DNA of 64,000 bases from Chloroflexota bacterium (GCA_021325635.1 JAJPGV010000057.1:7238-71237), one strand, 5' to 3'. Positions 1 to 64,000 are shown, counted from the first letter of the stretch. Numbers and translations: made by a program. Notes: generated from the sequence alone by a model not told the origin.

Positions 1-1
1 C

Positions 2-160
2 CCCGTGGTCGTGGTCAGCGTGGTCGATGAGGCCAAGCGAGGTCTGGATATGGGAGCGGCCGAGTACCTGGTGAAGCCGATCGATGGCGCCGCGTTAGTG
101 GCCTCGTTGGACCGGATCCGCGCGGCCGCGGCAGGTCATAGCAACGGAGCCTCAGCGTGA
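2..160 (+). CDS. C-terminal part of a response-regulator receiver domain (5' truncated by window edge; possibly a hybrid sensor kinase)
   Basis: Frame from nt 2 reads PVVVVSVVDEAKRGLDMGAAEYLVKPID, matching receiver beta4-beta5 with the conserved KP. Stop overlaps the next start (GTGA). Confidence 0.8.
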   Translation, partial: PVVVVSVVDEAKRGLDMGAAEYLVKPIDGAALVASLDRIRAAAAGHSNGASA

Positions 161-555
161 CGGCGTCCGAGGCATTCGTTCTCGTGGTCGAGGACAATGC
201 CGTCAATTTCGAGCTGACCAAGTTCTTGCTGGAAAACATGGGCTTGAGCGTGTGCCGGGCCGCCGCCGGGGAACAGGCGCTGTCGATTGTCAGCGAGCGG
301 GTGCCCGCTCTTGTGGTGATGGACATTCAGCTCCCGGGCATGGATGGATTGGAGACGACGAGAAGGCTTCGGGCCCGTCCGGAAACCAGCCGTACGCCGA
401 TCATCGGCCTCAGCGCGCTGGCTATGGCGAGCGATCGCGAGCAGGCTCTGGCGGCTGGCTGCGACGCCTATCTCACCAAGCCATTCAACCTCGCCGAGCT
501 GCAGGAGACGGTGCTGCGTTACCTGGACGGCCATGCAGCGGATCAGGTATCCTGA
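157..555 (+). CDS. Single-domain response regulator (CheY/DivK-like)
   Basis: VLVVEDN, VVMDIQLPGMDG (phospho-Asp), LSALAM and YLTKPF motifs. Confidence 0.92.
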   Translation: MTASEAFVLVVEDNAVNFELTKFLLENMGLSVCRAAAGEQALSIVSERVPALVVMDIQLPGMDGLETTRRLRARPETSRTPIIGLSALAMASDREQALAAGCDAYLTKPFNLAELQETVLRYLDGHAADQVS

Positions 556-565
556 ACAGGCACCT

Positions 566-654
566 CGGCGAGATGAGGGGAAGCCGGTCGAATGCCGGCG
601 CTGTGCCGCAGCGGTAGTGGCAGTACGCCAGAGCCCGAATGCTTCATCTCGCTG
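566..654 (+). ncRNA. Cobalamin riboswitch (short form)
   Basis: Closing stem GGCGAGATGA...TCATCTCGCT, core GGGAAGCCGGTCGAATGCCGGCGCTGTGCCGCAGCGGTA and 3' AGCCCGAA element. Lies directly upstream of cbtB-cbtA. Confidence 0.85.
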
Positions 655-689
655 AAGCCGTAGAACCTTCGAGCGAAAGGAACACTGGC

Positions 690-893
690 ATGATTGACAG
701 CTACCCTCTCCCCCGTACCGATGCCTGGAAGCTTATCGGCGTCGTTGGCCTGGCGCTGGCCCTGCTCTACGTCATGGCAATCGATCAGGGGCTGCTGATG
801 AGTCTGGCGCAAGGCAACGTGGCGTTTGACCAGAACTTCATCCACGAGCTCGTGCACGACTCGCGCCACCTCACCGCGCTTCCCTGCCACTGA
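690..893 (+). CDS. cbtB: Cobalt transporter subunit CbtB
   Basis: One TM helix and C-terminal IHELVHDSRHLTALPCH motif; AAAGGAA RBS before ATG 690. Confidence 0.88.
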   Translation: MIDSYPLPRTDAWKLIGVVGLALALLYVMAIDQGLLMSLAQGNVAFDQNFIHELVHDSRHLTALPCH

Positions 894-900
894 TGGTCTG

Positions 901-1674
901 ATGCGCCTCGATGCTTTCGGGGCCATCATCAAGGCGGCGCTCCTCGCCGGTCTGGCAGCGGGCCTCGTCGTGGCGGCGGTGCAGTTCGTGTGGTCGGAGC
1001 CCGTCATCGATCGGGCCATCGTGCTGGAAGAGCAGCTGCACGCGGTCGATAACGCCCGCGCCAATGCGGCGCAGCCGCCCCAGGAGACACCAGTGGTTGA
1101 CCGGCCCACACAGAAGAAGGGCCTCTTTTTGGGCTACACCATTTACGGTCTGGCCTGGGGGCTGCTGTTCGGGGCTGCCTACGCCATTGCTCAGCCGCAT
1201 TTGTCCGTCAACAGCCGTCTGGCGAAGGGCGTGTTGCTGGCGGGCGTAAGCTTCTGGGCCGTGGGGCTGCTGCCGTTCCTCAAATATCCTGCCAATCCTC
1301 CCGGAGTGGGCGACCCCGAAACAATCGACTTCCGCCAGCACATCTACCTGGGAATGCTGGTCGGAGGTATCGCCGTCGTCGCGCTCGGACTGGCGGTGCA
1401 TCGGGCCCTGCTGGCGCGGCGCGGTCGGTGGACTGCCGTGGGGGTTGCGCTGGGTGCCGTAGCTCTGGGATCGGCCGCCCTCTATGCTGCTCTCCCCTCC
1501 AACCCCGATGTCGTCCACATGCCCGCGGGGCTCGTGGCGGACTTCCGAATGCATTCCCTGGCCGGGCTGGCGCTGTTCTGGCTGGTGCTGGGGGGCGTGT
1601 TTGGACCGGTCCTGAGTTGGCTGTCCGCCGGTGTGCGGCGCCCCGCCCTGGCTGGCCCCTCCGGCGCCAGTTAG
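901..1674 (+). CDS. cbtA: Cobalt transporter subunit CbtA
   Basis: EPVIDRAIVLEE and LKYPANPPGVG motifs, several TM helices; follows cbtB. Confidence 0.85.
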   Translation: MRLDAFGAIIKAALLAGLAAGLVVAAVQFVWSEPVIDRAIVLEEQLHAVDNARANAAQPPQETPVVDRPTQKKGLFLGYTIYGLAWGLLFGAAYAIAQPHLSVNSRLAKGVLLAGVSFWAVGLLPFLKYPANPPGVGDPETIDFRQHIYLGMLVGGIAVVALGLAVHRALLARRGRWTAVGVALGAVALGSAALYAALPSNPDVVHMPAGLVADFRMHSLAGLALFWLVLGGVFGPVLSWLSAGVRRPALAGPSGAS

Positions 1675-1760
1675 CCAGAGTCGCACTCGAAGTCAGGACC
1701 CGCGCCGGAACGGCTTGTGCGGGAGGGTGGCCAAGCACACCTTCCCAAGGAGCTGTCAGG

Positions 1761-2375
1761 ATGATCGATCTCGCCTTGTTGCTGCTGCGTGTCACTGTCG
1801 GTTCGCTGCTCGCCGGTCACGGCGCCCAGAAGCTGTTCGGCTCGTTTGGCGGGTCCGGCTTGGAGGGGACCAGCGGTTGGCTCGAATCGATGGGCTTTCG
1901 CCCGGGACGGCGCTGGGCGTTCGCTGCCGGCGGCGCGGAGTTCGGGGGAGGCCTGCTGACGGCGCTGGGTCTGTTGAATCCACTCGGACCAGTTACCGCA
2001 TCCTCTTCCATGGTGGTCGCGGTCGCCAAAGCACACAAGGGCAAGCCAATCTGGGTGACCGCCGGTGGTGCCGAGCTGCCGATCACAAACCTGGCTGCGC
2101 TGGGGGCTGTTGCCCTGGCCGGCCCCGGAGCCTTTTCACTCGATCGCGCGTTCGGCGTCCGCATACCCGCCTGGGTATCGTTCCTGGCAACGGCCGGAAC
2201 GGCGTGGTTTACCTGGATGAGCATTCAACAGAGCGAGCAAGCTCCACAGGAGGCGCCTCGAGGCGCGGAGGCTGAGCCTGAACGGATGCGGGAGAGCGTC
2301 ACTCCCCCGTCGTCCGGCACGTCGCCTGAGGCTGGCACCGAGAACGAACAGGAGCAGCACAGCAGCGCGATCTGA
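1761..2375 (+). CDS. DoxX family membrane protein
   Basis: LLLRVTVG..LAGHGAQKLFGSFGG and GGAEL motifs; AGGAG upstream of ATG 1761. Confidence 0.85.
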   Translation: MIDLALLLLRVTVGSLLAGHGAQKLFGSFGGSGLEGTSGWLESMGFRPGRRWAFAAGGAEFGGGLLTALGLLNPLGPVTASSSMVVAVAKAHKGKPIWVTAGGAELPITNLAALGAVALAGPGAFSLDRAFGVRIPAWVSFLATAGTAWFTWMSIQQSEQAPQEAPRGAEAEPERMRESVTPPSSGTSPEAGTENEQEQHSSAI

Positions 2376-2502
2376 GCGCAGCCTGTATCAGCCCGCGGTC
2401 GGCCATTCGAGGCCAGGTCGATCCTGATCTTCCGCAATCAGTTACCATCCGGGTGCCCTCACTGGTGGCGCTTACTGCGGCGGCCTTCCGGCGGGCTTCA
2501 GT

Positions 2503-5169
2503 ATGCGGGACCGAAGGTGCGCCGGCGGCGCGAGCTCAGATTGTGCGGCTGGCGCCGACGCTCAGCGGCAGCTTGAACGCAATCCACCGCGGGAACGAGC
2601 TCATGGATCGTGGTTGCGCAGCGTGGGAGCGCTCGCGGCGCTGTCGTGCACACTGCTGGTCCTCGGGGGAGCACCCGTAACCCGGGCCAGCGCACCACCA
2701 CCCGATTCGATTCAGCTCTGGGGCTTCAATGCCCAGGGCGACAGTGGCGGCTTCCATTCGAGTCCCGCCGCCGGGGCGGCCAATCAGGTGTCATGGACGG
2801 CGGGACCAAGCTTTGAGGGGAGTGGCGCTCTGCGGATCGATTACACCGGATCGCGCGGGCTCAACACCGGCGTGAGCACGCCTGCGCTGCCGTCCCTGCC
2901 CCCGAGCGTGGCGACCATCAGCGCCGAGATCTACGTGCCGGCCGAGGTCACTATCGCCAAGCTGGAGATGGGCCTCCAGGTAGACGGGGCGCCGTCGCAG
3001 GAGAACGACATCGTCTTTCACGCTCTCGAGGTGCGCGGCGGCTGGAATCTCGTGGCCTGGTCCGTTCATCCCGGGCAGCTCACTGGCCAGCACACGTTGA
3101 GCTTCGCCCTGCGAACGGACGATCGGATGCCCGCACCACTGTTCGTGGACGACGTCCGCGCAGTGCAGCCGCACCTGACCGTGGACGCGGGACGGGTCGC
3201 CACGTTCGATCCCGTGATGGTGTGGGGCAACAACATTGCCTACTATTACCCGCCGTCGTTCTTCCAGGATCCGAGCGTGATCCGGCTCGTCCGCGACGCC
3301 GGCTTTTACCTGTTTCGTATCCCAGGCGGGCTGAACTCCGACGTATACCACTGGAACGGCAACGGTGTTCGCAGGCCCGACGGCAGCATCAACCCCGTTG
3401 CGCGGCGGGCGGACGGCACGTGGGCCATCAACTACGACGGCTTCTCGGCTGGGTTCGAGGTGAAGGGCGAGACTTCGACGGGAGATCCGCTGTTCACCTC
3501 GCAGCCGAGCTTCGCCAGCGTCAACGTCTACGATCACACTCCGCCGGTCGACGTGAACGCCCTGGCCACGTGGATCATGGGGCTCGGTCCGCAGGCTCAG
3601 ATGATGGTCGACGTAAACGTCGGCACGGCAAGCAATCTCACCGCTACAGGTCCGAACAACACCCTGCAGGCATCGGACGTGGCGGCTGGGGCGCAGGAAG
3701 CGGCTGCCTGGGTGCGCTACTACAACGTGCAGAAGGGCCTGCACGTCAAATACTGGGAAGTGGGCAACGAGCTGAATCCATACGGCGCGGAGATTGGCGT
3801 CCACATCCGCGATGGCAGCCCAAAGGGCTGGCACTGGATCACCGCGACGGACTACGCCACGATCTTCCGGGCCTACGCCCAGGCCATGAAGGGCGTTGAC
3901 CCATCTATCCGGATTGCCGGCCCGGTGGGCTACCTGAGCGCCTTCGGGGATGCCAGCGGAACCACGAGCTGGATCCAGACCTTCCTTCAACAGGCTGGCG
4001 ACGTGGTGGACGTGATCGACATCCACTTCTACAACCACGGAGAAAGCGAAGCGCAGACGTTGGCCAAGCCGGCCGAGCTCCAGCCGGAGATCGACAAGAT
4101 GCGCGCCTGGCTGCGCCAGAGCGTTCCCCAACGCGCCGACCAGGTGAGCGTGGGCGTTTCGGAATGGGGCGACTACAACAACAGCTATCCCATTGCTGAT
4201 GGGTTGTATGCCGCCGACTTGATGGGCCAGATGGCGCAGAGCCAGGTCGCCTTCGGCAATACCTGGGACATCGGCAACGTCATTCCCGATAACGGCCAGC
4301 CTCTGCCGGCGTTCGGATTCGACGCCGTCAGCATGCAAGCCCCCGGCTGGACCACCCGGCCCTCGAACAACGCCAGCAATGCGTTGTCCTGGACCAATGA
4401 CCCGTCCTATGCGCGGCCTGGGCGCTGGGCCTTCATCGTCGACTACAAGGGCTCGGTGGGAGCCAACGCCAGCCTGGGACACGATCTCGGCGCTGTTGCC
4501 GTGAATCCCGCGGTCAACGCTTTGGCGGTCGACGTCTACATCCCGGCCTACCTGGGGAACAACACCATCACCTTCTGGCTGCGGATCGAACGCGCGGACG
4601 GGACCTTCGACGATAGCGGGCGGGATCAGCCGCAGCAGCCCATCTGGGGCCAATGGAATCACATGCTGCTGCCTATCGAGGCTGCCAGGTTGGCTAATGC
4701 CAAACGGGTGGACGTAGTCGTAGATTCGAACCTGCCGATCGTGTCGCCCTTGTACTTCGACGTGCTGGAGATGCAGCAGAGCTTGCACCAGCCGAATGGC
4801 CGCTATTGGGCTGCCTACATGTACCACCACTGCTTTTCGAACGTCCTGCTGGGCATGGACCTGGGCGGCGCGAGCCGGGACCGCCTGGCGGCATATGCCA
4901 GCCGCGAAGCCGACGGAAGCCTCTGTCTCGTGGTGGTGAACAAGGACCCGGTAAGCGACATCAAGCTTCCAATCTCCATCCGAGGCTACACGTCGGCGGC
5001 CAGTGGGTCAGCCTCGACCTGGAGCGCAGACAGCTACAGCGTTGACCCAGGCACGGGTCGCGCAACGAAGGACGATCCACCCAACAGCCGGGCTATACCG
5101 ACCGGAGGCGACTTCGACTACGTCTTCCCGAAGTATTCGATCACGGCCATTCAGCTGACGCCCGGCTGA
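2503..5169 (+). CDS. Secreted clan GH-A glycoside hydrolase (GH44/GH51/GH79-like) with two CBM-like modules; true start probably about 100 nt downstream
   Basis: Signal peptide; FRIPGGLNSDVYHW, YWEVGNE (acid/base), IRIAGP, DVIDIHFY and VGVSEWG (nucleophile) motifs; C-terminal beta-sandwich LVVVNKD. Confidence 0.75.
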   Translation: MRDRRCAGGASSDCAAGADAQRQLERNPPRERAHGSWLRSVGALAALSCTLLVLGGAPVTRASAPPPDSIQLWGFNAQGDSGGFHSSPAAGAANQVSWTAGPSFEGSGALRIDYTGSRGLNTGVSTPALPSLPPSVATISAEIYVPAEVTIAKLEMGLQVDGAPSQENDIVFHALEVRGGWNLVAWSVHPGQLTGQHTLSFALRTDDRMPAPLFVDDVRAVQPHLTVDAGRVATFDPVMVWGNNIAYYYPPSFFQDPSVIRLVRDAGFYLFRIPGGLNSDVYHWNGNGVRRPDGSINPVARRADGTWAINYDGFSAGFEVKGETSTGDPLFTSQPSFASVNVYDHTPPVDVNALATWIMGLGPQAQMMVDVNVGTASNLTATGPNNTLQASDVAAGAQEAAAWVRYYNVQKGLHVKYWEVGNELNPYGAEIGVHIRDGSPKGWHWITATDYATIFRAYAQAMKGVDPSIRIAGPVGYLSAFGDASGTTSWIQTFLQQAGDVVDVIDIHFYNHGESEAQTLAKPAELQPEIDKMRAWLRQSVPQRADQVSVGVSEWGDYNNSYPIADGLYAADLMGQMAQSQVAFGNTWDIGNVIPDNGQPLPAFGFDAVSMQAPGWTTRPSNNASNALSWTNDPSYARPGRWAFIVDYKGSVGANASLGHDLGAVAVNPAVNALAVDVYIPAYLGNNTITFWLRIERADGTFDDSGRDQPQQPIWGQWNHMLLPIEAARLANAKRVDVVVDSNLPIVSPLYFDVLEMQQSLHQPNGRYWAAYMYHHCFSNVLLGMDLGGASRDRLAAYASREADGSLCLVVVNKDPVSDIKLPISIRGYTSAASGSASTWSADSYSVDPGTGRATKDDPPNSRAIPTGGDFDYVFPKYSITAIQLTPG

Positions 5170-5195
5170 GCCGGGCCCCGTTAGGATCGTCGAGA

Positions 5196-5417
5196 CTAGA
5201 CAGCTGCCGGCTCAGCATCGGGCTCGGTGGCTCCCCCGAAGTCGAGCTCTTCCCTGATGTAGTCGCGGAAATCCCACAGCTCGCCGCAGAGCAGGGGCGA
5301 TTCCGCCGTCCAGTCGCCGCTGGCAAGCTCCTGATCTACTTCTTCCAGCAGCTGTTCGAGCCATCGCATCCGGGCTTCCCGGACGCCGCGGGGTGTCGTT
5401 TCAACCGGTGTGGCCAT
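5196..5417 (-). CDS. Small acidic hypothetical protein
   Basis: GGAGGGAG RBS before ATG; helical composition; directly downstream of porB. Confidence 0.6.
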   Translation of the reverse strand: MATPVETTPRGVREARMRWLEQLLEEVDQELASGDWTAESPLLCGELWDFRDYIREELDFGGATEPDAEPAAV

Positions 5418-5441
5418 AGATGCTCCCTCCCTAAGCGCGAG

Positions 5442-6317
5442 TCATGCCAGGCCGTAGCGCCGAACGTTGGCGTCAGCGATAGCCTGGATCACTTCGATGC
5501 CCTGCCGGGCGGCAGCGCCGGTAAAAAGGTGACGGAAGCGTGATTGGTCGCGCAGGTAGTCGTCCACGGGGATGCGCTTGTTGAGCTTGCGGGCACTGGT
5601 CATTTGCCCGAGCTCGAACTCGACCAGCGGATAGAGGCCGCACTGGACCGCTTTCTGGGCGACGTCGATCGTCGAGGAGGACGAGTAGCCCCAGCCGGGA
5701 GGACAGGGCACGTGGACCTGGAGGTACTTGGGGCCTTTGAAGGTGAGCGCTCGCTGCACCTTCTTCTGCAGATCCTTGTGATAGCCCACCGAGGCCGTGG
5801 CCACGTAGGGCACGCCGTGCGCCAAAGCGATGGCCACCATGTCCTTCTTGGGCAGACGATTTCCGTCGGACGTGGTCCCGGTCGGCGTGGTTGTGGTAGA
5901 GGCCAGGGATGGCGTAAGCCCGCTGCGTTGAACCCCAGTGTTCATGTAGGCCTCGTTGTCGTAGCAGATGTACAGCACGTCGTGGCCGCGCTCGAACATC
6001 CCCGATAGAGATTGCAGGCCGATGTCGGCCGTTGCGCCGTCGCCGCCTTGGGCGATGACCCGGATCCCGGCCTTACCCAACGCCTTCAGTCCGGCTTCGA
6101 TACCGGATGCCACCGCAGGCGCATTTTCGAACAGCGAGTGAATCCAGGGCATGTTCCAGCTCGAGTACGGGTAGCTGGTGGTAGTTACCTCGAGGCAGCC
6201 CGTGGCGTTGGCGACGATGATGTTGGGTCCGGCGGCTTCGAGAGCCAGGCGGGATCCCAGGACTTCGCCGCATCCCAGGCAGGCGCGGTGGCCGGGTGAG
6301 ACGGCCGTAGACATCAC
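5442..6317 (-). CDS. porB: Pyruvate/2-oxoacid:ferredoxin oxidoreductase beta subunit (TPP-binding)
   Basis: ACLGCGE, NATGCLEV, GGDG...YDNEAYMNTG and CPPGW motifs. Confidence 0.92.
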   Translation of the reverse strand: MMSTAVSPGHRACLGCGEVLGSRLALEAAGPNIIVANATGCLEVTTTSYPYSSWNMPWIHSLFENAPAVASGIEAGLKALGKAGIRVIAQGGDGATADIGLQSLSGMFERGHDVLYICYDNEAYMNTGVQRSGLTPSLASTTTTPTGTTSDGNRLPKKDMVAIALAHGVPYVATASVGYHKDLQKKVQRALTFKGPKYLQVHVPCPPGWGYSSSSTIDVAQKAVQCGLYPLVEFELGQMTSARKLNKRIPVDDYLRDQSRFRHLFTGAAARQGIEVIQAIADANVRRYGLA

Positions 6318-7474
6318 GACACCTCCACAGCTGTTGGCTGGCGCAGCCCGAAAAAGAGCGGCGCATCCTCTCGCGTGGAGAGGACCATCTCGCGGACGTC
6401 CCGTACGGTGACGTCCCGGCCTCCCAAGCCCACTACGTGACTCTTCACCATGGGCCGTGACGGAAGCTCATAGAGGGCATTCCGGATCTCGGCGCTGAGG
6501 ATGCCTCCACTGCCCATCGACACCGCCTTCTCGAGCACCACCACGCGCCTCACCGTGCCCAGGTCGCGGCGCAGTTCCGCCGCGGGGAACGGACGAAACG
6601 ACACCACCTTGAGCGACCCGACGCGCTGGCCATCGTCGCGCAAGCTGTCAACGGCTTCCTCAATGGTGCCGTTCAATGAACCCATGGCCACGACGGCAAC
6701 GTCCGCATCATCCACGCGATAGCCCGCCGTTGGTCCGTGCCGCCGGCCGAATTGGCGCTCGAAGTCCTGCTGCAGGCGCTCCATCGTCTGCATGCTGCCC
6801 TCCACCGCCTCGAATAGGCGGTTGCGGTGCTCCATGTAGCTGTCCGGCTCGGCTAGCGCGCCCAAGGTGGCCGGGCGAGCGGGGTCCAGCAGCGCGATTG
6901 GAGCGGACGGGGCCAGGAATGCGTCGACAGCAGCCTGGCTCGGGAGGTTGACTGGCTCCCAGGCGTGGGTGAGGATGAAGCCGTCCACGCAGACCATCAC
7001 CGGCAGTCGGAGTGTCTCGGCCAGCCGGAAGGCCAACAGGTGGAGGTCCACTGCCTCCTGGTTGTCGGCCGCGAAGAGCTGCAGCCAGCCGCTGTCCCGC
7101 ACCGTCATGGCATCCTGGTGGTCGTTCCAGATGGTGATTGGCGCCGAGACCCCGCGATTGGCGCAGGTGAGGACGACCGGCAAACGAAGGCCGGCCATGT
7201 TGAACAGCACCTCGGCCATGAGCAGCAGGCCCTGAGAGGTCGTCGCGGTGTAGGCTCGCGCGCCGGCGGCGCTGGCTCCGAGGACGACGGACGCGGCGCT
7301 GAACTCACTCTCCACATTTACGTACTCAGCCTGCAGCTCGCCTCCGCTGATGGTCCTTGCGAGCTGCTCCACGATGTGCGTTTGAGGAGTAATGGGGTAG
7401 GCGGAGACTACCTGTACGCGGCAGAGCTTCACCATCTCCGCGATGGCTGCCGATCCTTCGAGGAGCTGCTTCAT
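6314..7474 (-). CDS. porA: Pyruvate/2-oxoacid:ferredoxin oxidoreductase alpha subunit
   Basis: AYPITPQT, VESEFSAAS and TATTSQGL motifs; 4-nt overlaps with both neighbours. Confidence 0.92.
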   Translation of the reverse strand: MKQLLEGSAAIAEMVKLCRVQVVSAYPITPQTHIVEQLARTISGGELQAEYVNVESEFSAASVVLGASAAGARAYTATTSQGLLLMAEVLFNMAGLRLPVVLTCANRGVSAPITIWNDHQDAMTVRDSGWLQLFAADNQEAVDLHLLAFRLAETLRLPVMVCVDGFILTHAWEPVNLPSQAAVDAFLAPSAPIALLDPARPATLGALAEPDSYMEHRNRLFEAVEGSMQTMERLQQDFERQFGRRHGPTAGYRVDDADVAVVAMGSLNGTIEEAVDSLRDDGQRVGSLKVVSFRPFPAAELRRDLGTVRRVVVLEKAVSMGSGGILSAEIRNALYELPSRPMVKSHVVGLGGRDVTVRDVREMVLSTREDAPLFFGLRQPTAVEVS

Positions 7475-8331
7475 GGCCGTGCCTCCGCCACCATTTCGAT
7501 GTCACCGACCGGGCACTCCACCGCGCAGATGCCGCAGCCTTTGCAGAAGTCGTAGTTGGCCTCGTATTCAGTTCGAGTGCGCGCGCTGATGATGCCTTCG
7601 GGGCAGAACACGGCGCACAGGTCGCAGCCGTTGCAGCGCTCGTACTTGAACACTGGATGCGAGGTGCGCCAGCCGGACGTGTGGTAGCGGCTGGAGCTGC
7701 CGGGCTCCATGGTTTCTCGCAGCTCCACTGCCGCTCTGGACAGGCCGGCCGAATGTGGGATCTCGTCCACTGTGCCGGGCGGCAGCTCCTGAATGCGATC
7801 TCGACCCATCCCCGCGGCCAGCGTGTTGCTGTGAGCGACCTCGGGTTTGAAGCGCTCGGAGATGGCGGCCGCCAGGCTCGCGATCCGGACCAAGCCGGTG
7901 GCGGCAATGAACGCGCCCAGCATGACGGCGTTCGGCATGGGCCGGCCGAGGACCTCGAGGGCAATAGCGGTGGCTGGCACGGCGAAGATGTGTCCGGCCG
8001 CCCTAGGCAGCAGCTCCGGCGCAGACTCCGCGTTCAGGATCAGGGTCCCGCCGGGCTTGATGCCGGCGAAGACGCTCGGATCGCGCGCCAGGTCCGGGTC
8101 CTGCACGATCACGACGTCGGGCTGATAGATCTGGCTGCGTACGCGGATGCGGCTGTGCGCCAGACGCACGAAGGCCTGGACCGGCGAGCCGGCCCGCTCG
8201 GCGCCAAAGGCAGGGAAGGCCTGCACTTCGTAGCCGTCCTTGAACGCGGCTAGCGCGAGCAGCTCCGCGGCGGCGACGTTGCCCTGGCCGCCGCGTCCGT
8301 GGATACGGATCTCGATTACGCTGTCCGTCAT
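7471..8331 (-). CDS. Fused gamma-delta subunit of 2-oxoacid:ferredoxin oxidoreductase
   Basis: EIRIHGRGGQG and FGAERAGSPV (gamma) followed by CNGCDLCAVFCP and CKGCGICAVECP (2x[4Fe-4S] delta). Confidence 0.9.
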   Translation of the reverse strand: MTDSVIEIRIHGRGGQGNVAAAELLALAAFKDGYEVQAFPAFGAERAGSPVQAFVRLAHSRIRVRSQIYQPDVVIVQDPDLARDPSVFAGIKPGGTLILNAESAPELLPRAAGHIFAVPATAIALEVLGRPMPNAVMLGAFIAATGLVRIASLAAAISERFKPEVAHSNTLAAGMGRDRIQELPPGTVDEIPHSAGLSRAAVELRETMEPGSSSRYHTSGWRTSHPVFKYERCNGCDLCAVFCPEGIISARTRTEYEANYDFCKGCGICAVECPVGDIEMVAEARP

Positions 8332-8450
8332 GTCGAACGGAGCGTAGGGCGAAGACCGTCACGAAGGGCTAAACGCGATGTAAATGACGCGACAACTCCG
8401 GAGGGCCCAGCCGCTTTAACGACGCCGAAAGAGGCTCTTTAGCCGCTGTT

Positions 8451-8466
8451 TAGGGCGTCAGCCCTA
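8451..8466. promoter_or_regulatory. Palindrome TAGGGC-N4-GCCCTA in the divergent por/USP intergenic region; candidate operator
   Basis: Perfect 6-bp inverted repeat seen in the sequence; function inferred only. Confidence 0.35.
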
Positions 8467-8489
8467 CGGTGGGTCGAGAGAGGTGTGAA

Positions 8490-9452
8490 GTGTCCGCGAT
8501 CGTGGTTCCGTTGGACGGCTCGAAAACTTCCGAACGGGCGCTGCCGCTGGCTGCGGCGGTAGCCAAGGCCTTGAAAGCCTCGATTGTGCTCGTCGAGGCG
8601 CCAGTGACCATGGAATCGGTGGACGGTGGATTGATGCTCTACCGAGCCGTGCGTCGGGCTGAAGCGTACCTGGAGGAGCAGTGCGCGCGACTGCGCAGGG
8701 ATGGCTTCGACGTGCGCTCGGTGTCTACGGTCGCCGACCCGGCGGATCTGATCATGGCCGAAGCTCAGCGACCGGGCGTTGATGGAGTGGTCATATCCAC
8801 TCACGGCCGAACCGGCCTGCGCCGCGCATTGCTGGGAAGCGTCGCAGAGCGCGTCGTGCGGCATTCGTCCGTACCTGTCTATCTCATGCCGCCGCGCGCT
8901 GCTGCCACTGCCACGCGTGAGCTTGGTCGCGTGCTCGTCCCCCTCGACGGCTCTGCGTACTCCAGCATGGTCCTGGGCGCGGTGATCCCGCTGGCAAAGG
9001 CCTGCCGGGCTACCGTCTGCCTCATGCGATCGTTTGGCGAAGATGAAACCTTGCTGCCCGATTCCGATGAGGATGTCCAGCTGCCGGTTCCAGCCGCCTA
9101 CGACGAGCTTGCCGCTGCTGCCAGCGCCTATTTTCTGCCCATCCGGGCTCGGCTGCAGATGCAGGGCCTGGGCTCCGAAGCGTACTGGGCAAGCGGGGAT
9201 CCGGCCGCCGAGATCGTGCAGATGGCCGATCTCAAGCACATTGACCTGATTGCCCTGGCTACCCACGGTCGCACGGGATTGGCCAGGCTGCGCTTCGGCA
9301 GCGTGGCGGAGTCGGTGCTTCGCAAGAGCACTGTCCCGGTCATGACCTTTGGCCATGCTGCGCTCAAGCGGCTCTCGAGCGCAGTGAGCGCCTTCGAAGG
9401 CCGTCGCAAAGTGGCTGTCGAGGTCGATGCCGACCTCATCTACCATCGTTGA
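8490..9452 (+). CDS. Tandem-domain universal stress protein
   Basis: Two IVVPLDGS...THGRTG...GSVAE repeats; GAGGTG RBS before GTG 8490. Confidence 0.9.
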   Translation: MSAIVVPLDGSKTSERALPLAAAVAKALKASIVLVEAPVTMESVDGGLMLYRAVRRAEAYLEEQCARLRRDGFDVRSVSTVADPADLIMAEAQRPGVDGVVISTHGRTGLRRALLGSVAERVVRHSSVPVYLMPPRAAATATRELGRVLVPLDGSAYSSMVLGAVIPLAKACRATVCLMRSFGEDETLLPDSDEDVQLPVPAAYDELAAAASAYFLPIRARLQMQGLGSEAYWASGDPAAEIVQMADLKHIDLIALATHGRTGLARLRFGSVAESVLRKSTVPVMTFGHAALKRLSSAVSAFEGRRKVAVEVDADLIYHR

Positions 9453-9569
9453 TCCGGGGCCGATCGCGGCCGGGTCCGGATTCGCGCCAGCCTGTTCGCG
9501 GCTGGCTGGGGCGCTCAACCACGGCCCGCAGCGATTCCGCATGGCAGCTTTTTCGCTATACAGGCCGGT

Positions 9570-11522
9570 GTGAGCTCGGACCCGCATGCCTACATGCCGA
9601 TTGCCGACTACGCGCTGATTGGCGACTGCCACACCGCGGCGCTCATCTCCAAGGGCGGCTCCATCGATTGGTACTGCCCCGGCCGGTTCGATGCCTCGCC
9701 GGTCTTCTGGCGCCTATTGGATAGTGGCCAAGGCGGCCACTTCCGTGTATCTCCCGCTGAGCAGGGGTGGAAGGTGACCCGGCGTTATCGCGGCGAGACC
9801 AACGTCCTGGAGACCACCTTCGATCTGGGTGGCGGGCGGCTGCGACTGACCGACTTCATGCCAGTCCACCGCCGCCAGCGGTCGCGTGTAGGCCAGGACG
9901 TCGGCACTACCGGTAAGGTCCTTCGTCTGGTGGAGGCCGAAGGTCGAGACGCCGTCATCGAAGTGGATTTCAGGCCCTCATTCGATTTCGGAAGGGTTGA
10001 AACCCAGCTCTCGGTGATCCCCGGCATTGGCGCCGTGGCGTCCGACGGGGAACGCTCGCTGGCGCTGTATTGCGGCAGGTTTGAGCGCGTGTTTTCCAGG
10101 GATGGCGAGCTGCGCGGCCTGATCCGGCTGCGAGACGGCGAGCGTTCCTGGCTGGCGCTGACCCCGGTCTCCGACGGAGATGAGATTCGCCCTCTGCCAC
10201 AGCCCGACACGTGCGTGAGCGAGCTGCGGCGGACGCTGGAGTACTGGCAAGCGTGGGCGAGTCGCTGCCGCTACCAGGGCGCCTACCGAGCTCACGTGCT
10301 GCGATCGGCGCTGACGCTCAAGCTGCTCACGTATGAGCCGACGGGCGCTGTGGTTGCCGCCCCCACCACGTCCTTGCCGGAGCTCCTGGGCGGCATCCGC
10401 AACTGGGATTACCGCTTCACCTGGCTGCGAGACGCGTCGTTGATGCTGTACGCGCTCAGCACCGTTGGTTACCACGAGGAAGGAGCTGACTTCATCAGCT
10501 GGCTGGCCGCGACCACCAAGAACGACCCTACGCCCCGGCCCCAAATCATGTACGCGATCGACGGGGCGCATGAGTTGGCCGAGGAGCGGTTGGACCACGT
10601 CGACGGGTACAAGGGATCGCGTCCCGTACGCGTGGGAAATGGCGCCTACCAACAGCACCAGCTGGACATCTACGGAGACGTGCTCAGCGCAGCCCATCAG
10701 TTCCAGCATGTGGAGGCGGATCCGTCCATGCCGCTTCCGGAGGCTGCCGGGCAGCTGTGGCGGCGCAACTGGCCGCTGCTGTGCCGTTTCGTAGATCAAG
10801 CCGCCGCCGAGTGGCGAGAGCCGGACAGCGGCATTTGGGAAGTCCGTGGTGGTCTGCGCCATTTCCTGCACTCGAAGCTGATGTGCTGGGCGGCGGTCGA
10901 CAGCGGCTTGCGAATGGCTCAGGAGCAGCGGCTGCCTGCGCCCGCGGAGCGGTGGCGGCGGGCCTGCGAGGACATCAAGACCGCCATCCTGGATCGTGGC
11001 TTCAACCGCGAGCTGGGCGCCTTCACCCAGGCGTTCGACGACGATCATCTCGACGCGAGCGTGCTGGTGATGCCCCGGTATGGCTTTCTGCCGCCTACTG
11101 ATCCTCGATTTCAATCGACGGTCGACGCCATCCGTGGCCGGCTGTCGCGTGAGGGTCTGCTCCGACGCTATGAGGCCCCGTCAGGGCTCACGTCCGGCCC
11201 TGAAGCAACCTTCGTGTTGTGCAGCTTCTGGATGGTGGATGCGCTTGCGCTGGGTGGGCGGATCGACGAGGGACTGCGGCTCTTCGAGTCCCTCATCGGC
11301 TATCTCAACGACGTGGGCCTGATGTCGGAGGAGATCGATCCCTCCTCGTCGTCAGACGTTCTGCTGGGCAATTTTCCGCAGGGTTTCAGCCACATGGCCC
11401 TCATAAGCTCCGCGGTCAACCTGGGACTTGCCCAGGCTCGTGGGCCCGAGCAGCGGCCACATACCGAGCCCGAGCGCGCCGCCAAGGCCGCGGCGACCGC
11501 GGGCGACAGCACCGTCGGCTAG
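9570..11522 (+). CDS. Glycoside hydrolase family 15 (glucoamylase/trehalase-like)
   Basis: PIADYALIGDCHTAALIS, RNWDYRFTWLRDAS, GIWEVR and LGNFPQGFSH motifs. Confidence 0.92.
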   Translation: MSSDPHAYMPIADYALIGDCHTAALISKGGSIDWYCPGRFDASPVFWRLLDSGQGGHFRVSPAEQGWKVTRRYRGETNVLETTFDLGGGRLRLTDFMPVHRRQRSRVGQDVGTTGKVLRLVEAEGRDAVIEVDFRPSFDFGRVETQLSVIPGIGAVASDGERSLALYCGRFERVFSRDGELRGLIRLRDGERSWLALTPVSDGDEIRPLPQPDTCVSELRRTLEYWQAWASRCRYQGAYRAHVLRSALTLKLLTYEPTGAVVAAPTTSLPELLGGIRNWDYRFTWLRDASLMLYALSTVGYHEEGADFISWLAATTKNDPTPRPQIMYAIDGAHELAEERLDHVDGYKGSRPVRVGNGAYQQHQLDIYGDVLSAAHQFQHVEADPSMPLPEAAGQLWRRNWPLLCRFVDQAAAEWREPDSGIWEVRGGLRHFLHSKLMCWAAVDSGLRMAQEQRLPAPAERWRRACEDIKTAILDRGFNRELGAFTQAFDDDHLDASVLVMPRYGFLPPTDPRFQSTVDAIRGRLSREGLLRRYEAPSGLTSGPEATFVLCSFWMVDALALGGRIDEGLRLFESLIGYLNDVGLMSEEIDPSSSSDVLLGNFPQGFSHMALISSAVNLGLAQARGPEQRPHTEPERAAKAAATAGDSTVG

Positions 11523-11546
11523 GACTCCCCGGAACGCCGGGCCTGG

Positions 11547-12119
11547 TCAGTGCTTGCCAAGCTCGACCACAATCGCACCATTCGAGATCAGCGGATTCTT
11601 GAACACGAGCCAGAAGCTCCGACCGGTGGGCACGTCGTACGTGAGGCTCCCCTCCAAGGTAGTGCCCGGGGCAAGGTTCCCGTCCGGTGGTTTGGCTGTC
11701 CCGATGCTGGCCGTTGCCGGATAGGACTGCCCGGCGCCGTCCCGGAGCTCGAAGTCCGTTGCGCTGGAGATCGCGAACGGCTGGTCGCCGGCGCCAGCGG
11801 CGTTGTGGACCTCGACGTCGACCTGCATGAACTGCCCCTGCGAAGGCTGGCGTCCCGCTTCTCCGGCCGGCGGCGTGGTGACGCTGGTGACGCCGAACTG
11901 CACGCCGTTGGACACGACGACGTCGCCAGGCTGAATCGTGAATACTCCCGCGGCCTCGTCGACCCCGGGGGCAACCGGCTGCAGTCCGCTGCTGCTCGAG
12001 GCTTGCGCCGCCGGAGGCGGTGTCCCGAGGACCACGCGCGATGGTGCAGCCGGCTTTCTGCTGGACAGAAAGATGACCGCGGCGGTCACCAGCATGGCAA
12101 GCAGCACCGCGAAAGGCAT
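11547..12119 (-). CDS. DUF4352-like membrane-anchored protein
   Basis: N-terminal TM helix, Pro/Ser linker, then VDVEVHN...FELRDG.GQSY...LAPG..EGSLTYDVP. Confidence 0.7.
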   Translation of the reverse strand: MPFAVLLAMLVTAAVIFLSSRKPAAPSRVVLGTPPPAAQASSSSGLQPVAPGVDEAAGVFTIQPGDVVVSNGVQFGVTSVTTPPAGEAGRQPSQGQFMQVDVEVHNAAGAGDQPFAISSATDFELRDGAGQSYPATASIGTAKPPDGNLAPGTTLEGSLTYDVPTGRSFWLVFKNPLISNGAIVVELGKH

Positions 12120-12286
12120 GGCGGTGCGTCGATTCACGGCTAGAGCGTAGCTCCCTGCGCAGCTGCGCAGGTGGTCCAGGCGAGGCTTGCGAAGGCGCGC
12201 TGGAGGCCTATCGCTGTCTGGCGGCCGTGGAGGCGGCATAATAGCGACGTACGGTTCAGACGGTCAGCGGTGGCCGTCAGGAGCAT

Positions 12287-13414
12287 ATGAATCGAGACGT
12301 GCGCCGTGGTTTCCTCCTGACGTGCGGGGGGTTGATTGCCATTGGCGCCGGTTATCTGCTGTATGTCGCTCGGGGGGTGCTGCTTCTGCTGCTGGCCGCC
12401 GTCATCGTGGCGCAAGCGATTGCTCCTGGCGTGGACATGCTCAGGAAACGCGGACTCTCGCTCGCTCTGGCGCTGGCCTGCATCTACTCCATCATCATCA
12501 TTGGCTGCGGCGCATTGGCCTGGCGGCTGGAGGAGACGCTGGGCAGCGACCTCTCGGGTGGCGCAGCGGCCTTAGGAGAAGTCCAGCAGCAGATCCATGC
12601 CGCGGCGGCGAGCTCGGAACCGCTGCTGCGGGGCATGTTCGGTGGTTTGGAACGGCTCATCAGCCGCCTGATCGAGGCCGGCACCGCGACCACCCCTCGG
12701 CAGAGCGTCTCGGAAGTCAGAACCGCGGCGGCCGCGGCATTCTCCTTCCTCTCGGTGCTCGTCTTCTCAGCCTATTGGTTGACCGAGCACCAACGCATCC
12801 GGTCGGTTGTCCTGGCGCTGGTGCCAGAGCCTCGTCGAGAGCGGGCGGGCAGGGTGTGGGATGACGTAGCCGAGCAATTCGGGGCCTGGGCACGTGGCGA
12901 AATCGTTCTCATGCTGACCATCGCGGTGCCTTTCGGCCTAGCTCTGGAGCTGGCTGGCAGCCACTATCCCATCCTGTTGGCGATGTTTGCCGGCATTGTT
13001 GGGGTGATACCAGTGATTGGCTCGATCCTGGGTCCGGCGCCCGCGGTGCTCCTCTCGCTTACACAGGGCCTGCCGCAAGGTCTATTCGTGCTGGCGGTTG
13101 GCGTGCTTCTGCAGCTCGTCGAGGGCATCATCGTTGGTCCTCGGCTCATGAGTCGCATCACCGGGGTTTCACCCTTCATCGTGCTATGCGGCATCATCGT
13201 CGGCGCTGCCGTGGACGGTATCGCGGGAGCGTTCGTGGCCGTTCCACTGGCGGCGATGGGCGCTGTCGCCCTGCGGCACTCCGGGCTGCCGTTCGATCTG
13301 CGGCGGACCCCACCGAAGGCGCCGGCCCCTGCGGAGGGAGCCGACACGGCAACGCCAAGCCTCTCGCCCGTGGAGCCGATGCCGATGCCCCGCCAGGTCC
13401 CGACCGGCCGCTGA
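12287..13414 (+). CDS. AI-2E (PerM) family transporter
   Basis: Multi-TM; IPVIGSILGPAPAV and QLVEG.IVGPRLM motifs. Confidence 0.85.
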   Translation: MNRDVRRGFLLTCGGLIAIGAGYLLYVARGVLLLLLAAVIVAQAIAPGVDMLRKRGLSLALALACIYSIIIIGCGALAWRLEETLGSDLSGGAAALGEVQQQIHAAAASSEPLLRGMFGGLERLISRLIEAGTATTPRQSVSEVRTAAAAAFSFLSVLVFSAYWLTEHQRIRSVVLALVPEPRRERAGRVWDDVAEQFGAWARGEIVLMLTIAVPFGLALELAGSHYPILLAMFAGIVGVIPVIGSILGPAPAVLLSLTQGLPQGLFVLAVGVLLQLVEGIIVGPRLMSRITGVSPFIVLCGIIVGAAVDGIAGAFVAVPLAAMGAVALRHSGLPFDLRRTPPKAPAPAEGADTATPSLSPVEPMPMPRQVPTGR

Positions 13415-13477
13415 AACGCGCGGCTCTTGAGCCGTGACCTTGTCGCCCGCCAGGAGCCTGGGCACTTTGCCGGGTCT

Positions 13478-13636
13478 CTAAGGATGAAAGTGATGCTTCC
13501 CCCCATAGCGGGCTTTCAAGTAGTCGGCGATCATGAATATGCCAAAGGAAAGCACGAATGTGACAGCGATCACCGCCGCGAGGATGACGAGATTCGTCAC
13601 GAGGAAACAGAGCCTCCCTGCAATCTCGAGTCTCAT
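13478..13636 (-). CDS. Small single-TM hypothetical protein
   Basis: Hydrophobic stretch followed by basic/His tail (52 aa). Confidence 0.45.
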   Translation of the reverse strand: MRLEIAGRLCFLVTNLVILAAVIAVTFVLSFGIFMIADYLKARYGGKHHFHP

Positions 13637-14064
13637 GGGCGGCCGCTCAAGAAGGTGCAAACGGGCCGTTAGAAGCCCAGATCAAACGGGCGCGCAGGAT
13701 GCAGCGCAGGAGGAGAACTGTGCGCTGGCTGGCTTAACCAGGCAGCGAGTCTCCCTTGCCGTGAGGTTGTCGAAGTATTGCCCTGAATTTGACAGGCAAT
13801 TTATGCCCGGGAACGCATAGTGTCGACACAGAGTAAGGGACCGACGGCCGTCCGACCGAAAGAGAAGACATCCCTCGGCACCCTGCGAGAGGAAGCCGAC
13901 GAGCTTCCCCTGTGAGGCTTGGATGGGTACCGTCCAGGCCTCTTCTGCTGCTTCTGACCCTTCGCCCGTTCGCTTGGGCCAGGCTTTACCAGCCGTTTCG
14001 GCGTCCTTGACGGGAAGTTGGCGCGTGGCTCGGTAGTGTGGACGTGAAGGAAGGAGACAAGCAT

Positions 14065-14763
14065 ATGAATCGTGGGACTCTGTGGCTCGGCCTCATGCTG
14101 GTCGCGCTCGGCGTCATCTTTCTGCTCGATCAGTTTGGAGTGGTGGTCGGAGCGGCGCTGCTCGCGGCCTGGTGGCCGGTGGCGATCATCGCTCTCGGTC
14201 TCCTGGCGTTCACAGCCGGGGCTTCGACAGGCGCGGTACTCGTTACCGTGCTGGGGTTGATGCTGCTGGTCGGAACGCTGGGGATCATCGCCGTCACGTT
14301 CAGCTTGGTCTGGCCACTGCTTATCGTCGTCCTCGGTATCGGCCTGCTCAGCGGCGGATTCGGATCGTTTCGCCGTCCGGGGCCCGGAGATGAAGCCGTG
14401 GATCAGTTCGCTCTGTTCAGTGGCTACGAGATTCGCAGTGTCGCCCGGCACTTTCGGGGCGGCTCGCTCATGGCGCTGTTCGGCGGTTTCACCCTGGACC
14501 TCCATGAGGCGCAGCTTGCCGAGAATGGCGCCCACCTGCAGGTGACCGCGCTCTTTGGTGGCGGAACCATCCTGGTCCCGCCGGGCTGGCGAATCACCAT
14601 GAGCGGGCTGCCGATTTTCGGCGGGTTCAGTGATAAGACCGGCCAAGCCGGGCCGCTCCCTCCGAGCGCCCCGCATCTCCATGTAGACGTTTTGTGCATG
14701 TTCGGCGGCGTTGAGGTCAAGCTCCATGAGGCTGCGCAACGACCGTTCCAAGCCGCGGCCTGA
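14065..14763 (+). CDS. LiaF/DUF2154-like cell-envelope stress membrane protein
   Basis: Four N-terminal TM helices with WWPV motif, then ALFGG.TLDL.EA...ALFGG.TILVPPGW repeats; AAGGAG RBS. Confidence 0.8.
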   Translation: MNRGTLWLGLMLVALGVIFLLDQFGVVVGAALLAAWWPVAIIALGLLAFTAGASTGAVLVTVLGLMLLVGTLGIIAVTFSLVWPLLIVVLGIGLLSGGFGSFRRPGPGDEAVDQFALFSGYEIRSVARHFRGGSLMALFGGFTLDLHEAQLAENGAHLQVTALFGGGTILVPPGWRITMSGLPIFGGFSDKTGQAGPLPPSAPHLHVDVLCMFGGVEVKLHEAAQRPFQAAA

Positions 14764-14788
14764 CACGGTACGAGGAGACCAAGGAACG

Positions 14789-15040
14789 ATGGCAAGAACC
14801 GCGCACGAGTACCTGTGGGTCCTGCTGGCCCTGGATCCCCAGAAAGGGCAAGTCTGGCTTCGCCAGGGCAATCCCGACGTCCTTGGAGTCAGTGGCAGCG
14901 ATGTTCCGATGGAGTTCGGACGCTGGAACATGATCCTCAATCAGCTGGGCGCCCAAGGTTGGGGCGTAGTGTCAACGGATGTCGTCGAAGGTGAGTCCGC
15001 ACACGAGCAGCTGTGGCTGCTCGAACGCGAGCTGCAGTAG
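14789..15040 (+). CDS. Small hypothetical protein (DUF4177-like)
   Basis: HEYL...LNQLGAQGWGVVS...LLERE pattern; AAGGA RBS. Confidence 0.6.
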   Translation: MARTAHEYLWVLLALDPQKGQVWLRQGNPDVLGVSGSDVPMEFGRWNMILNQLGAQGWGVVSTDVVEGESAHEQLWLLERELQ

Positions 15041-15126
15041 TCGAGCTCCCCGGGCAGGTGCCGTTTGCCCATGGTTGAACCGAGCGTGCCGGTGGGGATG
15101 ACGTGCGGATGCGCGGCGGTGCGTTC

Positions 15127-15483
15127 TCAGTCCGGGATAAACGACCTGGTCGCGTCGAGCAGGGTATCCATGTCGAATGGCTTCTGGAGGAACATGCAGC
15201 TATCGAACGCGTCGAAGGCCTGAGCAGGCAGGGTATCGGCCGACATGAAGATCAGCGGCAGCTGGGGCCATTGGCGCCGTAGATGCGTGCCCAGCTCGAG
15301 GCCATTCATGCCGGGCATCGTGTAGTCCAGCAGGGCGAGGCGTGGGGGTTCAGCGGCTGCCACGGTCAACGCTTCCGTGCCGTTGCCCGCCACCGTCACC
15401 GGGTACCCCGACTCTTCCAGGATGTCTGCCACCACGCTCCGAAACTGCTGCTCGTCGTCCACGACCAGGATAGGCGGAGGCAC
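15127..15483 (-). CDS. Single-domain response regulator
   Basis: ILVVDDE, LALLDYTMPGMNG, FMSA and LQKPF motifs. Confidence 0.9.
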   Translation of the reverse strand: MPPPILVVDDEQQFRSVVADILEESGYPVTVAGNGTEALTVAAAEPPRLALLDYTMPGMNGLELGTHLRRQWPQLPLIFMSADTLPAQAFDAFDSCMFLQKPFDMDTLLDATRSFIPD

Positions 15484-15695
15484 TTACTCACGCCTCCGCA
15501 ACCGATTCGGCAGGGAGTTACCACTGCAACGAGATGAGCTCGCTTCCAACATCCTCACACCCCTCGCTCCGATGAGCTCGATGTTCCACGTTCAATGTAA
15601 CGATTCTCCCGTCCGGTCGGTTATCGGCCGCGGAAAGGCCGCGGCAAGTGTTCTCCGTTTTCGCTGGTAGACATGGCACAATCGCGGGCTATACC

Positions 15696-18278
15696 ATGCT
15701 GAGGCGTAGCGGCAAGAGCAGCCTCACGGTTGCTGAGGCCAACACCTCAATCGGCGCGGACGTTCCATTCTGGGAGGTGCCCTCGAGCAATCTCCTGTGC
15801 AGCCTATCGACTTCTGAGCAGGGGCTAACGGCCGAGGAAGCGGAGCGCAGGCTGGGGACCTGTGGGCGGAACGAAGTCGCCCAGTTGGGCCGCATCACGG
15901 CCTTGACCGAAGTCGTTTCTTTCCTGCTCAACCCGTTGGTTGTCATCCTGCTGGTGGCTAGCGCTATCTCGGTAATACTCGGCGACGTCACCGACGCCGG
16001 CATCATTGCCTTGATCGTGCTGTTGAGCGTGGTGCTCAACTTCTTCCAGGCTTATCGCTCGCAGCACGCTTCTGCCGCGCTCCGGGATATGGTTGCCACG
16101 TTCGCCACCGTCCGGCGTGACGGAGCCTGGATAGAGGCGCCGATGGCGGAGGTCGTCCCGGGGGACGTCGTGCGTCTCTCAGCCGGCGACCTGGTGCCAG
16201 GCGACGCACGGCTGCTCGAGGCGAGAGATCTCACTATCAACCAATCGGCGCTGACGGGTGAGTCGTTCCCGGCAGAGAAGGCGGCCCGTGCTGTTCCATC
16301 TGGCGCCGGCACCCGCTCGCTGGCCGAGGTTGACAACGCGGTATTCCTGGGAACGTCGGTAATCAGCGGATCGGCGACCGCGGCTGTTGTGCTCACCGGC
16401 CCTGCGACTCAGTTCGGGCAGATTGGGCAGCGGCTGCGCGGCCGCCCAGCTCAAACCGAGTTCGAGCGGGGCACCCGCAGCTTTGGCCTGCTGATCACTC
16501 GCAGCGTCGCGTTCCTCGTGATCTTTGTGTTCCTGGTGAACACGTTGGCCCATCGCGGCACGCTGGAAGCGTTTCTCTTCGCCGTCGCCTTGGCGGTGGG
16601 GCTCACCCCTGAGTTTCTGCCGATGATCGTTTCTGTCACCCTTGCGCAGGGTGCCCTGCGGATGGCTCGCCAGAAGGTCATTGTGAAGCATCTTCCATCA
16701 ATCGAGAACTTTGGCAGCCTGGACATCCTGTGCACCGACAAGACCGGCACGATCACCACCGGTCAGGTTCAGGTCCAGAGCGTGGTCGATTGGCGCGGTC
16801 GCAATGACCCATACGTGCTTCGTCTGGCGCATGTGAACAGCTCCCTCGAAACCGGAATAAAGAGCCCTCTGGACCAGGCCATCATGAGCTCCCAGCCTCA
16901 ACCGGGTGCGGCCGCGACGAAGATCGACGAGATTCCGTTCGACTTCATCCGCCGCCGGCTGTCTGTCGTTGCCTCGTTGGATGGCGCCTGTCTGCTCATC
17001 ACCAAAGGCGCTCCCGAAAGTGTGATGGAGGTGTGCATGGCCTACCGGATGGGGGCGGCTGCCATGCCTTTCGACGATGGCGCCCGGGCGCAGGCGCAAA
17101 GCACGTTCGAACGTCTGAGCGCGGAAGGGTACCGCCTGTTGGCGGTCGCCTACCGGGAAGTCACGGACCAGGCTGCGTACACAGCGGCGGACGAGCGTGA
17201 GCTCGTGCTCGCCGGATTCGTCGCTTTCGTGGACCCACCCAAAGACACTGCTCGCAGCGCCATACAGGCACTGCGAGCCGACGAGGTCGAAATAAAGATC
17301 ATCACCGGGGACAACGAGCTGGTGACCAGGCACGTGTGTAGGGCGGTCGGCCTGCCGACCGATGACATCGTGCTTGGCAGGGAGATCAGCGCGGTCACAG
17401 ACGATGCGCTTGCCTCACTGGCCGAGCGCACGTCGGTGTTTGCGCGGGTTTCACCGGATCAGAAGAACCGCATCATCGCCGCACTCAAAGCTCGCGGCCA
17501 TGTTGTCGGCTTTTTGGGTGACGGCATCAATGACGCGCCCTCGATGCGCACCGCCGACGTGGGTATCTCGGTGGCGAACGCCGTCGATGTGGCCAAGGAG
17601 GCCGCCGACATCATCTTGCTGGAGCAAAGCCTGGAGGTGTTGCATCGGGGCGTGATCGAGGGCCGTCGCAGCTTTGGCAACATCACCAAGTACGTCTTGA
17701 TGGGCACCAGCTCCAACTTCGGCAACATGTTCAGCATGGCAGGAGCGACGCTCTTCCTGCCGTTCCTGCCGATGCTTCCTTCGCAGATCCTGCTGAACAA
17801 CTTCCTCTACGACCTGTCCCAGGTGACGATTCCAACCGATAAGGTGGATCCGACGTACCTGCAGAAGCCGAAGCGCTGGAACGTGTCGTTTATCCAGCGC
17901 TTCATGCTGCTGTTCGGTCCACTGAGCTCTGTCTATGACTTTCTGACCTTCTTCGTGCTGCTGAACCTGTTCCAAGCTTCCGAGCAGCTGTTTCACACGG
18001 GCTGGTTCATCGAGTCGCTGGCCACGCAAACCCTGGTCATCTTCGTAATCCGAACGGCCGGGAATCCATTCAAGAGCCGTCCCAGCCTGGCGCTCGCGGT
18101 CAGCGTTCCTGTCGCGGTGCTGGCCGGGCTCTGGCTGACCGGATCGCCGTTGGCGCCGTCGCTGGGCTTTGCCTTCCCGCCGCCGGCATTTTTCTTAGCG
18201 CTGCTGCTGCTGCTGCTGACCTATTTGGGGCTCGTCCAACTGGCCAAGCGCTGGTTCTACCAGCGGGCCACGCTCTAA
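15696..18278 (+). CDS. mgtA: Magnesium-translocating P-type ATPase
   Basis: LTGES, GLTPEFLPM, DKTGT and GDGINDAP motifs; LLNNFLYD and TGWFIESLATQTLVIFVIRT are typical of the MgtA subfamily. Confidence 0.88.
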   Translation: MLRRSGKSSLTVAEANTSIGADVPFWEVPSSNLLCSLSTSEQGLTAEEAERRLGTCGRNEVAQLGRITALTEVVSFLLNPLVVILLVASAISVILGDVTDAGIIALIVLLSVVLNFFQAYRSQHASAALRDMVATFATVRRDGAWIEAPMAEVVPGDVVRLSAGDLVPGDARLLEARDLTINQSALTGESFPAEKAARAVPSGAGTRSLAEVDNAVFLGTSVISGSATAAVVLTGPATQFGQIGQRLRGRPAQTEFERGTRSFGLLITRSVAFLVIFVFLVNTLAHRGTLEAFLFAVALAVGLTPEFLPMIVSVTLAQGALRMARQKVIVKHLPSIENFGSLDILCTDKTGTITTGQVQVQSVVDWRGRNDPYVLRLAHVNSSLETGIKSPLDQAIMSSQPQPGAAATKIDEIPFDFIRRRLSVVASLDGACLLITKGAPESVMEVCMAYRMGAAAMPFDDGARAQAQSTFERLSAEGYRLLAVAYREVTDQAAYTAADERELVLAGFVAFVDPPKDTARSAIQALRADEVEIKIITGDNELVTRHVCRAVGLPTDDIVLGREISAVTDDALASLAERTSVFARVSPDQKNRIIAALKARGHVVGFLGDGINDAPSMRTADVGISVANAVDVAKEAADIILLEQSLEVLHRGVIEGRRSFGNITKYVLMGTSSNFGNMFSMAGATLFLPFLPMLPSQILLNNFLYDLSQVTIPTDKVDPTYLQKPKRWNVSFIQRFMLLFGPLSSVYDFLTFFVLLNLFQASEQLFHTGWFIESLATQTLVIFVIRTAGNPFKSRPSLALAVSVPVAVLAGLWLTGSPLAPSLGFAFPPPAFFLALLLLLLTYLGLVQLAKRWFYQRATL

Positions 18279-18426
18279 GAACGGGCGATGGTCAGGCAGT
18301 CGGCGCCGGTCTGATCAAGCGGCGGGTTATTGGGCTTGGAATGATCACCGGCCGGCCGCCGCGCAGGACCGCCGCTGCCGAACTTGACGTTCCGAGTCGA
18401 CGCCTATGCCGGTCATCCGACCCCGT

Positions 18427-18861
18427 TCAAAGTGGGAACGATCTCATGAAGTTCGCGGTCGCCAGATACTGCTGCTCCGCACCCTCGATCATCAGCTTGT
18501 GCGCCAGCATCACATCGGAGTTGGGGATCCATCGACGTGGTGCAATGCACAGCGTGCCGGTGATATGTGTAGCCTCATAGACCTGTACCCGCGCCGGATC
18601 TGCCGGGATACGGTAGATACGTCCATTTATGCTCGGGCTGTCTACCTCGACGTATCCGTGCTGCTCGAGTTGTTCGCGCTGGGTGGGCGTCAGCAAGCGC
18701 TGCAGGAGAGCCGCTGCTCGAGCCTCGGCTTCGGACCGCTGCTTGGCTCCAGTCCACGAGCTGCCGCGCAGCCCCTGGATTATCGCTTCAGCTGCGGCGG
18801 TGATTGCCAGAAGCGCGCAGAGCAGCACCACGCCGGCGAGGACGCCTGCAGGGACGCTCAT
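18427..18861 (-). CDS. Hypothetical protein with N-terminal TM anchor (partner of Ub-like gene)
   Basis: ATGA overlap with the upstream gene; TM segment then EARAAALL..LLTP.QREQ...GY.EV...YRI...LCIAP...DVMLAHKLMIE. Confidence 0.75.
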   Translation of the reverse strand: MSVPAGVLAGVVLLCALLAITAAAEAIIQGLRGSSWTGAKQRSEAEARAAALLQRLLTPTQREQLEQHGYVEVDSPSINGRIYRIPADPARVQVYEATHITGTLCIAPRRWIPNSDVMLAHKLMIEGAEQQYLATANFMRSFPL

Positions 18862-19103
18862 CCGCCTGCCATGCGGGGGACGATGATGATCTCCTCGGCC
18901 TGTGGATCGAATTGATCGATGCGAACCGCCGGCTCGTCCGGCGTGACGCGGAACGCAGCGCTGCCTCGAGCGCGCTCTTGCCGGAAGATGCGTTCGGCCT
19001 CCTGGATTGCAGCGAGGGCTTCGGCCTGGCCGCTTGCGGCAAGCTCAGGATTCCACGTGACACGCGTATCGCCTCGGGCTGAGAGAACAGACAGGGTTGC
19101 CAA
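18858..19103 (-). CDS. Small ubiquitin-like (beta-grasp-like) protein ending in GG
   Basis: 81 aa ending EEIIIVPRMAGG; GAGGAAAGGAAG RBS upstream. Confidence 0.75.
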   Translation of the reverse strand: MATLSVLSARGDTRVTWNPELAASGQAEALAAIQEAERIFRQERARGSAAFRVTPDEPAVRIDQFDPQAEEIIIVPRMAGG

Positions 19104-19295
19104 TGACTATCTTCCTTTCCTCACGCTGTGCATTGATCGGGAGCCTGGGACGAGCAGTTGCTGTCCTTCTGCCTAACAATGCCCCCGCAGGGATAAACAG
19201 GCCATGAAAACGCAATGAATAGAGGGATGCGACCATTTGGCAAATGGCAAGCAATGCGATGGCGGCACTCACGACAGCCGTGCAAACCGAGGCGC

Positions 19296-19499
19296 TCAAC
19301 GAGATTCGTCCAGCTCGCCGAGCGCCTGGATCAGGGTCTTCTCGGCCTGGAGCAGCGCCAGCTCTACTTCGTGATTCGTGGGCTCGGCCTCCAGCCGGCG
19401 TTTGTCCCGGGCCCAAATGCCCACACAAGTCTTCAGCTCCAGCAAGCGATCGTAGTAGTCGTAGTCAATGGTGACGTTCTCGGTTTCGGGTGTTGACAT
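19296..19499 (-). CDS. Small helical hypothetical protein
   Basis: Strong AGGAGGTG RBS; 67 aa. Confidence 0.65.
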   Translation of the reverse strand: MSTPETENVTIDYDYYDRLLELKTCVGIWARDKRRLEAEPTNHEVELALLQAEKTLIQALGELDESR

Positions 19500-19567
19500 G
19501 GTTTCACCTCCTGCATTTCACGCTGCCACGATAGAGGCTGCAAGGGGATAAATACGCGTCACGCGGC

Positions 19568-19756
19568 TTGAGCCATGCTCCGTCGCGGTGCCCTGAGTGC
19601 CGCATCGCGCAGCAGGGCGGAAAGCTGCGCCAGCTCTATCGAGCCACGTGTGACAGCTGCCGGAGGCCGGCCCTTGTGCCATTCGAGCCGACGGCGGGCC
19701 GGCCGGTGTACTGCAGCGACTGCTACAGCCGTCGTCCCAGCGTCCACGCGGCATAG
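19568..19756 (+). CDS. CxxC-x17-CxxC zinc-ribbon protein, N-terminally truncated or degenerate
   Basis: PSRCPECR...YRATCDSCRRPALVPFEPTAGRPVYCSDCY; upstream in-frame YASRG preceded by TAG at 19532. Confidence 0.6.
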   Translation: MSHAPSRCPECRIAQQGGKLRQLYRATCDSCRRPALVPFEPTAGRPVYCSDCYSRRPSVHAA

Positions 19757-19821
19757 CTATTCCCGCGTTGTTGATGCGCTGTTGATTCCTAGGTCATCGC
19801 CCACAAGCCACGCTTGGGAGT

Positions 19822-20184
19822 GTGACAGACAGCATTCGGTTGAGCGCTTGGTCAAGTGTTTTGATGACCTGAATGCTGTCGACGACGTCTCGTTCCGAGT
19901 GGATTCTGGTGAGTTCTTCGGCTTCCTCGGCCCAAACGGCGCCGGAAAAACCACGACGATCAACGTGCTCTGCACGCTGCTGCGGCCTACCTCAGGTCAC
20001 GTGGTCGTCAACGGCTTCGACGTGAGCAGGCAGCAGCAGTCGGTCGGCGCTCCATCGGCCTGGTCTTCCGGAATGCCACGCTCGGCGATCGGCCATGAGC
20101 GTCGTGACAGACGTCGCGCTGTTGGGCGCTTTCGCGGCCGTGATGATCGCGCTGGCGATGCGCGCTTTCGAGGTTCAGGATTGA
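19822..20184 (+). pseudogene. Relic of a DrrA/DrrB-type ABC exporter operon (5' ATPase fragment joined to 3' end of permease)
   Basis: VERLVK...GEFFGFLGPNGAGKTTT, then after a frameshift RRSIGLVF, stop at 20096, then VVTDVALLGAFAAVMIALAMRAFEVQD* in a third frame. Confidence 0.7.
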
Positions 20185-20207
20185 AGTCCACTCCAGGAGG
20201 ACACGCC

Positions 20208-21158
20208 ATGTTCAGTCAAATCCTCGTGCCACTCGACGGCTCCGCCCTGGCGGGGCGAGCAGTGCCCTACGCTCAAGGGCTGGCCCAGCGCACTGGTGCG
20301 CAGCTGCTGCTCGTCCGCGCAGTCGAGACCTGGGCGTTCCCCAATGGCGGCCGGCGCCACCGCCGGGAGCAGGAGCTCCTGGACGAGGCGGAGCGAGAGC
20401 TCGCGCCTCTCGTCCAGGGGCTGAAAGCGAGTGGCCTTGTGGCGGCGTCTTCGGTGCAGCCGGGTGAAGCGGCAATGGTCATTGCCCAGGCCAGGCACTC
20501 ACACCAGAGCGACCTGATCGTCATGTCCACGCACGGCCGTGGAGGTTTGGGAAGGCTGGCCTACGGCAGCGTGGCGGAGCGCGTCCTCCGTGAAGGTGCT
20601 TGCCCGGTGCTGCTCATTCCGCCGGAAGCCGAGCAGGGGTGGCGATCGTCCACCGACGGAAGAGTCGTGGTGCCTCTCGATGGCTCGGCTGTGGCAGAAG
20701 TGGCGCTTGCTCCAGCCGTCCGCTTGGCCCGGCTGTTCGGTGCCGGGCTCAGCCTGATGCAGGTGATCGAGCCGCCGCCTCCGGCGGCGTACAGCGGCTG
20801 GGCGACGGCCACGCCATATGAGTATCTGGACGTGCAGCAGTGGGCTGAGGAGGCCAAGCCGTACATCCAGGGTGTGGCCAGCCAGCTTCAGTCCGAAGAT
20901 TTTGCCGTCGATGCTGAGACGTTAGTGGGCTACGCGGCCCCGGCCATTGATCAAGAGGTGCGGTCCAAGAGCGCCTTGGCTGTCGTCATGGCGAGCCATG
21001 GTCGGTCGGGCATTGAGCGGGTCGTGTTGGGCAGCGTTGCCCAGGGCGTGGTGCACCGCACCAATGTGCCGGTTCTGGTGATAAGACCCGGAGCAATCCT
21101 CGATCATGACGCCGCTACGCAAGCCGGCAGCTCGGCCCGTTCGCCCGCTGGCGTGTGA
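20208..21158 (+). CDS. Tandem-domain universal stress protein
   Basis: MFSQILVPLDGS, STHGRGG...GSVAE, second VVPLDGS/ASHGRSG..GSVA repeat; AGGAGG RBS. Confidence 0.92.
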   Translation: MFSQILVPLDGSALAGRAVPYAQGLAQRTGAQLLLVRAVETWAFPNGGRRHRREQELLDEAERELAPLVQGLKASGLVAASSVQPGEAAMVIAQARHSHQSDLIVMSTHGRGGLGRLAYGSVAERVLREGACPVLLIPPEAEQGWRSSTDGRVVVPLDGSAVAEVALAPAVRLARLFGAGLSLMQVIEPPPPAAYSGWATATPYEYLDVQQWAEEAKPYIQGVASQLQSEDFAVDAETLVGYAAPAIDQEVRSKSALAVVMASHGRSGIERVVLGSVAQGVVHRTNVPVLVIRPGAILDHDAATQAGSSARSPAGV

Positions 21159-21198
21159 CCTTCCGCAGGGGAGTGAGAGGCGGGCGGCGGCGGGCCTG

Positions 21199-21393
21199 CT
21201 AGCGATGGCGTAGCCGAGAGAAGAACAGCAGCGAGTACAGCATGGCGCAGGATCGGGCGGCAAGCGCGATGCAGATAAGCATTGGCACGGCCCACGCGGC
21301 ATTGCCGGTGGCCGCCATGGCGCAGATTACGGCGCCATACATCGCCAGCAGCGCAGCGAGTAGGCGGAGGGCGCCTTCAACAGCGGGGTTCAT
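21199..21393 (-). CDS. Possible small two-TM protein
   Basis: MNPAVEGALRLLAALLAMYGAVICAM... hydrophobic; follows the permease gene. Confidence 0.35.
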   Translation of the reverse strand: MNPAVEGALRLLAALLAMYGAVICAMAATGNAAWAVPMLICIALAARSCAMLYSLLFFSRLRHR

Positions 21394-21416
21394 CGGCAGT
21401 GGAAACGGTCCGGTGG

Positions 21417-22712
21417 CTATTCGTACCTCAATGCCTCGATAGGGTCGAGCAGGCTGGCTTTGCGGGCCGGGTAGTAGCCAAAGAAGACACCGACCATTGC
21501 CGCGAAGCCGAAGGCCAGCAGCACTGCCTGCGGCACGATGACGGTGGACCACCCGGCGACGTGTGAGACGGCTACGGATGCGGCGGCACCGAACACAATG
21601 CCCAGGATGCCACCCGCTCCACTGAGGACCACGGCTTCGATCAGGAACTGACTCAAGATGTCCCGCCGGTGCGCGCCGATGGCCGTGCGGATACCTATTT
21701 CATGGGTGCGCTCGGTCACGGATACCAGCATGATGTTCATGATGCCGATGCCGCCCACGACCAGCGATACCGCTGCCACCCCAGCCAGGAGCATGGTCAG
21801 CGTTTGAGTCACGCTTTGCGCTGTCTGGATGATGTTATTCAGGTTGCGGATGGTGAAGTCGTCGTTACCGTTTGTGATTCGGTGCTGCTGTTCGAGCACG
21901 GTTTGCATCTGCGCCTGCACCGAATCCATCTGGCTGACGTCGCTAGCCTGGACGACGATCTGACCAACGTAGGTCAGATTCGAGAGCCGGACGTGGGCGG
22001 TGCTGAAGGGCACCAGGATGGTATTGTCCTGGTCGCCGCTCTTGGACGCCAGCACACCCACGATGGTGAACGGGACTTTGTTGAGCCGAATAGTCTGGCC
22101 AATGGCATCCAGCGCGTTTCCGCTGCCGGTGTTGCCATTGCCGAAGAGGTTGTCGAGCACAGTTTGGCCAATAACCGCCACCTGCCCCCCGTCCTGCTCG
22201 TCCTGGTCGCTGAACAGGGTTCCGGCCTGAGGCTGCCAGTTCTCGATTCCCTGGTACACGGGATAGACGCCCTGCGCCCGAGTAGACCAGTTCGAGCCGG
22301 CTGCCACGGCCTGAACGTTCACACTGATTACCGGCGACACGCCGCTGATTCCAGCAACTTGCTCTTGAATGGCGGCGGCGTCCGCTTCGGTCAGTGTTTG
22401 CCTGGTGCCGGCACCTACATTGACGAAGCCGGGGCCACGCTGGCTGCCGGGTGTTATTTGAATGAGGTTCGTGCCCAGGCCCTGCAGTCGCTGCGCCACG
22501 TTGGCGCTGGCGCCTTGGCCAAGCGAGATCATCGCGATGACCGCGCCTACGCCGATGATGATCCCCAATGCCGTGAGCAGCGATCGCAGCTTGTTGGCCC
22601 CAATAGCCTCGAGTGCCGTCGCCAAGCTCTCCCCCAGGCCCATGCCTCGCGAGGTCTCGACGCGTTGGCGTCGCGCGCGAGGGAACGGAAGCGTATAGGT
22701 CGGGGCGCTCAT
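21417..22712 (-). CDS. MacB/FtsX-type ABC transporter permease
   Basis: RSLLTALGIIIGVGAVIAM, GGIGIMNIMLVSVTERTHEIGIR and DPIEALRYE motifs. Confidence 0.92.
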   Translation of the reverse strand: MSAPTYTLPFPRARRQRVETSRGMGLGESLATALEAIGANKLRSLLTALGIIIGVGAVIAMISLGQGASANVAQRLQGLGTNLIQITPGSQRGPGFVNVGAGTRQTLTEADAAAIQEQVAGISGVSPVISVNVQAVAAGSNWSTRAQGVYPVYQGIENWQPQAGTLFSDQDEQDGGQVAVIGQTVLDNLFGNGNTGSGNALDAIGQTIRLNKVPFTIVGVLASKSGDQDNTILVPFSTAHVRLSNLTYVGQIVVQASDVSQMDSVQAQMQTVLEQQHRITNGNDDFTIRNLNNIIQTAQSVTQTLTMLLAGVAAVSLVVGGIGIMNIMLVSVTERTHEIGIRTAIGAHRRDILSQFLIEAVVLSGAGGILGIVFGAAASVAVSHVAGWSTVIVPQAVLLAFGFAAMVGVFFGYYPARKASLLDPIEALRYE

Positions 22713-23482
22713 ACCGCCACGATCTCCCGGGCCTGCGCAATCGCCGCCAGGTCGTCCAGAGCGATGCGACGCTCTTCAACCAGCCGGTCAGTGATAACCT
22801 TGCCGTCGCGGAACAGGATATTGCGTTTGCAGTATGCGGCGATGTCGCGTTCGTGCGTGACCATCACGATGGTGATGCCCGAATTGTTGAGCCGCTGCAG
22901 AATCGCCATGATCTCGATGCTGGTTCGGGTGTCCAACTCGCCAGTGGGCTCGTCTGCCAGAATCAGCGCCGGCTGGTTCGTCAAGGCGCGCGCGATGGCC
23001 ACTCGCTGCTGCTGCCCGCCGGATAGCTCGCTGGGCTTGTGCGTGGCCCAGTCCTCCAGTCCGACGGCCCTGATGGCTGCGAGCGCCCGCTCTTCGCGCT
23101 CCGGCCGGGTTACGCCGGCGTACATCATGGGCAGCATCACATTGCCCAGCGCGTCCATCCGCGGCAGAAGGTTGAACCCCTGGAAGACGAACCCGATCTT
23201 CTGGTTGCGAACAGTTGCCAGCTCATCGTGGGTGAGGTCTTTAACCGAGATGCCCTCGAGCAGGTACTCGCCGCTCGTTGGCCGATCCAAACAGCCGAGC
23301 ACGTGCATGAACGTGGACTTGCCGGAGCCGGAGGGGCCCATGACGGCCACGAACTCTCCGGGCATGATGGTTAGGCTCACCCCTAGCAGCGCTCGCACCA
23401 CATTGCTGCCCAGGTGATAGTCCTTGTGCAAATCGATGACCTGGACAATGGGCATGCTCGTGTCGGTCGTAGCCGGGCTCAT
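22709..23482 (-). CDS. ABC transporter ATP-binding protein (MacB/LolD family)
   Basis: GPSGSGKST, LSGGQQQRVAIARAL and ILADEPTG motifs. Confidence 0.92.
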   Translation of the reverse strand: MSPATTDTSMPIVQVIDLHKDYHLGSNVVRALLGVSLTIMPGEFVAVMGPSGSGKSTFMHVLGCLDRPTSGEYLLEGISVKDLTHDELATVRNQKIGFVFQGFNLLPRMDALGNVMLPMMYAGVTRPEREERALAAIRAVGLEDWATHKPSELSGGQQQRVAIARALTNQPALILADEPTGELDTRTSIEIMAILQRLNNSGITIVMVTHERDIAAYCKRNILFRDGKVITDRLVEERRIALDDLAAIAQAREIVAV

Positions 23483-23719
23483 GTACGGGGGCTCCTCAGT
23501 ATTCCCTACAAACAGCGTCACCCGCCGGCCGTGAATTGGCGGTAAATGGCGCGGCCACATCTCGTGAATCAGGCCAACTCGAGCGGGCATCCGGATGTGC
23601 GCGCCCGCGTGGCGGGGCCGGCGCTGATTGGTGGCCGGAGACGGTGATCCCAGGCGCCTTTTGGCGATGTTCGGCCCGCCTTTGTGCCGCGTTTACAGCA
23701 CGGCAAGCATGCTTGACTC

Positions 23720-24973
23720 GTGGCCACGTCGCGCCTCTGGGCCAGGCTGTGTGCTCTCCTGGTTGTGCCTCTCGCCGCTTGCGCGATAGTGCCAACGGCT
23801 GAGGTCCCTCAGGCAGCGATTTCGCCTGGGCCGCTGGCAACGGTCGGCTCGTCCGGCACAAGCGCGGTTTCAGCGCCGAGCGGATCCCAAGAAGCAGCCA
23901 TTGCGCGGGTCATTCAGCTGGGCAACGCGGAGCAGGAGCAGGCACTCGCCTCGGGCGACATGTCGGTCATGCGTGATACGTCGACTGATGTCTATTTCCA
24001 GCAGTTGAGTGAGGCTAACCAGGGGCTGCTAGATAGCGGCGCCGTCGTCATCAAGCTCATCAGGATCGAGTGGGGTCCGATTGACGTCAGTGGGGATACG
24101 GCAACCGTGACGACCTATGAGACGTGGACCACGGACTTCCGGGACGGTACCACCGACCAGTCGCGAGACCGCAACGTGTATACCCTTGTTCGCCAAGGTG
24201 GTGCGTGGCTGGTCCAAGCCGACGGCCACCCGGACGCCGGAGGGACCCCGGCCGGCCCTGCGCCTACCGTGGGGCCGCTGCCCCCCACACAGGTGACGCC
24301 GAGCGCTTCTCCCGCGGATCAGTCTCGCAACTGGTCCGGTTACATGGCGACGGGTGGCAGCTTCCTCGCCGTCAGAGGTGCCTGGACGGTTCCGGAGCCG
24401 CTGACGACCGGCGTGGCTGGTGTGGATGCCGCGTGGGTCGGCATTGGAGGCGTCCGGTCCCGCGATTTGATTCAGGTTGGGACTCAGGAAACGGTCCTGA
24501 GCTCAGGGCTGATCGAGTTCCAGAGCTGGATCGAGACGCTCCCGCAAGCCTCGAAGCAGGTCCCGCTGGCCGTTCACGCCGGCGACTCCGTCTCAGCCTC
24601 GATCGATCAGCAGGGTACGGGTTTCTGGCTGGTGGCGCTCAAGAACAATACGACCGGCGCCACGTTCTCCCAGACCGCGCAATATGACTCATCGCTCTCA
24701 TCGGCGGAGTGGGTCGAAGAGGCGCCGAGCGGCGGACGGAGCATCTTGCCGCTCGACAACTTCGGCTCGATCCATTTCACCGACGCCGTGGCCGTTAGGG
24801 ATCATCAGACGTTGACGCTGTCACAGCTCGGCGGTCAGCCCGTCAGCATGACCAACGGCCGCGGTCAGCCGCTGGCCATCCCATCGGCCATCAGCGACGG
24901 CGGCGCCGGCTTCCTCGTGACCCGCACGGCCAACAGCTCCACCGGCTTCGGCCGTGGCTTTACGGCCGCTTAG
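23720..24973 (+). CDS. Lipoprotein: NTF2-like N-domain plus G1 family glutamic endopeptidase
   Basis: LAAC lipobox; SRNWSGY, AWVGIGG, LIQVGT (catalytic Gln) and SAEWVEEAP (catalytic Glu). Confidence 0.82.
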   Translation: MATSRLWARLCALLVVPLAACAIVPTAEVPQAAISPGPLATVGSSGTSAVSAPSGSQEAAIARVIQLGNAEQEQALASGDMSVMRDTSTDVYFQQLSEANQGLLDSGAVVIKLIRIEWGPIDVSGDTATVTTYETWTTDFRDGTTDQSRDRNVYTLVRQGGAWLVQADGHPDAGGTPAGPAPTVGPLPPTQVTPSASPADQSRNWSGYMATGGSFLAVRGAWTVPEPLTTGVAGVDAAWVGIGGVRSRDLIQVGTQETVLSSGLIEFQSWIETLPQASKQVPLAVHAGDSVSASIDQQGTGFWLVALKNNTTGATFSQTAQYDSSLSSAEWVEEAPSGGRSILPLDNFGSIHFTDAVAVRDHQTLTLSQLGGQPVSMTNGRGQPLAIPSAISDGGAGFLVTRTANSSTGFGRGFTAA

Positions 24974-25178
24974 GGAGTGCTGGGGCCCCGAGGCCCTGAG
25001 GCCTTGCTAGCCGGTTCCGTTTCGCCTGCCGCGTCTGAGCGGCTTGCCGCACCTTTGGTCAGCTGGCGGTCGCGTTCCACGAAAAGGACGCGATAAATGT
25101 TGGCGGTCCGGGCGACCTGCCGGTCGGGGGGCTGAAGACGGCAAACACAGCCCAATCCGAGCTCAATTTTAGGGAGTG

Positions 25179-25263
25179 TGGAGGGGGAGGGATTCGAACC
25201 CCCGTACGGCGTCAGCCGGGCAGATTTACAGTCTGCTGCCATTAACCACTCGGCCACCCCTCC
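25179..25263 (-). tRNA. tRNA-Tyr (GTA), CCA not encoded
   Basis: Reverse complement GGAGGGGTGGCCGAGTGGTTAATGGCAGCAGACTGTAAATCTGC...GGGGGTTCGAATCCCTCCCCCTCCA, with long variable arm. Confidence 0.96.
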
Positions 25264-25391
25264 GGAGCGCGCGAAGTATACCGCCCGGCGCGTCACTCCT
25301 CGTGCGCTTGCCCGTTCACGTATACTGGGCGGCGTAAGGTTTGCCCGCCGCTTGCAGGCTTTCCTGCCACTTTAGTCGAGAGGTTCACTGG

Positions 25392-26573
25392 ATGCGTCGT
25401 CGCAGAGTCATCGCGCTTGTATGCGCGCTCGCCGTGGTCGTTGCGACCATCTTCATGCCGGAGGCTGGGGCGCAGACCCCAGGGGCTGACTATGACCTGC
25501 CCGGAGGCAGCGGGCACTTCTACACCGAGACCAACGGTGGGCTGGGTCCGAACTTCGGTTATCGCATCACCAACGAAGCGGGCATCGGCTTCTGGTCGGA
25601 GTTCCAGCGGCTCGGTGGCGTCAACGCGCTGGGCTACCCGGCGTCAAAGCGCTTCCAGCTCGATGGCTTCATCGTCCAGGCCACCCAAAAGGTGCTGATG
25701 CAGTGGCGACCGGACGTGAGTCCGCCGCAGGTGTATTTCATCAACGTCTTTGACAAGCTGCACGACATGGGGCGAGACTCCCAGCTGCAGGCGACCTTCC
25801 AGATCCCCCCTCAGCTCGATCCGTCCTTTGACGCCGGCAAGACGCCTGATCAGGCGCAGGCCGGCCGCCTAGCGCTGCTCAACGCCGACCCGGCCATCGC
25901 CGGCCGCTACGGCACCGGCCCCAGCGCCACGCTGTACAACGGCCTGCCGACCTCCACCGTCACCAGCATGGGGCCGTTCCTGGTCCTTCGGGCTCAGCGC
26001 GTGGCCTTCCAGCACTGGACCGTGGATAACCCGGCAGCCGGCATCAAGGCCGGATCCGTATCGGTCGTGAATGGCGGCGACATTGCCAAGCAGCTGGGCC
26101 TCGTGCCTGGCTCAGCCGCCATCCCCGAGGATGTCAACGGCAACCCAGCCGCGACACCTACGCCGCTCGCCACGGCCACGCCCACCGCTACGCCGGTGCC
26201 GCAGTATCCGTATCTGTCCAAGAGCGTGAATGCTCCGCCCACCAACTGCGGCGGCGGCAACCGGGTGCCTTGCATCGACAGTGGCCCGAACGCTGGTCTC
26301 CAGTACGTTCAGGGACACGTGATGGACAAGAACGGCAATGGCATCGCCGGAATCACTGTTCGGATGAGCTTCTACGGCAACTACGCCGATACGGGCAGTG
26401 AGGGTGACGGGTTGTTCACGCACACGTTGGCCTCGAACTGTCCTAGTGAAAATCGGGTGTACCAGTTCTACATCATCGATGGTGCGGGCAACCGTTCCTC
26501 CGACATCTACACGGTGAACTACTCCAACTGCAACACGGCTGGGGAGTTCCACTTCGACTTCGTGCGGCAATAG
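25392..26573 (+). CDS. Secreted hypothetical protein (Chloroflexota-type GHFY..FW.EF..LGG..LGYP repeat plus C-terminal beta-sandwich)
   Basis: Signal peptide, Pro/Thr linker, VQGHVMDKNGNGIAGITV carboxypeptidase-regulatory-like domain. Confidence 0.7.
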   Translation: MRRRRVIALVCALAVVVATIFMPEAGAQTPGADYDLPGGSGHFYTETNGGLGPNFGYRITNEAGIGFWSEFQRLGGVNALGYPASKRFQLDGFIVQATQKVLMQWRPDVSPPQVYFINVFDKLHDMGRDSQLQATFQIPPQLDPSFDAGKTPDQAQAGRLALLNADPAIAGRYGTGPSATLYNGLPTSTVTSMGPFLVLRAQRVAFQHWTVDNPAAGIKAGSVSVVNGGDIAKQLGLVPGSAAIPEDVNGNPAATPTPLATATPTATPVPQYPYLSKSVNAPPTNCGGGNRVPCIDSGPNAGLQYVQGHVMDKNGNGIAGITVRMSFYGNYADTGSEGDGLFTHTLASNCPSENRVYQFYIIDGAGNRSSDIYTVNYSNCNTAGEFHFDFVRQ

Positions 26574-26764
26574 CATTACGCCCGATTAGGGCGGCACGGC
26601 GAGAGGCCGGACCACGCGGATTATCCCGTGGCTCCGGCCTCAGTCGTTTCGGGGGTGAGGTTGGCTCGACGAAGGAGTTGGGCGAACGCGTTTTCGGGAC
26701 CGATGTCATTTGAGGAGCCGGACGTTGGAGTGACGTCGAAAGGCGTGGTCAGCGTGAACGGGAA

Positions 26765-26790
26765 GCGGGGCGCAAGGCCCCGCGCTACAC
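26765..26790 (-). repeat. GTAG-type REP-like hairpin, copy 1
   Basis: Minus strand GTGTAGC GCGGGGC CTTGC GCCCCGC (7-bp stem). Confidence 0.55.
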
Positions 26791-26845
26791 GTTGGTCGTT
26801 GGGGGCCTTTTGCGGGCCCGGTAGCGTGTGGTGGAGGCGCCGGCG

Positions 26846-26888
26846 GGAGGGTTCTCGCATCCTTGCGATGCGAGAACCTCCGCTACAC
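26846..26888 (-). repeat. GTAG-type REP-like hairpin, copy 2 (long stem; may also act as terminator)
   Basis: Minus strand GTGTAGCGGA GGTTCTCGCATC GCAAG GATGCGAGAACC CTCC (12-bp perfect stem). Confidence 0.55.
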
Positions 26889-26890
26889 GG

Positions 26891-28018
26891 TTACTTCGAG
26901 AGCTTGTCGACGTAGCTCAGGTCGAGCCAGGCGTCCTTCGGAGGAATTTGTGACTTGTCCACGGCGCCGAGGCTCGTGGCGAGGTCGATGTAAGCGTCGA
27001 TGCCCCTGAGGTTCGGCCGCAGATCGCGCGAGAGCATATGCTGGGTGATCATCTCGTTGTAGGCTGCTTCCAGGTCGTCTTGGGACAGCTTGCTTACGTC
27101 TCCGTAGATCTGTATGGCCGCGGCCTTGTTGGCCGGGTCGAACAGCCAGTCGGTAGCGTTGCGCAGAGCGCGCAAGAAGGCGACTACCGTGTCGGGGTTG
27201 GCGCTGGCCCACGTGTCGGAGGTGACATAGCCGTTGTACTGCATGTCCTTGAACACCGAGCTGACATAGCCCAATGATGAGAAGCCGTCCTTGATAGCCA
27301 GGTTCTCCTCAGGAATGCTCAGCAGCGTGCCGGCGATCTGGCCGCTCTTCAGGGCGGCGTAACGGGTGTTGGAGCTGGCCATGGAGATCACCTGGTAGTC
27401 GCCCGGCTTCAGGCCATTGGCGGCCAGCATGCCGCGCAGCAGAACCTCGAAGAAGCTTCCGGTGACGCCGGCTGCCAGCGTCTTGCCCTTGAGGTCGCTG
27501 TACGACTTGATGTCCTTGCCCACGAGGAGCTGGAAGTTCGGTGTTTCTTGGGCAGAGGCAATGAACTTGACCTTGGCTCCTCCGGCCACCGCTGTGAATA
27601 CGGTGAAGCCGGAGATGGTGAAGTTCACGTCCCCCGCCACCAGGGCCTGGATCTGTGTCGCATCCGAGGACAGTGGGGTGCCCTGGGTGGTGAGGCCCTG
27701 CTGGGCGAAGAAGCCGCGGCTCACCGCCACGTTGTAGGGCCAGCCGGTCGGCGCGGTGCCGCTGTTGAGCCCAACTTTGACCAAGGTAGCGGGCTTGGCC
27801 GCTGCGGCGGTCGAACCTGCCGGTTTAGCGGCGGCGGACGTCGATCCCTCCGGCTTCGCGGCCGCGGCGGATTCAGCCGGCTTGGCGTTGGTGGAAGACG
27901 GCGCAGTCGATCCGGCCGGCGCGGTGGCCGCCGAGCCGCAAGCCGACGTGACCACAACCGCGCTCAGTGCGATTGCCAGCAGGGAGCCGAGAGGCGGGCG
28001 AATCAGCGCCGCACTCAT
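26891..28018 (-). CDS. ABC substrate-binding lipoprotein, SsuA/THI5 (NMT1) family
   Basis: TSAC lipobox, AAAKP repeat linker, SDLKGKTLAAG and AALKSGQIAG motifs. Confidence 0.8.
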   Translation of the reverse strand: MSAALIRPPLGSLLAIALSAVVVTSACGSAATAPAGSTAPSSTNAKPAESAAAAKPEGSTSAAAKPAGSTAAAAKPATLVKVGLNSGTAPTGWPYNVAVSRGFFAQQGLTTQGTPLSSDATQIQALVAGDVNFTISGFTVFTAVAGGAKVKFIASAQETPNFQLLVGKDIKSYSDLKGKTLAAGVTGSFFEVLLRGMLAANGLKPGDYQVISMASSNTRYAALKSGQIAGTLLSIPEENLAIKDGFSSLGYVSSVFKDMQYNGYVTSDTWASANPDTVVAFLRALRNATDWLFDPANKAAAIQIYGDVSKLSQDDLEAAYNEMITQHMLSRDLRPNLRGIDAYIDLATSLGAVDKSQIPPKDAWLDLSYVDKLSK

Positions 28019-29043
28019 GCCGCTACCGCCAGTCGAGTGATGCTCGGCAGCTTCACGTCCAGCTTGCGCCAGGACTCGCCGCAGCTCTCGGTCATGTACA
28101 CCTCGCCGTTGCGGAAGCCGGCGAACATGCGCTCCGGCTGCTGCTCGTCGAAGGCCAGCGCCTCGGCGAAGCCGGTGCTGGTCTCCGACAGGCCGCCGTC
28201 GAGCCGCTCCCAGTGCCGGCCGCCGTCGGTCGAGCGAATGATGGCCGAATCGGCGAACTTGGGGGCTTTCCAGCGGCTCTGGTTGCCGACGGCGAGCGCC
28301 GAATACAGCACGTTGGGGTCCTTGGGATGCCGGATCAGCGGCTGTGAATAGGTCTGCTCGAATTCCAGCCCGACGGGCGTCCAGCTTTCGCCGCCGTCGT
28401 CGGTCCGGTACAGCGCCCGGCCCTTGGTCTCGCCGCGGCGGGCGCCGTCTCCTCCCGTTGCGACGACCATCGTGTCCGGGTTGTGGGGATTGAGGTTGAT
28501 GACGTGAACGTCGGGATCCAGGTCCTGGTTGAGGACTTTCCAGCTCGATCCTCCATCCTTGCTCTTGAGCATGTAGCCGACCTGCAGGCCAGCGTAGATG
28601 GTCGTTCCGTTACGTGGATCGATGGCAAGGTCGCGCAGGTGCGGCTCGACCTTCTTGTTGGGGTAGCTGACCTCGGCTACCCAGGGCTCGGACCACACCG
28701 AGTCGATCAGCCTCCAGCTCTGGCCCATGTCCGAGCTGACGAACAGATCGATCGGCTCACAGCCGGCGTAGAGCTGTCCGCTGCCGTCCAGCTCCAGGCA
28801 GTGCACCTTGCCTGGCCCGCGCTTGCCGTAGCACGGCTTTCGCCAGGTAGCGCCGCCGTCGGCTGTGAACCAGACGCCGTCACCCCTCGTAGCGGCGAAC
28901 ACTTCGTTGCTGGATCCGGGCACTTGCACCAGATCAGCGATCTCCCAGGGCTGCAGTCCCTGTTCCTTGACCTGCCATGACCCACCCGCGTTGGAGAGGC
29001 TGAACAGTCCCTCCTCGGTCCCGACGTAGAGCTTCGTTTCCAC
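28015..29043 (-). CDS. BNR/Asp-box beta-propeller protein
   Basis: Repeated S/T-x-D-G-G-x-S/T-W motifs (TADGGATW, SKDGGSSW, TDDGGESW, STDGGRHW). Confidence 0.82.
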   Translation of the reverse strand: METKLYVGTEEGLFSLSNAGGSWQVKEQGLQPWEIADLVQVPGSSNEVFAATRGDGVWFTADGGATWRKPCYGKRGPGKVHCLELDGSGQLYAGCEPIDLFVSSDMGQSWRLIDSVWSEPWVAEVSYPNKKVEPHLRDLAIDPRNGTTIYAGLQVGYMLKSKDGGSSWKVLNQDLDPDVHVINLNPHNPDTMVVATGGDGARRGETKGRALYRTDDGGESWTPVGLEFEQTYSQPLIRHPKDPNVLYSALAVGNQSRWKAPKFADSAIIRSTDGGRHWERLDGGLSETSTGFAEALAFDEQQPERMFAGFRNGEVYMTESCGESWRKLDVKLPSITRLAVAA

Positions 29044-29104
29044 GGTGTCCTCTTTTCCCGGAGTGTTTCGGCTGGATGCGCCCATGGCCAGCCAGCGCTG
29101 CCTA

Positions 29105-30865
29105 TTATGAAGCCTTTTGGTCAGTGCCGCGCGCTTGTCGCAGGAGCGCCGTTCGGCTCTGGTCCACGATCAGCGTTTCGCCCTGCTGGCGGACAATCAC
29201 GCCGTAGTCACGCTCCGCCGCGTCGATGCTCACATAGCCATCCAGCACGTCATCGAGCACGTGTTGCGGATCACGCCTCGCCGCTGGCCCGTAGCCACCA
29301 CCACCGGGGGTCTCGACCCTGAAGTGTGAGCCCGCGGCCATAGGGTAGTCGGCATAACGCGTGGGCAGCGCCTGCTCGTGGTCGGTGCCTGGGTGGACGA
29401 TGCAGGCACCTGGCCGGCCGTCGCGCCCGCCCTGAACCCCGCGTGGGGGGATCTTGTGCTTCGTCGAGCGCAGTGAGAAGCGCGCGTCGTAGTCGAGCAC
29501 CTCGTACTCTCGCACGAAGCCCAGGCCGCCGCGGAACTCGCCCGCTCCGGCGCTGTCGGGAATGAGCTCGAAGCGCAGAATGCGTGTCGGGAATTCCGAT
29601 TCGATGATCTCCACCGAGGCAATCTTGCCGTTGGAATGGTTCACCATCGTGCCGTTCACGCCGTCGACGCCCGAACGTCCGCCCGAACCACCGCCGAACA
29701 GCTCGTACTGCACGTAGGACTTGCCCGCGGAGGTGCTTCTGCCGCCCAGGAAGATCGACCGTGTGCCGGATCCATCGGCGGTGCGTCGGTCCGGCACGAT
29801 CTGGCCTAAGGCATCGAACAGCGCGTCGGCTACGGCATGCATGGTGGGGTTGTAGGTATTCACCGGCGCCGGAAAGTGGGGATTGACGATGCTGCCTTCG
29901 GGTGTCACCACGTCGATCGACCGCATCAGGCCCTCGTTGATAGGCATTGAGGCATCGGTCAGCGTTACCATGGCAAAGGCGCAGGCAGCCTTGACCAGCG
30001 GTGGCCGGACGTTTGCCGGGCCTCGGGTCTGCTCGTCGCTGCCGGAGAAATCAAAGTGGATGCGATCTCCACGTTTGGTGATACGGACGTGGACCCGCAC
30101 CGGCTTGCCGAGATCGACGCCGTCGTCGTCCAGGAAGCGCTCGGCTTCGGCCTCGCCGTCGCTCCAGTGCGAGATCATGGTTCGCAGCAGGCCCTCCGTC
30201 TGCTCGTGCAGCTGGTCGAAGCTGGACAGCACCACGTGCTGCCCGAACTTGTCCATGATCTCGGCTAGCCGGCGCTCCCCGACCCGCGCCGCTCCGACCT
30301 GCCCGCGGATGTCTCCCAACACCAAATCGGGCGTGCGGCTGTTCGCGGCGATGATGGCCTCGATGTCGCGATTCGCGATCCCCTGCCGGTGATATTGGAC
30401 CGGCGGGAGGTGAAGACCCTCGTTGAAGGTCTCGCGCGCCTGCCCGGAGCAGCTCCCGGGCACAGGACCACCGATGTCGCTCTTGTGGGCGATGCTGCCG
30501 GCGAAGCCCACCAGCTCGTTGCGGTAGAAGATCGGAGTCAGGACGGCCATATCGGGCGCGTGGGGCGATCCGCCGGCGTAGGGATGGTTGACCAAGAAGG
30601 CGTCGCCCGGCTGCATGGTGGCGCTTGGATGCGCGGCCAGCAGCCCGCTGGTGCAGGCCGGGAAGGCGCCCATGTGCAGCGCCAGCACGATGTGCTGGGC
30701 CACCAGCCGGCCGTCGCGGTCGAGCAGCGCGCAGCTGGCGTCCTGTGTCTCACGAATGATGGTCGAATAGCCTGTACGGAAGAGGCTTGATTGCATCTCC
30801 TGGACGACGCCGGCGAGGCTCGTGCTGATGACTTCCAGGGTGATGGGATCGATGCTTGGAGTCAT
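29105..30865 (-). CDS. Hydantoinase B/oxoprolinase family protein
   Basis: DPITLEVI, RTGYSTIIRETQDAS, NHPYAGGSPHAPD, HKSDIGG and ETPGGGGYG motifs. Confidence 0.92.
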   Translation of the reverse strand: MTPSIDPITLEVISTSLAGVVQEMQSSLFRTGYSTIIRETQDASCALLDRDGRLVAQHIVLALHMGAFPACTSGLLAAHPSATMQPGDAFLVNHPYAGGSPHAPDMAVLTPIFYRNELVGFAGSIAHKSDIGGPVPGSCSGQARETFNEGLHLPPVQYHRQGIANRDIEAIIAANSRTPDLVLGDIRGQVGAARVGERRLAEIMDKFGQHVVLSSFDQLHEQTEGLLRTMISHWSDGEAEAERFLDDDGVDLGKPVRVHVRITKRGDRIHFDFSGSDEQTRGPANVRPPLVKAACAFAMVTLTDASMPINEGLMRSIDVVTPEGSIVNPHFPAPVNTYNPTMHAVADALFDALGQIVPDRRTADGSGTRSIFLGGRSTSAGKSYVQYELFGGGSGGRSGVDGVNGTMVNHSNGKIASVEIIESEFPTRILRFELIPDSAGAGEFRGGLGFVREYEVLDYDARFSLRSTKHKIPPRGVQGGRDGRPGACIVHPGTDHEQALPTRYADYPMAAGSHFRVETPGGGGYGPAARRDPQHVLDDVLDGYVSIDAAERDYGVIVRQQGETLIVDQSRTALLRQARGTDQKAS

Positions 30866-32940
30866 GCGCCAACCTCGATGAGCAGGTTGAGCCACTGGTC
30901 CACGGCAGCCTGCTGCCCTGGGAGTAGTACCACGGTAGAGTCCTCCTGCTCGATGATTGCCGGGCCATCGATCCGATGGCCGGGTCCGAGCGCCTTCCTG
31001 TCGTAGACGGGGCAGGGCGTCATGCCGCCGAGCTCCGGGAAATAGGCCGGTCGCTCGGACACCAGCGCCGCGCTTGCCGGGGTCGTTGCCGGGGGACTGG
31101 GTCTCAGCTCGATCTTCGGCACCAAACCGAAGGCGACCACTCGGTAGGTGACCACCTCCACGACCTCGCCGGAGGCCTTGTGCCCGAACTGGCTTTCGTG
31201 CTGCTCGTCGAAGCGTCCGCGCATGGCTTTCAGCACCGTCGAGTCCCATGGCCCACTGGGGGCGGCGACGGTCACTTCATAGCCCTGGCCGGCATAGCGC
31301 AGGTCCAGCTGGCGTTGCAGGGTAACGTGCGCCGCGTCAAACCCATCGGCCTGAAGCTGCTGGCTGGCTTCCGCTTCGAGCTCCCGCATGGTGGCCTCAG
31401 CGGCGTCGACGTCCAGCGCTTCGATGGGCTCGAGCCGTGAGCGCACGTAGTCGCGCCGGACGTCGGCCATGAGCAGTCCCATGGCGGACGTAACGCCCGG
31501 ATGTGGAGGCACCAGCACGCCTTTCATCCCCAGCTCTCGCGCGATGCGCCCCGAATGGACGGGCCCGGCGCCCCCGAAGGCGATGAGGGTGAAGTCCCGC
31601 AGATCGTGTCCCCGCCGCGTGGAGATGGCCTTGATGGCTTCCTCCATCTTGACGTCGATGACTCGAACGATGCCTTCGGCGGCCTCGAGCACGTCCAACC
31701 CCAGCGGCCTGCCGATACACTCCTCGATTGCCTGGCGGGAGCGGTTGGGGTCCAGCGGCATGCGACCGCCCAGGAAGTTATCGGGATTGAGATAGCCCAG
31801 CACCAGGTCCGCGTCGGTGACGGCCGGCTGCAGCCCGCCCAGTCCGTAGCACACCGGCCCTGGCCGCGCGCCTGCGCTTTCAGGTCCGACCCGGAGGCGC
31901 ATCAGGTTGCCGGCAGGCTCGGCGTGGGCCATCGTCCCGCCGCCGGCGCTCACGGTATTGATGTCGAGCATGGGGACGCCAACGTCCCGTCCGCCTATCT
32001 TGCTGGAGTTGGCGATGGCCGGCCGTCCATGGCGAATGAGGGCCACGTCGCAGCTCGTCCCGCCCATATCGAAGGTCACGATGTCGTCGATGCCGGCCGC
32101 GGCGCCCAGGGCCACGCCGGCGATCACTCCGCCGGCTGGGCCGGACAGCAGCGTTGTCACCGGCTGCTCGGCCCCCTGGCCAAAGGAGGCAACGCCGCCG
32201 TTCGACTGCATGAGGTATTGCTGCGGCGTGTTGACGCCAAGCTCCTCGAAGCGTTCGCGCAGCCGTCCCAGGTAGCGGGCCATGGTAGGCCGTAGATAGG
32301 CGTTGATGACCGTCGTGCTCAGGCGGTAGTACTCGCGGATCTGCGGCAGGACGTCCGAGGAAATGGACACCGGCACGCCCGGTAAGCGGGCTTCCATGAT
32401 CCGTTTGAGCTGGCGCTCGTGGTCGGGGTTCCGGAACGAGAACAGCAGACAGATGGCGATGGACTCGACGCCTGACGCCTCGACGGCGTGCGCCAAGGCC
32501 GCGGCGTCGGCCGGCTCGAGCGGCCGCAGCACCTTCCCCTGAGCATCAACGCGCTCCGGAACCTCAAAGGTGCGGCGCGGTCGCGCCAGCAGGGCCGGCT
32601 TGTGAAACCAAAAATCGAAGGCCGCGGGCCCGTATCCCCGCATCTGCTCCTGCACTTCGTAAATCCCCCGAAAGCCTTGCGTCACGAGCAGGCCCGTTGT
32701 GGCGCCCTTCTCTTCGAGGAGCGCATTTGTGCCGACCGTGGTGCCGTGCGAGAAGAACACGATCTCCTCGGGCCGGGTGCCGGACTCGATCAGGTGGTTG
32801 ATACCCGCCACAAGCGCATCGGACGGATCCTCAGGAGTCGAGGAGACCTTCCATACGTCCACCCGACCTGTGGCTTCGTTGAGATAGACGAAATCGGAGA
32901 AGGTGCCCCCGGTGTCGACGGTGACGCGATAGCTTCCCAC
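30862..32940 (-). CDS. Hydantoinase A/oxoprolinase family protein (ATP-binding)
   Basis: VDTGGTFSD, HGTTVGTNALLE, SGPAGG, DMGGTSCD and AFGGAGPVH motifs. Confidence 0.92.
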   Translation of the reverse strand: MGSYRVTVDTGGTFSDFVYLNEATGRVDVWKVSSTPEDPSDALVAGINHLIESGTRPEEIVFFSHGTTVGTNALLEEKGATTGLLVTQGFRGIYEVQEQMRGYGPAAFDFWFHKPALLARPRRTFEVPERVDAQGKVLRPLEPADAAALAHAVEASGVESIAICLLFSFRNPDHERQLKRIMEARLPGVPVSISSDVLPQIREYYRLSTTVINAYLRPTMARYLGRLRERFEELGVNTPQQYLMQSNGGVASFGQGAEQPVTTLLSGPAGGVIAGVALGAAAGIDDIVTFDMGGTSCDVALIRHGRPAIANSSKIGGRDVGVPMLDINTVSAGGGTMAHAEPAGNLMRLRVGPESAGARPGPVCYGLGGLQPAVTDADLVLGYLNPDNFLGGRMPLDPNRSRQAIEECIGRPLGLDVLEAAEGIVRVIDVKMEEAIKAISTRRGHDLRDFTLIAFGGAGPVHSGRIARELGMKGVLVPPHPGVTSAMGLLMADVRRDYVRSRLEPIEALDVDAAEATMRELEAEASQQLQADGFDAAHVTLQRQLDLRYAGQGYEVTVAAPSGPWDSTVLKAMRGRFDEQHESQFGHKASGEVVEVVTYRVVAFGLVPKIELRPSPPATTPASAALVSERPAYFPELGGMTPCPVYDRKALGPGHRIDGPAIIEQEDSTVVLLPGQQAAVDQWLNLLIEVGA

Positions 32941-33114
32941 CTGGCTGTTCCCTTTCGTGCGACTTGGCCTGTCGGTAGGCTTTAGGCGGACCGGGACCAT
33001 ACGTACCGATCGCCCCGCGGCGCCTGCTGCCGGGCTTTTCTCAAGTATCGATATGGCCGGATCCTCAAGAAACTACGCGCCGGGCACGATCATCAAGTAT
33101 TCGGAGGGGAACAT

Positions 33115-33903
33115 TTGCGTCTAGAGAATAAGGTTGGCATTGTCACGGGCGCCGGCCGCAACATTGGGGAAGCGGTGGCGCATGCCTTCGCGCGAGAGGG
33201 GGCGAAGGTGGCCGTCGTCGACCTCGACCCCGCGCTGGCGCAAAAGGTCGCGGACGATCTCAACAGCAAGCATGCGGGCAGTGCCATGGCCGTCACGGCG
33301 AACGTCGCCAACGGAGCGGACGTGCAGCGCATGGTCTCGGACGTCGTCGGTCGTTTTGGTGGCGTCGACATCCTGGTCAACAACGTGGCCGTCACGGACC
33401 ACAAGACGGTGCTGGACCTGGAAGAAGATGAATGGAACCGCGTGATAGACGCCAGCCTGAAGAGCGTCTTCCTGTGCTGCAAGCACGTTGGCCGCCGGAT
33501 GATCGATCAGGGGCGGGGCGGTCGCATCATCAGCATGTCCTCGACGTCCGGCCACATGGGCCGGCCCGAGGCGACGGCCTACACCGCTGCCAAGGCGGGG
33601 GTGCTCAACCTGAGCCGGTCGGTGGCCATACAGCTGGCGCCCTACGGGATTCGCGTCAACACGGTCACCCCTAACCAGATTGGGACGCCGGTTGGGCTGG
33701 ACTACGTTCCTGAATGGCGTCAGGTGAAGAATCTGGTGGGCCGCCCAGGCGTGCCGGAAGATATTGCCGCGGCCGTGGTGTTTCTGGCATCGAGCGATGG
33801 CGACTTCATTACTGCCGCCGACCTGTTGGTCGATGGCGGCGCCCTGTCCGGCGGATCCCCGTTTTCAGGACCCAGGCCAGAGGGCGCTACCCAAGCTTCC
33901 TAG
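33115..33903 (+). CDS. SDR family NAD(P)-dependent oxidoreductase
   Basis: TGAGRNIG, VNNVA and YTAAK motifs. Confidence 0.9.
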   Translation: MRLENKVGIVTGAGRNIGEAVAHAFAREGAKVAVVDLDPALAQKVADDLNSKHAGSAMAVTANVANGADVQRMVSDVVGRFGGVDILVNNVAVTDHKTVLDLEEDEWNRVIDASLKSVFLCCKHVGRRMIDQGRGGRIISMSSTSGHMGRPEATAYTAAKAGVLNLSRSVAIQLAPYGIRVNTVTPNQIGTPVGLDYVPEWRQVKNLVGRPGVPEDIAAAVVFLASSDGDFITAADLLVDGGALSGGSPFSGPRPEGATQAS

Positions 33904-33945
33904 AGGATTCCTGCTGCAGGGTGCGCGCGATACAGTGAAAACCGT

Positions 33946-35970
33946 TTGGCGATTGATCTCCACCCGGTGGCCGTGCAAGCCCTCTCGTTGGCCCCACGCT
34001 CTTCGCATCGGTCGCTGTTCGGCGTGATTCCATCACGCGTTCGCCTGCCACTGGCCCTTGCGCTGGGTCTTGCCGTTACCCTGGTGAGCCATTCATCGGG
34101 TGAGGAATTTACCGGCCGCCCCACGCCCCAAATGGCGGAGATCGCAGCTCCGAGCGAAGGGTCCCCGGCGGCCACCGAGGCGCCTTCGCCGCCGTCTGCC
34201 GCGCCGGTCGCGGAGGCTTCGGCCTCCCCCGCTCCTGCCCAGCAGCCGCCGCCGCCAGCCCCGGCCATTCCCGGCAATCGAACCCTTGGTCCGCTGGCCT
34301 TCATCAGCCAGACGATCAACAACTGCGGTCCCGCGTCGATCGCGGAGGTCCTGCAATTCTGGGGGGTGCAGCGGACACAGGAACAGGTGCAGGCCGTGCT
34401 GCGCGGGCCTGACGACACCTTTGGTATGCTCGCCGGCGGCGTGCCCGACTATGCCCGTGCGCTGGGCATGGAGTCGCTGATGTCCGCGGGCGGCACGCCC
34501 GAAATGGTCAAGGCGCTGGTGGCAGCCGGCATTCCTCCCATCGTTAACCAGATGGTCAGCCTGCAGGATCACACCTTCCACTTCCGGCCCATCAGCGGCT
34601 ATGACGACGCGAAAAAGGCGTTCATTTCGAGCGATCCCTACCTGGGCGCCAACTACACCATCGGCTACGACGAGTTCAGCGACGTGTGGGCGCCGAGCAA
34701 CGGATTCTTCATGGTGATCTACCCACCGGATAAGCGAGATCAGCTCGTGCAGGCGTTGTCGCTGGCGGGCTGGGACCAGGCGACCGCCGAAGCAGCGGTT
34801 TCCAGCCGTCCTCGTTCTCCGCTGCTGGCAAATGCGGCTCCGCCGGTGACCGCAGCTCAGCTTTCCCTGGCCGCTCAGAAGTCGACCGATCTGGCGCTCC
34901 TGCAGCCAGGAGGCCGCGCGCGGCCAGCCTCGAGTCCTCAGCCGCAGCCACAACGGTTCACGGGCCCTATCTCCATAGCGCTGTCAGCCACGGATCCGGG
35001 CGGGTTCGGCATCGCCTACATCACCTATGCCCTCGATGCCGGGCCGCAGCAATCCTACCGTCGCCCGGTAGCCGTCCAGCAGGCTGGTCCCCACACACTG
35101 CAGTTCCACGCGGTGGATTACGCCGGGTATATTGAGCCGACACGATCGGTGGATTTCACCATCGGGACGGCCAGCGCTCCCACGACGGTCGCCGATCTCT
35201 CCGGCAGCAGCGGCGCCAATGGCTGGATCAAGGCGGGCGATCCGGTGACGCTGAAGCTCAGCTCCACGTCCCTGGATCAGCAACCGATCACGTCGACTAC
35301 CTACAGCGTCAACGGCGGTGCCAGTCAAGCCTATGGCGGACCGATCCCGTTCAACGACGGCAGCTACACCGTCACCTATTCCTCGATCGGCCAGGCGGGT
35401 ATCGCGGAAGCGCCGCACACATTGAGCTTCAAGGTCGATCAGACGGCACCAAGCTTGACGGTGTCCGGCGTCAATCAAGGGGCGAGTTACGTCCTCGGGT
35501 CCGTCCCGACGCCATCGTTCCAGGCGTCGGACGCCGGCTCGGGTATCGATAAGCAGGCCGCATCGCTCAAGACACCGCCCGCTGGTATTGGAACCTACTC
35601 GTACACCGTGACGGCTGTGGATAAGGCCGGTAACAGCGCTCAGACGACGGTCAGCTACAGCGCCGGTTACGGCGTCTGTCCGCGCTTCGACGCTGGCCAG
35701 CCGTTCAAGATGGGCACGATATTTGACATAAAAGTGCAGCTGTGTGATGCGACAAAGAAGAACCTTTCGAGCCCCGCGATACCGCTCACGGTTCTGTCGC
35801 TGACTGGGCCGGCCGGCAAGGCCAATCCCGGCGCGTTCACCTACCAACCGGCGGACAGCAGCTACACCCTGACCCTGTCCGGCCGGACCATGCCGGCAGG
35901 CCAATACAAGCTGTCATTCACCGCTGCCGGAGATCCGGTCCAACACGACCTCACCTTCACGGTAGGGTAG
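33946..35970 (+). CDS. Secreted C39-like cysteine peptidase with Ig-like/OmpL47-like and PxKF-like C-terminal domains
   Basis: QTINNCGPAS, HFRPISGYD and SDPYLG motifs; TYALDAG..Y, HTLQFHAVDYAG and KVDQTAP Ig-like repeats. Confidence 0.72.
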   Translation: MAIDLHPVAVQALSLAPRSSHRSLFGVIPSRVRLPLALALGLAVTLVSHSSGEEFTGRPTPQMAEIAAPSEGSPAATEAPSPPSAAPVAEASASPAPAQQPPPPAPAIPGNRTLGPLAFISQTINNCGPASIAEVLQFWGVQRTQEQVQAVLRGPDDTFGMLAGGVPDYARALGMESLMSAGGTPEMVKALVAAGIPPIVNQMVSLQDHTFHFRPISGYDDAKKAFISSDPYLGANYTIGYDEFSDVWAPSNGFFMVIYPPDKRDQLVQALSLAGWDQATAEAAVSSRPRSPLLANAAPPVTAAQLSLAAQKSTDLALLQPGGRARPASSPQPQPQRFTGPISIALSATDPGGFGIAYITYALDAGPQQSYRRPVAVQQAGPHTLQFHAVDYAGYIEPTRSVDFTIGTASAPTTVADLSGSSGANGWIKAGDPVTLKLSSTSLDQQPITSTTYSVNGGASQAYGGPIPFNDGSYTVTYSSIGQAGIAEAPHTLSFKVDQTAPSLTVSGVNQGASYVLGSVPTPSFQASDAGSGIDKQAASLKTPPAGIGTYSYTVTAVDKAGNSAQTTVSYSAGYGVCPRFDAGQPFKMGTIFDIKVQLCDATKKNLSSPAIPLTVLSLTGPAGKANPGAFTYQPADSSYTLTLSGRTMPAGQYKLSFTAAGDPVQHDLTFTVG

Positions 35971-36187
35971 GGGGCAGCCCGAACCTGGGGAGCCCTGCCC
36001 GGCGGGAGGATCCGATATCCCGCGTGTGGTGCGGACCAGGCCTTGCGCTCGTCGAGGTGGTCCGGGTGGGTGAGCTCACCGATGCCTCTGCCGAAGCGAC
36101 TATGAAGACGAGCGCCGGCCCCGGCCACATCCAGCAGGCGCCATCAATCCATGCGGGCGGCACCTTCTGTGCTACAGCTGGACGGCG

Positions 36188-37051
36188 ATGCAGGACTTTC
36201 TGGCGCGCGACCAGTCACCTCTCGATGTTGAGCAATGGGACGCTATCGACGGCGCGGTCGTGGCTGTGGCGCGGCGCCTGCTGGTGGGGCGCCGGCTTCT
36301 GCCCATCTACGGTCCCTTGGGGCCCGGCTTACAGGCGATTCAGCACGACCTCTTCTCGGGCCGTACCGCCGGAGCTATCGACATGATTGGCGAGGCGGAC
36401 TGCGACGAGGTTCTATCCACCGAGCGGAGCTACCTGCCGCTGCCAATCCTGCACAAGGATTTCATGCTGCACTGGCGGGATCTGGAAGAAGCGACCCAGT
36501 ACAACACGCCGATTGACACGGGAGCGGCGGCCGCAGCGGCGGCGTCGTGCGCGCGGATGGAAGACGAGCTCATCTTCAACGGACGTAGCGATCTTGGCTA
36601 CCCGGGCCTCACCAATGCGCCTGGGACGTGCTCGAGTCCAATGGCCGACTGGGTCAACATGGGCCAGGCGTTTCGTGACGTCGTAGCCGGGGTCGAACAG
36701 CTCAGTTCACGCGGATTCAGCGGTCCCTACGCCGTGGCGGTGAGTCCCCGGCAGCTGGTAGCAATGAATCGCATGTTCGAGAACAGCGGCGTGCTCGAAA
36801 TCGACCAGGTACGGAAGATCGCCACCACCGGCGTCTTCGTCACGCCGGTCTTGCCGGAGCCCTCTGCCGTGGTGATCGCGCCCGGACCAGAGAACCTGGA
36901 CCTGGTGATGGGGCTCGACATGACCGCGGCGTACCTGGAGGCCAGCAAGATGAACCATCACTTTCGTGTACTCGAGACGCTGGCGCTGCGCATCAAGCGA
37001 CCCGAAGCTATCTGCATTCTCCATTCGTCACGCGAGAGGACAGCCGAGTAG
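36188..37051 (+). CDS. Family 1 encapsulin shell protein (linocin M18 family)
   Basis: FLARDQSPL..EQWDAID..V..VARRLLVGRR.L...GPLG, A..EDELIFNG, GPYAVAVSP, ETLALRIKRPEAI. Confidence 0.92.
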   Translation: MQDFLARDQSPLDVEQWDAIDGAVVAVARRLLVGRRLLPIYGPLGPGLQAIQHDLFSGRTAGAIDMIGEADCDEVLSTERSYLPLPILHKDFMLHWRDLEEATQYNTPIDTGAAAAAAASCARMEDELIFNGRSDLGYPGLTNAPGTCSSPMADWVNMGQAFRDVVAGVEQLSSRGFSGPYAVAVSPRQLVAMNRMFENSGVLEIDQVRKIATTGVFVTPVLPEPSAVVIAPGPENLDLVMGLDMTAAYLEASKMNHHFRVLETLALRIKRPEAICILHSSRERTAE

Positions 37052-37055
37052 ACAT

Positions 37056-37457
37056 ATGCCACAGACCGACCCCTTCACCTACAACGTGCCGCGCAAGCTT
37101 TCTGATCAGGAGCTGGCGCGCGCGCTGCGGTTGGACGCCGCCGCCGAACTGGATGCGATGAACCTGTACGAGGCCCACATCGAGGCCACGGACAATGCCG
37201 ATGCCCGCAAGGTGCTGGCGTTCATTGCCAAGGACGAGAAGGAGCACTATGCGCTGTTCGTCGAGCTGGTACGACGCCTCGATCCGCAGCAGGCCGAGGA
37301 GATGGAGGCCGCTGGTCCAAAGCTCGACGCGATTCTGGCTGCCCCGGAAGGACAGTCATCGGAAGAGGCGGTGGAACAGGCTGGGAACCCGGCGGAGAGC
37401 GCCGCCGAGCGCGATGCGCTGCGCCGTTTTACCGTGGGGTCGCTGTTCGACCGGTAG
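37056..37457 (+). CDS. Ferritin-like (Flp/rubrerythrin-like) encapsulin cargo protein
   Basis: RALRLD.AAELDAMNLYE...IAKDEKEH; C-terminal FTVGSL targeting peptide. Confidence 0.88.
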   Translation: MPQTDPFTYNVPRKLSDQELARALRLDAAAELDAMNLYEAHIEATDNADARKVLAFIAKDEKEHYALFVELVRRLDPQQAEEMEAAGPKLDAILAAPEGQSSEEAVEQAGNPAESAAERDALRRFTVGSLFDR

Positions 37458-37473
37458 TCGGTTCGCTCGCCGG

Positions 37474-38163
37474 CTATGCGGCCTTGCTGGCCCGAATGAT
37501 GGGCACAACGGACTCGATGTCTCGTTCGAAAGCAAGCTCGGCGGCATGGCGCGCGTCCTCATCAGGAGCCCGCAGCACAGAAGCGGGGTGCACTGTAGCC
37601 ATCACCGGAAGGCCGTTAGCCGAAAGCAGCTGCCCGCGCTGACGCAGCACGCTGAAAGAGGCCCCTAGCAGCGCCTGCGCAGCTACAGCTCCGAGGCAGA
37701 CCACCACCGTGGGCTTGACCGCGTCGAGCTCGGCGTCCAGCCATGGACGGCAGGCCGCAATCTCTTTGGCGTTCGGCCTGTTGTGGATGCGGCGCTTGCC
37801 TCGCGGCTCCCATTTGAAGTGCTTGACGGCGTTCGTCACGTACACCTTGGAGCGCTCGATCCCAGCTTTAGCCAGGGCGCGCTCGAGCAGCTGCCCAGCG
37901 GGGCCTACGAACGGCCGGCCCTGCTGATCTTCGTAATCGCCCGGCTGTTCGCCGACGAAGAACACCTCCGGGTGCACGGGCCCCTCGCCAAAAACCGTTT
38001 GGGTGGCCCTGGCGTAGAGAGCACAACCGCGGCAGGTGGCCGCGGCTGCCCTCAGATGATCGAGGTCACGCTGCAGCGGCAGGAACGGCTCGGCCGACCC
38101 GGGCGCGTCGACGTCCTCAGGACGCGTCCTCGTCTCCCGATCCCGTGCCCCGGCCGCGGGCAA
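37474..38163 (-). CDS. udgX: UdgX-type family 4 uracil-DNA glycosylase/uracil-DNA binding protein
   Basis: CRGC, VGEQPG, TNAVKHFKW and diagnostic KRRIH R-loop; HPAS motif. Confidence 0.88.
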   Translation of the reverse strand: MPAAGARDRETRTRPEDVDAPGSAEPFLPLQRDLDHLRAAAATCRGCALYARATQTVFGEGPVHPEVFFVGEQPGDYEDQQGRPFVGPAGQLLERALAKAGIERSKVYVTNAVKHFKWEPRGKRRIHNRPNAKEIAACRPWLDAELDAVKPTVVVCLGAVAAQALLGASFSVLRQRGQLLSANGLPVMATVHPASVLRAPDEDARHAAELAFERDIESVVPIIRASKAA

Positions 38164-38404
38164 ACCGCTCCGCCTCTTCGTCGTAGTCCATGGCCGTATC
38201 TTCGACGAACTCCCTGTTGGCCGTCGCTGCGCCTGGCTGCGGCTCGGGCGGTGCCTGCTCGGCGTCGTCCTGGCTCTGCGGAGCGTTGACCGAGGCCTTT
38301 ACGGCGTCGAGATTGCCGTGCTGCTGCTGGGCGCGCTCTGGGCGCTCGCCCTCGCTCGGCTCGTACTCTGCCCACTGTTTTTCGCCCGAGAGATCTTTTT
38401 CCAT
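38117..38404 (-). CDS. Small acidic disordered hypothetical protein
   Basis: E/D/Q-rich; overlaps the udgX start. Confidence 0.5.
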   Translation of the reverse strand: MEKDLSGEKQWAEYEPSEGERPERAQQQHGNLDAVKASVNAPQSQDDAEQAPPEPQPGAATANREFVEDTAMDYDEEAERFARGRGTGSGDEDAS

Positions 38405-38545
38405 CAATCGCCCCGTCATCAGTTCCTGACGCAATCAGAGCAAGGGCCATGCCAGCACAAGGTGATCTTCCCCGCCTGCTTTGTCGGGTGTAAAGTCTCC
38501 ATCCATGAGACCCACCGCGGTCAGGATGGGCTTGGGACGGTGGCG

Positions 38546-40294
38546 ATGGCGCTAGCGACGGCGCTGAGACAGCGGTGGCGTCCCGTGCCTGCCGACTGGC
38601 TGCGTAGGCCGAGGCTGAACGCGATCGTTCTGGCAGCCTGCGTTCCTGCGGCCTGCATCCTCTTTCTGCTGCTCCTTACGCTGATCGTCGGCTTCCGCCA
38701 GAGCGCCATCGACGCCACGTTCACCTTCAGCCACTACGTCAACCTGTACACCGACCCCCTGGCCTATGGTGCGCTGCTGAACACGATCGGCTTTGCCCTG
38801 ACGACGTTGATAGTGGCGCTGTTTTTCGGCATTCCCATCGCCTGGCTGGTCGAGCGCACAGACATACGCGCGCGATCGCTGATGTACTCGATGGTGACCC
38901 TGGGGCTGTTGATCCCAGGCTTCTTCACCGCCATGGGCTGGCTGTTCCTGCTCCATCCGCGCATCGGCATCGTCAACCAGCTGGCTGCGTCCCTGCTCGG
39001 GCGCGAGGGCGCTGTCCTCAACATTCTCACGATTCCGGGCATGGGCTGGGTGCAGGGACTCAATCTGGCGGCGCTGGTCTTCGTGATGACCGCCGCCAGC
39101 CTCCGTGCCATCGACGCTTCCCTGGAGGAGTCGGCGGAGATGAGCGGCGCCGGCTTCTTGCGGCGAATGCGGCACATCACCCTGCCGCTGGCGTTCCCGG
39201 CCATCCTGGCGTCCGCGCTCTACGTGGTGCCCATCGCCTTCTCGGCGTTCGACGTGCCGCTGATCATCGGTCTCTCCAACCGCATCCTGACCTTCAGCAC
39301 CTACGTGTACACGAAGACCAACCCGCAGCAGGGCCTGCCGGAATACGGCCTGCCGGCGGCCTTCAGCTCGCTGATGATCGTGCTCGGCATCGCCGTTACC
39401 TGGTGGTACGGGCGCACGCTGCGCCAATCGCGCAAGTACCAGGTTGTGACGGGCAAGAACTATCGCCCCAAGGCAATCGAGCTGCGCGCCTGGAAGCCTA
39501 TGGCCTGGCTCTTCATCATCACGTGGCTGTGCTTGGCGCAGCTCCTGCCGCTGCTGTGTCTCATCTGGGCCGCCCTGCTGCCATTCTTTCAGCCGCCCTC
39601 GCTGGAGGCCCTGCGGCTGGTGAGCGTGGGCAACATCTTCGCGGTGCCGTGGCAGCTCGTTGGTCGCGGGTTGTCACACACACTCGTGCTGGCGGTGCTC
39701 GCGCCAACCGTTGCGCTGGCGTTCAGTGTGGTCTTCTCGTGGGTCGTGCTGCGCTGGCGCAGCCGCTTCCGGCTGCTGTTCGACTACGTGGCCTTCCTGC
39801 CGCATGCCGTGCCGGGGCTGATCTTCGCCTTCGCCGCCCTGCTGGCCGCGCTCTTCGTCATTCGAGGGCCGGTTGACCTGTATGGCACGCTGGCGCTGAT
39901 TCTGTTCGTGTACATCATCCAGCACCTGCCCTTCGGATCACGAATCACCAACGCGGCGTTGATCCAGATCCACACCGAGCTGGAAGAAGCGGCCCAGGCA
40001 TCGGGCGCGAGCACGTGGCAGACGCTCCGCCGCGTGCTGGTCCCTCTGCTCCGCCCGGCGCTGCTCTATGCCTGGCTGTTCCTGGCCCTGGCCACGTTTC
40101 GTGAGCTGACGGTGGCGACGCTGCTGTTCTCGCCGTCGAACATCACCCTGCCGGTGGTTGTTTGGAGCCTGCTGAATACGGGCAATCCCGACAAGGCCTC
40201 GGCCGTGTCATTGCTCATGATGGCCGTCCTGCTGCCGCCGGTGCTGCTCTACATGCGCCTCGGCAGCAGCACGGACCCGCGTGCCCAGCGGTAA
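38546..40294 (+). CDS. ABC transporter permease, FbpB-like (two TM repeats)
   Basis: EAA loops LEESAEMSGAG and LEEAAQASGAS; about 12 TM helices. Confidence 0.87.
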   Translation: MALATALRQRWRPVPADWLRRPRLNAIVLAACVPAACILFLLLLTLIVGFRQSAIDATFTFSHYVNLYTDPLAYGALLNTIGFALTTLIVALFFGIPIAWLVERTDIRARSLMYSMVTLGLLIPGFFTAMGWLFLLHPRIGIVNQLAASLLGREGAVLNILTIPGMGWVQGLNLAALVFVMTAASLRAIDASLEESAEMSGAGFLRRMRHITLPLAFPAILASALYVVPIAFSAFDVPLIIGLSNRILTFSTYVYTKTNPQQGLPEYGLPAAFSSLMIVLGIAVTWWYGRTLRQSRKYQVVTGKNYRPKAIELRAWKPMAWLFIITWLCLAQLLPLLCLIWAALLPFFQPPSLEALRLVSVGNIFAVPWQLVGRGLSHTLVLAVLAPTVALAFSVVFSWVVLRWRSRFRLLFDYVAFLPHAVPGLIFAFAALLAALFVIRGPVDLYGTLALILFVYIIQHLPFGSRITNAALIQIHTELEEAAQASGASTWQTLRRVLVPLLRPALLYAWLFLALATFRELTVATLLFSPSNITLPVVVWSLLNTGNPDKASAVSLLMMAVLLPPVLLYMRLGSSTDPRAQR

Positions 40295-40329
40295 GGTTGT
40301 GCAATTCTCAGTTGCTGGCCGCCAGGCCC

Positions 40330-41481
40330 TCATTTGAGCGTCTCGAGGAAGTGGCTGGTCTTGAGCTCGTCGATGACGGAGAAATCGACTAGGTCTTGAG
40401 CCTTTACCTGGGCGACGGCGGGGACGGTGGACGCCGTCTCGTCGATGATCTGCTGCAAGCGGTCGATCGGGAAGGTCATGTCATCGCGGATGCTGGGCAG
40501 GTAGGAGCGCATGCTGGAGCGCACGATGTTGAGGTCGTCGATCTTGAGGAACGGGGCCACGTACTGAGCCATCTGATCGGTGTTGGTCTTGAGCAGGTGC
40601 ACGGCTTCCAGATTGGCCATGAGCACTCGCTTAACCGCCTCGCGGTTGGACGCCAGGAAGCTCTTCTTGAGCATGAGGACGCTGAGCGTGATGTAGTCGG
40701 TGCCCTGCTGAGAATCGAAGATGACGTGCGCGCCCTGGGAGACCGCTATGCTCGACGACGGCTCGGGCAACACGGCCGCGTCCACAGCCCCCGCGGTCAA
40801 CGCCGCGATCTCATTGGCGGTTTCGGGAATAGCCACCACGGTGTAGTCGCTGCTGGTCAGCCCCTGCTTCTTGAGCAGGTCGGAGAGCAGCAGATCCGCT
40901 GAGGATGCCCGCTGCGTCACGGTGACCTTCTTGCCGCGAAGATCCTGGAGCGTCTTGATGCTCGGGCTGGCGACGATGGAGAAGGTGGGGCCGGCGTAGG
41001 GCCCGCCGGCGACGATCAGGTCTCCACCCTGGACGCGAGCAGTCGCCACGCTGTTGGCCGGCCCGTAGGCCATGTTCAGACTGCCGCTCAACACCCCGGC
41101 GGTCAGCGTGTTGGGCGCGATGAAGCTGAGGTTCACGTCTAGCCCGTACTTGTCGAACAGGCCGGCTCCCTTGCTGATGTAGGGGATCATCTGCGTGCCG
41201 CTGATCGACGCGTAGGCCATTTCCAGCTTGATCCTGGCGGCGCTGGCGCTGGCGGCGGGCTTTGCCGAGGCGGTGGACGCCGTGGAGGCCGCCGCAGTCT
41301 GTCCGGAGCTGAGCGCCGTGGAGGGGTTCGCGCCGCCCGCGCTCGATGCCGGAGAAATCGGCGTTGAGGCACCGCAGCCGGCCAGCACAGCAGCCGTTCC
41401 CAGCAGCATTCCGCCGCCGGCGTATCGTAGAAAAGCTCGCCGGCCAATGGCCCTAGGGCATTCGATGGTCTTCGTCCTCAT
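40330..41481 (-). CDS. Tat-exported SsuA/THI5-family substrate-binding lipoprotein
   Basis: IGRRAFL twin-Arg motif, LAGC lipobox, DLRGKKV and ALTAGAVDAA motifs. Confidence 0.82.
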   Translation of the reverse strand: MRTKTIECPRAIGRRAFLRYAGGGMLLGTAAVLAGCGASTPISPASSAGGANPSTALSSGQTAAASTASTASAKPAASASAARIKLEMAYASISGTQMIPYISKGAGLFDKYGLDVNLSFIAPNTLTAGVLSGSLNMAYGPANSVATARVQGGDLIVAGGPYAGPTFSIVASPSIKTLQDLRGKKVTVTQRASSADLLLSDLLKKQGLTSSDYTVVAIPETANEIAALTAGAVDAAVLPEPSSSIAVSQGAHVIFDSQQGTDYITLSVLMLKKSFLASNREAVKRVLMANLEAVHLLKTNTDQMAQYVAPFLKIDDLNIVRSSMRSYLPSIRDDMTFPIDRLQQIIDETASTVPAVAQVKAQDLVDFSVIDELKTSHFLETLK

Positions 41482-41557
41482 GAGGGTTCGTATACTACCC
41501 GCAAACGCTGAACGCAAGCTTCCGTTCCACTGGCGCCGATCCTCTATCCTCCGAACC

Positions 41558-42517
41558 CTATCCTCTCGACCCTGATTCCGCGTACCAGTGCGCGGCGCCC
41601 GGATGCAGCGGTACGTCCATGGGCGTGCTGTCCGTTTCGGAGCCGAGCTGGCTCAGGTGCCTGTACGTGCCGCTTTCCCAGGGCATGTCCGCCTCGTGGG
41701 CTCCGATGGCGGCGCAGATCTGATAGGCGGTCTCCTCCGGCAGAGAGGCTCGCGTGTACAGCGCCCAACCGCTGAAATCGATGGCCATATAGTCGCGACC
41801 AATCTGTGGGTAGCGCTTGACCGGTAGGGAAGCGCTTCGCCAGCCGATGCCCTCGAGGTCTCGGATCACGCTGGCTCCGAGGTCGATGGGCCGGTAGCCG
41901 TAGGGCAGCCCATCTTCGAACCAGCCCTTGATTCCTTCATCGAATACGGCATCCAACAACTCGGATGCGAGCATGTCGATGCGGCTCTGTTCGCGCGGGC
42001 GGCGATGGTACACGATCTTGCCGCCCCAGGCTTCGATGTCCGACAAGCGAAAGCCTGCCGCCGACAGCATCTGGTCGATGAGCACGCGTGTGGCGTGGGT
42101 TGGGTCTTCCCGAACCGATAGCTTCAGCGGATAGCGGTGCTCGCGGAGGTCTTGCAGCGAGGTGAGACCAGTGCGGGGATGGACGGCGCAGGCGAAGCGG
42201 TCCCAGGACGGGTAGCAGGCCAGCATGCGAACGTCCAGTGGCTTCTGGAACAGGCCGCTGCCGCGATATGCCTGGGTGAGCAACCCTGACGGATTGACGA
42301 AAGCCGCTTCCAGATCGCCGCCGGCCACGGCGTGAGCCAGGCCAATCAGACCGGTAGCCAGGCGAATCGCGGGCTTGAAGCCGTGGCCGGTGCCGTCGCC
42401 CAGCGTCACGCAGAAATCCCCGGCTCCCGGTATGCGCATCTCCGCCAGGCCCATACCAACCTCGGCTACGAACTTCGAGCGAGCCAGGTTGCCGCTCAGC
42501 TCAGTCTGTCCTGCCAT
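41558..42517 (-). CDS. TAXI-family TRAP solute-binding-like protein
   Basis: HPRTGLTSL.DL, IDQML.AAG.DIEAWGG and PLHPGAA.WY motifs. Confidence 0.6.
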   Translation of the reverse strand: MAGQTELSGNLARSKFVAEVGMGLAEMRIPGAGDFCVTLGDGTGHGFKPAIRLATGLIGLAHAVAGGDLEAAFVNPSGLLTQAYRGSGLFQKPLDVRMLACYPSWDRFACAVHPRTGLTSLQDLREHRYPLKLSVREDPTHATRVLIDQMLSAAGFRLSDIEAWGGKIVYHRRPREQSRIDMLASELLDAVFDEGIKGWFEDGLPYGYRPIDLGASVIRDLEGIGWRSASLPVKRYPQIGRDYMAIDFSGWALYTRASLPEETAYQICAAIGAHEADMPWESGTYRHLSQLGSETDSTPMDVPLHPGAAHWYAESGSRG

Positions 42518-42644
42518 GTGCCCCTCCGCTGAATCACAAAAGTCGCCCGACGATGCTACCAGGGGGCGAGGAGACGAGGGGACATCGCGGCCGCGGGCGG
42601 GGCCATCTTCTCAACCCATGGGGAGATCATGGGTGGAGTCCGAG

Positions 42645-45131
42645 TCAGGGTTCCCCGGGCCCGGCCTGCGCGCGCATGCGAGCCACCACCTGGACGAGCT
42701 CTGCCCAGAGGCCCACGGCGGCGCCCAACAGCACGGCGAGCAGCCACTCCCGTGGACCAAGGGGTGCCAGACGCAGCAGCGCGGGGGCGCCGGGAAGATA
42801 GGGCAAGAGCGTCGATAGGGCGGCCATGGCCAGCAGGAGCGGCATGAGACCGTTCCGGGCCCCGGATCGCCCGGTTCGGTGGCCCTCGGAACGCTCGGCC
42901 AGGACGAGGCCGATCTGGGCCAGGACGAAGGTGGTGAAGGCAAAGTTCCGGGCCAGAGGCTCCGGCCGCGATTGAGCCAGCGACCAGCAATACACGCCCC
43001 AAACAATGGCAAAAGCGCCCAGACCCGTAATAGCCGAGGCGAGCAGGCGGACATTTGCGATCAGCGGGGCGTTTCGGCTCCGCGGCGGCTGCTGCATGAG
43101 CTCCGGCGGCGCCTCGTCTCCTTCGAACGCCAGGGCGGCCAGCGGGTGCACCAGCAGCTCTAACCAGACCAGGTGGATTGGCTCCAGGAGCAGCGGGACG
43201 CCGACGATGGGGGCGGCGATGGCCGAGGCCAGGATCGGCACATGAAAGGCGACCAGGTATCCGAACGCGCGTCGGACGTTGGTGAGGATGCGGCGGCCTT
43301 CTCGCACCGCGGCCACGATGGTGCTGAAGTTGTCGTCGAGCAGCACTATCGTGGCTGCCTCGCGGGCGACCTCGGTGCCCCGTATTCCCATGGCCACGCC
43401 GATATCCGCGGCCCGCAAGGCAGGGGCGTCGTTGATGCCGTCTCCGGTCATCGCCACCGTCTGTCCCTGCTGTCGCAAATGCTGAACGAGACGCAGCTTC
43501 TCTTCCGGGCAGATCCGCGCGAACACGTCTGCCTCCGCGATGGCCGCCCTGACCCTGCGCTCGTCCGTGTCGTCCAGCAGGTCGGCCGACAGCACGCGGG
43601 GTCGATCGGCGATGCCCGCCTGGCGGGCAACGGCCAGCGCGGTGGTGGGATGGTCACCGGTAAGCATCAAGATGCGAATGCCGGCATCGTGGCAGGCCGC
43701 CACAGCCGCTGGCACTTCGGGCCGAACCGGGTCGGTCAAGCCGATCAGGCCGAGGAATTCGAGGCTGGCCTCATCCACCTCGCGGTCGCCGCTGATGCGC
43801 TCTATCGTTCTCGAAGCCACCCCGAGCACGCGCACGCCGCGCTCGGCCATGGCCTCGTTGGCTCGCTCGACAGTGGCACGGGCTTCGGGTGGCAGGTTGC
43901 TCCGCCGGATAAGCCCCTCCACAGCTCCTTTGGCGTAGAGTCGCAGGCCCGCTCCGCTGACGTCCCAGATGTGTGACATCCGCTTCTGCACCGGGTCGAA
44001 TGGATACTCGTGAACGAGCCGCCCATGCGTCTGCGCCTGAGGCGCGCGGGCCACGATGGCCTGTTCGAGCGGATCGAAGGGATCCGGCTCGCAGGCCAGC
44101 GCAGCCGCGTCGATCAGCTCGGCCTGTCGGCGCTCACTGCCGTCGGGTGTCCACGCGTCTGTCAGCTCCATGTGGCCAAACGTGAGCGTGCCGGTCTTGT
44201 CAGTGCAGATGACGCTGGTGCTGCCCAGTGTTTCGACCCCAACCATGCGTCGAATAAGCGCGTGCTTGCCGGCCAGCCGCCAGACGCCGAGCGTGAGATA
44301 GAGCGCGTAGACAATCGGGAATTCCTCTGGCATGGCGGCTATGGCCAGGCTCACTCCGCCGATGAATGACTCTCGCGCGCCTGATCCCCTGAGCAGGCCA
44401 AGGAAGACCACACCCAGGCAGACGGCAATGGCCACGACGAACAGTCTTCGAACCAGATGGGAGATCGATCGTTGGAGCGGCGTTGGCACCGGTCTGAGTC
44501 CGGCGACCAGCGTGCCGATCTTGCCGTACTCGGTAGCGGGCCCGGTGGTCGTAACACAGGCGATGCCCCGGCCGCTCAACAGCACGGTGCCGGCGAACAG
44601 CTTGTCGTCGCCGCGGACGTCCTTTACCACCGGCCGCGATTCGCCGGTCAGGGTGGACTCGTCGACGATGACGTCGGAGCCGTCGAGCAGGCGGCAGTCC
44701 GCCGCGAGGACGTCGCCTTCTTGGACGCCAATGACATCGTCGGGCACCAGCAGCTCCACGGGTAGCGTCATCCAGTCTCCGTCGCGCCGGACGCGGACCT
44801 TGGGCTCCGTCATCACGCGGAGCCTGTCGAGGGTGCGTTCGGCCCGACCCTCCAGCAGGACGTCGACGCCGAGGATTGGGACCAGGGCGATTGCCATGAC
44901 CAGCGCGTTTCGCTGCTCACCCAGCGCGGCGTAGATCGCCGCGGCCGCGAGCAGCAGGATGACCATGGGATCGGCTAGCGTCGTCAGCCACCGACCCAGA
45001 GTCTTGCGGCGCGACCGAGGGACGAGCAGGTTCTCGCCGTACCGTCGGAGCCTGGCGGCAGCCTCGGCTGAGGTCAGCCCGAGTGGTGCGACAAAGGCTG
45101 ACCCTGCACCTTGCGCGGTGGGCGCTGTCAC
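42645..45131 (-). CDS. Cation-transporting P-type ATPase (P2 type)
   Basis: LTGES, AMPEEFP, CTDKTGT, MLTGDH and GDGINDAP motifs. Confidence 0.92.
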   Translation of the reverse strand: MTAPTAQGAGSAFVAPLGLTSAEAAARLRRYGENLLVPRSRRKTLGRWLTTLADPMVILLLAAAAIYAALGEQRNALVMAIALVPILGVDVLLEGRAERTLDRLRVMTEPKVRVRRDGDWMTLPVELLVPDDVIGVQEGDVLAADCRLLDGSDVIVDESTLTGESRPVVKDVRGDDKLFAGTVLLSGRGIACVTTTGPATEYGKIGTLVAGLRPVPTPLQRSISHLVRRLFVVAIAVCLGVVFLGLLRGSGARESFIGGVSLAIAAMPEEFPIVYALYLTLGVWRLAGKHALIRRMVGVETLGSTSVICTDKTGTLTFGHMELTDAWTPDGSERRQAELIDAAALACEPDPFDPLEQAIVARAPQAQTHGRLVHEYPFDPVQKRMSHIWDVSGAGLRLYAKGAVEGLIRRSNLPPEARATVERANEAMAERGVRVLGVASRTIERISGDREVDEASLEFLGLIGLTDPVRPEVPAAVAACHDAGIRILMLTGDHPTTALAVARQAGIADRPRVLSADLLDDTDERRVRAAIAEADVFARICPEEKLRLVQHLRQQGQTVAMTGDGINDAPALRAADIGVAMGIRGTEVAREAATIVLLDDNFSTIVAAVREGRRILTNVRRAFGYLVAFHVPILASAIAAPIVGVPLLLEPIHLVWLELLVHPLAALAFEGDEAPPELMQQPPRSRNAPLIANVRLLASAITGLGAFAIVWGVYCWSLAQSRPEPLARNFAFTTFVLAQIGLVLAERSEGHRTGRSGARNGLMPLLLAMAALSTLLPYLPGAPALLRLAPLGPREWLLAVLLGAAVGLWAELVQVVARMRAQAGPGEP

Positions 45132-45175
45132 CAGCGCAATTCGCCTCTCAACTGGGCCGCCCGCTTCCGAGCCGC

Positions 45176-46063
45176 CTAACGGAAATCTTCCAGGTGCTCG
45201 GCCGCGGCGCGAGCTCGAAGCTTGATCAGAGCCTGGTGCTCGATCTGCCGCACACGCTCGCGAGTGACGCCCATGCGCTTGGCGATGGCCTCGAGCGTGT
45301 GCGGATTGGTATCCAGACCAAAACGCAGACGCAATACCAGGCGTTCGTGCGGCGACAGCGCTGCCTCCAGGGCGTGCTGGGCTTCCTCCCGCAGGGCCTG
45401 GCGGAAAACCGCGCCGTCTGGCGAGTCTGCTTGATCGTCCGGCAGCAGGTCACTCAGCAGATCGCTGTCGTCTTCGCCTACCGGCTGGTCGAGCGAGAAT
45501 GGCACGCCCGAGCTGGCCAGCACCTCGTGAAGGTGTGGAACGGACATCTGGAGCGCGCTGGCCAGCTCGGCTTCCTGAGGCTCGCGGCCCAGCTCCTGGG
45601 TAAGGCGCTCGTTGGTCGCTCGAACTTTGGCCACTGTGTGTCCGAGCATGATCGGCAGCCGGATAAGGCGGCCTCGCTCGGCCAGGCAGCGCGTGATGGC
45701 CTGTCGTATCCACCACACGGCATAGGTGGAGAAGCGGTAACCCTTGCGCCAGTCGAACTTATCGACGGCGTGCATCAGGCCGAGGTTGCCCTCCTGAATC
45801 AGGTCGAGCATGGACATGCCCCGACTTTGATACTTTTTGGCGACGTTCACGACCAGGCGCAGATTCGATTGAATGAACAGCGCCCGGGCCTCGCTGTCGC
45901 CCGCCTCGATGCGCTGGGCGAGCTCGACTTCCTGCTGGGCCGACAGCAGCGCGGTCGGACGTATCTCGCGCAGATACGTGGCCAGGGCATCTTCCAGGTG
46001 TTCTTCGGCCAGCCTTTCCGGCGGGGCGAGCAGGGGGTCACGGACGGCTTCTTCGATCAGCAT
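45176..46063 (-). CDS. Sigma-70 family factor, RpoD/SigA-like lacking region 1.1 (group 2)
   Basis: YLREI, NLRLVV.VAKKY, DLIQEGNLGL, DKFD...GYRFSTYAVWWIRQAI and TRERVRQIE motifs. Confidence 0.92.
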   Translation of the reverse strand: MLIEEAVRDPLLAPPERLAEEHLEDALATYLREIRPTALLSAQQEVELAQRIEAGDSEARALFIQSNLRLVVNVAKKYQSRGMSMLDLIQEGNLGLMHAVDKFDWRKGYRFSTYAVWWIRQAITRCLAERGRLIRLPIMLGHTVAKVRATNERLTQELGREPQEAELASALQMSVPHLHEVLASSGVPFSLDQPVGEDDSDLLSDLLPDDQADSPDGAVFRQALREEAQHALEAALSPHERLVLRLRFGLDTNPHTLEAIAKRMGVTRERVRQIEHQALIKLRARAAAEHLEDFR

Positions 46064-47520
46064 GCCGCAGCCTCCGCTCCCGGCGTGCCCTGCCCAAGCA
46101 AAGCGAATCGACCTGCGCGAGCCACTATCGGCGAGAAGGCACGCTCGGATGAGTATTTGTCGGTGGCTTGCCGGTAAGCGGATAGGTAGCCTTCCGCCAC
46201 CCGCGGCCAGGTCATGCCTCGGCCGAAGGCGTAGGCGCCGCGCTCCATCCGGTGCCTCCTATCCGGGTCCTCCAAGAGCCCGGCGAGTGCGTGAGCGAGT
46301 GCGTCAGGCTGGGGTTCGGACAGCAGGCCGAGCCCATTGCCCAACACTTCTTGTGCGTAAATGGATGGCGTAGCGATGATGGCTCGACCGCAGCCAAGCC
46401 CATAGGCAATGGTGCCGCTCACGATCTGATCGCGGTTCAAGTAGGGCACGAGGTAGACGTCGCTGGACAGCAGGTGAATCACCAGCTGTTCGTAGGGCAG
46501 ATAGCGGTTTTCGAAGCGTACATGGTCCGTCAGCCCAAGCTGGCGAACCCGCTCCTGAAGCTCTTCGCGGTAGCTCTCGCCTTCATGTGCGCGAACCGCC
46601 GGATGGGTCTCTCCGGCTACGACGTACAGCAGATCCGGGAAGCGGGACACCAGCTGCGCCAGCGCGTCGATGGCGTGTTCGATGCCCTTGCCGCGGCTCA
46701 TCAGCCCGCAGGTCGTTACGACTGTGCGGTTGGCATAGCCTAGGGCGCGTTTCGATTCGGATTGAGACATGAGCGGCACGTCCGGAACGCCGTGCGGCAC
46801 GAAGCGCAGCAGGCCGCGGTCGATAGCGTAGTCGCGTTCGAGAATGTCGATGGCGGCGCGCGCGAGCACCACCGTGCTGGCGCTGCACTGAATCAGCTCC
46901 CGAGTGACGCTTCGCAAGGTTGCGCTTGGGTGTGGCAGGACGGTGTGGAGCGTCAGCACGACTGGGGCTTTGACCCGATCGAGGAAGCGAAAAAGGAGCG
47001 AGCCCCATTCCCCACCGAACAGGCCGTATTCGTGCTGGACGTTTACAATCCGGCAGCGGCTGAGGTTCACAAAGTCGGCTGCAATCTCGTAGGATGCAGG
47101 CACGTCGCGGTGAATGATCGAACGCACCGCTTGCGGGTAGTCGTGTACACCCCCGGGTTCGTTTATGGCTATGACGAATGTCGGGCTAGCTGGATCGGCC
47201 TGCGCAAGGGCGGCTCTCGTGTCGCGAGTGAAGGTTGCGATGCCGCACTCGCGTGGGGGATAGCTGCCGACGAAGCAGCACTCTGGCGGCGGCGACTCAA
47301 TCCCAGCTCCTGGCTGGGCAAGCGCATCCACCACACGGACGTCCTCTCTGACTGGCTGCTGGCGCTCCTGGCTGAGGCTGAGCAAGGTCAATCTCCTGTT
47401 GTTTGGGGAGCCGATATGCACGTACCGGACTGCGACTAATGTGCTGTGTGAGCCGTGAACAGCGCATAACAGCGGACGTACAACGGGAGAAAGATCAGTC
47501 GAAGAACGCCTTGCCGGCAT
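46057..47520 (-). CDS. Glycosyltransferase family 4 (true start probably downstream)
   Basis: FVGSYPPRECGIATFT, QHEYGLFGG, TLHTV, GKGIEHAI and SGTIAYGLGCG motifs. Confidence 0.87.
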   Translation of the reverse strand: MPARRSSTDLSPVVRPLLCAVHGSHSTLVAVRYVHIGSPNNRRLTLLSLSQERQQPVREDVRVVDALAQPGAGIESPPPECCFVGSYPPRECGIATFTRDTRAALAQADPASPTFVIAINEPGGVHDYPQAVRSIIHRDVPASYEIAADFVNLSRCRIVNVQHEYGLFGGEWGSLLFRFLDRVKAPVVLTLHTVLPHPSATLRSVTRELIQCSASTVVLARAAIDILERDYAIDRGLLRFVPHGVPDVPLMSQSESKRALGYANRTVVTTCGLMSRGKGIEHAIDALAQLVSRFPDLLYVVAGETHPAVRAHEGESYREELQERVRQLGLTDHVRFENRYLPYEQLVIHLLSSDVYLVPYLNRDQIVSGTIAYGLGCGRAIIATPSIYAQEVLGNGLGLLSEPQPDALAHALAGLLEDPDRRHRMERGAYAFGRGMTWPRVAEGYLSAYRQATDKYSSERAFSPIVARAGRFALLGQGTPGAEAAAC

Positions 47521-48754
47521 TCAGCAGACGCTTCGGATCCTGCAGGTTCCGAAACTCCCGCAGTCGCTGCAGACGCTCGGAGCCGAGCTCAGCCTCCGCC
47601 TCGGCGGGGAAGAACAGGCCGGTGGAGTAGCTGCTGCCGCCTACCTGCTGAGCGAGGCCTATCAAGCGAGAGGCGAGATCGAGGTTCTCCGACGCCGAGA
47701 AGGGCCGTGACGTCAGGATGAAGCGGACAACCAGCGTGCTGCCGCCGGCCACCAGCACGCCCTCGAATCCAACGTGTTGGCGTGCCTCCGGAGGGATGGC
47801 TTCGAGCATCGCGCCAAGATGACCGGCTGGGAGCATGAACTGCATAGGGATGGCTGTCGTTCGGAGAACTTGAACCGTCATCAGACGGTCAATCCACCTG
47901 TCCGGATCACCGCCCTGATGCGTGACCGAGCCTCCCGCATCGCCGATGGCACTAGCCAAGAGGGCGAGGTCATCGGCGCCGGCGTCCGTCAGGAACAGCG
48001 CCGTATAGCGATCCTCAGGCAGCCGCGGCTCCCTGGGTCCACCCACCATGCTGCGCATCGCGCTGGCGGCCGGATCGATGAAGCTGACTGACCAGATGCG
48101 CAGCGGGAGGGTTGCACAGCTGGCGAAGCAGGCCTCGAGCTGGTCGCTGTGGGCGAACGAGCCCAGGACAGGGCTCATGGGGGTCCAAGGCTGCAAGCGG
48201 AGCGTGAGGCGTGACAGGAGGCCCGTCCTTCCTTCTGCCCCGACCACCAAGTCCAGCTCGCTTTCGCCAAGGTCTTTCGCCTGGCCCCGGGCATCGATCA
48301 CTCGGACGTTGTCAATCGACTCCCCAATGGAGCCGAACTGGTAGCTGCCTATGCCTACGCCTCCCTGTGCTACGAAGCCGCCGATGGTGGAAAATCCACG
48401 GCTGCTTGGATAGACCCGGGGCATGAGCCGGTCGATGAGGAGCCCATCGATCAGGTCTTGCCACAGCACGCCAGGCTCGACGGTGACCAGCCGCGCCACG
48501 GGATCGATCGCCAGAATTCTGTTGAAATGGGCGAAGCTGACGACCAGTCCGGCAGACGCCACCGATCCTCCGTAGGGGCTGGTGCCCGATCCTTTCGGAA
48601 CGATGTGAACTCCCGCCTCGGCAGCGGTAGCGACGATCGTTGCCAGCTCTGTTTCAGTGGCAGGTTGGGCAACGCCAATGAGCGGGCCGCTTTCGGAGGG
48701 GCGGAAATCGGGCCCCAGCAGTGACCGCAGCTCTTGCCGCAGAACGGTTGGCAT
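47495..48754 (-). CDS. FAD-binding oxidoreductase (GlcD/D-lactate dehydrogenase-like)
   Basis: PKGSGTSPYGG, VEPGVLW, TIGGFVAQGG, GAEGRTGL and DPKRLLNAGK motifs. Confidence 0.85.
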   Translation of the reverse strand: MPTVLRQELRSLLGPDFRPSESGPLIGVAQPATETELATIVATAAEAGVHIVPKGSGTSPYGGSVASAGLVVSFAHFNRILAIDPVARLVTVEPGVLWQDLIDGLLIDRLMPRVYPSSRGFSTIGGFVAQGGVGIGSYQFGSIGESIDNVRVIDARGQAKDLGESELDLVVGAEGRTGLLSRLTLRLQPWTPMSPVLGSFAHSDQLEACFASCATLPLRIWSVSFIDPAASAMRSMVGGPREPRLPEDRYTALFLTDAGADDLALLASAIGDAGGSVTHQGGDPDRWIDRLMTVQVLRTTAIPMQFMLPAGHLGAMLEAIPPEARQHVGFEGVLVAGGSTLVVRFILTSRPFSASENLDLASRLIGLAQQVGGSSYSTGLFFPAEAEAELGSERLQRLREFRNLQDPKRLLNAGKAFFD

Positions 48755-48757
48755 GGT

Positions 48758-49975
48758 TCAGGCCCCCCATCCCGACGCTGAAGCGGTGTTCAACGCATGG
48801 GCCTTCGCCGGCTGGCCACCGTTGCTAACGTCCAGGACGTTCGGAAGGTGCAGCGTGGCGACGCCGATCTTTCGATCGCCGATGCCGAAATACACGTCCA
48901 CACGCTCAGGTTGCCCGAGATCGAGGCGCTGGTCCAGGGCCGTGGGGAAGACCACGTTCAAGGCGCCGAAATGGGCATCCGGAGTGGTCGGCCTCAAGAT
49001 AGGGCGGCTGCTTCTGAAGCGGATGTGCTCCGGGAGTTCGGGGTCCAAGATGACTGCACCGGCTGAGTAGCGTGCGCGGCCCTTGGGCACTTCCTGTCCG
49101 GCCACGCCGTGATAGATGACGAGCCAGCCGTGTGGTGTTGGCAGCGGCGGCGCCCCACCGCCGACCTTCAAGCGCTCCCAAGAGGCTCGGGGTGACAGCA
49201 GCCGGCGGTGCGAGCGGTACTCGGTGAGGTCGTCGACCGAGCGCGGATTGTCGCAGTACGAGATCCACATGCTGGGGTGCCGCGCCCGCGAAGGACGGAT
49301 GCGCCAGGCGCGATCGATCGGCCCCGGAGGCTCGGGTTGGAGCGCTCGTGCCAGGGCTGTAGGTGATTCCATGAGGAACGGCCGGTGAATGAGGGCGACC
49401 GCCGGCTGCCCCGTTCGCGGGTTCGTGATCAGAGACGGGAACAGCAGCGCATCCTTGTTGTCCGCGCTGTCGAGATCGAGGTGAGCGGCAAACGAGAATC
49501 GGGCTAAGCCCAGCCGCTGCCAATGCACCAGGTCTTCGGAGACGGCCAGGGCTATTCGCGGACCGAACGACGAAAAGGCGGTGTAGGTCATGACATACCG
49601 GCCGAACGGCTCGAGGTAGGTGATGCGGGGGTCTTCACAGCCGCCACCGGTGAAGGGGTTCTTTTCGTAGGGCTCCGACGGTTCCAGGGCAATGCCCATT
49701 CGCTCGATGGATGTCGGCTCGCCGTCCGCGTCGAAACGCACTCGGGCGAGGCCAATGCGGGAGTAATTGCCGCGTGCGACGAGCCGGGGAAAGAGGTAGA
49801 GGCTGCCCTCCGGACTTCGAATTGCCGCCGGGTTGAGGACACCTTCGACCTCGACCGGGTTCAGGAGATCGGGTTCCATGATCACGCGTGCGTGATCGAG
49901 CGCGAATGGCTGGGCGCGTTTGAACGAGCCTCTGTGCCGCTGCGCAACAACCATGCGGCGTGCTGCCGGGGACAT
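48758..49975 (-). CDS. GH130-like glycosidase/phosphorylase
   Basis: EGVLNPAA, GCEDPRIT, NKDALLFP, KVGGGAPP and NVVFPT motifs. Confidence 0.85.
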   Translation of the reverse strand: MSPAARRMVVAQRHRGSFKRAQPFALDHARVIMEPDLLNPVEVEGVLNPAAIRSPEGSLYLFPRLVARGNYSRIGLARVRFDADGEPTSIERMGIALEPSEPYEKNPFTGGGCEDPRITYLEPFGRYVMTYTAFSSFGPRIALAVSEDLVHWQRLGLARFSFAAHLDLDSADNKDALLFPSLITNPRTGQPAVALIHRPFLMESPTALARALQPEPPGPIDRAWRIRPSRARHPSMWISYCDNPRSVDDLTEYRSHRRLLSPRASWERLKVGGGAPPLPTPHGWLVIYHGVAGQEVPKGRARYSAGAVILDPELPEHIRFRSSRPILRPTTPDAHFGALNVVFPTALDQRLDLGQPERVDVYFGIGDRKIGVATLHLPNVLDVSNGGQPAKAHALNTASASGWGA

Positions 49976-49982
49976 GCAAGCG

Positions 49983-50156
49983 CTATGCGCGCTTTTGATG
50001 CTGGTGTCCCTCGTAACGCGCCAGGAAGAATGCTCCGGCTATGAACAGCACCGTCACTGCGACGATGAGTGCACTGCCAACTGCGTTGTTGGTAAAGGAG
50101 GCGCCAACGGATGCCGCGAAAGCGCCCCAGGATTCAGCATCGACGAATCTGCTCAT
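49983..50156 (-). CDS. 57-aa single-TM small protein (not in ORF track)
   Basis: MSRFVDAESWGAFAASVGASFTNNAVGSALIVAVTVLFIAGAFFLARYEGHQHQKRA; GAGGTGA RBS. Confidence 0.6.
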   Translation of the reverse strand: MSRFVDAESWGAFAASVGASFTNNAVGSALIVAVTVLFIAGAFFLARYEGHQHQKRA

Positions 50157-50281
50157 CTCTTCTCACCTCGATCTGACTTTAGATGGAAGCGAGCTAAAAG
50201 CCTGTAAACAGCGCGCATCAGCCGGGTAAACGTCCGGCACAAGGCGAGACGGGGAGCGACGCTCTTTGGAGGGGCCCGGCC

Positions 50282-51217
50282 TCAGCGGCCGGCGTTGGCC
50301 TCCAACCAGCGCTCGGCGTCGATAGCGGCTTTGCAGCCGTCTCCGGCGGCAGTGACGGCCTGACGGTACACGTGATCGCGAACGTCTCCCGCGGCGAAGA
50401 CCCCGGGGATGTTGGTGTACGTGGAGCTGGGATCCGGTGAGGCGATGTAGCCCTTCTCGTCCAGCTCGATCTGGCCTTTGAACAGCTTGGTGTTGGGCTC
50501 ATGGCCAATGGCTACGAAGGCGCCGCCAAACGGCTGAACGCTTTCGCGCCCGGTGTTCACTTCTTTCAGGCGGAGGCTCTCCAGCTTCCCATTGCCCACG
50601 AATTCCACAACCTCAGCGTTCCAGCGGAATTTGATCTTGGGATTCTCCTGCGCGCGCTGCTGCATCGCCTTGGAGGCGCGCAGTTGGTCTCGGCGGTGGA
50701 TCAGCGTGACGGAAGTGGCGAAGCGCGTGAGAAAGGTGGCCTCTTCGAGGGCAGTATCGCCGCCACCGATGACGGCCAGCTCCTGGCCTTTGAAAAAGAA
50801 GCCGTCGCAGGTGGCGCAGCCGGAAACTCCATGTCCCGTCAGCTCCTGCTCACCCGGAACGCCCAGCCATTTGGCCTGCGCACCCGTGGCGATGATCACG
50901 GTCTTGCCCAGATAGCTCTTGCCAGCCGACATGACCCTGAATGGCCGCGATCCGAAATCGACTTCTTCGACGTCGGCTGGGATGACCTCGGCGCCGAAGC
51001 GCTCGGCTTGCCGCTTGAACAGCTCCATCAGCTCGGGGCCCATGATGCCGTCGACGAATCCGGGATAATTCTCCACATCCGTGGTGATCATGAGCTGGCC
51101 GCCAGAGAGATAGCCGGCCAAAACGAGTGGCTTGAGGTTTGCCCGTGAGGTGTACAAAGCGGCCGTGTATCCGGCCGGCCCGGATCCGATGATGATGACT
51201 TCTCGAACGTCGTCCAT
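50282..51217 (-). CDS. trxB: Thioredoxin-disulfide reductase
   Basis: IIGSGPAGYTAA, GGQL, CATCDG, IGGGDTALEEA and FAAGDV motifs. Confidence 0.95.
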   Translation of the reverse strand: MDDVREVIIIGSGPAGYTAALYTSRANLKPLVLAGYLSGGQLMITTDVENYPGFVDGIMGPELMELFKRQAERFGAEVIPADVEEVDFGSRPFRVMSAGKSYLGKTVIIATGAQAKWLGVPGEQELTGHGVSGCATCDGFFFKGQELAVIGGGDTALEEATFLTRFATSVTLIHRRDQLRASKAMQQRAQENPKIKFRWNAEVVEFVGNGKLESLRLKEVNTGRESVQPFGGAFVAIGHEPNTKLFKGQIELDEKGYIASPDPSSTYTNIPGVFAAGDVRDHVYRQAVTAAGDGCKAAIDAERWLEANAGR

Positions 51218-51256
51218 TACTACACTTTCAATAGCATTTACGGACAGGTAACGCAA

Positions 51257-51655
51257 ATGGCTTCGAGAACAATTCTACGTGGCCTGGTCGCACTGCTCGG
51301 CGTGGGTTCGATCGTCTTCGGTATCGTGCCGGCGATAGCCCCGCGGCGCTTCGTCGTGATGTTCGGCCTGCCGGCGCTGGATAGGCCGGCGGGCAGCATC
51401 GCGATTCGTTCGGTGGGCGTGCGCGACGCGGTCATCGGCGCCGGCATGCTGGCAAGCCTTGGAGAACCATCTCGAAACTCAACCTGGCTCGCGGCACGGG
51501 CGCTGTCGGACTCCGGCGATGCCATGAGCTGCCTCGTGGCCCTGTTTCAGGATCCGCGCAACGTTCGGCTGTGGCTGCTGGCTGCCATCGCCGCGGCGGC
51601 CGCGGTCTTTGGCTGGGGCCTGTTGAAACAGCTTCACTCCCTCGACGAGCGCTGA
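51257..51655 (+). CDS. Small multi-TM protein (DUF4267-like)
   Basis: RSVGVRDAVIG and DSGD motifs, four hydrophobic segments. Confidence 0.65.
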   Translation: MASRTILRGLVALLGVGSIVFGIVPAIAPRRFVVMFGLPALDRPAGSIAIRSVGVRDAVIGAGMLASLGEPSRNSTWLAARALSDSGDAMSCLVALFQDPRNVRLWLLAAIAAAAAVFGWGLLKQLHSLDER

Positions 51656-51663
51656 ACAGGGAA

Positions 51664-51697
51664 GAAGAACGGCCCCCGCAACCGGGGGCCGTTCTTC
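51664..51697. terminator. Hairpin between convergent genes; probable bidirectional terminator
   Basis: Perfect 14-bp inverted repeat GAAGAACGGCCCCC-N6-GGGGGCCGTTCTTC. Confidence 0.75.
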
Positions 51698-51725
51698 GCC
51701 TTGGAGGGTGGGGTAGGCGGGTCTG

Positions 51726-52460
51726 CTAGGCAGAAGGAGAAGCGGAGGGTGAGGAGCCGGCCGATGCTGACGGGCGCGGGCCGCGCGCAAAGCCTCGTCC
51801 AGGCGTGGGTGGGAAGTTGCCCGAGGTGATGCGATTCAAGATGTTGGTCTCCTGTTGCTGCGTCAGCTTGCCGGCCTGCACGGCCTGGTCGAGCTGCGGC
51901 TTGACCGCGTTGGTGATGGCGGCCTGGACCTTGGAGAAGTCCACGTTCTGCGCCGCGGCCACGTCTTTCAGCGACTTACCCGAGCGGAGCTGTGTCCGGA
52001 GGTCGGCCGGCTGCATGTTCAACGCGCCCGCGGCGGCGTTCAGGACTGCCGCCCCATTTGGTCGGGCGCCGGGCCGGGCGCCATTGGGCCTCGGGCCACC
52101 CGGACCGCGGCCGAAGGCTCCGGGAAAGCCGCCCTGGCCGTTGTCGATGCGTTGGTCGATTTTGTCGGCTTGGGCCTGGGTGAGCCTGCCGGCGGATACC
52201 GCGTCGGCAACGGCGTCCTTGGACGCGGTCTTGATCGCGGTCTGGACCTGGTCTTGGCTGATGCCCAGCCGCTGCGCTAGGTGCTGCAGGAACGAGGACC
52301 TGCCGTTGAAGCCCGAGCCGGCCGCGGATGAAGTCGCACTGGGTGATGGCGACGCACCCGAAGACTGCGCTTGAGCGAAGGCTGTTCCGGCGTAAATGCT
52401 GCCGGCCGCCAGCACCGCTGCTAGCCCACTGCTGATGGCGATGTTCCTGTTGATGTGCAC
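51726..52460 (-). CDS. Secreted helical-repeat hypothetical protein
   Basis: Signal peptide; two repeats of A..LG/N......V..GKLTQ.Q.D/T.I...I..G. Confidence 0.7.
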   Translation of the reverse strand: MHINRNIAISSGLAAVLAAGSIYAGTAFAQAQSSGASPSPSATSSAAGSGFNGRSSFLQHLAQRLGISQDQVQTAIKTASKDAVADAVSAGRLTQAQADKIDQRIDNGQGGFPGAFGRGPGGPRPNGARPGARPNGAAVLNAAAGALNMQPADLRTQLRSGKSLKDVAAAQNVDFSKVQAAITNAVKPQLDQAVQAGKLTQQQETNILNRITSGNFPPTPGRGFARGPRPSASAGSSPSASPSA

Positions 52461-52508
52461 TGCGAATGACCCCTAACGGATGAAGTAGCTTATGTATAGG
52501 GAACGCAG

Positions 52509-52525
52509 CTAAGAGTGAGCTGAGA
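52509..52525 (-). promoter_or_regulatory. Direct repeat TCTCAG-N5-TCTTAG; candidate OmpR/MprA-like binding site
   Basis: Tandem hexamers with 11-bp period, 49-65 nt upstream of the secreted protein start. Confidence 0.4.
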
Positions 52526-52541
52526 GTAGGGTGAAGATCGC

Positions 52542-54122
52542 TTAAGAAACAGCCGGCGCTAGGATCTTCCCACCCGTCAGGATGAACTCAAGGCTGTCGG
52601 TTAGGGCGCGGCAGCTGGCCTCGATGATGTTCTCGGAGCTGCCGACCGTCGTCCAGGTCTCGCCGTTGCGTTCGGATTCGAGCATTACGCGCACGCGAGC
52701 GGCGGTCCCATGGGAGCCCTCCAACACCCGGACCTTGTAGTCCGCCAGCGAGATCTCCGCCAGCTCCGGGTAGAAGTTCAGCAAGGCCTTGCGCATGGCG
52801 ACGTCGAGGGCGTTCACAGGGCCATTGCCCTCGGCTGCGGTGTGGAACAGCTCGTCGCCAACGCGCACTTTGACCGTGGCTTCGGCCACGGCGGGACCCC
52901 CATTTCGACGCTGGGAGTTGGCGGAGAAAGCAATCAGCTCGAACGGCGCGCGGTAATCCGGCTGCGACTTGCGCAGCAGCAGCTGGAACGATGCTTCCGC
53001 GCCCTCGAATTGATAACCCTGGCTCTCCAGATCCTTGATCTCGTCGACGACGGCCTGCGCCTGCTCTCGTCCGCCGTCCAGGTCGAGTCCGTACTCGGCC
53101 GCCTTGTAGTGGATGTTGCCGCGGCCGGACAGCTCCGACACGAGGACGCGCTTCTCATTCCCCACCAGCAGCGGGTTGATGTGCTGGTAGGCGTCATCCG
53201 ATTTGAGGATGGCGCTCACGTGCAGGCCGGCCTTGTGGGCGAAGGCGCTCCGGCCCACGTACGGCAGGTGAGCATCCGGCGGCAGATTAGCGATCTCGGC
53301 GACCGATCGCGCTACGTCGGTCAGGCTGGCCAGCTGTTCGTCGCTCACGACGTGGTGGCCCAGCTTGAGCTGCAGGTTTGGCAGGATCGAGCACAGGTTG
53401 GCGTTACCGCAGCGTTCCCCATAGCCGTTGATCGTCCCCTGGACGTGCGTCGCTCCGGCTTCAACCGCGGCCAGGCTGTTGGCCACGGCCAGCTCGCAGT
53501 CATTGTGAGCATGCATGCCGATGCGGGTGCCGGGCACCGTGGCAACTGCCTGGCGGACGATGTCGAAGACGTCCTTGGGCAGCGTTCCGCCATTGGTGTC
53601 GCACAGCACGATGCAGTCGACGCCCGAAGCCGCGGCCACGCGCAGGCACTGTTTGGAGTACTCGGGATCGGCCTTGAAACCATCGAAGAAGTGCTCGGCG
53701 TCGTAGAACGTCTGCCGGCCCTTGCCCTTTAAGTAGGCGATGGATTCGCCGACCATCTCGAGGTTCTCGTCGGGCGTCGTGCCCAGGACGTCGCGAACCT
53801 GCCAGGCGGAGCTCTTGCCGACGATGCACAGCACCCCTGCGCCGGATTCGATCAAGTAGGCCAGGGTCGGGTCGCTTTCGGCAGACCCATGCGCCTTTCT
53901 GGTGCTGCCGAAGGCGACCAGGCGCGCATGCTTCAGATTGAGGCCGGACGCCTGTTGGAAGAACTCCACGTCCTTGGGATTCGCTCCGGGCCAGCCACCT
54001 TCGATGTAGTGGATGCCGAGCTGATCGATCTTGCGCGCGATCTCCAGCTTGTCGCGCACAGACAATGAGATGCCCTCACGCTGGGTCCCGTCTCGCAGCG
54101 TGGTGTCGTACAGCTCTAACAT
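52542..54122 (-). CDS. cimA: Citramalate synthase
   Basis: YDTTLRDGTQREG, IEGGWPGANPKD, YDAEHFFDG, LCDTNGG, HAHND and AFAHKAGLH motifs. Confidence 0.92.
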   Translation of the reverse strand: MLELYDTTLRDGTQREGISLSVRDKLEIARKIDQLGIHYIEGGWPGANPKDVEFFQQASGLNLKHARLVAFGSTRKAHGSAESDPTLAYLIESGAGVLCIVGKSSAWQVRDVLGTTPDENLEMVGESIAYLKGKGRQTFYDAEHFFDGFKADPEYSKQCLRVAAASGVDCIVLCDTNGGTLPKDVFDIVRQAVATVPGTRIGMHAHNDCELAVANSLAAVEAGATHVQGTINGYGERCGNANLCSILPNLQLKLGHHVVSDEQLASLTDVARSVAEIANLPPDAHLPYVGRSAFAHKAGLHVSAILKSDDAYQHINPLLVGNEKRVLVSELSGRGNIHYKAAEYGLDLDGGREQAQAVVDEIKDLESQGYQFEGAEASFQLLLRKSQPDYRAPFELIAFSANSQRRNGGPAVAEATVKVRVGDELFHTAAEGNGPVNALDVAMRKALLNFYPELAEISLADYKVRVLEGSHGTAARVRVMLESERNGETWTTVGSSENIIEASCRALTDSLEFILTGGKILAPAVS

Positions 54123-54156
54123 CCTTTGTCGCTCCTCACTTCGGTAAAGCCCGACT

Positions 54157-54184
54157 AAAAAACCCCTCGCCAGGGCGAGGGGTT
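54157..54184 (-). terminator. Attenuator terminator upstream of cimA
   Basis: Minus strand AACCCCTCGC-CCTG-GCGAGGGGTT followed by a T run. Confidence 0.85.
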
Positions 54185-54212
54185 GTGTCTACCGTTGACC
54201 GGACAGCGCGGG

Positions 54213-54269
54213 TCAGCTCGGCGGGTAACCCCCGAGCTGAATAATCATGATGCCAGTCCGGCCAGCCAT
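54213..54269 (-). CDS. Putative Ile-rich leader peptide MAGRTGIMIIQLGGYPPS
   Basis: 18-codon ORF with ATC-ATG-ATT-ATT, followed by hairpins and a terminator before cimA. Confidence 0.75.
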   Translation of the reverse strand: MAGRTGIMIIQLGGYPPS

Positions 54270-54328
54270 GTTGGTCTAAAGATACAAGCGGCGCGTTGAA
54301 ATGTCCAGCGGAACGCCGAAGGGGCTAG

Positions 54329-54517
54329 TCAGCTTTGGACTTCGAACTGCAGGTACTTGGAGTGGCCGAGGCTCTCGACCCAGCCGTCGAACGTTTTCTC
54401 AGGCGCGAGCGCTACGAGGTTCGCTCCTCGTCCCTCGCCTTTGACCTTGCCGTCGTCGCCTTCGATCAGGGCACCGGCTTCGCTGCCATCCATGAGCTTA
54501 AGAGCAATCTTGCGCAT
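54329..54517 (-). CDS. Small hypothetical protein
   Basis: [20 protein letters not shown]...; protein-like composition between the cimA leader and rpmH. Confidence 0.45.
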
Positions 54518-54564
54518 ACGAGAAGCATAAGGAAAGCAGCCATGCCGGCGCAACCATCATCCCC

Positions 54565-54573
54565 TGCTACACT
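54565..54573 (+). promoter_or_regulatory. Extended -10 (TG-C-TACACT) just upstream of rpmH; near-leaderless transcript
   Basis: TGCTACACT ends 9 nt before the GTG start; no SD sequence visible. Confidence 0.45.
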
Positions 54574-54582
54574 CTTCCCGTT

Positions 54583-54717
54583 GTGAAGAGGACCTGGCAG
54601 CCGAAGCGCATTCCGCGCAAGCGGAAACACGGCTTCTTGCACCGCATGTCGACGAAGGACGGCCGCAACGTGCTGGCGGCTCGTCGCGCCAAGGGCCGGC
54701 AGCGCCTCACCGTCTAG
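54583..54717 (+). CDS. rpmH: 50S ribosomal protein L34 (not in ORF track)
   Basis: [44 protein letters not shown]. Confidence 0.96.
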
Positions 54718-54757
54718 GGCCGGCGCGCGGTTCCTCCTGGTTGCACTGGACCGCCAG

Positions 54758-55111
54758 CTGCTAGCCCGCGACTACCGAATCAGACGGAAGGCCGACTTCG
54801 ACAACATTTTCCGCACCACCCAGCCTCTCTACCATGCGCTGCTGGCGCTGCGGGCTGCGCCCAACCAGCTCGGCCACAGCCGGGCCGGCATCGTCTGCGG
54901 CCGCCAGGTGGGAGGCGCGGTCGTTCGCAACCGAGCCAGGCGCCGTCTACGCGAAGCGCTTCGGACGGTGCTGCCGGTGGTGCCGCCAGGCTGGGATATA
55001 CTGCTAGTCATACGTCCCGCGGCTGGTGAGGCAACTGTGGGGCAATTCCTTAACGCACTGGATGAATTGCTGCGTCGGCGCGGTCTCGCCGCCGAGGCTC
55101 GAAACGAATGA
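54758..55111 (+). CDS. rnpA: Ribonuclease P protein component (inferred CTG start)
   Basis: [18 protein letters not shown]...[25 protein letters not shown] (RNR motif). Confidence 0.88.
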
Positions 55112-55317
55112 AATACCTGGCGCTGTGGTCTATCAGGCTGTACCAGCTGACGCTGTCTAACCTATTTCCTTCTACCTGCCGTTTCGAGCCCAGCTGCTCG
55201 CATTACGCGTCCGAGGCCATTGCCCGGTACGGGATCGTGCGAGGTGGATGGCTGGCATTGCGCCGCCTCGGCCGCTGCCATCCGTTCAACCCAGGCGGTT
55301 ACGACCCCGTTGTGTAG
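55108..55317 (+). CDS. yidD: Membrane protein insertion efficiency factor
   Basis: IRLYQ...[10 protein letters not shown]...[17 protein letters not shown]. Confidence 0.95.
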
Positions 55318-55394
55318 CTGTCATTCGGCCTGGGTTGTGCGGTTCGAACATCCGATCCTGAATCCTGCAGCATTCCGGTCGAGCACGCACCTTC

Positions 55395-56300
55395 ATGTCT
55401 AGCTGGTTCCGGTTCATTGCCGAGCCCATGGCGCATGCACTGGTGTTCCTGGCCCAGAGTCTGGGCAGCGCCGGTATAGCGATCATCATCTTCACGCTCG
55501 GCGTGAAGTTCTTGCTGGTGCCGCTCACCCTGCAGCAGCTCAAGTCGAGCAAGGCCATGCAGGAGCTGCAGCCGCACATCCAGGAGCTGCAGCGCAAGTA
55601 CAAGGGCGACAAGCAGAAGCTCACCGAGGAGACCATGGCGCTCTACAAGGAGCACAAGGTCAACCCCGCGGCAGGCTGCTTGCCCCTGCTGGTGCAGCTG
55701 CCCATCCTCTATGGCTTGTACGGGGCCCTCATTGCCCTGGGCAATACCTGCGCCCAAAAGGCCGCGGACGGGCAGTGCATTCCTGATCCGCTGTTCAATC
55801 CGATGTTCGCCCAGCCGTTCCTGTGGCTGAACGGGCATTTCACCAGCGCCGCGGGCCAGGTGCTCACCGGCCTGGCCGCACCCGATCCATGGCACATCTT
55901 GCCGGTGCTGTGCGTGGTCACCCAGTGGATTCAGCAGCGCATGATGATGACGCAGCGCCAGGCCGACCCTCAGCAGGCGGCGATGCAGTCCATGATGCAG
56001 TTCATGCCGCTGCTCATTGGGGTATTCGCGTGGAACCTGTCAGCGGGCTTGCCTTTGTACTGGGCGGTGTCGACGATCTTCAGCATCGTCCAGCAGTACT
56101 TCATCACCGGGACGGGCAAGCTTTTCGAGCGGCCTACGTTCGGCGGGCTGGGTGGATTGCTTGGTGGAGGCCCCGGGGGCAATGGGGCTTCGAGGAGCGG
56201 CGGAGCGGGTACGTCGCGCAATGGTCGTGAGCCGCGCCGCTCAGGGGCCACGCCACCGAAGGCGAGCCCTCCCAGCGGACGTACCAGACGGAGGCGGTAA
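55395..56300 (+). CDS. yidC: Membrane protein insertase YidC (short form)
   Basis: GIAIIIFTLGVK.LL.PL, LQPHIQELQRKYK, NPAAGCLPLLVQLPIL and GLPLYW motifs. Confidence 0.93.
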   Translation: MSSWFRFIAEPMAHALVFLAQSLGSAGIAIIIFTLGVKFLLVPLTLQQLKSSKAMQELQPHIQELQRKYKGDKQKLTEETMALYKEHKVNPAAGCLPLLVQLPILYGLYGALIALGNTCAQKAADGQCIPDPLFNPMFAQPFLWLNGHFTSAAGQVLTGLAAPDPWHILPVLCVVTQWIQQRMMMTQRQADPQQAAMQSMMQFMPLLIGVFAWNLSAGLPLYWAVSTIFSIVQQYFITGTGKLFERPTFGGLGGLLGGGPGGNGASRSGGAGTSRNGREPRRSGATPPKASPPSGRTRRRR

Positions 56301-56344
56301 TTTCGGCGCCGGTGGCCGGCGCTCATAAGGGGCAGAAGTAGGGT

Positions 56345-57091
56345 ATGGAGACAGTAGAAGTCACGGGTAAGACGGTGGATGAGGCCATAGCGGCAGCGTC
56401 CTCCAAGCTGGGTATTCCGGCCGATCGGCTCGACTATCGGATTGTCAGCGAGGGCAGCAAGGGTATTCTGGGCATCGGGGCCGAAGAGGCCAAGATTATC
56501 GTCAGCGTTGAGCCTGCGCTTGCACCGGGTGAAAGCAAGCCCGCCCCGGCGCGGGTCGCGGCCGTGCCGGCGCGAACGGAAGCCCCAGAGGAGGCCGCCG
56601 CCGAACAGGCCGGCGCTCCGGGCGAGGGCGCGCCGCGAGTGCAGATCGAGGACGCGCCCGATCTCGCAGCCGACCTGCTGGAGGAGCTGCTGGACAAGAT
56701 GGGCATCGACGCCGAGGTCGAGGTCCGTGAAGAAGACCCGATCACCCTGAACGTCATCGGGGATGACCTGGGTATCCTCATCGGCCGCCGCGGCGAAACG
56801 TTATCGGCCCTGCAATTCATCGTCAACCAGATCCTCAACCACCAAACCGGCCACTGGCTGAGCGTCATCGTTGACGCCGAGGACTATCGCCTGCGTCGGG
56901 AGGAGCAGCTCAAGGGCCTGGCCCGCCGCATGGCCGATCGTGCGCGCTACTACCGCCAGCCGGTGACGCTGGAGCCGATGCCGCCGCATGAGCGGCGCAT
57001 CATCCACATGGCCCTGGCCGAGCACGGCAGCGTGGTTACGCACAGCATCGGCGAGGGCGACGAACGCCGGGTGGTTATCACCCCCAAGTAG
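56345..57091 (+). CDS. jag: Jag/EloR (KhpB) RNA-binding protein (Jag-N, KH, R3H)
   Basis: GKTVDEAI, LIGRRGETLSALQ and LEPMPPHERRIIH motifs. Confidence 0.93.
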   Translation: METVEVTGKTVDEAIAAASSKLGIPADRLDYRIVSEGSKGILGIGAEEAKIIVSVEPALAPGESKPAPARVAAVPARTEAPEEAAAEQAGAPGEGAPRVQIEDAPDLAADLLEELLDKMGIDAEVEVREEDPITLNVIGDDLGILIGRRGETLSALQFIVNQILNHQTGHWLSVIVDAEDYRLRREEQLKGLARRMADRARYYRQPVTLEPMPPHERRIIHMALAEHGSVVTHSIGEGDERRVVITPK

Positions 57092-57099
57092 GTTCTCCT

Positions 57100-57945
57100 T
57101 TGAACACGCCCGACCTGGTGGTCGTCGGCCACGTCTGCCGTGACGTGACAACCACGCCGCCCGGCTGGCGCTTGGGCGGCCCAGCCTTCTATGCGGCCAG
57201 CGCGGCAGCCAAGCTGGGAGCCGCTGTGGGCGTGGTAACGGCCGGGGCCGCTGAAGTGGATCTCCTGGAGCAGATCCCCAGTGCGACGGTGGTGAGCCTA
57301 GACGCGCGCCGCTCGACCTCATTCGAGAATCGCTACGGGCCGAACGGGCGGACGCAATACCTGCGTGCTCTGGCTCCGCCGATCCCAGCCGATCTGATCC
57401 CGCCGGAATGGACCAAGACGAAGTTGGCGCTGCTCGCCCCTGTGGCGGGCGAAGTTCCGCCCGCTCTGGCCCGTGCCTTCCCGCATGCCTTGCTTGGTGT
57501 GAGCCCCCAAGGCTGGCTGAGGCAGTGGGATAGCTCCGGCCAGGTGCGGTATCGCTCCTGGGAGCGGCCCGAGGAGGTGCTCTCCCACGCCACGGCCGTC
57601 ATCTTCAGCGAAGAGGATCTGAGCGGCCAGCGCGCCGGTTGGTTGAGCTATCCGGGTCCCATCATGGTGATGACCCGAGGATCCGCGGGCTGTCAGCTCA
57701 CCTATCGAGGCAAGCGGCGCGACGTGCCGGGTTTCGCGACGGACGAAGTGGATCCCACGGGCGCCGGGGACGTTTTCGCCGCGGCGTTTTTGCTCAAGCT
57801 TGGAGAGGAGCGAGAGCCTTTGGCGGCGGCGCGCTTCGCCAATGCAGTGGCTTCGTTCTCGGTTCAGGCGACGGGAACGGACGGCCTGCCGACGAACGAG
57901 GAGGTTGCTGCTCGGCTGCGCGACGTCGATCTCGCCCTACACTAG
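57100..57945 (+). CDS. PfkB family carbohydrate kinase
   Basis: VVGHVCRD, LGGPAFYA and DPTGAGDVFAAAF motifs. Confidence 0.88.
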   Translation: MNTPDLVVVGHVCRDVTTTPPGWRLGGPAFYAASAAAKLGAAVGVVTAGAAEVDLLEQIPSATVVSLDARRSTSFENRYGPNGRTQYLRALAPPIPADLIPPEWTKTKLALLAPVAGEVPPALARAFPHALLGVSPQGWLRQWDSSGQVRYRSWERPEEVLSHATAVIFSEEDLSGQRAGWLSYPGPIMVMTRGSAGCQLTYRGKRRDVPGFATDEVDPTGAGDVFAAAFLLKLGEEREPLAAARFANAVASFSVQATGTDGLPTNEEVAARLRDVDLALH

Positions 57946-58057
57946 AAGCGTGGCCAGCATGACGAGTTGGCGGCATTCGCAGGGCATGGAAACTGCTGTA
58001 GGGCGGGTGGTCGGTCCGTCATCTTTGCAGGCTAACCACGGAAGGAGCTGACCAGGC

Positions 58058-58447
58058 GTGCGTGAGACCTCGTCGCTAGTGGACCTTGGGCGCGTGCTTA
58101 TTGACGACGCCCGCGATCTCATCCGCAAGGAGATCGAGCTGGCCAAGGTCGAGCTGCTCGATCTGGTCAAAACCAATGCCATCGCCGTTGGGTTGTTCCT
58201 TGGCGCGCTGCTGGTGGCGTTGATCGCCTTCATCATGCTGCAGGTGGCGTTCATCCTGACGTTTCGTCCGAGCGTTCAGTACATCGTGGCCTGGTCGATC
58301 TTTGGCTTATGGCTCATCCTTACCGCTGTGCTGGTACTGGTGGGGCGATCGAAGCTCAAGTTCAAGCCGCCGGAGAAGACCATCTCAACGATCAAAGGAG
58401 ACATCGAGTGGGCCAAAGGGCAGATTCGCTCGAACGGGAAATCCTAG
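58058..58447 (+). CDS. Actinobacterial-type phage-holin-family (Holin-X-like) membrane protein
   Basis: DARDLIRKEIELAKVEL, two TM helices, PPEKTI.TIK.DIEW. Confidence 0.8.
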   Translation: MRETSSLVDLGRVLIDDARDLIRKEIELAKVELLDLVKTNAIAVGLFLGALLVALIAFIMLQVAFILTFRPSVQYIVAWSIFGLWLILTAVLVLVGRSKLKFKPPEKTISTIKGDIEWAKGQIRSNGKS

Positions 58448-58947
58448 ATACCCGTCATCGGATGGGCCAGACCATCGACCGCATGGAGCATGAGTTTCGG
58501 CGGGCGGTGGACTGGAAAGCGCGAGTCATGGACAACCCCGTGCCGTACGTTGTGGGAGCCCTTGGCGTGGCCTATCTCTTGGTCGGCGGTCCTCGCCGCA
58601 CGGCGGCCTTCGTTCGCAGCCGCCGGCCGAAGCCCAAGACCAGGGTCGAGAAGCTCGTGGAGAGCTTGCCGGAGCCGCTGGCCCAACGCTTCGCCCCCGT
58701 GACGCACGACATCATCGAAGACCTGAGTGAGATCCCGGACAATCTGCGCAAGACTGTCCGCGAGCTGCAGAAGGAGCGCGCCAAGCAGCAGCAAAAGGAA
58801 GAGGAGGAGCGGCTGAAGCGGGCCGCCAAGGCCACTATGGTCGAGCGGCTAGCGCTTCGCGCGGCTGAGGCCGCGGGCGCTGCCGCGGCCGGCATCGCCG
58901 TGAAGGTGGTTACCGACAGGCTGCTGAAGGATCACAGCCACACGTAG
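58408..58947 (+). CDS. DUF3618-like protein
   Basis: AAAGGAG RBS before GTG 58408; LEREILDTRHRMGQTID.M pattern and a TM segment. Confidence 0.7.
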   Translation: MGQRADSLEREILDTRHRMGQTIDRMEHEFRRAVDWKARVMDNPVPYVVGALGVAYLLVGGPRRTAAFVRSRRPKPKTRVEKLVESLPEPLAQRFAPVTHDIIEDLSEIPDNLRKTVRELQKERAKQQQKEEEERLKRAAKATMVERLALRAAEAAGAAAAGIAVKVVTDRLLKDHSHT

Positions 58948-59006
58948 GCGGATATGGACGCTGCCAGCCCTCTGGCCAGCGACACAGTCACTTCTCGTGG
59001 AAGTGA

Positions 59007-59309
59007 CTACTCTTCCGGGACGGCCTCGGTCGGGTCGGAGACGGCTTCCGTGGTTGGCTCCAACATCATGCGGAGCTTGCTCGTCTCGAGGATGTCGATG
59101 GCCTCATCGACGATCGCGTGCGTGTCCAGAGCGGGCTCGATCACGTATACGACCTTGGGCCAATTAACCGATCGCCAGCAGCGCTGCAGGCAGTCACTGG
59201 AGCAGAACCGCATTTCGCGGCAGTCCTTGTTCTTGCAGGACTCTTCATATGACTTGCAGTGATAGGCGTTGTATGTGATTTTCTTTCCGCATCCCGGGCA
59301 GGTCAGCAT
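59007..59309 (-). CDS. Small Cys-rich zinc-finger protein (MYND/TRASH-like)
   Basis: CPGC-x10-C-x6-C-x4-C-x5-C-x3-C-x3-CW with acidic tail. Confidence 0.65.
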   Translation of the reverse strand: MLTCPGCGKKITYNAYHCKSYEESCKNKDCREMRFCSSDCLQRCWRSVNWPKVVYVIEPALDTHAIVDEAIDILETSKLRMMLEPTTEAVSDPTEAVPEE

Positions 59310-59410
59310 GTCGTCGGTTCCACCTTGTGTACTTCGGGGGGTTGTACAAGGAGCATAAGCGTGCCAAAAAGTGAGCGTCAAAGAGCTAGTACTTAGGTCA
59401 CCGTTAACAC

Positions 59411-61969
59411 ATGGCTAACGCCAGGAAGCGGCAGTTCCTGGAAATCGAGGGCCGGCAGGTCGAGGTCACGAACCTCGATAAGGTGCTGTTCCCGGCCGAT
59501 CGCTTTACCAAGGGCGACCTGATCGACTACTACATCCGGATCGCGCCCTTCGTGCTGCCGTACGTCGCGGATCGCCCAATGAGCATGCACCCATATCCCG
59601 ACGGCATCCAGGATGGCGCGCACTTCTGGCAGAAGGACGTGCCTGATTGGGCGCCGGAGTGGCTGCGCACGTTCCGCTACGAAGCCATCGAAGACAAGAA
59701 GGTCTTGCGCTGGGCGCTCGTCAACGACCTGCCGAGCTTGATCTGGGTGGCCAACCATGCCTCTATCGAGCTGCATCCTTGGAGCTCTCGCTTCGACCGC
59801 CCGGAGTATCCCGACTGGGCGCTGTTCGACCTGGATCCCTCGGAGCCTGCCGGCTTCGAGGAGTGCCGAGTGATCGCGGGACTGATCAAGGTCGCGCTCG
59901 ACCGCCTGGGCCTGCGCGCCTATGCGAAGACCACCGGCCAGCGCGGCCTGCAGATCTACGTGCCCATCGTGCGCGAGTACCGGTACGACGTGGTGCGGGA
60001 GTGGGTTCACCACATAGCCGCCATGATTCAGTCGGTTCGACCCGACATCGTGACCGACGAATGGGATACGCGCCGCCGGGCCGGCAAGGTCAGGATCGAT
60101 TACACGCAGATGGTGCTCGGCAAGACATTGGTTGCGCCGTACGCCGTGCGGCCGCGCGATGGTGCGCCGGTGTCGGCGCCGCTGGCTTGGGAAGAGCTCG
60201 ACGATCCCGATCTGCAGCCGGACGGCTGGAACATCAGGACCATCTTCGACCGTCTGGCCGATAAGGGGGATCTCTTCGCCGGCGCCCTCCAGTTCGACCA
60301 GCGCCTGCCGAACCTGGGGCAAGCGCTGGGCTCGAGCGCTGCCAGCTCAGCGCCACGCGCAGACGGAGAGACCGCCAAGCTGGCCGAGTACAACCGCAAG
60401 AGGGATTTCAGGGTCACGTCGGAGCCTTCGGGCAGGATCCTGGAGCGGGCCAGAGGCGACCCGGCACGGTTCTGCGTGCAGAAACACCGAGCTTCGCACC
60501 TGCATTACGACTTCCGCCTGGAGAAGGACGGCGTGCTGCTCTCCTGGGCGATTCCGAAGGGGCCCAGCCTCGATCCCTCCGAAAAGCGCCTCGCGATGCA
60601 CGTGGAGGATCACCCGGTCGAGTACCTGGAGTTCGAGGGCACGATCCCCGAGGGAGAGTATGGTGGCGGCACGGTGATGCTGTGGGACCTGGGCACCTAC
60701 GAGGAGCAGCCGGATTCGAAAGGCAATAACCTCAAGCTCGTGCTGCACGGCCGCAAGCTGCAGGGCGAGTTCGCGCTGGTCAAGACCGGCGGCGGAGACA
60801 AGCAGTGGCTGCTCATCAAGAAGCGAGATGAGGCGGCGGGGCGGCCGGTTGACGACGATCATTCGGTCAAGTCGGGACGAACCCTGGACGAGATTGCCGC
60901 GGGACAGGGGGCCGTATGGTTCAGCGACCTGCCGGCGGAATCGGCCCAGATCGATCTGGACCAAGCACCGCCGGCGCCCATGCCTCGTTCCCTGGAGCCG
61001 ATGATGGCCACGCTGATCGAGCAGCCGTTCTCCAATCCCCAGTGGCTTTTCGAGCTGAAGTTCGATGGCATCCGGGCGCTGGCCTTCGTCGACGGGGAGC
61101 GGGTGCGTCTCATGACGCGGCGCGGCCATGATTGCACCACGCAGTACCCGGAGCTCGGCACCATCCGGCGCGAGCTGAACGCGTCGCAAGCGATCCTGGA
61201 TGGCGAGATCGTGGCTTACGACGAACGGGGTGTGCCTGACTTCCATCTGTTGCAGCAGCGCATGAACCTGCAGCGCTCAGCCGACATCCAGCGAGCTCAA
61301 ACGGAATACCCCGTGGGCTACCAGGTGTTCGACCTGCTGTATCTCGATGGACGCGATCTGCGGAAGCTCCCGCTCCTGCAGCGCAAAGCGCTGCTGAAGC
61401 GTGCGGTCGCCTCCAAGGGATTCGTGTTCTACACCGAGCACATCCCCGAGCAGGGCGAAGCCTTCTTCGAGGCCGCTCGGCAGCGAGGGTTGGAAGGGGT
61501 GGTGGCCAAGCGCGGCGACAGCATCTATCAGCCCGGCCGGCGCAGCCGTGATTGGCTCAAGCTGAAGACGCACCGTGAGGTGGATTGCGTGATCGGCGGC
61601 TGGACCGAGGGCGCGGGAGCGCGCAAGGCGCTGGGCGCCCTGGTGCTGGGACTGTACGACGCAGCCGGCGTCCTGCATTTCATCGGCAACTGCGGCAGCG
61701 GGTTCGATGACCGGGCGATCGAGGAGACACTTCGGCTGCTCGTGCCGCTTGAGGTCCCGAAGCATCCGTTCGATCGGAAGCCGGAGCCGCCTGAGAAGTA
61801 TCACTGGGTCGAGCCGCGCTACGTGTGCACCGTCAAGTACAGCAATTGGACGCCCGAGAAGAGGCTGCGCCACCCGGTGTTCATGCACATACGCACGGAC
61901 AAATCCCCCGAGGACTGCCTGCTCGAAGAGGAGCTGCCGCTAGCCAGCGTTCCCAACACAGCCGACTAG
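59411..61969 (+). CDS. ligD: NHEJ DNA ligase D (Pol-PE-Lig)
   Basis: TNLDKVLFP..TKGDLIDYY (polymerase); VQKHRASHLHYDFRLE (phosphoesterase); ELKFDG and EGVVAK (ligase). Confidence 0.95.
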   Translation: MANARKRQFLEIEGRQVEVTNLDKVLFPADRFTKGDLIDYYIRIAPFVLPYVADRPMSMHPYPDGIQDGAHFWQKDVPDWAPEWLRTFRYEAIEDKKVLRWALVNDLPSLIWVANHASIELHPWSSRFDRPEYPDWALFDLDPSEPAGFEECRVIAGLIKVALDRLGLRAYAKTTGQRGLQIYVPIVREYRYDVVREWVHHIAAMIQSVRPDIVTDEWDTRRRAGKVRIDYTQMVLGKTLVAPYAVRPRDGAPVSAPLAWEELDDPDLQPDGWNIRTIFDRLADKGDLFAGALQFDQRLPNLGQALGSSAASSAPRADGETAKLAEYNRKRDFRVTSEPSGRILERARGDPARFCVQKHRASHLHYDFRLEKDGVLLSWAIPKGPSLDPSEKRLAMHVEDHPVEYLEFEGTIPEGEYGGGTVMLWDLGTYEEQPDSKGNNLKLVLHGRKLQGEFALVKTGGGDKQWLLIKKRDEAAGRPVDDDHSVKSGRTLDEIAAGQGAVWFSDLPAESAQIDLDQAPPAPMPRSLEPMMATLIEQPFSNPQWLFELKFDGIRALAFVDGERVRLMTRRGHDCTTQYPELGTIRRELNASQAILDGEIVAYDERGVPDFHLLQQRMNLQRSADIQRAQTEYPVGYQVFDLLYLDGRDLRKLPLLQRKALLKRAVASKGFVFYTEHIPEQGEAFFEAARQRGLEGVVAKRGDSIYQPGRRSRDWLKLKTHREVDCVIGGWTEGAGARKALGALVLGLYDAAGVLHFIGNCGSGFDDRAIEETLRLLVPLEVPKHPFDRKPEPPEKYHWVEPRYVCTVKYSNWTPEKRLRHPVFMHIRTDKSPEDCLLEEELPLASVPNTAD

Positions 61970-61997
61970 CCTGGGTGTCCCTGTCATAATCCAGGCA

Positions 61998-62843
61998 GTG
62001 ATTGGCGCCACGGCATCGACTCCGGAACACAAGCTGGACGCGCTCCGACACGATCTCACCAACCTGGGCAGCGTGCTCGTGGCCTTCTCCGGCGGCGTGG
62101 ACAGCACGCTGCTGCTGAAGGTCGCTCACGACACCCTGGGCGCCCGCGCGGTGGGCGCCACCGGCGTTTCCCCCAGCGTCCCCCCGTCCGAGCTGGATGA
62201 GGCCAAGTCGCTGGCGGCGCACATCGGCGTCGAGCTGCTGCTGATCGACACCGCGGAGATGGAGAACGAGAGCTACGTCTCCAATCCTGCCAATCGCTGT
62301 TACTTCTGCAAGGATGAGCTCTTCGGCCGGCTGGAGCGGCTGGCCCGTGGGCGAGGCCTCAATGCCGTGCTCGACGGCTTCAATGCCGACGACCTCGGCG
62401 ATTGGCGGCCGGGTATGAAGGCGGCGCGCGAACGCGGCGTACGCAGCCCGTTGAAGGACGCCAACCTCACCAAGGCGGACATTCGACTCCTGTCGCAGCG
62501 CTATGGTCTGCCTACCTGGGACAAGCCGGCCATGGCCTGCCTCTCATCGCGCATTCCCTATGGCCAGCGGGTGACCGTAGACAAGCTGAGCCGCATCCAT
62601 GCCGCCGAGCAGTTCCTGCGCTCGCGCGGCTTCCGTGTGCTGCGCGTACGGCATCACGAGGACCGGGCGCGGGTGGAAGTGGGGCAGGATGAGCTGCCGC
62701 GCCTGCTCGACCCGAGCATGGCCGAGTCCGTCTCGGAACACCTCCGACAGCTGGGCTTCGCTGAGGTTGCCATCGATCCCCGCGGCTACCGCAGCGGCTC
62801 CTTGAACGAGGACTGGACCACGCGCGCAAAGGGTGAGGCCTAA
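61998..62843 (+). CDS. larE: LarE ATP-dependent sulfur transferase (nickel-pincer cofactor biosynthesis)
   Basis: AFSGGVDS PP-loop, RCYFCK, DWRPG, ACLSSRIPYG and LRVRHH motifs. Confidence 0.9.
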   Translation: MIGATASTPEHKLDALRHDLTNLGSVLVAFSGGVDSTLLLKVAHDTLGARAVGATGVSPSVPPSELDEAKSLAAHIGVELLLIDTAEMENESYVSNPANRCYFCKDELFGRLERLARGRGLNAVLDGFNADDLGDWRPGMKAARERGVRSPLKDANLTKADIRLLSQRYGLPTWDKPAMACLSSRIPYGQRVTVDKLSRIHAAEQFLRSRGFRVLRVRHHEDRARVEVGQDELPRLLDPSMAESVSEHLRQLGFAEVAIDPRGYRSGSLNEDWTTRAKGEA

Positions 62844-62861
62844 CCGCCCCTACCAACCTCT

Positions 62862-64000
62862 GTGATCGGCCATTTCGACTGCTTCTCCGGCGCAAGTGGG
62901 GACATGATCCTCGGTGCCTTCGTGGATGCCGGATGGACGGGGTTGGAAGAAGCCCTGTCCTGCTTGCAGGTGCCAGGTTGGAAGCTGCGGATCGAGCCTG
63001 TGCGCAAGCGGGGCCTGCCGGCGACGAAGGTGCACTTCGACCTGGATCCGGCGACCAGCGCCAGGCACCTCGATGACATGCTGCGGATCATCGAAGCCAG
63101 CGAGCTGCCCCAAACCGTGCGCGGCGCGGCCGAGGCAATCTTCCTGCGCCTGGGCACCATTGAGGCCGCGGTTCACGGCGTGCCCGTGGAAGAGGTCCAC
63201 TTCCATGAGCTGGGAGGCCTGGATACGCTCTTGGACATCGTCGGCGCTTGTGCCGGCTTTGGGCATTTCGGCTTCGGCTCGGTGTCCGTGTCGCCATTTG
63301 CCGTTGGCGGCGGAGTGGTCAAGACGATGCACGGCCTGCTCCCGGTCCCGACCCCGGCCACGGCGGCTCTGCTGCACGGCTGGCAGATCACGGCCGGTCC
63401 GGTGGATCGGGAGCTGACGACCCCCACCGGAGCGGCTATCCTGACGCATTTCGCCGCCTCCCAGGGTCTTCCACCGATGCATCTCCAGGCGGTGGCGCAC
63501 GGCGCGGGAACGCTGGAGCTCGAGCATCCGAACGTGCTGCGCCTGCTGTTGGGCGAGGAGGCCGCGGGGCAGCCAACGGAAACCGTGGTGGTGCTGGAAA
63601 CCATGGTTGACGACATGAGCCCTGAGCTGCTGCCGGTGGCCATGGAGGAGCTGTTCGCGGCGGGAGCGTTGGACGCTTTCGTCACCGTGGTGCAGGGCAA
63701 GAAGGGCCGGCCGGCAATGCTGATCACGGCTCTCGGGGCTCCCGGCAGCGAACAAACGCTCGGCGAGGTCTTGTTCCGGCACACGAGCACGATCGGAGTC
63801 CGGTATCGGTCCGAGCAGCGCCGCGTGCTCGCTCGCCACGAAGCCACGGTTGAAACTCGGTTTGGCCCAGTGAGGGTGAAGATCTCAGGAGAAGGATCGT
63901 GGCGCAAGGTCAAGCCGGAATTCGATGACTGCCGGCGGCTTGCCGCTGAACATTCCGTCGCGGTGGACGTGGTGATTCAAGCGGCGCTCAGAGCGGCTGA
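62862..64000 (+). CDS. larC: LarC nickel insertase (3' end runs off the window; not in ORF track)
   Basis: HFDCFSGASGDMILGA, VHFHELGGLD, HG.LPVPTPAT, ELTTPTGAAIL, KKGRP and KVKPEFDDC in one continuous frame. Confidence 0.92.
   Translation, partial: MIGHFDCFSGASGDMILGAFVDAGWTGLEEALSCLQVPGWKLRIEPVRKRGLPATKVHFDLDPATSARHLDDMLRIIEASELPQTVRGAAEAIFLRLGTIEAAVHGVPVEEVHFHELGGLDTLLDIVGACAGFGHFGFGSVSVSPFAVGGGVVKTMHGLLPVPTPATAALLHGWQITAGPVDRELTTPTGAAILTHFAASQGLPPMHLQAVAHGAGTLELEHPNVLRLLLGEEAAGQPTETVVVLETMVDDMSPELLPVAMEELFAAGALDAFVTVVQGKKGRPAMLITALGAPGSEQTLGEVLFRHTSTIGVRYRSEQRRVLARHEATVETRFGPVRVKISGEGSWRKVKPEFDDCRRLAAEHSVAVDVVIQAALRAA

Follow-up and report, generated by a model that had tools for sequence, protein, structure and literature searches.

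The window, a 64,000-nt stretch of a Chloroflexota bacterial genome (GCA_021325635.1, JAJPGV010000057.1:7238-71237), carries two overlapping genes on its minus strand. The first of these (18858..19103), defined by its open reading frame (ORF), an alignment of homologues and an AlphaFold2 model, encodes an 81-aa predicted beta-grasp protein with a C-terminal Gly-Gly (hereafter the small protein); it begins with a TTG codon at 19103-19101 and ends with a stop codon at 18860-18858. Starting at this TTG gives the N-terminus MATLSVLS, which the alignment places in register with the MAxLRVLS of homologues, and a purine-rich GGAAAGGAAGA is found 6-16 nt 5' of the start (19110..19120, minus strand), where direct reading suggests a Shine-Dalgarno-like element. 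The C-terminus reads ...EEIIIVPRMAGG, with the tail PRMAGG, and the codons of Gly80 and Gly81, GGC GGA (18861..18866), are directly followed by the stop. The second gene (18427..18861), defined by its ORF, an alignment of 65 sequences and an AlphaFold2 model, starts with ATG and encodes a 144-aa protein (hereafter the partner). The stop of the first gene and the start of the second share the tetranucleotide ATGA (18858..18861; TCAT on the plus strand), an overlap that, judged from sequence, implies translational coupling of the two genes.

The partner opens with a hydrophobic segment, a predicted transmembrane helix at about residues 5-27 (18781..18849, minus strand; from the sequence and the helix of the model) with a predicted N-out/C-in orientation, and it contains the motifs LCIAP and DVMLAHKLMIE; its invariant Cys105 is encoded by TGC at 18547..18549 on the same strand. 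The initial annotation of this DNA had described both ORFs at these positions together with the ATGA overlap, the GG end, the N-terminal anchor and the two partner motifs, and each of these is present. Its suggestion that a 67-aa ORF at 19296-19499 might be a third member was not sustained, as that ORF has no homologue in any of the 87 loci compared. A scan of the locus for promoters and terminators found none. The genome of the window holds a second complete gene pair, on another contig.

The numbers of homologues of the small protein and the partner establish that both ORFs are genuine, far beyond chance. A first homologue search with the small protein recovered 35 relatives of nearly constant length in which G80 and G81 are invariant, and a scan of one genome per GTDB species yielded 291 loci. 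Of these GTDB loci, 80 were retrieved, and almost every one bears a Chloroflexota label (for example Ktedonobacter, Thermogemmatispora, Ktedonosporobacter and Tengunoibacter); one member of the family is labelled Candidatus Microgenomates; the reach of the module outside Chloroflexota is defined by this one MAG label and by metagenomic phage contigs. Within the phylum, the small protein is carried by 62 of 301 sampled genomes (40 of 171 genera), usually in two copies. When its profile was run against a library of 1.84 billion proteins, 1420 clusters (50% identity) were matched at E<=1e-3, and the partner family comprises 882 proteins, all named 'hypothetical' and free of Pfam domains. Neither the 81-aa nor the 144-aa protein has a significant match in Pfam, NCBIfam, PADLOC or PHROGs, and profile searches matched neither to PDB sequences. 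A Pfam scan of the 35 small-protein members gave scattered sub-threshold matches only, and the 'tail assembly protein' family phrog_32 matched the small protein weakly and non-significantly (E 0.16). In the literature on Ktedonobacter/Chloroflexi ubiquitin-like and beta-grasp proteins, we found no description of the pair.

Conservation of the GG end extends to the position of the stop codon, which follows GG exactly in 84 of 87 loci, the remaining three having one or two extra residues. Among the best 150 library representatives of the 1420 clusters, 96 are GG-terminal, and those that end otherwise are mostly fragments or proteins with tails of 1-3 residues after GG.

Linkage of the two genes is similarly widespread. 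In 75 of 87 loci, a same-strand partner gene begins within 200 nt downstream of the small protein; these pairs overlap by 4 nt in 42 cases and are separated by a gap of at most 20 nt in 68. An adjacent partner is missing from 11 of the 87 loci, some of which form a partner-less paralogue clade, while some appear to be losses within otherwise conserved synteny. When all flanking ORFs were clustered, no neighbour other than the partner recurred from one context to the next, and no E1, E2 or peptidase adjoined the small-protein loci examined. DegV, FakA, Asp23, a Zn-ribbon protein, DUF3090 and 2-hydroxyacid dehydrogenase were considered as further components and set aside as clade-specific synteny outside the module. 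The module occurs in stable chromosomal synteny and not in defence islands. Pairwise distances among small proteins and among partners are correlated (r=0.81), a value confounded by shared phylogeny. The pair is thus conserved in other genomes and, as described below, in divergent subfamilies and phages, and these observations support the proposal of the initial annotation that the locus encodes a dedicated two-gene module, made up of a GG protein and a Cys protein, of no described family.

The AlphaFold2 model of the small protein (pLDDT 91) contains strands at residues 2-6 and 13-17, a long central helix of 19 residues at 27-45, strands at 49-53 and 71-75, and a low-confidence, flexible tail. 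The order of elements in the model, beta-beta-alpha-beta-beta-beta, is that of ubiquitin, and the beta-beta-alpha-beta-beta pattern first proposed from the sequence is reproduced in it. In Foldseek searches of the PDB, all top matches are beta-grasp domains (PB1, RA, RBD, FERM-F1, a USP UBL and a bacterial multi-ubiquitin protein), at weak scores (E>=0.047, TM about 0.4). A beta-grasp topology is therefore supported by the model, at some distance from any solved relative. The best of these structural matches, which are to PB1, RA, RBD and FERM domains and not to ubiquitin or ThiS, bear on a reading in which the two proteins would form a non-covalent complex: the small protein would act as a beta-grasp adaptor whose PR(V/M)xGG tail is a binding epitope, for instance through a buried carboxylate, and the partner Cys would be structural or redox-sensing. 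Beta-grasp domains often serve simply as interaction modules, the pair has no linked activating enzyme, and its tight coupling and correlated divergence would fit a stoichiometric complex. However, interaction-only beta-grasp domains do not hold a stop codon after GG across more than 1000 clusters, and the residues found after GG in some relatives are short and variable, a hallmark of a processed reactive end. We consider a purely non-covalent complex rather unlikely, while giving it some weight.

The tail itself provides a second line of comparison. The small protein is not a member of the ThiS/MoaD family (PF02597) by sequence: it showed no Pfam match to PF02597 at E<=1, and a six-frame PF02597 search of the whole genome recovered four other genes and neither copy of the small protein. 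Aligned globally by hhalign with 32 ThiS/MoaD sequences from related genomes, it reached a probability of 3%, whereas in the local alignment its last 15 residues match ThiS/MoaD, with positions 67-81 of 81 paired in both (P 9e-5). Its end, IIIVPRMAGG, compares with SIVPAMAGG and SILPAMAGG in canonical ThiS/MoaD proteins of its own and related Chloroflexota genomes, and the CysO-like protein of the window genome ends in SILPAMAGG/PAMAGG, resembling the IVPRMAGG of the small protein. Several canonical ThiS/MoaD proteins of Chloroflexota genomes also have 1-4 residues after GG, and the 81-aa length falls within the 72-88 aa span of ThiS/MoaD matches in related genomes. Going by these sequence comparisons, the tail looks built for handling of the sulfur-carrier type, and the body of the protein is of a different family.

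The genome encodes exactly one ThiF-family E1 and exactly one Prok-JAB peptidase. Both lie on contig 7, where they flank an in-frame ThiS-PALP fusion protein of CysO-CysM-like organisation. From the lack of adjacent E1/ThiF, JAB, thiamine and molybdopterin genes, which we confirm, the initial annotation had concluded that a classical sulfur-carrier role is unsupported. This lack does not exclude a sulfur-carrier or E1-dependent role, since one ThiF-type E1 and a JAB peptidase are encoded elsewhere in the genome and the tail mimics those of the resident CysO/ThiS proteins. Of the 62 genomes with the small protein, 61 encode an E1, compared with 274 of 301 genomes (91%) of the phylum sample; because so large a share of the phylum has an E1, its co-occurrence is uninformative and neither refutes nor supports dependence on E1.

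These features raise the question of whether the small protein is a divergent sulfur carrier of the MoaD/ThiS/CysO type, bearing a thiocarboxylate made by the E1, with the partner Cys relaying sulfur as a persulfide or acyl-disulfide for thiolation or for cysteine persulfidation, the latter as described for Urm1 (PMC9574740). The in-register match of the C-terminal 15 residues, the length and the closeness to the tail of the CysO-like protein of the same genome would suit such a role; in addition, the four canonical ThiS-family proteins of this genome already share its one E1, and a lone invariant Cys suits sulfur relay. On the other hand, the small protein falls outside PF02597 by sequence, and no biosynthetic enzyme (ThiG, MoaE, CysM, PP-loop ATPase or rhodanese) was linked to it in about 100 loci. 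Moreover, the partner does not resemble any known sulfur-relay fold, and it is difficult to see what a metabolic sulfur carrier would do in huge phages. We regard this reading as unlikely; if true, it would point to an unknown thiolation pathway.

We then turn to the partner. Its AlphaFold2 model (pLDDT 90) comprises a helix at residues 5-56, in which the transmembrane segment runs into a long helix, a second helix at 59-68, four strands between 70 and 105, a helix at 114-135 and a short strand at 137-140. The model places Cys105 where the fourth strand ends, and a proline-containing loop separates it from the helix at 114-135. This cysteine is found in 216 of 216 unique full partner sequences, which include the bacterial subfamilies and the phage versions, and is the sole universal polar residue of the partner; across the same 216 sequences there is almost no variation at Pro113, Tyr83 and Glu129 or in the acidic character of position 116. 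Such universality from phage to Chloroflexota would be unusual for a purely structural residue, which weighs against the non-covalent reading. The description of the partner as a Cys/His protein therefore holds for its cysteine and fails for its histidine: His121 gives way to Q, K, R or L in other subfamilies and is replaced in phages too, and Lys122, which is invariant within the 65-sequence alignment of the window's subfamily, is likewise replaced in both.

The membrane anchor shows a comparable restriction. Present in the partner of the window, as had been recognised at the outset, it is specific to one partner subfamily and missing from the others. Across 63 homologues, the mean number of K/R residues is 0.02 in the 15 residues before the hydrophobic segment and 2.65 in the 15 residues after it, and because positive charges follow the segment and do not precede it, the partner domain is predicted to face the cytoplasm. 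It would thus share a compartment, the cytoplasm, with the leaderless small protein.

The order of elements in the partner (helix, four strands, Cys, helix) suggested an E2-like fold, and an invariant Cys after a four-stranded sheet, by model position and in 216 of 216 sequences, is indeed a trait of E2/UBC proteins. This identity, which was implicit in the earlier view of the partner as a conjugating protein, found no backing in Foldseek or Pfam searches and was set aside. Among the top 50 Foldseek matches of the partner model in the PDB there was no significant solved relative and no E2 (best E 0.34); the weak matches include coiled-coil proteins with RWD-like heads of the Csm1 and Spc24/25 type (TM about 0.3). 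Pfam searches of the 65 partner members detected no UQ_con, Prok-E2, RWD or UEV domain at E<=10, and gave scattered sub-threshold matches with nothing consistent. DUF6313 appears below threshold in 7 of the 65 members and is confined to the N-terminal helix in the single member inspected.

The same residues speak to the idea that the partner is instead a cysteine peptidase specific for GG, or else serves as substrate or anchor and takes up the modifier on the conserved Lys122. Within the window's subfamily, Lys122 does not vary and Cys105, Asp116 and His121 could make up a triad, and the short tails after GG, together with the GG-GreA fusions described below, imply that some peptidase acts at GG. 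The replacement of His121 and Lys122 in other subfamilies and phages stands against both versions, however, and the three putative triad residues are crowded into 17 positions, the Cys lying where a strand ends, an arrangement that differs from known Cys-peptidase folds. Furthermore, the majority of small proteins require no trimming, the partner does not neighbour the fusions, and the genome already has a JAB peptidase. We therefore consider a peptidase or target role highly improbable. As far as these alignments go, a universal Cys105 alongside a variable His121 is more in keeping with a thiol acceptor than with a Cys-His hydrolase.

Small protein-GreA fusions are a further form of the family. 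In a cluster of 15 near-identical proteins and in five more divergent metagenome loci (64-86% identity), the small protein is joined in frame to a complete GreA, and the junction is conserved as PRVAGG-A(I/V)S. No partner is adjacent to the fusions on their short contigs, and no GreA adjoins the small protein in the fetched loci. Either the fusions may be cleaved at GG in the manner of ubiquitin-ribosomal protein fusions, or the motif may matter internally. An internal GG would suit a non-covalent adaptor as well, and it counts against a mechanism that relies on the free end, as the motif could matter beyond a free carboxylate.

The module also extends to divergent sequences and to phages, in line with the initial annotation, which had mentioned similar pairs in other bacteria and phages; such pairs are now verified in divergent subfamilies, IMG/VR contigs and GenBank phage records. 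A second subfamily, MGRIIVANRRGHQ...EEYQIIAPIAGG, and two further types, found as weaker genome matches, all end in GG, with two members having one or two extra residues, and these divergent small proteins are directly followed by an anchor-less divergent partner (for example ...YLCINPTYPLPEEEFFAHLYLYVRD...). Nine IMG/VR viral contigs (14-527 kb) encode small-protein relatives with an N-terminal extension of roughly 40 residues, and two GenBank phage records, the 197-kb Virus Rctr197k and a 595-kb uncultured phage, carry relatives as well. The phage small proteins end in GG except for one that ends in AG and one that ends in PG, so only the last Gly is universal in the family. In most phage records, the next gene encodes a protein of 246-425 aa whose C-terminal 110 or so residues form the partner domain; on one phage contig, the small-protein and partner-domain genes are separated by three ORFs. 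The partner of Rctr197k was recovered by a structure search of predicted viral proteins (E 1e-6, TM 0.62). A Foldseek match between the partner model and an uncharacterised protein of the Agrobacterium jumbo phage Atu_ph07 (E 8.6e-4, TM 0.59) suggests a possible link by structure, the phage small-protein and partner profiles having no match in the Atu_ph07 genome.

How the two proteins might work together can be considered in light of these results. Because the stop is held after GG, the ubiquitin-like fold bears a sulfur-carrier-like tail and a Cys protein is co-translated with it, a reactive C-terminal glycine and a participating cysteine are suggested. On our preferred reading, which we hold tentatively and rate somewhat below an even chance, the glycine would be activated by an E1 in trans and then handed to Cys105 as a thioester, both covalent steps being ones that we infer. 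The two proteins would be made together through the overlapping stop and start and would probably form a complex, in which the free Gly-Gly carboxylate would be the working end of the small protein and Cys105 the working residue of the partner. The C-terminal glycine would be adenylated by the only ThiF/MoeB-type E1 of the genome, the one encoded in the CysO-CysM-JAB cluster on another contig, and the activated acyl group would pass to Cys105; if the GG end first became a thiocarboxylate, an acyl-persulfide link or sulfur transfer would be expected instead. The partner would thus be a dedicated carrier or acceptor that plays the part of an E2 without having the recognisable features of one, and in the window's subfamily its domain would be tethered to the inner face of the membrane by the N-terminal helix. 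Relatives with 1-3 residues or GreA after GG would require prior cleavage by a GG-specific peptidase such as JAB. Against this mechanism count the lack of an E1, E2 or peptidase beside any locus compared, the 11 loci with no adjacent partner, the phage relatives ending in AG and PG, the failure of PF02597 to recognise the small protein and the partner's lack of resemblance to E2/UBC, RWD or any solved fold in the searches made. If the Cys does accept activated glycine, the partner would represent a new carrier fold for ubiquitin-type transfer, and the pair the simplest such system known.

This preferred reading of E1 activation followed by transfer to Cys105 can be widened into a proposal that, taken as a whole, we find unlikely: the modules may constitute a minimal undescribed conjugation pathway, with GG modifiers, a housekeeping E1 acting in trans and a non-UBC 'LC-domain' thioester carrier, shared by Chloroflexota, possibly CPR bacteria and huge phages, in which the GreA fusions would be the counterpart of ubiquitin-ribosomal protein fusions. 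Were the LC domain such a carrier, its membrane-tethered version in one lineage would allow the modification of membrane proteins or lipids.

The ubiquitin-like chemistry known from bacteria consists of sulfur carriers (ThiS, MoaD and CysO) and recently found operons that encode E1, E2 and peptidase. Like MoaD, ThiS and CysO (PF02597), the small protein combines a length of about 80 aa and a beta-grasp fold with a P-x-hydrophobic-x-G-G tail in register after the last strand, and some members have short post-GG tails; unlike them, it never adjoins an E1 or a sulfur-using enzyme, its constant neighbour being a new Cys-bearing domain, and it differs from ThiS in its long central helix and its PB1/RA/RBD structural neighbours. 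SAMPs, TtuB and Urm1 are dual-function modifiers that rely on one E1 encoded elsewhere and are not known to use an E2 (compare PMC9574740). The pair shares with this group a GG beta-grasp protein encoded away from the possible activating enzyme and one E1 for several GG proteins, whereas a dedicated co-translated partner is not known for SAMPs, TtuB and Urm1, and here 75 of 87 loci have a linked Cys protein; conjugation is, in the present case, putative. By analogy in tail logic and in the placement of the E1, the module appears most like the ThiS/MoaD/Urm1/SAMP group in its working.

Other comparisons are more partial. As in the Bil/Bub, CBASS Cap2/Cap3 and Prok-E2 operons, a Ubl with a terminal Gly is encoded beside a protein with a key Cys, and the topology of the partner recalls the E2 core. 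Unlike Bil/Bub and Cap2/Cap3, however, the operon contains no E1 or deubiquitinase and has no PADLOC match, and the module is found usually in two copies in stable chromosomal synteny, outside defence islands. The pair hence resembles E2 systems in having a Cys protein beside a modifier, but is recognised neither by PF02597 nor by sequence and structure comparisons with E2/UBC proteins. Pup and UBact are disordered and end in Gln or Glu after GG, whereas the small protein is confidently folded and ends in GG. In some relatives GG is followed in frame by GreA, as in ubiquitin-ribosomal protein fusions, whereas the protein of the window is free-standing and the processing of its relatives is putative.

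The pair is common even though neither gene belongs to a named family, and it reaches phage contigs of 14 to 595 kb. The presence of relatives in phage genomes recalls the Ubl domain of the phage lambda tail-assembly protein I, but unlike that domain the phage relatives do not lie within recognisable tail modules. The GreA fusions and the phage versions offer two independent ways into the biology of a family that carries no functional annotation. In the phage loci, a conserved zinc-ribbon gene of about 118 aa, which is absent from the bacterial loci, lies just upstream.

The diglycine beta-grasp protein also occurs as a natural, in-frame fusion to a complete GreA transcription factor (proteins P0252 and P0300; loci L152-L156, for example L154:251-967), and the junction is kept as PRVAGG-A(I/V)S. 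These fusions comprise a 15-member cluster and five divergent soil-metagenome loci, and no partner gene was found beside them on the short contigs of L152-L156. A third clade of small-protein paralogues, with the sequence pattern MEMGTLRIMSRRGDD...IVPRVVGG, was found at loci L013, L022, L027, L039 and L053, none of which has the partner adjacent. Its neighbourhood, as judged by eye, is separate and conserved, with a common upstream ORF and a downstream protein containing a hydrophobic segment.

On contig 7 of the same genome (locus L121, 4753-5973 and 6004-6879), the sole ThiF-family E1 and the sole Prok-JAB peptidase (contig positions 31349-31687) flank a gene for an in-frame ThiS-PALP (CysO-CysM-like) fusion of 406 amino acids. 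Within this fusion the ...SILPAMAGG stretch is internal, with the cysteine-synthase domain directly after it. A carrier and enzyme fused in this way would need to be cleaved at the GG to function as a CysO system.

Two further ORFs of the window were noted. The 67-amino-acid ORF at 19296-19499 (-), which the initial annotation had put forward as a possible third member of the module, has a good ribosome-binding context and homologues in none of the 87 related loci (0/87); it stands as an orphan ORF that may not be a gene at all. The long ORF at 19575-21158 (+) carries an ABC-ATPase-like Walker A stretch (GPNGAGKTT) close to its start, followed by what read as universal-stress-protein-type repeats. 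It looks composite; the ORF caller may have merged several genes here, or the pieces of a decayed ABC gene.

Immediately upstream of the phage GG-protein gene (viral loci L142-L149 and L151) is a gene of ~118 codons that is conserved in phages only (for example L144:4522-4878 and L151:1305-1688), with no match in the bacterial loci. The encoded protein contains a zinc-ribbon-like motif rich in Cys and His, C-x6-C ... C-P-x-C-x-H-x-H, and the L144 copy had no match in Pfam or PHROGs.

A Foldseek search with the partner model matched A0A2L0UZL2 (E 8.6e-4, TM 0.59), an uncharacterised 397-amino-acid protein of the cultured jumbo Agrobacterium phage Atu_ph07 (MF403008.1). Sequence profiles of the phage pair found no match in that genome. 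If the structural match is real, Atu_ph07 would offer a tractable host-phage system. In Virus Rctr197k (locus L151, KX853510.1; 6824-7252, 7270-8076 and 9258-9995), the small-protein relative ends in ...VPSTIPG, where just one Gly stands at the C-terminus. Located 1.2 kb downstream, between CRISPR arrays and transposase remnants, is a second gene of partner type, Rctr197k_110, which was itself a structural hit in the BFVD search.
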